Below, in pieces: positions 1-64,000 of a DNA stretch of 64,000 nucleotides. Under the pieces are notes generated by a model, which saw only the letters and a program-made list of their open reading frames with translations, searched no databases and was not told the DNA's origin. Made by a program: the position numbers and the translations under genes. How positions within the stretch are numbered: position 1 is the stretch's first letter; the number at the start of each line of letters is the position of its first letter. Source of the stretch: Okamejei kenojei (lineage: Eukaryota); NCBI GenBank assembly GCA_035221665.1, contig CM069136.1:52390001-52454000 (forward strand). Direction: 5' to 3'.

Positions 1-1940
1 AATATCTTTTGATCAGTATTTAAAAGGGCTATAGCTCTAAATGATCCTGGTTCATCCAGATCTTTGTTTATTTTAGGTATAAGTGTTATAATAGATTCAT
101 TTAACGTTTCTGGTAATTTCTGCTGTGCATATATATATTCATATAATGATTTCAGACGTGGTACAATCTGATCATAAAATGTTTTATAGAATTCCGAGCC
201 AATGCCATCTGGTCCCGGTGTTTTACCATTTTTTAATGATCTAATAGATTCTTGGATTTCTTTTATTGAAATGTCAGTGTTTAATGATTCTCTATTTTGT
301 GAGTCCAGTCCCTTCAGGTTCCATTTTTTTTTTAAATGCTTCTATTCCTATCTTATTTTCTGTTGTTTTAGCAGTGTATAAGTTTTTATAGTATTGCATA
401 AATCTCTCATTAATATCTTTAGGTTGTATTTAACAGTTCGCCATTATGTGATTAAATCCTATGGATTATTTTTTCTGCCTCCATCTTCCTTAGTTGGCGA
501 GCCAATAATTTTTGAGGTTTATCTCCGAATTCAAACTGTAATTGTTTAGTATGTTGATAAAGTTTTACATAAAGTTGTATATATTTTATTTAATTTATAT
601 TTCAATGCTGCAATTTTATTATGTAATATTATAGATGGATTCGCTGCATTCTCTATATCTAATTGTTTAATCAATCCTCCTTTTCCAGTTCTTGATTGAT
701 CCTTTCGATTCTTTTTTTTATTATAAAATGCTTGGGAGGAAATTCATGATATTCCCCGGAGATATGCTTTAAAAAAATGTTTCCCATAATAAGGAACAAG
801 ATGTTTCCGGTTTATCATTTGTTTCGAAGAAAATCTTAATCTGTTCTGTAATATATCCCTGAGTTATTTTGTTTTTTAAAAATTTGTGGGTTAAATCTCC
901 ACTGTCCCATTTTTCATTTTTCTGTTTTACCATTTATTTTAATCTTAAATGTTAAAGGTGCATGACTGAAATTATAATATTGTGAAATTTAGAATTATAA
1001 GTGAGTGAAATAAGTTTGGCATCGACCAAAAATAATCTATTCTTGAGTAGGTTTATATGTACCGACGAGTAAAAGGAATATTCTCGTCCAGTAGGATTTT
1101 CTACTCTCCAAACATCTTTAATATTAGTAGTTTCCATATATGCATTTAATATGTCACTAGAATGTGATTTGGTTTTCCTTTGTCTTGTAGATCTGTCTAA
1201 GTAAGGATCTAGTGTACAGTTTAAATCTCCTCCAATTATTAGATTATATTGTGTTAATTCCGGGATATTGTTAAATATTTTCTTGAAAACAATGGACTAT
1301 CAAATTTTGGTCCATATACATTAACCATATAACCATATAACCATATAACCATATAACCATATAACAATTACAGCACGGAAACAGGCCCTCTCGGCCCTTC
1401 CAGTCCGTGCCGACCATTTGTTTTCCCCTAGTCCCATCTACCTGCACTCAGACCATACCCCTCCATTCCCTTCACGTCCATATACCTATCCACTTTACTC
1501 TTAAATGTTAAAATCGATCCTGCCTCCACCACTTCTGCTGGAAGCTCATTCCACACAGCCACCACCCTCTGAGTAAAGAAGTTCCCCCTCACGTTACCCC
1601 TAAACTTCTGTCCCTTAATTCTCATGTCATGCCCTCTTGTTTGAATCTTCCCTACCCTCAATGACAAAAATCATTTTTTGTGCATTTAATTCTCCTACCA
1701 CAATAATGTATCTGCCATCGTTATCTGTTAATGTATGTTTAAATAAAATGCCTTTGCGAAATAATATTGCTACGCCTCTTGATTTATGCGTAAAAGAAGA
1801 ATGATACGTTTTGTCTATCCATTTAGCTTTCAACCTATGCTCAGCATCTTTTTTTAAGAGGGTTTCTTGAATAAAAATTACATCAGCTTTAATTGCTTTT
1901 AAATGTGCTAATACTTTACCTCTCTTTATTGGTTTGGTTA
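1..1940 (-). pseudogene. L1 ORF2 remnant (APE endonuclease, linker, start of RT), frameshifted and split by a CR1 insertion
   Basis: ORF-track fragments 952-1137 and 1627-1833; frame rejoins as MIFV|NVYGP across the 1323-1662 insertion. Confidence 0.85.
1323..1662 (-). mobile_element. CR1 LINE 3' fragment with (ATATGGTT)n tail, inserted in L1 ORF2
   Basis: TRGH...FFTQRVVAVWNELP motif of the CR1 ORF2 end; 8-bp tandem tail at 1323-1364. Confidence 0.9.
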
Positions 1941-2155
1941 ATGTGACTTTAATATGTATTAGTTATTTATATTAGTAATATGATTATACTAATTATTAGT
2001 ATTCATGTGAGGTTTTCCGATCCACATCTTTCCTCCAGCTTCCATCAAGCGTTATCCAGTTCTATCCGGTCCTGCGTAGTCTTGTGAAGTCTTACAGAGT
2101 CTTGTAGATTCTTGTAAAGTCCATAAAAGTCAGTATAATCAATGATAGGGCCTCT

Positions 2156-3298
2156 CTAGGTCTTGATCTGCCGGGCAAAGTCCAGTGCTTCCGCAGGATT
2201 CGAGGAAGAAATATTCCTTGTTGTTAAAAAGTAAACTCTTAAAGTAGCTGGATAAGTCAGGCCATATTTCAAATTTTCCACTCCCCTCAGAAGACTTTTA
2301 GACTCATTAAATGCTTTTCGTTTCCTGGAAAACTTCTGCTGGGTAATCTCGGTAGATACTGATCCTGTGTCCTTCAATACCAGGTTTCTGTTTCTCGAAG
2401 TTTTTTCCGCATTATCTCCTCCAAAAACGTAGTCATATTGTACCTTTATAATCATTTGTCTTGGAGGGGCATTTAGTCTTGTCTGAACGAGTCTCCTCAC
2501 TCTATGTGCTCGGGCTAATAAAGGCTTTTGTTCCAGAGATGTCTGAAGAAGGGTCTCGACCCGAAACGTCGCCTATCTCCTTCGCTCCTTAGATGCTGCT
2601 GCACCGCTGAGTTTCTCCAGCTTTTTGTGTACACCCCATAAAACATGTTGCAGTAGGTTTGCAGTAAATTCTCGAGGATCTTCATCTTTCTCTCATCCTT
2701 CGGGAATACACGCGATTTCTTAGGTTTTGTCTTCTCTGGCGACCTTCTAGCTAGCACAGTACATTTCTCGGTTATTTTGGTCAGTAAATCCGTTAGAAAC
2801 GTTCATTTTCTGTAACCAGCTTTGCTGTAGTTCCCAGCACTTATGTCAGCTAGTTCTTCAAGGCTTTTTTATACCAGCCATCTCTTGGTCCAGTACCTTC
2901 TCCACAGATTCAGCCTTTTTCAAAGTCGGTTTTGACCTTTTCGATCTTATCATTCATCTGCTTTGACATTTCACTCATCATTTCTGTGATTTCTTTCTTC
3001 AGATCTTCCGATATTTTCTTAGCCTTGTTATTAATATTGGAATTACTTTTCCAGTTGTAATCTTTCATTTGAGTATTCATCTGGTTTTTTCCTCCTTTAA
3101 ACCAGCAATTTCACGTGAAATAAAAGTTTTAAGTTCTTCACTTTCAGTTTTTTTTTTTTCACTGTTCGTATATTTTTCGATACATCTTCCTGGGATGAGG
3201 TCCTACCTGAGTCCGAGGCTTCAGTCAGGCCTACTGCTGGTCTCTGCCCTGGTTGATCGAATTTTCGATTTTTCGGGTGGGCTGCGTGTTGTAGACAT
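2156..3298 (-). pseudogene. L1 ORF1 remnant (coiled-coil/RRM/CTD type)
   Basis: ORF 2156-2500 resembles the ORF1 C-terminus; candidate ATG at 3298; interrupted by stops, frameshifts and a short insertion at about 2540-2632. Confidence 0.75.
2540..2632 (+). repeat. Solo Penelope terminal-repeat unit with hammerhead-like core
   Basis: GTCTGAAGAAGGGTCTCGACCCGAAACGTCGCCTATCTCC, nearly identical to the 3' end of the Penelope copy at 38501-38590. Confidence 0.85.
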
Positions 3299-3608
3299 AA
3301 CTAGTCGCGCGCTTGATGACGTCACTCACAACAATCGGTGCAGAGACGGCAGGCGGCAGGCAGCAGGCAGCAGGCAGCAGGTAGGTCCATTAATCCCCCG
3401 TTTTTTCCCGTTTTTTTCGCGGAGCTGGCTGGCGTTATCCTCTAGCCCTCCATAGCGCCACCGGAAGTCAAGTTGTTTTGTGTATGTATGGAGTGAGTAG
3501 GCAGTGGATGGAAGCTTCATTCAGAAAGGACAACCGATTCTAATCAAAGGTTGTTAAATTAGGAAAAGATTACTTTGAAATTTTGAAAATAATTATTTCC
3601 TCTTTTTT

Positions 3609-3833
3609 GTAGGAAGGAGCTGCAGATGCTGGTTTATACCAAAGACAGACACAAAATGTTGGAGTAACTCAGCGGGTCTGGCAGAAACTCTGGAGAAAAG
3701 GAATAGGCGATGTTTCGAGTCGGAACCCTTCCTCAGACTCAAAAGACCCTATCTGAGGAATGGTTGCATCCTGAAATGTCACCTATTCCTTTTATTCAGA
3801 GATGCTGAGTTACTCCAGCATTTTGTGTCTATC
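3609..3833. repeat. Head-to-head inverted dimer of the Penelope terminal-repeat unit
   Basis: Minus copy followed by plus copy; degenerate flanking duplication TATTT(A)CCTCTTTT. Confidence 0.75.
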
Positions 3834-4501
3834 TATTTACCTCTTTTGTATAGTTCTTCTTTTTCCAGTTTACCTGACCTATCTGCATTCCTCGCTCTCC
3901 ATGTTAATCAAGCTCAAGGCATTATAATTGTTCCTTTTCACGTTGCTAAAGTACAATTGGGAGAATTTGATGGTTGTTCTTTTCTATGATTTGAAATTTA
4001 AATCAAATACAGAAATAGAGAAGAGCAATTGAATTAGACCAATGGATCAGACCAATTACGTTAGTGCACATGTATATTCAAGTGAGCTAGATTGACAATT
4101 AAAGTCACTTCAGAGCGCCACTCGAATGAAACCTTTTATTTTATGGACTCTGATCATTTTAATCGCTTGTCTGAAGGCACAAATGCTAAACTGTATTAGC
4201 AGCTTGGTTTTTGTTCATATTACTATCAAACAAATAGAAGTCAATAACAGTTTCCTTTAATTAAAATGCAGGGAATTATTCCTTGTGGTTTCATGCGCTT
4301 GACAGCAATATCTGCCTGTAATCACTTTTAGTCTTTATCAATCCAAGAGACTGAATAGCATTGTTGGCCTGTATCCAAAAAGCACCTCAAACATCAATTG
4401 CGTTACAAATTAAATTACATTTTAATTATTAGGACATGGCTAATCGAACACACAATACCATCCAACTCATAATTTGCCTTGTTTGTTTATTGGCCACTCT
4501 T

Positions 4502-5542
4502 AGAAACATAGACATAGAAACATAGAAATATAGGTGCAGGAGTAGGGCATTCGGCCCTTCGAGCCTGCACCGTCATTCAATATGATCATGGCTGATCATC
4601 CAACTCAGTATCCCTTACCTGCCTTCTCTCCATACCTCCTGATCCCTTTAGCCACAAGGGCCACATCTAACTCCCTCTTAAATATAGCCAATGAACTGGC
4701 CTCAACTACCTTCTGTGGCAGAGAATTCCAGAGATTGTTTTCTCATCTCGGTTCTAAAAGATTTCCCCCTTATCCTTAAACTGTGACCCCTTGTCCTGGA
4801 CTTCCCCAACATCGGGAACAATCTTCCTGCATCTAGCCTGTCCAAACCCCTTAAGAATTTTGTAAGTTTCTATAAGATCCCCCCTCAATCTTCTAAATTC
4901 TAGTGAATACAAGCCGAGTCGATCCAGTCTTTCTTCATATGAAAGTCCTGACATCCCAGGAATCAGTCTGGTGAACCTTCTCTGTACTCCCTCTATGGCA
5001 AGAATGTCTTTCCTCAGATTTGGAGACCAAAACTGTACGCAATACTCCAGGTGTGGTCTCACCAAGACCCCGTACAACTGCAGTAGAACCTCCCTGCTGC
5101 TATACTCAAATCCTTTCGCTATGAATGCTAACATACCATTCGCTTTCTTCACTGCCTGCTGCACCTGCTGTACCATGACACCCAGGTCTCATTGCATCTC
5201 CCCTTTTCCTAATCGGCCACCATTCAGATAATAGTTTACCTTCCTGTTTTTACCACCAAAGTGGATAACCTCACATTTATCCACATTATACTGCATCTGC
5301 CATGCATTTGCCCACTCACTCAACCTATCCAAGTCACCTTGCAGCCTCCTAGCATCCTCCTCACAGCTAACACTGCCCCCCAGCTTCGTGTCATCCGCAA
5401 ACTTGGAGATGTTGCATTCAATTCCCTTGTCCAAATCATTAATATATATTGTAAATAGCTGGGGTCCCAGCACTGAGCCTTGAGGTACCCCACTAGTCAC
5501 TGCCTACCATTCTGAAAAGGACCCGTTTACTCCTACTCTTTG
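4502..5542 (-). mobile_element. CR1 LINE, 5'-truncated (RT C-terminal half plus 3' tail)
   Basis: SGVPQGSVLGPQLFTIYINDLD, KFADDTKL, LVRPHLEYCVQFWSP; (TATGTTTC)n-like tail at 4502-4532. Confidence 0.93.
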
Positions 5543-5620
5543 ATCAGTCAAAATCCCTTCGTCTTTAAATAGTTCTAAATCAAATTAACGTAAAGTATGC
5601 AATCTCAATATATTTATTTG

Positions 5621-5823
5621 TGTAGGAAGGAACTGCAAATGCTGGTTTAAATCGAAGATAGACAGAAAATGCTGGAGTAACTCAGCGGGACAGGCAGCAT
5701 CTCTGGAGAGCAAGAATGGGTGACGCAGTCTGAAGAAGGGTCTTGACCCGAAACATCACCCATTCCTTCTCTCCAGAGATGCTGCCTATCCAGCGGAATT
5801 ACCCCTGCATTTTGTGTCTATGT
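5621..5823. repeat. Inverted dimer of the Penelope terminal-repeat unit with 16-bp TSD
   Basis: TCAATATATTTATTTG at 5605-5620 and 5824-5839; complementary arms around the CTGAAGA...GAAAC core. Confidence 0.88.
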
Positions 5824-6009
5824 TCAATATATTTATTTGCCTGTTTTTTTTTTTCAGATATCATCTTTCAATCTCCCCACTCCTCATCTTAGCATGGTCT
5901 TGATTCTGTGAACATTCATGCTCCTATTCTCTGAAAATCTGGTCAGTTTAACAACTTGTGGTTGGCCTCCATTCACTCCTTACTCACTCCCTGCACACTC
6001 AGTGCAGTT

Positions 6010-6690
6010 AAAAGAGACCAGTTAACCTACAAACCTACACATCTTTGGAATATGGGAGGAAATGAGCACCCCGAGGAAACCCACTTGTTCGCAGGGAGAA
6101 TGTACAAATGTTAATAAGGTTGACAGAAAATGTATTGATAAACAACATTCTTATTTGTCTGCACATGATTCTCATCCCCCCATTCCCTGAATATCCATGT
6201 ACCTATCTAAAAGGCCCTTAAATGCCATTATTGTATCTGCCCTCACCACCACCCCGGCAGTGCGTTTTAGACTTGATGTGCTGAAGGGCATATTTCTGTA
6301 CTTTATGACTCTATGACCACCATGAACCTTTGCTGCATATTTTGAAATATCCCCTTATCAAACAAAATGGATTGGGACACATTAGGCTAAGGTTTATTAC
6401 TGTCATGTATACTGCAGTACAGAAAAAATCTTTGTTTTGCATGCTGTCCAAACAAATCAGATAATACTATACATGGATACTAGTCAAGCCAAACTCAAGT
6501 GCAATGGGTAGAAGAAAATAAAAGATAGAGTACAGAATATAATTTTCTGCATTGTAAAGTAACAGTTCCAGAAAACAGTTCTAGAAGTGATTATGGAATG
6601 AAGTAATTGTGGCCTAGATAATGGAAGCACTGTTCAGAAGCCTGATAACAGAGGGGAAGAAGCAGTTCCTGTGTCTGGTGGTCTGTGCTT
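6010..6690. repeat. Cluster of degraded V-SINE, CR1 3'UTR and Rex1-like 3' fragments
   Basis: Similarity to better-preserved copies elsewhere in the window (27985, 50090, 60750). Confidence 0.55.
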
Positions 6691-7657
6691 CTTTTGGTAT
6701 GGGGAGGTACTTTATTTGTCGCATGTACCGAGGTACTACTAAATTAAACTTTATATACAGTTCAGTACGTATCACCTTGCATAAGCAGTTAGATACATAT
6801 TAGATAAGCATCTCAGATACAGTTCAAATGTTTTGCAGTAGTACAGTATACAGCAGGGCTGCCAACATTGGGTGGGTGAGAGTTGGTGAGTGATGCTAGT
6901 TTGTGGAGACCAAGCCATCCGAGGAGCGTAGCGACCGGGTTGTGTGTGTATTGTGTGGTGAGGGGTGGATGGTGGTGGGGGGGGTGGTGGGGGGGTGGGG
7001 GGTTGGGGGGGGATTGAGGGAGGGTGAGAGTCCCCCCTCCCATTGGTGCAAGAGCCTTAGGCATTTTTCAGCATTGAAATTTGTGCAACGTTGGTGCATA
7101 ATGTAGCTTTAACTTAGACACTTGAATGCAGCCTGCTTATGCTTATCAAATTGGATTAGCTTTGGAATAAGGTTAGACTAAATATACATTCGCTAACTAC
7201 CATTTCACAGGCAGAGCCCGAGGCTCTGATCAGCGGTGCAGCACAAGATTCATGGATCTTAGTGTTTCTATGTATGGGAATCAGGTTACAAATGTCAAAC
7301 ACTATGGACTATGTTGACCGACCTGGGTCTCACTGCACACACTGGTACTATTCCTAACGACTGACTCCGTTGCATACGCTTTCTTGCTCATTCCTGTCCC
7401 TGAGTCCAGCATTAACATCTGGGCCCCCTTTACTACCTGAATCATAGCTGCTTACTTCTTAGGTTCCCAGTGCTGAACATCCATTGTCTCAGCTTGGGGA
7501 ACTGCTGCACACACCTGTAGTATGATTCCACAGACGTTGACTCTGGATGCACACTTGCCTTTGCTCACTAGCCCCTGCTTGCACTGACATATATCTGGCC
7601 CACACATAAAGCCCCATATCTGACCCGCGTGGGACTGAAACCTATTATGTTAAGTCA

Positions 7658-7892
7658 CAGACAATAGACAATTGGTTGCAGGAGTAGGCTCCATTTGGCC
7701 CTTCGAGAGCCAGCACCGCCATTCAACGTGATACATGGCTGATCATTCCCAATCAGTACCGCCGTTCCTGCCTTCTCCCCAATATCCCACTGTAGTACTA
7801 GATTAAGATCCGCGTGAGTCTCTATTTGAAAGCATCAGAAGAGATCTGCCTTCCACCTCCACCCTCTGCAGGCAAAGAGAGAATTCCACAGG
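7658..7892 (-). mobile_element. CR1 3'UTR fragment (indel-rich)
   Basis: Matches 4530-4730 with many 1-2 bp insertions. Confidence 0.75.
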
Positions 7893-9646
7893 CTGTAGAA
7901 GTCTAATGCCGTAATCTTCGCTATAGGGCGGCCACTTTCACAGAACCAATTGTAGTTTGTATAACAAAGATTTGCTACTATCCATGTGGCTATTCCTTGG
8001 TTATTAATATTGCTTGTGTTTACTGGTCAAAGATGTTATCATTTGGCGAAGAGACACAATTTCTCATTCCATGAGAGAAATTATACTCACTCAGCTGTTA
8101 TATGTATTCTTGTAGCAATTTATTTCATTTTCCCTAATCAAATCGTCATCTGATGTCATATTCCACCCCCATATTTCGATCAGTTATTTTTTGCATGTCT
8201 TCCTCTCTCACGCTGGGACCTTTTCCGAGATGCAAAGTCCTTTAAATAACTTATATATTTTAAGCAATATTATGTTCAAGTAAGATGTGTCTTGGGAGTA
8301 CACGAATTTCTATGTGGTATGCATAACACAAACAATGATGAATCTACGATGACTTTGTTTTGATTCGCACCTACCAACATGCATACCATCTATTATGAAT
8401 TGACAGTTAATTGGTAGCGAGAGGAAATTTATGTGTTCACTATGCTTCCCATTCCCAATGACTTTTACATTGAAGTGATTGAAATCAAGTGATGCTTAAA
8501 TGGCATCATAAAAGTAAAACCTCCGGAATGGATACTATTCATTACGTGGTTAGTTGGGGACAGTATCGGCACATTAGCTATATTATACTTTGAATTTCAG
8601 ATGCTCTGGTTCAAGCTGAAAAGTTGTAGAAAATAATAATCTCTGCCCTCTTCCACATTCCCCTGCACGTCTCGCTCTGTCAACTCCTTGAAAATCTGCC
8701 CATCGCCTTTGAACAGAGCTTCTTTACTCTCATATCGCAGTGCTGAATCAGTTTCCGGATTTACACTCTTGAGGAGATTTTCATCTACTAGTGTTCAATA
8801 AATAAAACAACGAGAATTGGGGACCATTTCTATTCATCTACGTGTCAAAGGAATTAGGTGGGGGGGGGGGGCGTTGAAATTGTCACAGTCGAGGTGAACA
8901 AGACATAATTGTTGAGTGGCCACAATTGACAAGTAGGCTACCTTCCCAATATTGTATGGCTGAAGGAAAATAATGGGTTTCAGGACTGTGTGTGGTGTAG
9001 AAAGCGGCTAGACTTTGCATGTGATATTTAAATATTACACTTATCCTTCCCCTGAGAATATTCCGGATTAATAAAATTAAGGTTTTGTCAACTTATTACT
9101 AATTCAGAGCTAATTACAAATCAATAACTTTAGAGCCAAACTGATAGAAACTCATGAAGGAGCTGAGCATTGGGATCCCACGATATCACGGATCAACTGG
9201 GCCTCAGTTCCGCCGCTCACATTAGTGGCAGTTAGGATTCTACCGTCGTGTACCAGGTTGCCACAGAGCGTTTTTGAAATAGTGGGAGGGATTCTGAGCG
9301 ATCAGGATCACTCTATCTTGGGAGGGTACCAGTGAGGGAGTGGTGCACAAAGCAACTGAGTGGGGGTGCGAGTGTGGAAGAGGGGGTTTCCCCCTCCAAG
9401 GGTAGGGACTTTTTGAAAACTTTAATGTACTAAATTAATAGTGTTAGTGCATTGTATGTAGTTAGATTTCAATGTTTTGTTTGTATGAAGGATTTTTCAG
9501 AGGTAGATTTTGTTTAGGGGTAACTAGTTTTCCATTAATCCAATGTGGGGTGTGTGGGTGTATGGAACAAGCTGCAGGAGGAGGTAGTTGAGGATTAGGG
9601 ACTATCCCAATATTTGTAGAGAAACAGTAAATACTGCTCTCTAATG

Positions 9647-10146
9647 NNNNNNNNNNNNNNNNNNNNNNNNNNNNNNNNNNNNNNNNNNNNNNNNNNNNNN
9701 NNNNNNNNNNNNNNNNNNNNNNNNNNNNNNNNNNNNNNNNNNNNNNNNNNNNNNNNNNNNNNNNNNNNNNNNNNNNNNNNNNNNNNNNNNNNNNNNNNNN
9801 NNNNNNNNNNNNNNNNNNNNNNNNNNNNNNNNNNNNNNNNNNNNNNNNNNNNNNNNNNNNNNNNNNNNNNNNNNNNNNNNNNNNNNNNNNNNNNNNNNNN
9901 NNNNNNNNNNNNNNNNNNNNNNNNNNNNNNNNNNNNNNNNNNNNNNNNNNNNNNNNNNNNNNNNNNNNNNNNNNNNNNNNNNNNNNNNNNNNNNNNNNNN
10001 NNNNNNNNNNNNNNNNNNNNNNNNNNNNNNNNNNNNNNNNNNNNNNNNNNNNNNNNNNNNNNNNNNNNNNNNNNNNNNNNNNNNNNNNNNNNNNNNNNNN
10101 NNNNNNNNNNNNNNNNNNNNNNNNNNNNNNNNNNNNNNNNNNNNNN
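9647..10146. other. Assembly gap (500 N)
   Basis: Run of N. Confidence 1.
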
Positions 10147-10179
10147 GGGGTTTTGGGTTGTTGGTTTTGTTGTTGGTTT

Positions 10180-11610
10180 GCGCCATGGGCCCAAGCTACC
10201 TTGCCTTCTTTGTTGGGTACGCAACAATCCTTCTTCTCGGCGAACCAGGAGGCCCCATCCTCCGACATCTACCTCCGTTACATCGACTACTGCTTTGTGT
10301 CACCTCCTGCACCCACACACAACGACTGACTCATTCAATTCACCATCAACGACCATCCGGCACTCAAATACCTTGGACCTGTTCCGACATTTCCCCTAAC
10401 ATCCTTGACCTCACCATCTCTATTGCAGGGTACACTCTAAACGATCATCCACTACTAAACCCCACAGACTCCCTCAGCTACCTGGACTACTCTTCCTCCC
10501 ACCCTGCTTCCTGAAGGACTTCCATCCCCTATTCCCAATTCTTCGTCTACGCCGCATGTGCTCCCAGATGAGGTGTTCCACACCAGCATACACAAATGGC
10601 CCCACATTACATCAGAGAACGGATTCCCCTCCCCCACTATTGATGAGCTCGCACCAGGGTCTACCTCCATACCCGCAACACTGCCCTCTCTCCCCATTCC
10701 CCCACTCGCAAACAGGGCAGAGTCCCCCTGTCCTTACCTTTCACCCCACCAGCCAGCAATACAACCAGATAGACATCCGCCAGTTTCGCCACCTCCAACG
10801 TGCCCCCCTCCACCCCGCCACATTTCCATCACCCCCCCCTGTCTGCCTCCGCAAAGACCGCTTCCCACCGCAACTCCCTTGTCATTCTTCCCTCCCCACC
10901 CCTCTTAACATACTACCCCCTTCCCCCGGGCACTTTCCCTAGCATCCGCAAGAAATGCAACACTTGCCCCTTCACTCACCCCCCCTCCACACCTTTCAGG
11001 GACCCAAGCAGTCCTTCCAGGTTCCGACAGAGGTTCAACTGCACCGTCTCCCACCTCATATACTACTGCATCCGCTGCTCCAGATGCCAGATGATCTATA
11101 GCGGTGAGACCGAAGGCGGCGGAGGCATGGCGATCGTTTCCCGCCGAACACCTCCGCTCGTCCGCAAAAACACAACCCGACTCCCATTCCGTATCCAACC
11201 TCTTGGTCCGGGGACCTCCACCATGGCCAGAGTGAGCAAACCCGCCAAGTTGAGGAACAGCACCTCATATTTCCGCTGGGGAGTCAGCATCCTTTGGCTT
11301 TGAACATTGAATTTTCTCAATCCTGTAGCCCTTGCATCTCCCTCCCTCCCCTTCCCACCTCTCCTTAGCCCCGGGCCCTGGCATTCCCTCTACTCTCTAC
11401 TCCCTCCCCCACCCCTAGTCCACCAGATTCTCATTTTCACACCACAAACCAGCCTTACAATGGCTTGTTCCCTTTATCATCGATACTTTTTTGCTATCTT
11501 TCATTCATTGTTCTTTAACTCTCCACCATCTTAGTCTAATCACTCGTTTCCTTCCTGATCCCTGACCATCTGAAGAAGGGTCTCGACCCGAAACGTGTCG
11601 CCCTATCTCG
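10180..11610 (+). mobile_element. Penelope-like element (RT C-terminus, GIY-YIG, terminal repeat), heavily frameshifted
   Basis: Colinear with 37190-38540; CIRCSRCQMIYSGET; ends with CTGAAGAAGGGTCTCGACCCGAAAC. Confidence 0.88.
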
Positions 11611-11724
11611 TCGCCAGCCCGGCAAACACTCACCACCCCGGCTCTCGGCAACTATCCCGCCGCTGCTTCAGCCCCGGTCTCTCAACACCCGCAGCCCATG
11701 CAGATTATATGAGTTTTGACATTT

Positions 11725-14700
11725 TCTTTCATTTTTTTTGAATATATATTTTTTTTATTAGAGTATATAGACAGTGGATTAGCAAACATAAATCATGATA
11801 AAATATTTCATGTTCAACAAGCATACACTATTAATATTAACATTGTATCATTTTGGACTCTAATAGTTGTTTTTTAATAGAGAAAATTACACTTACAAAA
11901 TAGAAATATAGAAATCAATAACCTGAGAAAAAATCATAAAGAAAGGAATAATTTACTATTAATACATCGAAGAGAATAAGATCAAAGAATATAAGATATA
12001 ACATTTCATCTATCCTAAATCCAAGTTTCAGTTAGGGTTCCCTGCCGAGACCATTCTACCCTTTTAAGTAATTCAATGAAAAAGACCATGTTTCTACACA
12101 AAAACTTATTGTTTGTCCAATAAGGCAATCGGATTCCTTTTCCAGGTGTAGGGTCAAACGACATTCCATCAATCCACATTTTAATTGTGGGGGATTATAG
12201 GCCTTTCCAAACATGGAAATTAATTTCTTCCCAATTATTATACTGTAGTCTAGGAAATTTTTTTGGCTTGTTTAAGAGTTAAACTTTGTCTGATGCTCCA
12301 AGTATTATTAATTTTGGGGTCTCCGGATCCAGTTTAGTATTTAATAACTTCAGAAGTTTAATTTAAAATCTCAGTCCAGAAATTCTTTAATATTTATAAC
12401 TTAGCAAAATTATGTGTTAAATTAGCCTCTAGATGTTGAAATTTATCGGGAAGATTCAAATTTAGTTTAACTTTGGAATAATTAGTCTAATGTAAAACAT
12501 TTAAATTGTAATTAGAGCATGTCTGGAATTTAGCGATCATTGATGTAAGAATTGTAACTTTCATCCCATAAATCTTCGTATATATTGATTTATTTCATTT
12601 TCCCCATGTGTGTCTATATGATCCGTTGATGTATCTCACTAGCTAAAGGGTGTTGTAAATATAAGTTTTTCATTTTTCTGTATAGGATGATTATGTCGAC
12701 ATTCATCTAAGATTTCGGTTCCCATTCCCTATAATCTTGTTAATTTGACTAACATAATCTCTAGTTGCAAGTAATCGAAAAAAATTATTTGAGTGTAACC
12801 CATAAATCTGTTCATTCTTGAACACGAGAGATAAGTCCTTTTTTGTAGGTGTTCCACCCTTTTGATTCCATAGTTTTTCCCATTGTATAAAGCCTTTATC
12901 TAGTAAGGCAGGTTTGAATAAGGACTTTAATTCTACAATAGGGTGGTATATTGTCCCGTTTTAGAGCCTTTTTAAGTTGTTTTCAGTTACGTATACACTA
13001 TATATTATAGGTTTTCCCAGAATTTTTTTGTGCAATTTTGTCGGTGCAAAATATAATCGACTGATTCAAAAGGTAACAGTCCTCCTTTTCCATCCTTAAC
13101 CATTCTGGTTGTGAATCCATTTCTTCCAGCCAAAAATTCAATTTTTTAATATAAACTGCCAGAAATAGAACAAAAAGTTGGTAGAGCTCAACCTCCATTA
13201 ATCTTTGATTTACATAAATGTTTTTTATTTTATTTTAGATTCATGTAGTCCCAGATTAAACTTTTACAGTGGAGTCTAATATAGGCGGGAGGCGGGAGGA
13301 ATTAATTTTGAATATATATCGGAATGGATTGAAATACCGTACAATGAATTTAGAGCGGAAAAAATCATTTTATAAGCATTAATTCTAGCCGACGCGCATT
13401 GAGATATGGACAAGTGGTTTTTCCATATAGAATATGAGTCTTATGTATTTATTAATCTAAAGGTGAAAATTTGATTTAAATAAAGAGCGATACCCCTTAG
13501 TTACATAAATACCAACAATATTTAAATTTATGTCAACTATTTTAAAAGGTGATTGTTGTAGTATATGTATATTATATCCGTATTGACATGATTTCGCTTT
13601 TTTCCAATTAATTCTATAATCCTTAAAAATTGACCGAATTGAGTTATTAATTTAAAAAATTTGGAAATGGCTAATTTCCGGGCTTTGTAATATATATTAG
13701 TACACTCATCTTCATATAGAGAAATTTTTATTTGTTTTAATCTTTATATTGTACCCATGTATTTCTGGATTTAGATCTGACATTTTCCTGCAAGCGGTTC
13801 ATGCTAACGCAAATAATAATGGAGATAACGAACATCCTTGTCTACCAAGCCTCTGGAAAGATTAAAATTATAGTTGATAACATTTGATTTTGTTAGTATT
13901 CTAGCTGTTGGGTTTAGAATTATAACAGTTAATCCTCAAAATTTAACCTTAATCCTCAATTAAAAGAACAGTATGTTGTGAATAACTTGTAAAACAGATT
14001 AATATGATCTTCGAGATCAACCATCCCAAAATCTCTGCTTCCCTTCTCTGGAAACATTCAAAGCATTTACATGAGGGGTATTAATCTCCTCTCAGGCATT
14101 CTTAACAAGAGAATAGAGCCAAACAACAGACATTGTAATTGGAAATAAAACAATTAGACATAGAAAACGCAAGAACCCCTTCATTGGTAAAACATAATAA
14201 AATGTAAATTTAAATAAAAATATACTCCGACCAAATACTTAATCAAAAAATAAAATAAAACATATAAATTTCACAAATCAACAACATACAAAACAATTAA
14301 ATTTTTGAATTTGGTGATAACCACACAAACTATTGGCACGCGCAAAAACAACTTCGAAAACTGGATGGAGAAAAAATGATTCATAAGATTAGATCAGAAA
14401 AGGAAAAACACTAACACTGCCCAAAGATATTAATGACAGATTTTTTAAATACAATACTCCCTTATCAAGATCTTTATTCAACTAAAGTGATCACAACAAT
14501 CAATAGGAAATTAAGCATATTTTTACAGAAATGCAACCTTAAAGGCTTTAGATCTGCAAGAACAGGAATTTATTAGGAGCTGAAATAACACGGCCAAAGA
14601 TATTGAAGAGTCAATTAGATCTTTAAAAAATGGAAAAGGCCGCTGGCCCTGATGGCCTAAGCTCTGAATTCTATTAAAAAATTTATGATCTGATTTCTCC

Positions 14701-15129
14701 TCGCTTACAAACACTGTATAACATGTTTTATACTCAACAGCAACTCCCGAAACTTTAAATGAATCTACAATAATACTGATACCTAAAATTGATAAGGATC
14801 TAGAAGACCCGGCCTCATATAGAGCAATAGCTCTATTAAATACTGATCATAAAATATTAACTAAGATCCTATCTAATAGATTGAGCTTAGTAATTAACAA
14901 ATTGAAACATCCTGATCAAACAGGTTTATCCCTAAACGTCCACTCCATTTATATAACCTTAGACGATTGTTTTAATATTATATATTCAAACAAATTGCTA
15001 ATGAAGATCTAGCAATTTATATCGCTAGATGCTGAAAAAGCCTTTGATCAAGTAGATTGGCCATATTTATTTCAGTGATGGAAAAAAAATCTCAATTGGG
15101 AGAGAAGTACTCTCTGCGCATGGGTTAAC
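11725..15129 (-). mobile_element. L1 insertion with inverted 5' segment (about 13990-15129 on + strand) and 15-bp TSD
   Basis: T-rich tail at left; minus part matches the L1 3' end at 44292-44936; plus part encodes PDQTGF and LDAEKAFDQVDW; TGAGTTTTGACATTT at 11710-11724 and 15130-15144. Confidence 0.88.
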
Positions 15130-15262
15130 TGAGTTTTGACATTTCCGTTGGTCACAGAATTTCTCATGACAGAGCATGAGAAATTTGTGATTAGCGTGAG
15201 AGCATGAGAATTTGTCCAAATGCGTGATTCTCACTCTCAAAGCCTGAGAGTTGGCAGCCCTG

Positions 15263-15600
15263 GTATACAGTGTCACGGGTTTGGAGCCATTTGCAAATCC
15301 CAGTTGTTGTAAGTCTTGGTTCTGACCTGACCATGAAGGTCTGTTGTCCTGGCGGCGTTACAGGGTCAGGCTGGCCAAGTGCAGCCATTGGAGTGCTCCA
15401 CCATTGTAGGCCGCGCCCAGACCAGCCGCGCCCCAGGCTGCTGCAGGGCCTCCAACTATCGAGGCCATACAATCCCTCCTGCCGTCGGTCTGCTTACCGG
15501 CCCTCCAGGTGGGTTCCTGTGGGTCCTCGATCCACAGCGGGCGAGCTGCTTTCAAGTGTCTGTATCTTCTGCCTGACAGGAGCGGGAGAAGAGGGGATGA
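15263..15600 (-). repeat. Unclassified interspersed repeat, continuing from 6705-6853; a related copy lies at about 55395-55740
   Basis: Shared GTTGGAGGCCCTGCAGCAG and CAACTGGGA.TTG.AAATGGC blocks. Confidence 0.6.
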
Positions 15601-15999
15601 TCACGATGGGAAAAGTCTTTCTAATCATTTTTGTAAAGATGTTGTGGATTAATTTTGTTTTACCTCATTCAACTATTATGAAAAAGCGATTCACTGATCT
15701 GTTCCTTTGCATGATTAGATTTATGTTAGACTATCGAGATGAAGGCAGGAGTGCATTTTTAGTGACTCTGCCTCTTCAAGATTCCTATTAAAACACAGCT
15801 TTGCAAATTATCCTTCACGGCTCGGTCAATATTTCCTGAACTGAAAGCCACGAGTTTGGGAAGAATTGAACCGGAAGAACCTCAATTTACCAGTTTGGCC
15901 ACAATGGTGCAGTTAATTTTTTCAGAACTTGCCCTTTTAATGAATGCACACAGGATGGAAATGAAAATGTTTTCAATACATTAACTAAAGAATTGTCAG

Positions 16000-16345
16000 T
16001 TTTATCCAGTCAGCGGAAAGATAACCCAACAGTGTGTTTTTATAGTGCATCTGTGGAAGTTTGTATGAGTCATTGGAGACATGCTGAGCTTTGTCAGTCT
16101 CATAGGGAGGTAGAGGCATTGATGTGTCTTTTTGGCAGGCACGTCTATGTGGTTAGACCTCGACAGGTTGTTGGTAATATTAATGCCAAAGAACTTAAAG
16201 CTCTCAACCGTTTCCTCTTCAGAACAATTAATGCTCATCAGGGCTATCTGAATCACACTATCTGAAGTCAGTAACTAGCTCCTTCGTCTTGCTGGCATGA
16301 GGGAGAGGTTATTGTCCTGACACCATGTTACTTAGTTCATTATCT
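16000..16345 (-). mobile_element. Old Rex1/Babar-like LINE RT fragment
   Basis: ETVESFKFFGINITNNLS...AKKTHQCLY, similar to ORF 33107-34246. Confidence 0.75.
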
Positions 16346-17299
16346 CCTTTCTGTGCTATTAGTTCTCTATTTCTTCCCTGTGCTTGACATCCGGTAGTGT
16401 AGGTTTTTGATGGGGAGATTGCAGCTGGCACTCTGTCCCTGGTCAATTTTCAGAGTGAAATTCCAGATATGTAACCAGGACATGCCAAACCTTAGATAAT
16501 ATTTAAGATCTTAGATAAGATTGGAAGGTCAATGGCTGGGTTGGCTTTGGGAATTGGCACCAAGTTCGGCAGGAGCAGTTGACCTCAAGACCCTCAATAG
16601 TTTAACGTCACCCTAGTTGGCTTTGAAAAGGTTGGGTTGAGAAAACAAAACCAAATAGTCATTGAGTCATACAGCGTGGAACCATTACCTAAATTGCCAA
16701 CACCAACAACATGTCCCACCTACACTAGTCCCACCTGCATTACGTTTGGACCATATCCCACTAAACATATCCCCTCCATGTACATGTCTAAAGGTTTCTT
16801 AAACGTTATGATCGTACCTGCCTCAACTACCTCCTCTGGCAGATCATTCCATAGATCCACTAATTTTTGCTTAAAATAAAATTACCCCTCATCTAAATAA
16901 CTAAAAATCTCATCTTGATCACTTCCTGTCTGCGCTGTATATTGATTTAGGAGAAATGCTACCATATATCGCTATGACTTTTGGCCATCTTACAGTCCTC
17001 CTCCGCTGAGGGAACCCTGAGGGTTTTTCCGATCGATGAAAAATAAAAAAGTTATGAGTGTTTAAAAAATCTTGAGATCAGCTGATTGGTCTTCTCTCCT
17101 GTCCATCATCACAATGAAGGTAACGCCCCTTCAGGACCATAAAACCCCAGTTGCCTGGACGTGAGTCAGTCGCTCTGGAAGATCGCAAGGGAGAGTCCAC
17201 GACTGTGATTCTAAGCTGTGAATCAACTGAAATTTGAGTCTGCAATCTACTTGCAATAAATGATTTGTTAGCCCTTAATGACAATGCAATGAGTTGTTT

Positions 17300-17665
17300 G
17301 GCTATTTGATGGCCTGCACTCTGCTTGAAATGCTTTGAAATTGAATTTGCTGGCCTGCACTCGGCTTGTAATGCTTTGAAATTGAATTTGGTGGCCCGCA
17401 CTCTGCTTGAAATGCTATGAAATTGAATTTGGTGGCCTGCACTCTGCTAGAAATGCTATGAAATTGAATTTGGTGGTCTGCACTCCGCTTGAAATGCTAC
17501 AAAATTGAATTTGGTGGCCTGCGCTCTGCTTGAAATGGTGTGACTGAATTTGGTGGCCTGCACTCTGTTTGGAATGCTATGAAACTGAATTAGGTGACCT
17601 GCACTATGCTTGAAATGCTATGAAACTGAATTTGGTGGCCTGCACTCTGCTTTAAATTGAATTTC
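17300..17665 (+). repeat. 41-bp tandem repeat, about 8-9 units, inside the Helitron
   Basis: AATTGAATTTGGTGGCCTGCACTCTGCTTGAAATGCTATGA units. Confidence 0.95.
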
Positions 17666-17674
17666 AAGGAATTG

Positions 17675-17934
17675 CCTGAGTGAACTGCCAGCCCACCAGC
17701 CCTGAGTGACTGATCTGCCAGCCCACCAGCCCTGAGTAACTGAGCTGCTAACCCACCAGCCCTGAGAAACTGGGCTGCCAGCCCAGCAGTCCTGAGTGAC
17801 TGAGCAGCCAGCCCACCAGCCCTGAGTGACTGAGCTGCCAGCCCACCTGGCCTGAGTGACTGAGCTGCCAGCCCATCAGGCCTGAGTGACTGAGCTGCCA
17901 GCCCATCAGGCCTGAGTGACTGAGCTGCCAGCCC
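17675..17934 (+). repeat. 30-bp tandem repeat, about 8-9 units, inside the Helitron
   Basis: CCTGAGTGACTGAGCTGCCAGCCCACCAGC units. Confidence 0.95.
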
Positions 17935-19519
17935 AAGAATCCATTCAGCCCACAATGTCCATACTAGCCCTCTGCAAACCAGTCCCTTTGGCTTACAGCG
18001 CCCATACTAGCACACCAGACCCCCCCCCCCCACTGGCCACCAATATTAGAATTGGTGGAGAGGTGGAATATTGCATTGGGGGACCAGCCCTCCCGTGTCA
18101 ACATGGGACCCAATGGGTCCCACAGTCTAGTGTTCCTATTATATCTTTCCCTCCTCACTTTAAACCTTTGTCCTCTGGTTCATAATTCCTCTACTCTGGG
18201 CAAGATGCATGCTGCTGTTAGAATGAATGGCAAGGCAGGTAGGAGTGGAGAACCCTGGATGATGAGAGAAGTTGAGGCTCTGGTCAGAAAATGAAGGAGG
18301 CTTGAGTTGTGATAGAGTCTCTTTGCATTTACCCAATCTATTCCTCTCACGATCTTGTACACGTCCATAAGATCACCCGTCATCATCTTGCCCTCCAAGG
18401 AATAGAGTCCTAGCCTGCTCAACTGCTCCCTATAACTCAAGCCGATGAGTCCTGGCAATGTCCTCATAAATCTTCTCTACACCCCTTCCAGCGTGACAAC
18501 ATCTGTCCTGTAAAATGTTGCCCAAAACTGAAGAAGACTCACCAAAATCTTACGTGACTGCAACATGCCCCCCCCCCCCATCTCCTCTACTCCGATTGAC
18601 GAAGGCCAAGGTGCCAAAAGCCTTTTTGACCATCTATATACCTGCAATGCCACTTTCAAGGAATATATATATTTCTTAATATGGGCTCTTCATATTTGCT
18701 TGGTGCATGAACCATGAAATTACTCAAATAGACGACTGAAATGATCTGTTGAAAAGCAGACTCAACACCATGAATATTTAGGTGTTTGTCAGTGCCATGC
18801 GTATAATTATTTCTTTCATTTTATTACAATGGTTCTCTTCCTTGGTGATCTCTCAAGCAGATGGTTCTCTGTGATGATTTGCTGGTTGTTGCCATGGTGT
18901 ACGTCCTTCCCTTCTCTCTTCAGGACATTCCATCTTTCTACGATAATCTTTTGGGAAAACCCCTTTGTTTAATTGTCTGCACAAAATTCTGAGCAGATCC
19001 TGACAAATTTAGTGATGGCCTCCCCTGGGCTGCTGTCAGTGTTCATATTAAGAAAATGGCCCCAGGTATTAGTGGCCTCAATATCAACTCTATTTATTCC
19101 TTTCTCTATGCAGCATGCATCAGTGATCTATTGTGTTACATTAGTCAATTTGTCTTGTCTTAGATGGTTTATAACCCTGCAACAACAAACATCACCAATG
19201 ATTTAGGCTCCAAAAATATTGAAGCTTAGAAACATTAAGAGGGTTATGATATAAGGATAAACTTGTTAATTTTTGCAGTTTTTATTTTCCTGGCCAGTTT
19301 GACAATTTTCCTGGAGGATGTACAAATCTTAGAAGAACCACCATTTATTTATAATTTATTCCCCACTATAGTGTAATTCAGTAGGAACATTGTTTTCAGT
19401 AGGAACATTGAAAATAGCGATTTTGTATTTTTCTTGTTAGCAACTAAGTGTTCAGTTATTGATATAAAAAATCTGAAAATTATATGACAGTTAAGGGACA
19501 TTCGACATTTCCGACTGCT

Positions 19520-19625
19520 CCAACGGTCAGGAAAGAATGTATGAACTCCATACAGACAGCACCCATAATCAGGATCTAACCCAGGTCTCTGGCACAGCAA
19601 GGCAGCAACTATATTGCTGCACCAG
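19520..19625 (-). mobile_element. V-SINE/HE1-type SINE 5' fragment
   Basis: tRNA-like head matching full copies. Confidence 0.7.
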
Positions 19626-20065
19626 TGTATCAGCCTAGCACCAAACAATAACCTGGCTGCAGAACTGAAGAACTGTGCTGCAGAGCTAGTCACATTTTCA
19701 GCCAAGCTGTTTTGCTGCAGTTAAAGCATTGACATTCACCCAACAATGTACAAAGCCATTCGGATTTATCTTGCTCAAGGAAGTATTTTTCAAAAAAACA
19801 TAATTTCCAATGAGGCTACGCTCAATCATCGCCATAGTGATGAAAGGTGACACTGTGCTGCAAAGTAACATTTATTCTGCAATATCTCCCTAACTGAAGC
19901 CCATTTTGGGTATTGCTGGGATTTCTTGATTTCATCACAGTAAAGAGCTGGTACTTTGGCACCAATCTACCTTTTGATTAAGTGCGGCATGAAGGCACCA
20001 TGACAACTGAAGTCAATGGCAGCAAGGGAAAATACAATAGGTAGTTAGAGAATTACAGTTGGAGA

Positions 20066-20255
20066 GCGGCACAGTGGTGCAGCTGCCATACAGCACCAGA
20101 GACCCGGGTTCAATCTTGATGACAGATGCTGTCCGTACAGAGTTTGTACATTCTCTCTGTGACCACACGGTTTTCACCAGGTGTTCCGGTTTCCTCCCAC
20201 ACTCCAAAGACATGCAAGTTTTCGAGGTTAATTAGCTTCTGCTTCTGTGCAATTG
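20066..20255 (+). mobile_element. V-SINE/HE1-type SINE
   Basis: GGCACAGTGG A-box, GGTTCAATC B-box, GGTTTCCTCCCACA core. Confidence 0.85.
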
Positions 20256-20450
20256 TTTGCATCTCAACTATGAGAAACTATTTTATTTTGAAGTCACGTG
20301 AGTGACTACGTGAAGAGCCCGCCAGCCTGCATGCGCGTCAATACATCTAACGCATTGCGCACGACATGTTTAAAAGCCTCACAGGTAAGTGTGAAACTTG
20401 CTCTGAGGTACTTTGGTATATGTATTTTTTCAACTACAGTCTCTAGAGTT

Positions 20451-21605
20451 ATGGAAAAACCTAGGACCAATAAACCTAGACGGGCCGCGGCGAAATCGGC
20501 TGCAGAAGACCGCGGGAGTGCGTGAAGCCGGCGGCCATCTGTTTTATCTTCAGAGTCGCTGGCAGTTTGTTCAGCTACTTCGGATTTAGTTCTTACAAGA
20601 AGCAGCTTGCCAACCCCGAAGGGGGGTAAAGCCAAACCAAAATCTATCAGGCATGTACTCTCTGATGATTCAGGCCAGGAGGATTCTCCTCCAACATCAA
20701 TGAGTGATGTGTTAGGCCATTTATCACAAATGGAGCACCTCATGGAGAGGATGCTGACACACAGTATGCTCCGTGGTACAGAGGCATATCCAGGCAGCTC
20801 TATGCTAACGCCTGCTGCAACTCCTGGTACAGGGCTGCTTATTTCCTCCCACTCAGATGAGGGGAGTTTCGGAGATCATTATACAGCTGACTCCGAATAT
20901 GGATGTGTGTTGGTGGCTCATGCTGTGCATGATATGCGTGAGTCGCATATACAAGACTTACCTGCTCTTGCCTCCAAATTAGCTGTTCCTTCACAAACAG
21001 GAAAACCACTTCTTGAGGAAATGGCCTCAAGCATCAGCTACCTTATTTCCCACCAACTAAAAGAAGAAACTATGGTGGAAACGGCTGCTAAATACCCCAC
21101 TCCAGAGAATTGTGCAACTATAAATGCGCCTTTGGTCAACGCCTCTATTTGGGGTTATATTGGGGCCAACATCAAAGCCAAAGAGATGAAGCTCCAACGC
21201 ATCCTGAAATTATTGTCTACAGGCATCACGGCTTTTGCCAGATCGATTGATGGCGGTCCATTATCTGATGTTCAGCAAGATTCAATGCCGCTGATGTGCA
21301 ACGCCCATTTTGAGCTAAATTGTTTCCGGAAGGACGACATCAGGCCAGTACTGAACCCTAAGTTCGCACATCTGTGCAGGACCAGTAATGTTCAGCCTCC
21401 CAATCTCGTCTTCGGAGAAGACCTGAGTAAACAGGTCAAAGACTTGCACGACGAATCTAGAGCAGCAGGATTGATTAAGGCATTTCCTATGGGCAAGTCT
21501 CCGCTCTTCCGACATCAGCACCCCAACGTCTCTTCTAGCAAAAGTAGTTTTCTGAAGCCAGTGGGAGCTCCAGATTTGTTCCACCCAGTCACAGGTCTTT
21601 TTTAG
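20451..21605 (+). pseudogene. DIRS gag-like ORF1
   Basis: 332-aa ORF 20607-21605 (YPTPENC..INAPLVNASIW, IRPVLNPKFAHLC, LVFGEDL); upstream ATG at 20451 separated by a stop. Confidence 0.85.
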
Positions 21606-21770
21606 GCCTAGGCCCATCCCGCCCATCATGGAAGATGCGGTAGCCTCACGCCCCAGCAGCTCAACCCTTCAGAGCAAGAGGAGGAAAGCAAATCCAGATT
21701 AGGGTCCGCTGGGCCTGGTATCAAACCACCCGTAACCGTTGAGGTAGGTGGGTCTGGTTCTATCAGTCAC

Positions 21771-23632
21771 ATGGGGTGTGAGGAGCAATTACAAGTTGGT
21801 GGTAGGTTAAGTTTGTTTTTGCATGAATGGCGACAGATAACTTCAAATCCATTTATATTGCGTAGCAGAAAGGGTTTCAAAATTGATTTTTTGTCGAGCT
21901 CATTTCCATCCACACAAGATGCGTCAAGTCGGTCATATACTTGTTCGAAACAAGAGGCTTTGGATATGCAAGTGGATATACACGCATTGCACAAAAAAAG
22001 CAGTAATTGAGAGATCAATTTATGAAAAACATCAATACGTCTCTAATATATTCTACAGGGAGAAGAAATATAGTGGATGCCTTATCATCCTTGATTTGGC
22101 AAAATTCAACACATATGTGCAATATAGATTTAAAAATGGAAAATGTCTTTACTGTTAAGCAACTAATCTCTGACGGCTGCTTTATGGCATGCATCGATTT
22201 CAAGGATGCATATTATATGGTTCCGATTCACAAGAATCATCGGAGATATCTGAAGTTTAGCTGGATGGGACAGCTGTGGCAGATTAAAGTATTACCTAAT
22301 GGGTTAAACTCAGCTCCTTGGTTCTTTACCAAACTGCTGAGGCCAGAGCTCGGTCTGGTCAGAGCTAAAAAACATATTGCTATGGGCTATTTGGATGATA
22401 TTCTGATCATAGGGAGAACACTATATTTGGCAAAACTAGCTGTTTCAGCTACGAAGCTCATATTTGAGAAATTGGGGTTTATCATCCATCCAGCCAAATC
22501 CAGGTTAATACAAACAATGCCTATTGATTATTTAGGGTTTACTATTAACTCAATAGAAATGTCTGTGACCCTACCTGAGGGACAGAGACTGGATTTAACG
22601 GAAGCCTGTAATAACCTTCTGATTACAGAAGAGCCATCTATTCGCCAGATGGATAGAGTAATTGGCAAAATAGTGGCTCTTTCCAGCCGCTTGATTTGGG
22701 CCTTTGCATTATCAAAATCTGCAGCGTGCAAAGGATCAGGCACTTAAATTCCATTTAGGTCATTTCGACATACCTATGCAATTGTCGTCTATATCTAAAG
22801 CAGAGTTATAATGGTGGACGACCAATATTCAACATTGCTCCCGCGGCATTTTGTTTAGTAAACCTTTAATTGTACTTCAGAGTCATGCAGGTGCACTGGG
22901 ATGGGGAGCTCTAACACCATTTCTAGTTGCGGCGGTAGATGGAACATGCACGAGTTACCATTTATCCGCCAAGATGGTATCCATTACCTGGAAATGCTAG
23001 GTGCATTCTATGGTTTAAAGGCTTACTGTGGGAAGCTATATGATGTGCATGTTAGACTTCAAATCGATAACACTATAGCGGTGGCATATATTAATCATAT
23101 GGGTGGAATCAAATCAGTATCCTGTGATGATTTAGCTAATCTCACTTGGAATTGGTGTATAAACAGAAGGATTTGGATCTCAGCTGCTTATTTGCCAGGT
23201 AGATTTAACACGGTGGCAGTTTCTAGATCTCATAAATTTAATGACTGCACTGAGTGTTAAATCACGAAGTGTTTAATGACATTATTGCTCGTTATGGAAC
23301 ACCTGATATTGATTTGTTTGCATCCAGGCTTAATCACCAATTGCCAAGATATGTAGCATGGGAGCCAGACCTAGGGGCGGAAGATATAGATGCATTCTCA
23401 TTAGCCTCGGGGGGAATGTTCTTCTATGCCTTCCCTCCATTTTGCCTCATCGGTCGGTGCTTGCAAAAAATCAAGCAAGATCAGGTATTATAGTAGTGCC
23501 TAACTGTCCTACGCAACCATGGTTCCCTTTGCTGTTCGAAATGCTAACAGAACCGCATATGACTATTCGTTAACATAAATACTTGCTTGTTCATCCCGTG
23601 TCTTGGGAGTCTCATCCTCTGCATCACAGAAT
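21771..23632 (+). pseudogene. DIRS pol: RT, RNase H and DNA N6-adenine methyltransferase-like domain, frameshifted
   Basis: VGGRLSLFLHEW, IDFKDAYYMVPI, LPNGLNSAP, YLDDILI, IDNTIAVAYINHMGG, DIDLFASRLN, YAFPPF. Confidence 0.92.
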
Positions 23633-34788: not shown

Positions 34789-37098
34789 GTGACCTCCTCC
34801 TGTGAGCATCAACCGGGAGCGCCAGGACATGGGAACCTAGCACAGCAGCTCCTCGTTAGGGCTGTGTGTGTGACCTCCTGTGAGCATGACCCGGGAGAGC
34901 CAGGGCAGTAGGAATCTGACCCTGAAGTTTGGGGACCCAGCACACCAGCACCTCATTTAGGGCTGTGTGTGACTTCCCGTGAGCATCAGCGGGAGAACCA
35001 GGGCAGGAGGAAGCTGACCCTGAAGTTTGGTGTCACTGCTTATGTGCATACACCAAAGCACATGAGCCATTCTCCAGGTGTTCCGGATGTGGTCAGCAAT
35101 TTACCATATCGGCGGGAACTGGTGAAGCCAGGGATGACAATCTGGCCAGCAAATTAATGGCCTCTCACCAGTTCCAGGACTTCATAATGGAAGAAACTTC
35201 ACATATCAAACACCTGTTACTGTGCATCGCTCTAAAGGAGCGCATCATGAGGGCGCATGATTTAAGGCTGCAGAAGTCCTAAAAAACTGGTTGGAGCAGG
35301 AACAATGGCATTTGGTCAAATGGCAAGGCCACTATCTAAACACAGCAGGATATGGACCTTGCTGTGTAAACACAGCAGGATGCCCATTTGTTAGTTTAAT
35401 ATTTACAAATAACTATCCAGCCTACACTCAACCCACGGTTCACAGCCTTGCGCAGATCCTCTAATATCCGGGGAAGACCTGGACGATGAGACAAAAAGTG
35501 AGACCAGGATGCCACCTCAAAAACCATATCCTTTCAGATTAGGAAGGGGTAAGTGAATATTGGACTGTATCCGGGGATCTCGAAAAGGTGTCTCGGAAGT
35601 ACATCCACCCGTACAAAATACACCTAGTTGGGTATTGGGGTTCAATACCACTAACTCTACAGGTGAGTGATGCATATCAGCCTTAACAATTGTGTCCAAT
35701 TCCCCAGCCAAAAGAACGATGGTGGGTGTCGAGTCATTTTGGCCCTTAAGGTCCAGTATAAACGGTTTAAAATTTAAAAAAAATCAATATTGTAACTGGG
35801 ATAAAAAGGGTGTTATATGGCAGCCATAGATCTGAAAAATGCATAATATTCAGCTACCACACACCTGTTGAGAGGTTAGGTCCTCACCCATCTAATTGAA
35901 CTTAGATTAGTACCATTTAGAATGATTGGCTATTTGAGGTTCATCATTGGTTAATTAACATGGCATTACTTTGCCTATGGCCAAAACTGTAACTAATGTC
36001 TCGTGATGTACTAGAGACATTCTGACTCAATAACCTTTAGTTTACAAACTGATGTAAGCTTCAGGATGAGGAGCCACTGATATCGAGTCTGGCTGTGGTG
36101 GCAGATAGAATGTGAAAGAAGCATTAGCCCTGCAGAGGCATGGGGTAAACTGCATAGAATTGCTGGGTGCATTCTATGGCCTAAAGAATTCTGCTCAACA
36201 ATGCATGATTTGCATGTGCAGCTTCAGATTGATAATACCACAGCTGTTGCATATCAGTCACATGGGTGGAATGAGGTCATTATTCTGTGACAATCTGCCT
36301 AACCTCATCTGGCACTGGTGCATTACAAAAAACATCTGGGTCTCAGATATCTCCCTATCAGGTATAGATAATGTGGAAGTTGCAGACACCAAGTCATGTC
36401 AATTCTATGACAAAAATGGATGATGAATCCAAAAGTTTCAAAATGATTGTTAGCTGGTATGGATTGCCAGACATAGATCTGTTGCATCTGGGTTAAATTA
36501 CCAGTACCTAAATTCGGCATGGGAACCAAATCTAGAGGCAGTAGCGGAGGATACATTCTCGCTACGTTGGGGATGTACGTTCTTACGCATTCCCCATTTC
36601 TGCCTCATTTAATCAATGTCTCACCAAAATAGAGCACGACTATGCTTAGGTGTTTGGTAGTTCCTAAACTGGTCCACACAGCATGGTCCCATTGGTTCTG
36701 AGACTGATGACACAGCATTCATGATTATCCCAATTACAGCAACTTGTTGGTTCACACTGGGACAGGAGGAGAGTTCCCCTATACATGAGCGTATTAATCT
36801 ATTGATTTATATCTTCTGACCAGACTGTTCCAGGGGCTCGGACTATCAAGTAGGACCTTCGATGTGATTACAATGGCCTGGAGAGATAATACTAAAAAAC
36901 GATATGTATCTCATATTAAGAAATGGGAGATGTCCTGTTTACAGTCAAATGTATCTTATCATAAGTTTCAGGCATTTGGGATGTATTGGAGTTCCTGCCT
37001 ACATTGCATTTTGATGAGCAGTTAAGCTATAGTGCCATTATAATGCTCAAAATGCTTTGTCCTCCTACTTAGGGCAAGGATCCGGACAACACTCTGTC

Positions 37099-38627
37099 AC
37101 CTCTACCTCCGTTACATCGACGACAAACCTCTACCTCCGTTACATCGACGACCAATCCTTGTTCTCGGTGTACCAGGGCCCCATCCCCGACCTCTACCTC
37201 CGTTACATCGACGACTGCTTTGGTGTCACCTCCTGCACCCACACACAACTGACTGACTTCATTCATTTCACCACCAACTTCCATCCGGCACTCAAATACA
37301 CTTGGACCATTTCCGACATTTCCCTACCATTCCTTGACCTCACCATCTCTATTGCAGGTGATACACTCCTGACCGACATCCACTACAAACCAACTGATTC
37401 CCACAGCTACCTGGACTACTCTTCCTCCCACCCTGCTTCCTGTAAGGACTCCATCCCCTATTCCCAATTCCTTCGTCTACGCCGCATCTGCTCCCAGGAT
37501 GAGGTGTTCCACACCAGGTCATCACAAATGGCCTCATTCTTCAGAGAACGGGGATTCCCCTCCCCCACTATTGATGAGGCTCGCACCAGGGTCTCCTCCA
37601 TACCCCGCAACACTGCCCTCTCTCCCCATTCCCCCACTCGCAAACAGGGCAGAGTCCCCCTGGTCCTCACCTTTCACCCCACCAGCCGGCAAATACAACA
37701 CATAGTCCTCCGCCAGTTTCGCCACCTCCAACGTGACCCCTCCACCCGCCACATCTTCCCATCTCCCCCCCTGTCTGCCTTCCACAAAGACCGCTCCCTC
37801 CGCAACTCCCTTGTCAATTCTTCCCTCCCCTCCTGCTCTACTCCTTCCCCGGGCACTTTCCCTTGCAACCGCAAGAAATGCAACACTTGTCCCTTCACCT
37901 CCCCCCTCCACTCCTTTCAGGGACACAAGCAGTCCTTCCAGGTTCGACAGAGGTTCACCTGCACCTCCTCCAACCTCATCTACTGCATCCGCTGCTCCAG
38001 ATGCCAGATGATCTATATCGGTGAGACCAAGCGGAGGCTTGGCGATCGTTTCGCCGAACACCTCCGCTCGGTCCGCAAAAACCAACCCGACCTCCCGGTG
38101 GCTCAGCACTCCAACTCCCCCTCCCATTCCGTATCCGACCTCTCGGTCCTGGGCCTCCTCCACGGCCAGAGTGAGTAACACCGCAAGTTGGAGGAACAGC
38201 ACCTCATATTCCGCTTGGGGAGTCTGCATCCTTTGGGCTTGAACATTGAATTTTCTCAATTCTGTTAACCCTTGCTGTCTCCTCCCCTTCCCACCTCTCC
38301 CTCAGCCCTTGGGCCCTGGCATTCCCTCTCTCTCTATCTCCCTCCCCCACCCGTCGCACTAGCTTCTCATTTTCACACCACAAACAGCTTACAATGGCTT
38401 GTTCCCTTTATCATCGATACTTTTTTGCATATCTTTCATTCATTGTTCTTTATCTCTCCACATCACCGTCTATATCTCTCGTTTCCCTGATCCCTGACCA
38501 GTCTGAAGAAGGGTCTCGACCCGAAACGTCGCCTATCTCCTTCGCTCCTTAGATGCTGCTGCACCCGCTGAGTTTCTCCAGCTTTTTGTGTAACCCTCGA
38601 TTCTCCAGCATCTGCAGTTCCTTCTTT
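37099..38627 (+). mobile_element. Penelope-like element (Neptune-type GIY-YIG), 5'-truncated, 11-bp TSD
   Basis: LRYIDDCF, FLDLTI, YKPTD, CNRKKCNTC linker, NLIYCIRCSRCQMIYIGETKRRLGDRFAEH; AACACTCTGTC at 37088-37098 and 38628-38638; one premature stop at 38176. Confidence 0.95.
38498..38535 (+). ncRNA. Minimal type-I hammerhead-ribozyme-like motif in the Penelope terminal repeat
   Basis: CTGAAGA-A-GGGTC-TC-GACCC-GAAA-CG-TC: core boxes, 5-bp stem II and palindromic ACGT minimal stem III; stem I is weak. Confidence 0.7.
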
Positions 38628-39906
38628 AACACTCTGTCGGATCTCATTTATTGGTGGCCCGATTCATAGGAGGTATTTAACAAAACCCTCCCAGACGTAG
38701 CTATTCGGAAATCTGGGATGTGAGCATAATTCTCACACTGCTTTGGCAATGGGCTCCAATTACATCTCTGCCTTTCCGGAAGTTAATGCTCAAAGTGGTC
38801 ATGTTCATGGTGCTAGTGGCAGCACTATGGGTCCAAATATTGCAAAAGTTATGACTGGACAGCATGCATTCTTCTGTAGATGATATTGTGTTTTATGCAT
38901 ATGATCTAATAAAATAGAGCAGGCCATGGATGGCTGGAACAAAAATAAGCTTAAAATATACCCATTGATCTAAGACTATATGTAATTACGCATCTGAGCT
39001 AACATATCAAGGTCATCAAGAGTCTCAGAGGCTCTGAAACAGCGATGCTCATCAGGCACATAAAACCTCATATAAAGGTGTCAGTACAAACTATTTCTAG
39101 ATGGCCGAAACAGGTTTGCATTATACTAGAGTAGACACTGATGTGTTTAAATCACTCCACCAGGGCGGCGTCAACGTACGCAGCAAAGGCACAGGACGTT
39201 CCATTAGACCAAACCCTCACCGTAGGATGGTCCAGTGAAGGTACCTTTTTCACGGTTTATGATAAACCTGTTCTTGCAATGCAAAGATTTGGGCATGCTG
39301 TTTTGGGTTCTGTTTGAGTTCTCCTTTGTAATTTCCCCTGCGAAATAGGGGTTATTACTGTTCTTTTATTGTTTAAGACGTTCATTGTATAACTTAAACA
39401 ATGTTCAATACATTATTTGTTTATCCTGTGTCAACCAAGGCAATATGTCGTATGGAACTGTAATCACAGAGCTTTGAAATCTTCACGTAGTCACTCACGT
39501 GACTCCAAAGTAAAATAGTAAGATTAAACGAGAACTTACCAGTTTGAAGTTTGATCCTAATTTTATGAGGAGTTACGATGCGGGATTACGTGCCCTCCGT
39601 TCCAGACCCTCGTAATCACAAAGATCATCTGGTAGTTCTAGTCTTCTGAGTCCTACTATATCACTTCGACTGTAGTTACTGTGATTTCATGCCGCTGTTT
39701 TGAAGATTGATGAGCATGTGCACTGGCGGGGCTTCTTCAAGTAATCCCTCATCGTAACTCCTCATAAAATACGGATCAAACTTCAAACTGGTAAGTTCTC
39801 ATTTAATCTTACTATTATAAATGTATTTAGTTAGGAGGGGAAAATGAGAATCATAGAATGGCAATATAATCCAATCAATCCACTTGAAAAATGGATGCCT
39901 GTGAGG

Positions 39907-39907
39907 T

Positions 39908-39946
<39 letters not shown>
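39907..39946 (+). repeat. Poly-G tract
   Basis: About 38 consecutive G. Confidence 0.9.
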
Positions 39947-39947
<1 letters not shown>

Positions 39948-40104
39948 GTGGAAGGATGAGCACCACAATTTGACAGCCGAGGCCTGAAAGTTCACCACAC
40001 CTGGATGGGGTATTTGGAGGGAGGGGGAGTGGAATGTAAAATCTAAGCTAAGGATTTACGACTAAACTTAATTTTGTAGCATTTGATATTTATACATGAT
40101 ATGG

Positions 40105-40385
40105 CTGGATAGGCTGGGTCTTTCTTCCTTGGAGCTCAGGAGGCTGAGGGATGACCTTATAGAGGTTCATAAAATCATGACAGTATTGGATAAGGTGAGC
40201 AGCCACATCCTTTTCCCCAGGATTGTGGATTCTAAAACTAGAGGGAGTGAGGGGGAAATATTTAAAAGGTAACTGAGTGGCATTGTTTTCATTCAGAGGA
40301 TGTGCATATATGGAACAAGCTGCCAGAGGAAATGGTAGAGGCAGTTATTATTATAACATTTAAAATATGCCAGCATAGGTAAAAG
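40105..40385 (+). mobile_element. Old CR1 3' fragment
   Basis: LDRLGLSSLELRRLRDDLIEVHKIM. Confidence 0.75.
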
Positions 40386-40409
40386 ATAGGAAGTGGAAAC
40401 AAATGACTG

Positions 40410-41012
40410 CAAGTCAAGTCAAGTCAAGCCAAGCCACTTTTATTTATATAGCACATTTACAAAACAACTGTTGTTGGCCAAAGTGCTTTACATTGGTGGA
40501 GGTACTAACGTTATACAACAGTGGTTCATAGATTAATTACATGCATAAATGCATACATATAGCCCTCACTCAGAGGACGTCAAGAAAGGATTGAGAGTAA
40601 AGATGAGTTTTTAGTCTTGACTTAACGGAGTTGATGGAGGGGGCAGTTCTGATGGGAAGAGGGATGCTGTTCCACAGTCTAGGAGCTGCAACCGCAAAGG
40701 CGCGGTCACCCCTGAGCTTATACCTGGACCGCGGGATGTTTAGTAACCCCAAGTTGGCCGATCTGAGGGACCTGCAGGTGGTGTGGTGGGTAAGCAGACT
40801 TTTGCTGTAGGTGGGGGCAAGCCCGTTAAGTGCTTTGCAGACATAAAGAAGGATCTTGACATTTATTCGGAACCGCACAGGGAGCCAGTGGAGAGAGGCC
40901 AGGATCGGGGTGATGTGGTCCCTTTTTCGGGTCCCGTCAGGAGTCTCACTGCGGCGTTTTGGACCAGTTGCAGGCGGGACAGGGAAGATTGGCTGATGCC
41001 AGTGTGGAGGGA
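40410..41012 (-). mobile_element. L2 LINE 3' fragment
   Basis: FRINVKILLYVCKALNGLAP...GDRAFAVAAPRLWNSIP; (GACTT)n tail. Confidence 0.9.
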
Positions 41013-41019
41013 GTACACC

Positions 41020-43020
41020 GATGCTGGTTTATATCAAAGATAGACATAAAGTGCTGGAGTAGCTCAACGAGTCAGACAGCATCTTTGGAGAAAAGGGATG
41101 GGTGACATTTTGGGTCGGGACCCTTCTTCAGTCTAATTGTTGTATAATATTGGCATTGGTTGTTTGATGTTCCTTGCAATGAATTACTAATTGTCACATT
41201 GTGTAGTTTCCTGGGGTGTTATATTATAACGTGTCCTTGAGCTACTTACACACTTTCTTCATCTTGGTAACACCCCCTCAACTTTGACCTGACACTTGCT
41301 ATCGTACTATCATGAAATGGCAGGAGATTGTGTCACTTCTATTACATTTCAGGAAACTGCATTGTCCTATAGCTTAGACCTTGCCAGTGTGAATCAGGAG
41401 AACAAGGTCTGGGGACATCAGAGACATCAGATGCTGGTGTCTGTACAAAAATAAAACAGGTTGCTGGTGGAACTCAGCAGGTCAGGTAGCATCTATGGGG
41501 GCACAACCCTGTGGAGGCACACTCGCATTTCTCAATCAACAACGGTTAACCTCTCCTCTGTCAGTAACTATCGCAGAGCTTGCTTGGCTGCAGTGACAAA
41601 TAAAATAGATGACAAATTAACCATTCCATGACAGATTTAGAAATCAAAACTTGCACATTTATTCACAGAAATCAACTAATCACACTTGCATATTCTCTCA
41701 ATCTTTCCTACTCATTCCCCAGTATCCCTGCACTGTTCCGCAACATGACTTGTTGGAAAACTCTTCAAAAATAGTTTGGTGCCTGAAAACCCTTGACTTT
41801 TGATGGAAAAGAGCGCAAATACAAAGGGGGTAGGGGTAAAGTAGTTTAAGACAATGAATCTATCTTTGACCCGAAATGTTGCCTATTCCTTTTCTCCAGA
41901 GATATTGCCTGACCAACTGAGTTACTCCAGCATTTTGTGTGCAGCTTTCATCTGAACCTTCTTCGCATGTGTGTTAGTCTGACTATCTGTCAAAGGCCAG
42001 AGAACCAGACTGTAGTTATACCCTGAATCCTTAATCCTTCAAAACTAGTGGTGAAACAGGAATCTTAATAATAGCTCAATCTTACACGCGTTGAACGGAA
42101 CTCGGAACCTCCATTGTAAAACTAAGACACTGTGTGACTGCTGTTTGTAATTCAATGGTGCAGAGATACAAGCCATCATATTCTGCATTATAGTTGGGTC
42201 CACATGTGTACTATTGTAGCTGCCACCACACACCTGCTGATAACACCCCTAAGATGTACAGGTTTGTAGGTTAATTGGCTTGGTAATGTAAAAATTGTCC
42301 CTAGTGGATGTGGGATAGTGTTAATGTGCGGGTATCGCTGGTCAGCGTGGATCCGGTCAGCCGAAGGGTCTGTTTCCGCGCTGCATCTCTAAATTAAACA
42401 ATCTCTTGACCAGATGGAGCTGGATTGCTCCATGCTCTTTGACATTACATGTTAGCTTTCTCCAAAGTCTGCTCATACACATCGTGTATATCGATCAGAC
42501 TTTTGCAGGTTGCCGCATGTGAGTCCAGTCTGATCAAAAGAGTATATCAGTATATTTATTTTCTTAGATTGTCTGAGAAGATTCAGCATGCCCACGATAA
42601 TTCTCTCAAACCTCTACAGATGTGCTGTAGAAAGTATTCGGTTGGGATAAATCTCAGCCTGGTAGAGCAACCATTCTGCTCTTAACCGCCCGAACTACAG
42701 TGAGTGGTGAACACAACCCAGTCCATCACAGAGTCGGCACTTCCTTCCATCCGGTCCATCTTTATGTTGCGTTACATCTGAAAGGCTGAAAATCTTGTCA
42801 AGAATGCCTGTTATCTTCTTAATTCTCGTTTCTCTCTTCTAATCCGAGGGATAAGATGCAAGACCTTGAAAGCACTAACATCCAGATTGAAGAACAGCTT
42901 TTCCCTCCACTGCTATCCTCTTCAGTCTGAAGAAGGGTCTCGACCCAAAACATCATCAATCCATGTTCTCCGGAAATGCTGCCTGACCTGCTGAGGTACT
43001 CCAGCACTTTGCGTCCTTTT
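41020..43020. repeat. Scattered Penelope terminal-repeat units (41020-41133 -, 41425-41497 -, 41868-41945 +, 42923-43020 +), SINE 3' half (42250-42400) and Rex1-like fragment (42530-42915 +)
   Basis: Similarity to other copies in the window. Confidence 0.7.
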
Positions 43021-43897
43021 GCTGAAATAGTAAATAGTTTTATACTATCTGATCACATATAATATTGCAGTTTTTTTCTTTATAAGTTGGCTATTAAATT
43101 TTTAATGCAACACAAAGGTATCACTCAGAAAATAATTTGGTGTAGAAATTCCATTAATTTGCCGCTTCACACTGCACACATTTGCGACTGACCCATTTTT
43201 AATTTATAAACAATTAAATATTAATAATTCAATGCCAGGGAAAGGGGATTTTTTATTACATTTCGAGGTATTGTAATTGGATGGAAATTATGGTTGAAAG
43301 TTCACAATCTGTTGCAAATATCTGACACAATCAGGATTCTGCAAATAATTAAAAGCACTCCAAATGTAATCATCACTGAAATATCCCGATGATTAACTGT
43401 TTCTTCATCCTATCATTTCGGTATGAATAATTAAGGGGTTCCTGTGCATGGTTTTGTTAAAGTTACAATTCTGAGAAATGTTATCTTGTAAAATGATCAA
43501 CACTCCGCTGTTGAGAGCTGTGATATTGTTTGAGAACTTAATTTGCAGAAGAGTCTTTGTGTTCACTTTTACTTTGTTAGGATTTGGATTTGTGCAACAG
43601 TATAAAGATTAATTCGGATAAAGGTGGACTAATCATCCACATTTGTCTTCCTTGGCATTGCTGAATGAGCATGAATGAATGAATGAGCATTGAACTTCAT
43701 CTAAGCTTGTACCTATTTTGACGGCAAACTCTTTAACTCAGGAATCATGACTGAGGAAATGTCTCATTTACCACAACTTTCTGACTTCATTGCAGGAGAA
43801 ATCCCGTCAGGTTTGGCTTGATTTTCACTGAACAAGAAACATGAAACATCACCTATTCTTTTTATCCAGAGATGCTGCCTGACCTGCTGAGTTGATG

Positions 43898-44121
43898 TGT
43901 AGGAAAGAACTGCAGATGCTGGTTTAAATCGACGATAGACACAAAATGCTGGAGTAACTCAGCGGGATAGGCCGCATCTCTGGAGAGAAGGAATGGGTAA
44001 CTTTTCAGGTCGAGACCCTTCTTCAGACTGTATGTCTCTTCGAGACACCTTCTTCAGACATTCCTTCTCTCCAGAGGTGTTGCCTGTCCCGCTGAGTTAC
44101 TCCAGCATTTTGTGTCTATCC
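43898..44121. repeat. Inverted dimer of the Penelope terminal-repeat unit with 12-bp TSD, inserted at the end of another such unit
   Basis: GCTGAGTTGATG at 43886-43897 and 44122-44133. Confidence 0.85.
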
Positions 44122-44291
44122 GCTGAGTTGATGGAAAGATCAGCATGAAAACAGTCCCTTCAACCCACCGAGTCCACGCCAACCTTCGATCACCCATTCC
44201 CACTAGTTCTTTGTAATCCCATTTTCGCATCCACTTTCTAAATGTGAGGGCAAATTACAGAAGCCAATTAACCTACAAATCCTCATGTCTT

Positions 44292-44936
44292 GAGATTTTT
44301 AGAATAACTTCTGAAGTTATTAATACTAAACTGGATCCGGACCCAAAATTAATAATACTTGGAACATCAGAACAAAGTTTAACTCTTACAACAAGTCAAA
44401 GAAATTTCCTAGATTACAGTATAATAATTGGGAAGAAATTAATATTAAAATTTTGGAAAGGCCCTATATCCCCCACAATTAAAATGTGGATTATGGAAAT
44501 GTCGGAGACCCTACATCTGGAAAGAATCAGATTTGCCTTAATGGACAAACAAGAAGTTTTTGTTAGAATATGGTCTTCTTTCATTGATTACTTAAAAGGG
44601 TAGAATGGTTCGGCAGGGAACCCTAACTGAAACTTGGATTTAGGAATAGATGAAAAGTTATATTTTATATTCCTTGATCTTATCTCCTACGATGTATTAA
44701 TAGTAAATTATTCCTTTCTTTATGATTTTCTTTTTCGATGTTGATTTTTATTTTATTTTTCTTACTGTTCTCCTCTCTTTATATAAAAAAACTATTAGAG
44801 TCAAAATGATACATTTGATAATATTAATAATGTATGCTTGTTGAACATGAAATATTGCTATCATAACATATGTTTGCTAAATCACTGTCTAAATACTCTA
44901 ATAAAAATATATATTCTAAAAAAAAAATTAAAAAAA
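44292..44936 (+). mobile_element. 5'-truncated L1 3' end with poly(A) and 15-bp TSD, inserted into a SINE
   Basis: ORF2 end KKLILKFWK..PTIKMW..LERIRF; AAATCCTCATGTCTT at 44277-44291 and 44937-44951. Confidence 0.92.
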
Positions 44937-45004
44937 AAATCCTCATGTCTTTGGGATATGGAAGGAAATCAGGTAGCATCTATGAAAAGAAAACAAGTCA
45001 ATAG

Positions 45005-45890
45005 AATCAAGAGTGTTTAATTGTGTACCAACACCAGAACAATAAAACACAATAATAGTTTAAAAAAAAATCAGTAACTTAATAACGGTAATTTAACTTA
45101 GTTAATAACTTAGTGCAACCAAGGACAGTCCATTGAAAGTTCACAGTTGCCGAGGCTATTGTTGTGTAGTGTTAAAGAGCCAGTCGGTTGTTGGGAAAAA
45201 GCTATTGTTAAAGCTTGTGTCCACAGTTTTCAGACTCCTGTACCTTCTTCCAGATGGTTGGAGTGAAATGAGAGTCTGGCCGGCATTGCGTGGGTCTTCA
45301 ATGATATTGGCTGAATGGAACCATACAATTTTTAATTTGGTTTCCTCCAATTCAGAAGAACCCATCTTGTGAGCACTGAATGCAGAACACAGTGTTGGAA
45401 AAGTACATGCCGTCCACAGTGTACAGATACATGATAAAGGGGATGATGTTCAGTGCAAGATAAAGTCCAGTAAAGTTTGATTAAAGATAGTCTTAGGATC
45501 TCCAATGAGGTAGATAGTAGTCAGGACCATTCTCTAATTGTTAATAGGATTTCAGTTGCCTGCTAACAACTGGGGAGAAACTGTCCCTGAATCTGGAGGT
45601 GTGCGTTTTTACACTTCTGTACCTCTTATTTGATGGGAGAGGGGAGAAAAAGGAGTGACCAGGTTGAGACCCATGCTTGATTATGCTGGTTGCCTTGCCG
45701 AGGAGTCAAGGGAAGGGAGGTTGGTTTGTGTGATGGTCTGGGATGTGTCCACAATTTTCCGCAATTTCTTGCGGTCTTGGATGGAGCCTAAACCGTGCTG
45801 TGATGCATCCCGATAAAATGATTTCTACGGCACTTCTGTAGAGGTTGGTGAGAGTTTTTGGGACATGCTGAACTTCTTAAGTCTTCGATG
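45005..45890 (-). mobile_element. Two Rex1-like LINE 3' fragments
   Basis: [13 protein letters not shown]...FNNSFFP; LRKFSMSQKLSPTSTE. Confidence 0.75.
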
Positions 45891-46579
45891 GAAGCCATTT
45901 CAGCTTGGAAGAATGTTTGTATCTCTGGATGAGGAGATGAGAAGGGGGAAAGAACAGGAGTTGAAAGATGCCATTTGTATGGAACTGGCCAAATCTCCTT
46001 CATTTCCGATTTCCATAATCTGCAGTTTTCTCTATCTGACAGTTCCAGCATTGCTTCATTTTGCTTTCACTGTTCTATCCTCATAAATCTCCTTCTATTT
46101 ACATTCCCTCCAGAGAGATCATGTGCAATTAAAAAGCCTTCACTGTCCCTCCTCAGCAGGCAGCACCACTATTTACATCGCTGTATCTCGGTTCCTTTGG
46201 CAGAATTCCCTTTGATCCCCGCTGGCCTGAACAAACACCACTTCAGTTCTCTTTTTCCTTTCCTGCCCAGTATTGCGCAGATGATCATTAAAATTTTAAT
46301 AATTATAACGGAATCACGTTTTTAAGTGCAAAACTAAAAGCTTTTAAACCTCCCAACACCTGCTTTCTGCCTTTTGTGAACAAGCTTCCCTTGCATGTTA
46401 GTATTTCTAAAAAGCTTTCTAGGACAGAGTTTGCAGCCTGTGTTTTATAATCGTATCGTAAAGGCCAGCTCCTAGAAAACACAAACACCCTAGGTGGCCA
46501 GTCTTGCTGACTACCCACTGTCACACAGCTGTTGCGTTTTTCACGCAGCCTATATTCAGAGCCTTCCAAAACCTTATTT

Positions 46580-46872
46580 TAGTTTTTGTTTAGCATGATT
46601 TAGAAATACAGCGCGGAAACAGGCACTATGGCCCACTGTGTCCGTGCCAACCAGCGATCCCCGTACACTATTCTACACACTGGGGATAATTTACAGTCTG
46701 TACCGAAGTCAATTAACCTACAAACCTGGAATGTGGGAGGAAACCAGAGCAGCCGGGAAAAGTCCATGCTGTCACTGGGAGAACATGCAAACTCCATACA
46801 GACAGCACCCATAGTCAGAATCGAACCTGGTGCTGTAAGGTAGCAACTCTACCGTTGTGCCACCGTGCCGCC
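46580..46872 (-). mobile_element. V-SINE/HE1-type SINE
   Basis: Head, core and tail present. Confidence 0.85.
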
Positions 46873-47237
46873 TATTTTTTCTCTCCAGCACGATGGAAAG
46901 GAGCACAAATTTTCAGCCAGATTCTGGAATATGTCAGAAAGCCCATTACACCTGCTCTGTACTCCAGCCTCACTAGGCACTTCCTTTCATCACACCATCC
47001 TAGCATGTTTGGTTTCTCACTTTGCGAAATTCTGTGGCAAGGACCTGAAACATAAACGTATTCTCTTTCTGGACATATACCATTTGACTTTCTCTGTATT
47101 TCCAGCATTTCAGTTTTTATTTTGGGATACAAAGTGTCATGCCAATTGTCTGTTGCAATCCCCACACCTGTTTTGCATTATAATCCAACTTAACACCCCC
47201 TTAGCAAAGAGCAGAGGAAATGCTATGCAAGAATAGA

Positions 47238-47550
47238 GGTGGCACAGTGGTGAGGCGGTAAAGTTGCTGCTTTTACAGCACTTTTACAGAGTTTGATTCT
47301 GACTACTGGCGGCCTGTATGGAGTTTGTACGTTCTCCCTGTGACCATGGGGATTTCCCCCGGGTGCTCCAGTTTCCTCACACAATCCAAAGATATTCAGA
47401 TTTGTGGGTTAATTCGCTTTGGTAATTTGGTAATTTAAAAATTGTCTATAATGTGTAGCATAGTGTTAGTGTACGGGGTGATCATTAGTTTGTGCGGACT
47501 CGGTGTGCGGAAGGGCCTGTTTCTGCTTTGTATCTCTGAACTAAACTAAA
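47238..47550 (+). mobile_element. V-SINE/HE1-type SINE
   Basis: Head, core and (CTAAA)n tail. Confidence 0.85.
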
Positions 47551-47689
47551 TATAGGTTACTATCACTCCGGTCACACCCAAACCGTAATCAGACCTTCCT
47601 TTTCCAGACCTGCCTTCCTGGAAGGTAATGCAGCTATTGGGCCTTTGACCAAGGCTGCTGAGCTATCAAATATTATATTTTCCTAATCC

Positions 47690-48212
47690 AATATAAATCT
47701 CACACTTTCACTAGTCAACACCTCATATTCCACTTGGGTACCATACAACCTAGCAATGTGAACATTGATGCTCCAATTTTAGGTGACTCCTCCCACCCCC
47801 TTTCGTTCTTATCTTCCCTGTGCCCTACCCAGGTGCGCACACTTTTCTCCCATTATTCCGCCACCATTCCTATTTCCCCTGTCCACTTCCACCTATATCC
47901 CTTCCTCAGAATTTAAATTTCACTTCTCTTCCCTCCTAATCTTACATCCTATTGTCTCTGTTTTACCTCTAGTTTTTGTCCACCCATCAACCAGTCAAAA
48001 CCCCCCTCAGCTGTACCATTACTTGCCAGGTTCTGTTCCCCCTCCCCCACCCCCCCCCCCACCCCACCTCTTTCCAGCTTTCCTCCCGTACTACAATCAG
48101 TCAGTACGGGAGGAAGGGTCCCATTCCAAAATGTAGCCTATCCATGTCCTCTAGAGATGCTGCCTGACTCGCTGAGTTACTCCAGCACTTTTTGTAAACC
48201 AGCATCTGCAGA
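47690..48212 (+). mobile_element. Old Penelope 3' remnant with degenerate terminal repeat
   Basis: QHLIFHLGTIQPSNVNID matches the Penelope ORF end QHLIFRLGSLHPLGLNIE; C-rich UTR. Confidence 0.75.
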
Positions 48213-48253
48213 AGCTTGCGCCAACATAATGAGCTGCTTTGCTTACTTGTTTG

Positions 48254-48572
48254 GGTGGCACGGCGGTGCAGCGGCACGCCAGTAGAGTTGCTGCCTTACA
48301 GTGCCAGAGACCCGGGTTCAATCCGGAGTATGGGTGCTGTCTGTACGGAGTTTGTACATTTTCCCCATGTCAGACCATTTTCTCCGGATGCTCTGGTTTC
48401 CTCCCATACTCCAAAGTCATACAGGTTTGTAGGTTGATTGGCTTCGGTAAAATTGTAAATTGTCTGTAGCATGTGGGATAGTGTGAGTGTACGGGTGATT
48501 GTTGGTCGGCATGGACTCGGTGGTTAGAAGGGCCTGTTCCCGTGTTGTATCTCTAAACGAAGCTAAACTAAG
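48254..48572 (+). mobile_element. V-SINE/HE1-type SINE, full length
   Basis: A/B boxes, GGTTTCCTCCCA core, tail. Confidence 0.88.
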
Positions 48573-49870
48573 CTTCAGAACTTGCACTCCAGATCTTTCA
48601 GTTCTGGATCAGTTCTGGAACCTTCTTGTTATACTGTCAATGTCTAAAAGGTTAGTTATGATTTAGTTACAGAACAATTGTCTTTGACCTGATGATAGGT
48701 CCATGTTTTATTCCAGAGATTTGAGCACAGCACCCAGGCGGACACTTCAATACACTATTCTATTAGACAACATATACTATTTGATAATAGAAGATAGACA
48801 CAAAATGCTGAAGTAACTCAGCAGGACAGACCACATCCATGGAGAGAAGGAATGGGTGAAATTTCAGGTTGAGACCTTTCTTCAGAACGACATGTTATTT
48901 GTCCCTTTAACTGAATGTAAAATATCACATTGCATTTTTTTTTTAAGTTAAGGATAGTCCAGTGACTTCGCTAATGTTTGTATCTCAACACGACTTACAA
49001 AAGAAATCAATGAATACAAATATTTAAAATATTGTCTCTCACCAAACTTGCTAATGTGTTCCTAAATGGTGAATATGTTCTGTTTAAATGATATATATTT
49101 AAAGGTTTTGGGACATCTTATGGCTGCCTCATCACATGAAGGGTGTGAAAGCTTTGGAGAGGATGCTCTCTGGATTTTGAAGTATTAGCTAAGAGGAGAG
49201 TTAAGACAAAATTAAGTTGTCTTTTCTGGTGGCGAAGGGAAAATCTGATAGAATATCAGAAAATCTAATAGAATATCGGATTATATGAGGCATAGACTGT
49301 CAAAATCATTTATCCAGAGTGGAAATATCAAAGACTATAGGGTATAACTTTAAAGTGCGAGGGGCAAAGTTTAAAAAAGATGTGTGTGGCAAGTCTTAAA
49401 GGTGACATGCAGGGCAATTTAAGTGTCTGCATTTAATATAAAACTAGGGGCACAAAGAGAAATAAAGAAATTAAAGACAAGAAAAAGAAAAATAGGAAAA
49501 GTTTAATAAAAACTCTTAACATCAAATTTGGAGGTTTAAAAAAAATGTGGGTAACAATTCACTACTTGAAGAAATAAATTTTCACATTTTGACTTCATTT
49601 CCTGGGCTGGACAGAACATCATTAACACAAATCAGGTTATGAAAGGGATATTTGTGCTGTTAATGGACTTAACTTTAAGAAGCAATTAAGGTCTAATGTT
49701 AATATTATTTAATGCAGATGCTTCAGGAAAATTCAGGTTGAGTTGCAAATGTAAGAGCTAAGTGGGGATTCAATATTTTAAGGGTTGTGAGGTCATCATC
49801 ACAAGTTTATGGAGCATTAACAAGGATATATGTATGCATTTATAACAAACTCTGGTCCATTACCCATTAC

Positions 49871-50057
49871 TGTGTTTTAGTCATGATCAGACCCTCCTTA
49901 TTTCTCGTTCTCAGTGTAGTGCTGAAGTCGTAGTCCAGTGAATCTCTCCTCAGATCAAGAGCCCTAAACTTGAAAGGAGCTCTTGCCATTGTTGGGTGGT
50001 CTTTTTCCAATATACCAATGTCATTTTGACTTGAAAATTCTTGAAAATCACATTCAG
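49871..50057 (-). pseudogene. Best-preserved exon-like remnant (open frame; resembles LamG/ConA-like strands)
   Basis: Acceptor TTCTCTTTCCCAG, donor GTAATG, only one open frame: ECDFQEF...LDYDFSTTLRTRNKEGLIMTKT. Confidence 0.55.
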
Positions 50058-50077
50058 CTGGGAAAGAGAACCACACA

Positions 50078-50515
50078 TCATAGAATCATTCCGTGTGGAA
50101 ACAGGTCATTTGGCCCAACATGCCCACACTGACCAACATGCTCCACCTACACTAGTTCCACCTGCCTGTGTTTGGCCCATATCCCTCCAAACCTGTCCTT
50201 TCCATGTACCTGTCTAAATGGTTCTGAAATGTTCCGATGGTACCTGCCTCAACTACCTCCTCCGAAAGCTCATTCCATACACCCACAACCCTTTATGAGA
50301 GAAAGTTACCCCTCAGGTTCCGATTAAATCTTTCCCCCCTCACCCTAAACCTATGTCCTCTGGTTCTTGATTCCCCTACTTTGGGCAAGACACTACCCAA
50401 TCTATTCCTCTCATGATTTTGTACACCTCTATAAGATCACCCCTCACCCTCCTGTGCTCCAAGGAATAGAGTCTTAGCTTGCGAAGCCTCTTCCAATAAC
50501 TCAGGCCCATTGAGG
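50078..50515 (-). mobile_element. CR1 3' fragment
   Basis: LRLYSLEHRRVRGDLIEVYKIMRG plus 3'UTR. Confidence 0.88.
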
Positions 50516-50547
50516 TCTCATTTATAATTATATATATATTTTTTATA

Positions 50548-50760
50548 TGTGTAGGAAGGAACTGCAGATGCTGGTTTAAACCGAAGATAGACACAAAAAA
50601 CTGGAGTAACTCAGCGGGTCAGGCAGCATCTCTGGAGAAAAGGAATGCATGGCTTTTTGGGTCACAGCTGATGAAGAGTCTTGACCCAAAATATCATCTA
50701 TTCCTTTTCTCCAGAGATGTTGTCCGACCCGCTGAGTTACTCCAGCTTTTTGTGTCTATC
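50548..50760. repeat. Inverted dimer of the Penelope terminal-repeat unit
   Basis: Complementary arms; central CTGATGAAGAGTCTTGACCCAAAA; AT-rich flanking duplication. Confidence 0.85.
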
Positions 50761-52329
50761 TTATATATTTTATATCACAGATAAATTGTACCTACATTGT
50801 GAAAGAAATGCTTAACACAATAAATCTTCAATAACCCCATTATGATTTATTTCCACACTAAAATAATTCTCATATCAAACTAGTAGAGTGTCATTAATGG
50901 CCTATGCAAGGTTCGAATAATCACCTTCACACTAAGCCTGCTTGTTCCTATTTGTCTCACTTGCATTTATCTGTTTTGCAACATCAACCTCCCTAACATT
51001 GGTGATGAAATTCAAGTTTCTACATTAATGTGTTTCCTCCCTTCCATCTGTTACTCATAAAGGGTTGTGGTGTCAAATAATTCTCATATAAGTATGGCAT
51101 TAGTCATTATTATAAATCGATTAAAACACAATCCTATTTTATAAATGAGAGCTTGACACTTATTCATCATTGTCTAGTAACCTGAATTGTTGCATCAAGC
51201 TCCAACACACAACAAAGTCAGTGAAGATTTTGGAAAAAGCTACTGACTTAGAATTCCTTTATAATTAATCTACATACTTAAACGTTATCTAAGGTATGAA
51301 ATCAAAGGAACTTCTGGAGAACAAAGGTCAATATTTGGATGCAGAAATATAACATCATTAAAATAATTGCATCCAAAATTAGGATTTGTATTTAGTTCAA
51401 ACTTCTGGGCTTAATTATACTTGGAGGCTTGTAGCATTTTAACCACATTTCAGTCACAGGCAAGATGAATATTTAGCTTTAGCCAAGCTGGATGTGCACA
51501 TAATTTTAACCATCGTGTAATTTCAATACAATTACATTTCTTGATTTCTTGAATGAGTAAAGAGTAAAACATCTACTTTGGCAGATTACTGGCTAGGCAA
51601 TGAAGACAGAAATGTAAGGAATTTTAACTCTTGAACAGACACCAGATTCCAGGCGGACATTTTCACAAGTTATTGCATTTTTTATGACCCTGCAACAAAC
51701 CTAATACTACTGAATTCAAACCATTCAATAAGTCATCATATCTATTTATTATTAACAATGCACCATCAGTGACAATGTAGGTGGTGGAGTCATTGAGGGT
51801 GATTTCATTTTTTTTTCAGAATATAGTCGAAAGAAAAGTTATGGTACACGAATGTCCTCATATCTGTTGTTGGAAGCAAAAATACAAAAGTCTTTGGTTG
51901 TTGTACACTGCTTCTGAAATTAGATTTAATTGACTTTCATATTAAACAGAAATGCAAGTTAGAGGCAGTATTGATTCAGTTTCCTACTCCAAACCAAGGA
52001 AACTAAAACCAGGCAGCTTATTAATATTGGCTAACTTCACTATCACACAAGCTTAAACAAAGTTCAACATGTCCCTGAAAAGTTCAGTTATTCACAGTGC
52101 AAATAACTTGGAATCCTGGATATTTGTCAATATGAGCCATGATGAGTTTGTCAGGCACGCTGCAATTTTCCAGTCAATCACTGCTTACCAAAAGCATATC
52201 ACACAATTCCCAGGTTGAAGATTATGTCTTTCAGATTTAACATTTGCTTAGGTTTGTTGGTAAAATATTTGATTTGGCATAACGTGACTGAGATTGATCA
52301 TTTTATCCCCCGCATTTAATAAATATTTA

Positions 52330-52660
52330 TGGCCCTGTCCCACGGTATGAGTTCATTCCAAGAGCTCTCCCGAGTTAAAAAAATATCAAACTTGTGTTAA
52401 GCACGGAGAATGAACGTAGCGGGTACGTTTGAGCTCTGGAATGTCTCTTAGCGGCTCGTAATGCTAACGGCAGGTACTCGGGAAGACTCGCTAACGGCAG
52501 GTAAGCTCGGGAAGACTCTTGAAGATTTTTCAACATGTTGAAAAATGTCCACGAGAGCCCCGAATACTGACGAGCGGCCATTACTGTAAATTTCCGAGTT
52601 CGAATCAGGGCAAACTCGGGAGAGCTCTTGGAAAAAAACTCGTACCGTGGGACAGGGCCA
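52330..52660. mobile_element. MITE with long imperfect TIRs and TA flanks (superfamily uncertain; Harbinger-like ends)
   Basis: TA|TGGCCCTGTCCCACGGTA ... TACCGTGGGACAGGGCCA|TA; inner arms CCAAGAGCTCTCCCGAGTT / AACTCGGGAGAGCTCTTGG. Confidence 0.88.
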
Positions 52661-53074
52661 TAACTCAAAAAAATAGTACGCAGCAACTGTTTTTTATTTG
52701 AAGTGGTTTTGTGTACCTACCAGTAATAAAACAACAAACCACATGTTTTTTTCCACATGGTTTCTTTTGGTCAATGGATTTGGGAAGCAGGCAATATTGT
52801 TTGGAGGATACTCTTTTGAGACACAAATCTATTTAGTCTGTAATCCTTCTGTGACAATATAATCCAATGTCTATTGAATCTGTGTAATCTTTATGTGATA
52901 ATGTTAGTGTTGGCTGTTAATAACTCTTGCCACATTAATATACAGAGATGCTATTTTACTTGTGCACAACAACCATGACCTATTGCATACCCCAAATATA
53001 AACCCTCTTGTATACTCCTAAATAAACCAACAAAGGTTGGTCTTGTTCAAACAAACAAACAAACTATTGAGAGA

Positions 53075-54980
53075 ATGGATTTAGAGAGGGTGATACAGAC
53101 ATTATGATATATGGCAGATGGACTAGATAAGGGGTGAGCATTTTGCTCTGCATGGACAAGTTGGACCAAAGGGCCTGTTTCCATGCTGTATGACCCTATG
53201 ACACTATTACTCTACGGGTGGAAATGTCAAAGACTAAAGGGTATAGCTTTAAGGTAAAATGGTCAAAGTTTAAAAGATACTGTATGTGCAAGGCAAGTTT
53301 TTTACTCAGAGAGTTGTGGGTGCCTGGAATGCGCTCTCAGGGATGGTGGTGGAGGCAGATACGATAGGGGTATTTAAGTGGCTTTTGGATATGCACATGG
53401 ACATTGTGAATTGAGGGATTTGGATCATGTGCAGGCATTGGAGATGGGTTTAACTTTACATCATGTTCGGCACGGACATTTTCGGTCGAAGGGCCTGTTC
53501 CTGCGCTGTGCCGTTCCAAAATATAAGGTCATCCACTTTGGTAGAAAAAATAAAAAGTGGATTTTTTTTTAAAAGGCAAAGGATTGAAAAACATTGATGA
53601 TCAGAGGGATTACAGTGGCTTTCCATATGAATCATTGAAAATTAGTAGGTAGGTTCAACAAATGGTATGTTTCAGGAAGTTAAATTCTGGTATGACATAA
53701 AGCAAAGAACTCAATTGTTTAATCTTTCGATGGTGCTTGTATTGTCACATGTGCAAATGCTTAGTGAATTATTTTTCTTACATACAATTCAGTACAATAT
53801 TCCAATATCCAAGCACATCACTGATTAGCAAGTGTACAGAAATAGTCTACTCAGCCCGCATGCAAGAGATGCCATATTTTGGCACCATTTTCAAAGTCCA
53901 GTCTGCTCTCTAGTTCATATGAGCTGTGCCCAAAATTGAGCGGTGAATATTTGGAATAGGCTGAAGAGGAGGTAGTTGAGCTAGATATAATTACAATGTT
54001 TAAAAAGCATTTTAGAGGTACTTGGTTGGGAAGAGAACAGAGGGATACAGGCCTGATGCAGGCTCACAAGAGTAGTACAGATAGCAATCACAGCACCATG
54101 AAGGAATGGGCTGATAGAGCCTGTTTCTGTGCTGTACGTTTCTATGATTCCATGATAAGCCTCGAGTACAAGAGCAGAGATACCTTTTTACAATTACATG
54201 AAGCCTTTCTGATACCTCAGCTATAATATTGTGCAGAGGAGTAATCTCCCGAACCAAGGCGTGATAAACGTGATTGAAAATGTGCAGCAAAGATTCATTA
54301 GATTGATTCTTTGGATGGTTGGTTTGTTATATGAATAAAGATTGAACAGACAAGGCCTTTACTTGAAACGTTTTTAAGACTTTGCAAACCAACAGATCCT
54401 GAAATTTTGAAGTGTCAGAAAATGCTGGAACCACTCAGCAGGTCAGGCAGCATCTGTGGAAAGGGAAACAGAGTCAAAACCTGAAGTCCAAAACGTCTGA
54501 CAAATGGTTTCAAACATGGAGACTAGGCTCTATTTCTCTGTTCACAGGTGCTGCCTGATCTGCTGAGTATTTCCAGCATGTTTTGTTTGTATTTTAGGCT
54601 AGCACATTCTTGAGAAAGAGAGGTGATTTAATTAAGTTATGCACACTTTTTCCAGAATATGGAAGATGTATGGATAAAGTTTCCCTGTCTGTGGTGTTTA
54701 GAATCGGCAGCAACTATCACAAAATGCAGAGCGAGGCATTCTAGACAGGGATAAGATCGAACTTCTTCACTCAAAACGCAATGCAGGCTGATGGAACTAT
54801 GTCCCCACAGTACCAGAGATTTGGGTTGGATCCTGAACCCAAGTGCGGTCTGTGTGGAGTTTATACGTTCTCCCTATGACCACGTGGGTTTCTTTTGGTA
54901 GCACTGGTTTCCTCCCACATTCCAAAGTTATGCTGGCTCGTGTGTTAATTGGCCTCTGTAAAATGGCCCAGAATGTGTAA
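53075..54980. repeat. Cluster of old CR1 fragments, a diverged inverted terminal-repeat dimer (54415-54590) and a SINE fragment
   Basis: CR1 3' motifs (FTQRVVGAWNAL, KVIHFGRKN, LEYKSRD). Confidence 0.65.
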
Positions 54981-54983
54981 CAA

Positions 54984-55283
54984 GTTTAGTTTAGTTTAGA
55001 GATATAGCGCAGAAACAGGCCCTTCGGCCCACAGAGTCTGCACCGACCAGCGATCCCCACATATTAACACACACGAGAGACAATTTAAATTTATACCAAG
55101 CCAATTAAACTAGAAACCTGTACGTCTTTGGAGTGTGGGAGGAAACCGAAGATCTCGGAGAAAACCCATGCGTTCACAGGGAGAATGTACAAACTCTGTA
55201 CAGACAGCACCCATAGTCAGGATCGAACCTGGATCTCTGGCACTGTAAGGCAGCAACTCTACTGCTGTGCTACCATGCCGCCC
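54984..55283 (-). mobile_element. V-SINE/HE1-type SINE, full length
   Basis: (CTAAA)n tail, core, tRNA head. Confidence 0.9.
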
Positions 55284-56379
55284 TGTGTGAAGAGAAAATG
55301 GGATAACATAGAACATGTTTGCATGGGTGGTCAATGCACTCTGTGGGCCGAAGGGCCTGTTTCCATGCCTTCTAAACACTTAGTAAATCTAAGCAGACTG
55401 GCTGTGGGAGGGAGTGCACGGCCTCAACAATGGAGTGGGCGTTGGAGGCCCTGCAGCAGTCAAAGGGTTCAGCTGTTCCTGGCGACGCTCCAAGAGGCCG
55501 AGCACGTGGACCGGACGCGGCAGTGGAGGACACCAACAACCACGCTTGGGCAGACCAACTTGCTACGTGGCCAAGAAAAAGGACCTTCAGGAGCAGGCCA
55601 AAAATCCTGCACTTAAAACAACTGGGACTTGAAAATGGCGTCAAAATCTAGCAACTCTACATACTGACTCAGTGTCTTACTGCTGAACATTTGTACTGCT
55701 TCTGAGATACCTATCTAAAGTGTATCAAAGTGCTTGTGAATTTGGACCATTGGACCAATGAACTACGCCAAACTGAACTAAAATCTTTTGAAGTTGCTGT
55801 GTCAGATGGCTAAGATATTGGGTGTGTTCAAGACAGAGATCAACAGATTTTGAGACATGAAGGGTTTAGTGGAGGAAAGTGATGCTGAGGTAATGTCAGC
55901 CATGGTTGACAGAGGACAAATGGCCTTTTTATGCAATGATTCCTTTTTATGTTTGAAATGGAAGAATATTAAGTCCACAGCTAGTTTAAATTTGAAGTGG
56001 GGTAGAAACCTATCCCCACATTGTTTTTGCAGGGGTGATTAATTAAAATCTATTTCACAAACCTGACCAGACAGAATTAATGTTCAATATTCATGCGTTC
56101 TTGCTCTTGTACAAGCAAAGATCTGTTTGCATGTGAAATTAAAGCCCAACAAAACCTGACCTGACCACGTTCAGTCTGAACCTAAACTGAGCTCAAGGAC
56201 TTGTTTGTTTTTAACTTAATCCAACATCATATGATCCCATCAGGCTTGGATCATTATATTCTAAATAAACTTGTGAACCTCTGTGCATTTATTTACAAAG
56301 TGTTAGATTGATATATGTAAGTTTGAGCATCAGGTTTAGTAGCCTACGGAGTCAATCCCCCTTGTCCCGTCCATCCCAA

Positions 56380-57715
56380 CTTACATTTGAGACACCACAC
56401 ATGCCCTTCAATTCTTCAGCAACTTTCAATTCCCATGCACCCATTGCCTCATCTTTACCATGATGTCCAGTCCTTTTACATTTGCATCCCCCACCAGGAA
56501 TGTCTCAAGGCCCTCCAGTTCTTCCTTGAAAAGGGACAACATTTTACCCCTACCAGTGCCGTCACCTATTCATGTTTTCCGGAGATGCTGCCTTACAGCA
56601 ATTTGGGTCATGTTTTGTAAATTAGCATCTGCAGTTCCCTATTTCTCCCTCTACTAACCCTCACCTCGGTCTGGCAGAACTTGTCCTCAACATCAACAAA
56701 TTCTCTCCTGACTCCATTCACTTTCTTCGAGTTTAAGATGCAACCATGGGTACTCGGATGGGTCCCAGCTATGCCTGGCTTTTTGTTGGTTATGTCCAGA
56801 TCATCAGTCTGAAGAAGGGTCTCGACCCAAAAGGCCACGCATTCCTTCTCTCCAGAGATGCTGCCTGTCCCGCTGAGTTACTCCAGCCTTTTGTGTCTAT
56901 CTGCGATTTAAACCAGCATCTGCTGTTCTTTCCTACACACTATGAAAATTGAATTCTCCAATTTTACGTAACTAACCTACAAACAACCACCACCCCCTTT
57001 CCCACTCCTGCCCCATTTGTTCACCTCTCTTCCCTGTGCCCAACCTGGGTTCACACCCACTTTTTTTAGCTTAGTTTAGGGATACAGCACAGAAACAGAC
57101 CCTTTGGCCCACCGAGTCCGTGCCAACCAGCAGTGTGTAGCACTATCCTACACACCAGGGACAATTTACAATCTTACCAAAGCCAATTAACCTACAAACA
57201 TGAATGTCTTAGGAGTGTGGGAGGAAACCAGAGTACCAGGGAAAAACCCACATGGTCATGGGAAGAACGTACAAACTGTGCCACCCTTTCTCTCCTGTCC
57301 TTCACCCCCTGCCCCTTCCCAGATACATTCCTTCCTCATAATTCACACCTCTTTTTATCCTTATCTCACACCCATGGTCTATTTATCTCTGGCCTTTAAT
57401 TCAACCATCTTCCTATAAAAATCAAATACAGCCCTCCCCCCACCCCCGCTCGCCTATATGTTTAAGAAAGATCTGCAGATGCTGGTAAAATCAAAGGTAG
57501 ACACAAAATGCTGGAGTAAGTCAACGGGTGAGGCAGCATCTACATTTTGGACCTCATATATAGGTCCTCAGCTATATCGGTCCTCATATATAGGTCCTCA
57601 GCTTGCTCGGCTTTGTCCTGTCCCCACAACTCTTCCAGTTTGAAGAAGCGCCCTGACCCAAAACATCACTTATCCATGTTCTCCAAAGATGCTGTCTGAC
57701 CCACTGTGCCTTTTT
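56380..57715 (+). mobile_element. Fragmented old Penelope element interleaved with terminal-repeat units and a SINE (57065-57285 -)
   Basis: DVQSFYICIPHQECLKALQFFLE and MGTRMGPSYAWLFVGYV are PLE RT motifs. Confidence 0.75.
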
Positions 57716-58547
57716 TTGCTAATCGTATAGGTATCGTGGTTTCTATGACTTGTTAGCCGTATTTATAGAAAACAGATGTAAGGGTTAATATGACTATACT
57801 TAATTAAACAAAATGCCATGTTCCAATAATTACTTGTGTGATTAAAACAAGTGTAATTTTCCTAATTGGAAACCTTGCTTGATGTTCAAGAAGTTGTGGC
57901 GAGCAAGATTACTGCTGAGCAAAGCCCCTGCTAAATCAAAGAATTTGGGCTTTGTTGGCTTAACAAGTAATTTTGAAATCTACTCAGTTTGTCACATTTA
58001 AGACTACACAGAAATTATCGTCTTTAGAAGTTCTGAGATTTAAAAAAAATAGTTTTGAAGATTCATTATATTTTTATGACAATACTGAAAACACAGCTTT
58101 AATTAAAGTGCTCTAGTTATTATAATCACGGAATGTATTTGAAACATGAGCTGAAAGGAAGAATTAATAGAATCAGTGGAAATTATTGGCTTTATAAAGA
58201 TTGAAACTTTGTTCCTTTTGCAAGGCAATTTCATCTGTTCTCCTTTTAACATCCAGTGATGCAAATAAGTTTAATACAGATTTATTGATACTTCTTTAAA
58301 ATTTGCCTACATGCTGTTTCTACTTGTTGAAATAAATCACCAAATGTAAGATTTATCCACAATAACTCTGGTCTTCGATCATTGTGTGAACTGATCTGGG
58401 GTTTCTGAAATCTGTTATTGTACATAGCTGTTACATTGACGAAGCACTACTAGAAAATAAGCATCTTATATAATGCTTAGCAACTAAAAGAATTTGAGAA
58501 AGGAAAAAGTATGTATTACTTTTTACATCTTCAATATTAGATTAGAC

Positions 58548-59355
58548 CACCGTTTCTCAAACTTTTTTACCTTTGCGGAACCCTTGAAATAATTTTCATG
58601 CCTCAGGGAACCTCTACATTAAAAATATTATATATCTTTATTAATCTCTTTTGTTCTCTTTCATAAACTTAAAGTTCATAAGGCAAACATAATATATTTT
58701 TCTGATAACTGGTTTAAGCAAAAAATAACTTATGTTTTTCTCAAGTTTATTGACAATGCAAAAAAAAACTGAAAGCAAACTGCTTGTTCAAAACTGAAGC
58801 AATTAAACGCAAACAGAAGAGCTAACCTTGGAGGAGAGAGAACACAATACACAAACTTTTCATAAACTACCAAATACATAAATATACTTTTCATAAACTA
58901 ATAAAAGTAAACATAAACGTACTTAAATTTTTAAAATTCATATAACAACCCTAAATGATGGGTAAAAATCATTAAATAACGTGGGTGAATGAGGGACTGT
59001 ACCTGCACGCCAGGAAGCACACAGGACTGATGGAGATTGTGCATGTGTCTACTCAAATGAATCAATTGATGATACACAAATCCGTCACGTACAGCTCCTG
59101 TCCATTGTCCACTAAGGCCGTTTCACACTGGGGGCATATAGACGTCGCTAAATATGACGTAGCTAAATATTCTAAATAGACATCGCTAAATATGCCATAC
59201 ATGTATAATGAAATTACGAATATGAAATTAAACACAAAAATGACTCAAAAATACATTTGCATATGATTAGCATATTTATCATTATTTCTCTCGGAACCCC
59301 TAGCGACCTCTCGCGGAACTCTAGCGTTTCTGGGAACCCTGGTTGAGAAACACTG
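58548..59355. mobile_element. Non-autonomous hAT-Charlie-type element
   Basis: CACCGTTTCTCAAAC ... GGTTGAGAAACACTG; subterminal GGAACCC repeats; flanks GATTAGAC / GACTCGAC (6/8 match). Confidence 0.85.
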
Positions 59356-59364
59356 GACTCGACA

Positions 59365-59665
59365 TTAGAGATACACCATAAAAACAGAACATTCAGCCCA
59401 TCGAGTCCACGCCGACCAGCGATCCACGTACACTAGCAGTATCCTACACACTAGGGACAATTTCCAATTTTTACTGAAGCCAATTAACCTACAAACCTGT
59501 ACATCTTTGGAATGTGGGAGGAAACCAAAGATCTCGGAGAAAACCCACGTGGTTACGGGGAGAACATACAAACTTTGTACAGACAGCACCCATAATTGGG
59601 ATCGAATCCAGATCTCTGGTGCTGCTAGCGCTGTAAGGCAGCAACTCTACCAATGTGCACCGTGC
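59365..59665 (-). mobile_element. V-SINE/HE1-type SINE
   Basis: Head, core and tail present. Confidence 0.88.
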
Positions 59666-59761
59666 ATCAAAGGTCTCCAATGGGTTCTGGAAAAAAGATG
59701 GTCTGGAGGTCAGGTTTCACTTTGAGCAATGATATCATAGACCACTGTAGGTTATCTACAG

Positions 59762-60368
59762 TGTGTGTGGACGTGGCGCCGACGGACGAGAAGCCGAAGC
59801 AAAGAAGTGGAAGCTAAATAACCGAATGGAAACAAAGCCGAAACACCAAATAACCGAATGGAAACAAAGCTGAAACTCCAACCAACTGAAAGGGTGGGAC
59901 GCCTAAATGCAAACTAACCGAAAGGGCGGGACGCCTAAAAGCCAACTAACCGAAAGGTTGTGTCGCCTAAAAGCAAACTCACCTAATTGCCACTCTGCTG
60001 AAACACCACCTACCCGAAAGGCGGCGTCACCTACAAGCCAACGAACCAAATGCAGCTCAACAGCAAAGTCAAATAACGGACATGACGTTGCCGGGGGGAG
60101 CGACTTGTCAGCGATTAATCTAGACACCCGTGTCCATCACATCACTGTGGCGGGATGAACATTGTCCCACACCTCCGCTCCACCTGACCCACAGCCCGCG
60201 GAGGATGGCCGTGGGAGAGTGGGGGCTGTCCCGAGGGATGAGCGGCCGCTTACAACTTGGTGCTTGGGTTCAGATTACCCAGTCACCTATGGCTTGTGTG
60301 GGAAAATGACCCCCAACCTCCTGCTGGTGGAGACGGGAATGTGTCCGTCGGCGCCACGTCCGGGTATC
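59762..60368. mobile_element. Non-autonomous MULE/Mutator-like element (9-bp TSD, recessed 19-bp inverted repeats)
   Basis: TATCTACAG at 59753-59761 and 60369-60377; GGACGTGGCGCCGACGGAC at 59769-59787 inverted at 60343-60361; internal ACCGAA-containing tandem repeats. Confidence 0.75.
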
Positions 60369-60749
60369 TATCTACAGGCTGTTCCCAGGAACATACTGAG
60401 ACAATTGCCAACTGTTGCAGTAAGATCATCAGGCAAGTGACCAGCCAGATCCTGAAACGTCAGTCTGCATGAAACTTGTTGTCTTCCAGTACAGGGGGAT
60501 GACTTGAACCAAATATTGCAAACGGGTAAAGTCTGGGGTGTAGGATTACATGCTTTGGGATGCACTGAAGCTCAGTGCTGACACCACAAAGGCTCTGTGA
60601 GGAAAGACCACTGTATAGAGCCCTGTCACCGCTGGACGTGGGGGTCTTGTGCTACATGGCTGTATTGTTTAAAGAGGAAATGTGAGGAGTAATGATGCAT
60701 TGTAAATGAACCCATTGGATAGATGGTACAATAAAAGTGGGGACAAATA

Positions 60750-62008
60750 TTCAGTTTAGTTTATTGTCATGTGTACCGAGGTACAGTGCAAAGCTTTTGT
60801 TGCATGCTAACCACTCAGCGGAAAGACGTTAAATGATTACTATCGATCCATCCACAGTGTACAGATACATGATAAAGGGAATGACGTTTAGCGCAAGATA
60901 AAGTCCAGTAAAGTCCGATTAAAGATAATCCGAGGGTCTCCAAAAAGTTAAATAGTAGCTCAAGACCTTGCTCTAGATGTTGATAGAATGGCACAGTTGC
61001 TTGCTAACAGCTGGGAAGAAACGTTCCCTGAACCGGAGGTGTGCGTTTTCACACTTCTGTACCTCTTGCCAGCATTACGTGCAGGAAGGAATTGCAGATG
61101 CTGGTTTACGCCGAAGATAGACACAAAGTGCAAGAGCAACTCAGCGGCCCAGGCAGGAAAGGAATAGAGTTTGGGTTGAGATCCTTCTTCAGACTCTTCT
61201 TCAGTATTACATAACATTCAACTAACAAACTGATTTTCACCCTCAATGCCCGTGTGTGGTGAATCATGTTCTTTATCAAACTCAAATGAATTTACTCCTT
61301 TGAAGTCAACTCAGGTAAACCATTTTGTGAGCAAATAATTCTCTCTGGTTTTGAAAGCTTGGCAGTAAACACAATAATCCACCAAGTATCTTGTCATATT
61401 TAATTATTGGCTATGTTTGTAGTATGTCACATATTAGCTAAAATCAAAAATGCACTACATAAGTATATTAATTGGCTTATAGCACACACATTTAAAAAGG
61501 CAGCCGCAAACAGCTAAGGATGACCTGAAATGTGGTAGTACCAAGCAGAAGTAGCCCAACCACTGTCATTGCACTGGACAAGTAGACTGATTAAATAACT
61601 AATCCAACACTACAGTGCTAGAGTTGTCGGAAGGAACCTACAGATGCTGATTTATGCCAAAGATAGACACAAAGTGCTGAAGTAATTCAGTGAGTCAGGC
61701 AGCATCTCTGAAGAAAAGTTGTTTTGTGTCGGAAACCTACTTCTTCTTGGAGAATGGAGGCAGGTACAACAAGTGATGAACTGGAATAAGTATGAAGGAG
61801 ACAAAGATGTTTTAGCCACTGGGGGTGCAATTATCACCTAGGCATTAGGAAGAGAGGGAAGAGAGCAAATTTCATTGTTTGGTGACACTTTGTGAAGATA
61901 CCCAACTTATGGCTGGTCGAAGAAAGGTCTTGACCCGAAATGTCACCCATTCCTTCTCTCCAGAGATGCTGCCTGTCCCTCTGAGTTACTCCAGCATTTT
62001 GTGTCTAT
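60750..62008. repeat. Rex1-like 3' fragment (60750-61070 -) and Penelope terminal-repeat units (61080-61195 -, 61627-61750 -, 61915-62008 +)
   Basis: Similarity to other copies in the window. Confidence 0.7.
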
Positions 62009-62429
62009 TATGGATGGCAGAGTTGATTTGAAGACCATGTAACCTGCTGTTCATTTCTTAAGCTCTTCTTTGCTGGAAACGCACAAAGCCATGCACGGTT
62101 TAGACAGGATAAATGCAGGAAAGTAAATTCCATTAGTACATTGTTCAAGGGGCAGTGGACACAGATTTAAAAGCCCGGGTAAAGAAAAGATTAATGTAAT
62201 AAGAGAAGAATTATCTTAACAGCAGATTATAATAATGATTGCACAGAGTTACTGTATGTATGTCGAGCAGGATGAACCATAAACTGATTAAAATAGAAGA
62301 TGAAGGTTTAATCCTAGATATTTGATACTATTTTGACTAATCATGGACTAATACTTTGGTCATATGAAACTAATATTTTATTTATTTTGAGATGATTAAT
62401 TATTCCATTATTGGAATATATCCATCATT

Positions 62430-62476
62430 TCCCCCCCCCCCCCCCCCTCACCCCCCCCCCCCCCCCCCCCCCCCCC
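62430..62476 (+). repeat. Interrupted poly-C tract
   Basis: Two long C runs. Confidence 0.85.
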
Positions 62477-62848
62477 GTATAATGTTTTTCTTTATTGAAT
62501 TTGAAGTTTTTCCTTCAAGGAAAGAACGGAGATAATAACATTTTTTTCCCCAAAAGCTACAGAAGTCTTTAGATGCCTAGCCACATTAGGGTGGCTATCA
62601 CTAACTACACTAACCAGCTGTAGTATTTTTCTTTCTTCCACACTTCACTAATATAATAATCACTTATCTTTTCTATTTTGTAGTATATTATAATCAGTAT
62701 AATCTTTATTTTGAATGGAATTATAATTGTTATTTAAGGAGATATGACCAAGAAGAAAACCTACAAGATCTAAAATTCATCTATCTGAGGTCCAGGTGTA
62801 AGGTATGGTTTAACGTGCTGAATCATCTGCTCCATTATAGACCACCCT

Positions 62849-63165
62849 AATTGGTTCGGCAGGGAACCCTAACTGAAACTTGGACTCAGGATTAGATGAA
62901 AAGTTATATTCTATATTCCTTGATCTTATCTCCAATGATGTATTAATAGTAAATTATTCGATTCTTTATGATTTCTTTTTTTGATTTGGATTTTATTTTT
63001 CTTTGTTTTTCTCTCTTTAGAAAAAAAATTATTAGTCAAAATGATTCACTTGACAATATTAATAATGTATGACTGTTGTACACAAAATATTGCTATCATA
63101 ACATGTGTTTGCTAAGTTACTGCCTACATACACAAATAAAAAAATATATTTAAAAAAAAGAAAAA
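62849..63165 (+). mobile_element. L1 3'UTR fragment with poly(A), same family as 44292-44936
   Basis: GGTTCGGCAGGGAACCCTAACTGAAACTTGGA is identical to 44607-44638. Confidence 0.88.
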
Positions 63166-64000
63166 TGTCAGGGATTCCAAGAAGGAATTGCTGAGAAATA
63201 ATTTGGAGAGCTACAGGGAAAGAGGAGCCAAATGAGGCCAAGCATGTTGCTGCATTAAGGGCCAGCAAAGGCTGTATAGGCCAAAGGGACTCTTTATATG
63301 CCATAACAATTCTTTGATTATATCCTATTATGTTTTGGGTTATCACTTAGTGATATGTCATCTGCAAAATGCCTCTTACCATTCTTCAGAGAAAACAAAC
63401 TGAACACGAGGTACATGTTCTCGCTCTCAAAGTGAATGTGTGTGTGTGTGAGTAAAGTTGATGATTGGCCCTCTATTGATCCTGTCTTTGATGAGCATTG
63501 AGTTTCAAATTTTCCATGTTAAATGATAGTGTGATTGAGGTATTGTGAGGCCAATGTTCCCAGTGAGAAAGGTGAGGAACTGGTGTTGGAATCGCAAATG
63601 GAAGGAACATGAAGGGCATGAATTTAATTAATTGGTGAAAAAAGTACATTATTGGCATTGAGTGCAGAATTTGAGCTGGATTACATTTGAGCTAGAGTAT
63701 ACTTTGAAGGTCTACCTATGAATGTGTTGCTTTATGAGGGAAAAAATATATCTTGGCACTTAAGAAAGATGGCAAAGAAAATGGGAGAATGGCAATTTCT
63801 TCAATTTGCACAGGGGAACATAATCTGCAAAGTTTCTTGTTGTTCTAGTGCCCTCTGAGTTTAAATGGTATCTGAACAGCCAATTGCTGAACGAGTCTAA
63901 CAAGAAGAAATCAAGGACCAAGGGATATGTGGAGAAAGCAGGAATGGGGTACTCATTTTTGATGATCAGCATTGATCATATTGAATGGTGCTGGCTCAAA

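Follow-up and report, generated by a model that had tools for sequence, protein, structure and literature searches.

The locus at positions 5605 to 5839 of the analysed window (the whole 64,000-nt stretch of Okamejei kenojei contig CM069136.1) raises the question of whether its two inverted copies of a short repeat arrived together, from which RNA they were copied, and by what route. The hairpin is probably the result of a single insertion of two short opposed copies of the terminal unit of a Penelope-like element (PLE), with twin-primed run-off as the likely route, and its likely source is the beginning of the element RNA, copied twice over a short length, not a separate family of ribozyme-cut RNAs. 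Its parts are as follows, with positions in the unit counted along a 135-nt repeat and TSD standing for target-site duplication:

5605–5620, no strand: left TSD copy, 16 bp, identical to the 16-mer at 5824–5839
5621–5725, minus strand: tailed arm, unit positions about 134 to 29, without the hammerhead core
5726–5823, plus strand: arm without the tail, spanning the unit from position 1 to about 98
5730–5757, plus strand: minimal type I hammerhead core and stem II, predicted cut after 5757
5824–5839, no strand: right TSD copy, 16 bp, identical to 5605–5620

The two arms are joined bluntly at 5725/5726 inside a perfect 16-bp TSD, as a preliminary description of this DNA had proposed; the final one or two bases of the left TSD copy also match the end of the element's tail. 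The same description had both arms meeting at the CTGAAGA..GAAAC core, which holds for the plus arm and not for the minus arm, which ends at position 29. The hammerhead motif follows the definition of PMC4209133, and the core was located in the sequence. In the fold prediction, stem II forms and the 3′ strand of helix I is locked within the long hairpin, while a G>A change at 5755 abolishes the palindrome required for a dimeric helix III. The hairpin itself folds at −98.8 kcal/mol (z = −9.9), a stability equalled by none of 200 shuffles. An Rfam scan of the window returned no match to a hammerhead model, and its three sub-threshold miRNA matches were set aside as chance hairpin matches. Just behind the hairpin, a T-run and an AG acceptor-like site 19 nt past the TSD, together with a donor-like site near 5943, make 5845–5945 a possible small-exon candidate on sequence features, for which the one RNA run analysed gave no support. 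On the other side, the dimer is adjoined by a high-copy repeat of about 1 kb (4496–5534), presumably a LINE; since a contig of organism C runs from 4495 to 5535 without this repeat, the repeat is younger than the focal dimer.

The source of the arms is best approached through the longer copies of the unit. Its sequence context shows that the unit forms the 3′ terminus as well as the 5′ terminus of an autonomous PLE with the domain features of the Neptune/Nematis group, provisionally of Neptune type. In long copies the 3′ UTR is followed by the unit, and an ORF with RT and GIY-YIG frames lies upstream of it; the majority sequence carries RT motifs, a CX4CxxC linker and GIY-YIG in a single frame, with two cysteines within the GIY-YIG core. 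Such a linker and a GIY-YIG domain after the RT are Neptune/Nematis features (PMC8557442), and several genomic copies show the combination that the part of that paper drawn on here gives for EN+ PLEs (Neptune/Nematis). Pfam recognized GIY-YIG in one of three fragments (E 4e-4, under the gathering cut-off), and three homologues bear RVT_1 and/or GIY-YIG annotations, the best of them carrying RVT_1 (E 2e-57). The sampled parent copies are decayed (they match the majority sequence at about 85% identity), and none showed an intact ORF. At the other end, 30 loci with the 5′ body were examined, and 17 of them have a unit that begins at position 11 or lower and is joined to this body ahead of the ORF; by eye, seven of these 17 halt at unit positions 1–5 without a UTR, and some of the remainder carry upstream UTR, as in a partial tandem. 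In locus L140 a unit tail adjoining the ORF had been considered as the element's 5′ end and turned out to be a separate insertion. The Penelope origin that the preliminary description assigned to the arms is thus supported by an RT/GIY-YIG parent bearing the unit at both ends.

The unit is shared by several UTR subfamilies. One of them comprises 38499–38630 and 11569–11598 in the window and loci L204, L077, L079, L055, L160 and L004, with 400 nt of near-identical upstream sequence, and is apparently the youngest PLE lineage sampled. In loci L224, L226, L237 and L239, on three contigs, a tail-less unit interrupts the ORF at one and the same site and is accompanied by a duplication of about 14 bp, a pattern that suggests segmental duplication or re-mobilization of an interrupted copy. 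An early idea that long copies always bear a short inverted arm was abandoned, as only 6 of 57 long RT/EN-bearing copies have an inverted unit within 120 nt of the 5′ break, fewer than the run-off route proposed below might lead one to expect. Spaced inverted pairs show an element-derived spacer or a TSD in only 19 of 53 cases, which also counts against that route; in locus L053, inverted units 243 nt apart lie in a perfect 15-bp TSD, and the spacer, without a match to the element library, is possibly captured foreign sequence.

The window holds 30 copies of the unit, among which further minus-plus pairs were delimited:

3608–3834, minus then plus: second dimer, in which 12 nt of filler separate a tailed minus arm (133 to 2) from a plus arm (4 to 98); 8-bp exact TSD
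43897–44120, minus then plus: third dimer, in which a minus arm (134 to 1) and a short plus arm are separated by filler; perfect 12-bp TSD
50549–50762, minus then plus: fourth dimer, pairing a minus arm that spans 134 to 19 with a plus arm that spans 5 to about 98; 14-bp TSD with one mismatch, in AT-rich sequence
54390–54598, head-to-head: older diverged pair; no TSD above chance (score 5)
61626–62016, minus then plus: two units with a 175-nt spacer; neither a score-8 TSD nor an element-derived spacer found

The recurrence claimed at the outset therefore stands for the second, third and fourth dimers, with TSDs of 8, 12 and 14 bp, and is unproven for the two looser pairs as single-event dimers. 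The third dimer was inserted where an older fragment of the unit (43839–43893) ends. Other features of the window were also recorded. Among 134 unmasked stop-to-stop frames, the search for a host gene gave two retroelement matches, two weak matches and no convincing exon; a GC-rich stretch on the plus strand (3420–3510) contains an ETS-like motif and a donor-like site and would resemble a promoter and first exon. Two related elements, at 39511–39819 and 26294–26555, have inverted termini of 82 nt and 56 nt that are 93–95% complementary; they are MITE-like and unrelated to the PLE unit. In addition, 52327–52663, with 27-nt terminal inverted repeats 283 nt apart, is likely a non-autonomous DNA transposon. 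Positions 9647–10146 are a run of 500 N.

Beyond the window, 120 loci of 10 kb each (1.2 Mb), taken at round coordinates on large contigs of the 2.76-Gb genome, yielded 531 unit matches, a density of about 450 per Mb. Among tight pairs (no more than 60 nt apart), 93 were head-to-head (minus-plus), and the remaining orientations had 13 (tail-to-tail), 8 and 10, the last two making up the 18 same-strand pairs; random placement gave a mean of 5.2 head-to-head pairs and a maximum of 15 in 2000 runs. In a held-out 200 kb there were 19 tight head-to-head pairs against 4. Rough extrapolation from 1.4 Mb points to about 1.2 million units and about 220,000 tight dimers per genome, the latter making up 36% of matches. 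The high abundance anticipated for the dimers is borne out, and their frequency, which had been set against that of independent solo insertions, is not matched by chance (93 observed, about 5 expected).

The evidence that each dimer represents one insertion event comes from 98 dimers, 93 sampled and 5 in the window, of which 96 could be scored for a TSD. A TSD score of at least 8 was reached by 33 of the 96, compared with 5 of 380 mismatched flank pairs, and by 29 of 58 dimers with intact ends; the TSD measures 8–16 bp in 32 of the 33, and dimer TSDs are 65% AT. About two thirds of the dimers have no TSD at this score, and the rate varies weakly with age (13, 12 and 8 of 32). Exactly one tailed arm was found in 66 of 78 resolved pairs of the discovery set and in 13 of 21 in later sets (p 0.18 alone); pooled, one 35-nt tail is present in 79 of 99 resolved dimers, against 49.5% expected from solos (p 5e-10). 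The arms of a dimer also resemble each other more than expected, with an identity of 0.838 against 0.776 for permuted mates (maximum 0.793 of 2000; 77 of 98 pairs), and such concordance is absent from ordinary neighbouring units (0.773, n = 206). Within subfamilies, 63 of 710 non-CpG variants are shared between arms, against a null of 4.1% (p 0.0005; 110 of 134 dimers), and CpG sites show no excess of sharing (p 0.37). Sharing of non-CpG variants and not of CpG decay argues against later conversion, and the arms fit a common source followed by independent ageing. Because of the TSDs, the single 35-nt tail and the arms of the same subfamily, the dimers are read as single events, as had been proposed. 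With regard to age, the left TSD of the focal dimer and the beginning of its arm are also present in organism C, and the 3608 dimer has its right end in common with organisms B and C, so that both insertions predate those splits at the ends tested; empty orthologous sites were not seen in three DNA contig sets of other organisms. In summary, the dimers are real, abundant, single-event PLE relics, and are neither a retrozyme nor a MITE.

As to the route, a staggered cut in the target would provide two primers, and both strands would prime at the element's two RT start sites; each cDNA would then reach the 5′ end of the mRNA (run-off) or stop early, and the cDNA ends would be joined. The steps of this scheme differ in strength. 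The two 3′ ends of the unit copies (about 96–100 and 134) are very probably sites at which the RT starts, to judge from the green anole element Poseidon PAc, in which two internal RT start sites bound the tail and both strands are nicked and extended (PMC11167929). Unit-only solos carry a TSD with the tail (10 of 36) or without it (22 of 62), together 32 of 98 against a null of 1 of 196, and both 3′ ends are accordingly real start points. Priming by both target strands is considered highly probable, and it is quite likely that an end-joining process, marked by microhomology, filler or a varying loss, unites the cDNA ends; it is reasonably likely that the fixed 5′ end corresponds to a capped start in an initiator-like motif and that the short arms are run-off cDNAs from the 5′ unit of the mRNA. 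PAc also resembles the present family in its AT-rich targets and in the hammerhead at its pLTR–ORF junction, which is dispensable for insertion, cleavage not being needed, and its protein is a predicted dimer (PMC11167929). Nevertheless, PAc belongs to a different clade, its first ATG lies in stem II whereas here the first plausible ATG is at position 170, downstream of the tail, and the sections of PMC11167929 drawn on here do not describe inverted products or a run-off 5′ end for it. L1 twin priming, in which both target strands prime and a 5′ inversion arises within one TSD, differs in that the two L1 arms derive from separate parts of a single RNA; in the present dimers one segment is copied into both arms, which would call for strand displacement or a second template.

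The fixed 5′ end is visible in both classes of copies: unit positions 1–7 are the starting point of 95 among 196 arms of dimers and of 237 among 365 other copies, and arms usually stop at about position 2–5. In 26 of 98 dimers both arms begin beyond position 6, which would need resection or early stops. In 133 solos without UTR, the number of copies matching the unit drops between position 2 (82) and position 1 (47), and in 68 UTR-bearing solos the same positions have 59 and 54 matches. The base preceding AGTC was, besides 23 C, G in 15, A in 10 and T in 2 copies, a G excess significant in a post hoc test (p 0.001) and weakly replicated (7 of 14, p 0.044); at the focal junction this base is C, not G. 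The motif at this end would fit an initiator consensus, and internal promoters with initiator-like motifs are described for Penelope pLTRs (PMC2377424, PMC3846280). The fixed end is interpreted, with moderate confidence, as the capped 5′ end of the RNA. In the one RNA run analysed (X21, organism I, polyA, about 6% read), there was no pile-up of starts or ends on the unit, which was covered about equally on both strands with almost no reads on unique flanks; only 397 of 36,043 reads were 99% alike, and A>G was seen at 42 and T>C at 43 places, signals that are not locus-specific.

The main rival to a capped end keeps the twin-primed single insertion and explains the fixed 5′ end by splicing at an acceptor located there or by stalling of the RT. 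A splice acceptor agrees with the pyrimidine tract and CAG found right before the core in every UTR subfamily, and with the 3′ end of a D. virilis intron that maps to hammerhead helix I (PMC4209133). However, no upstream exon common to the UTR-less copies was found and their upstream 6-mers are diverse, identity still holds at the A and G that precede the putative acceptor cut, the G excess lies one base further upstream, and 86 of 219 solos with an intact start continue into UTR-like sequence, all of which makes this reading unlikely, and the capped end is retained.

The junctions between the arms bear on a second alternative, in which one cDNA, or an antisense template, would fold at a palindrome and copy itself, as proposed for rotifer head-to-head PLE junctions with palindromes (PMC3846280). 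That the central junction differs from copy to copy, as first noted, was confirmed, only two combinations of start, start and gap recurring among 96 junctions. One of them occurs five times, on a 7-nt palindrome at position 1, in line with fold-back, as is a modest enrichment of overlaps of at least 4 nt (34 of 96, against 145 of 579 simulated blunt joints, p 0.045), and self-copying also predicts variants common to both arms. On the other hand, gaps longer than 5 nt are present in 27 of 96 junctions against 7 of 579 simulated ones, and the tail-less end also occurs in TSD-flanked solos. Moreover, in 39 of 79 one-tailed dimers, the focal one included, the tail-less arm extends at least 6 nt further 5′ than the tailed arm, which implies that neither arm was copied from the other and that a simple fold-back fails. 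As sole route it is excluded, unless the arms were trimmed after copying, and overall it is improbable; twin priming, one of the two routes initially suggested, is the likelier. Fillers of at least 8 nt showed exact matches of at least 8 nt to the arms in 3 of 24 cases and of at least 7 nt to the flanks in 3 of 24, near shuffle levels, and on reading the 96 junctions none evidently rebuilds a long helix I from the inverted arm.

The preliminary description had seen in these dimers a retrozyme-like non-autonomous family, that is, a short retrozyme- or SINE-like RNA, processed by its hammerhead and mobilized in trans by a PLE. The family does share with metazoan non-LTR retrozymes its short, ORF-less copies, a type I hammerhead and a PLE relationship (PMC7229834; bioRxiv 10.64898/2026.07.22.740005), animal retrozymes being reported as PLE derivatives (bioRxiv 10.64898/2026.07.22.740005). 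The majority of copies are unit-only and might retain an internal promoter and serve as template, and pLTR sequences alone can work in trans (PMC3846280). This interpretation was not upheld. Ends do not accumulate at the cut site in 196 arms and 365 solos: starts at positions 30–36, around the predicted cut after 32, number 8 and 9, respectively, no more than in neighbouring bins, and dimer arms start about 30 nt upstream of the site. Retrozymes consist of tandem repeats on one strand, from which monomers and circles are cut, whereas here the pairs are inverted, with the two cores facing away on opposite strands, and tight same-strand pairs are rare (18 against 93). Minimal hammerheads require same-strand dimers and cleave poorly (PMC4209133). 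The majority sequence has the core and stem II, with a helix I of only 2 bp by eye; the core is intact in 110 of 255 copies spanning it, and core, stem II and palindromic helix III are all kept in only 11 of 79 core-spanning dimer arms. Finally, a coarse typing at 11 sites of 329 copies found all four unit haplotypes in dimers, solos and UTR-bearing copies, with no dimer-specific haplotype, and every dimer-making subfamily also has long copies. A retrozyme-like origin is therefore very improbable, and under the preferred twin-primed insertion the hammerhead would be a passenger in dimer copies.

The least tenable explanation, of independent neighbouring solo insertions or of a dimer moving as a DNA MITE, can appeal to the high unit density and to units inserted into older units (43839–43897), but the 18-fold excess of one orientation, the TSDs enclosing both arms and the arm concordance missing from ordinary neighbours refute independent insertion for most tight pairs (about 5 of 93 being expected by chance), and asymmetric ends, TSDs of 8–16 bp and junctions that are not inherited, nearly all of them different, lead to rejection of the MITE.

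The twin-primed dimers have clear relatives among known PLEs. The typical PLE layout comprises an inverted 5′-truncated copy and a one-sided tail (PMC8557442), and Pen2a_Av combines the inverted layout with a 9-bp TSD (PMC3846280); in the present family the pLTR was seen on either side of the ORF, with an inverted truncated copy, a one-sided tail, a variable TSD and a minimal hammerhead. As in Pen2a_Av and Pen2 of Adineta and in Penelope of D. virilis, a head-to-head inverted terminal repeat lies at the 5′ side (PMC3846280, PMC8557442, PMC2377424), and those elements likewise have a 30–40 bp tail at one end, a TSD of 8–10 bp or more and a hammerhead in the pLTR. Unlike in them, as far as the parts of these papers drawn on go, the arms here are usually no longer than 135 nt, no body lies between them, an estimated 220,000 copies exist, and the arms share a sharp 5′ end just ahead of the hammerhead core. 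Close opposite-strand pairs of minimal hammerheads, mostly read as truncated PLE remains, are also known from Schistosoma mansoni, where they are 100–700 bp apart and not dissected in the part of PMC4209133 drawn on, whereas here the arms abut. The architecture has thus already been published for PLEs, and the dimers are its shortest form.

What these dimers add is the mechanistic footprint, chiefly the link between the short arms and the element's 5′ end; no account of PLEs in skate, or in terms of run-off, strong-stop or twin priming, was found in the open-access literature. The formation of tandem and inverted PLE ends and of the tail is described as open (PMC8557442, PMC11167929), and these minimal insertions yield statistics that bear on it, namely a single tail for each event, arms that are not nested, and a fixed 5′ end that lies upstream of the hammerhead and has a possible cap-derived G. 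The run-off model, if true, ties two-site initiation in vitro to genomic structure. In practical terms, annotation could mistake some 220,000 hairpins for microRNAs or MITEs, and they might supply dsRNA. It is tentatively suggested that they represent a strong-stop-like product of PLEs, in which a protein dimer would cut both strands and two cDNAs, begun on the 5′ unit with each start site used once, would run off the cap and be joined head to head. If this is so, one strong-stop-like reaction would account for the inverted pLTR and the tail as well as for about one million unit-only relics in this genome, the roughly 220,000 hairpins among them.
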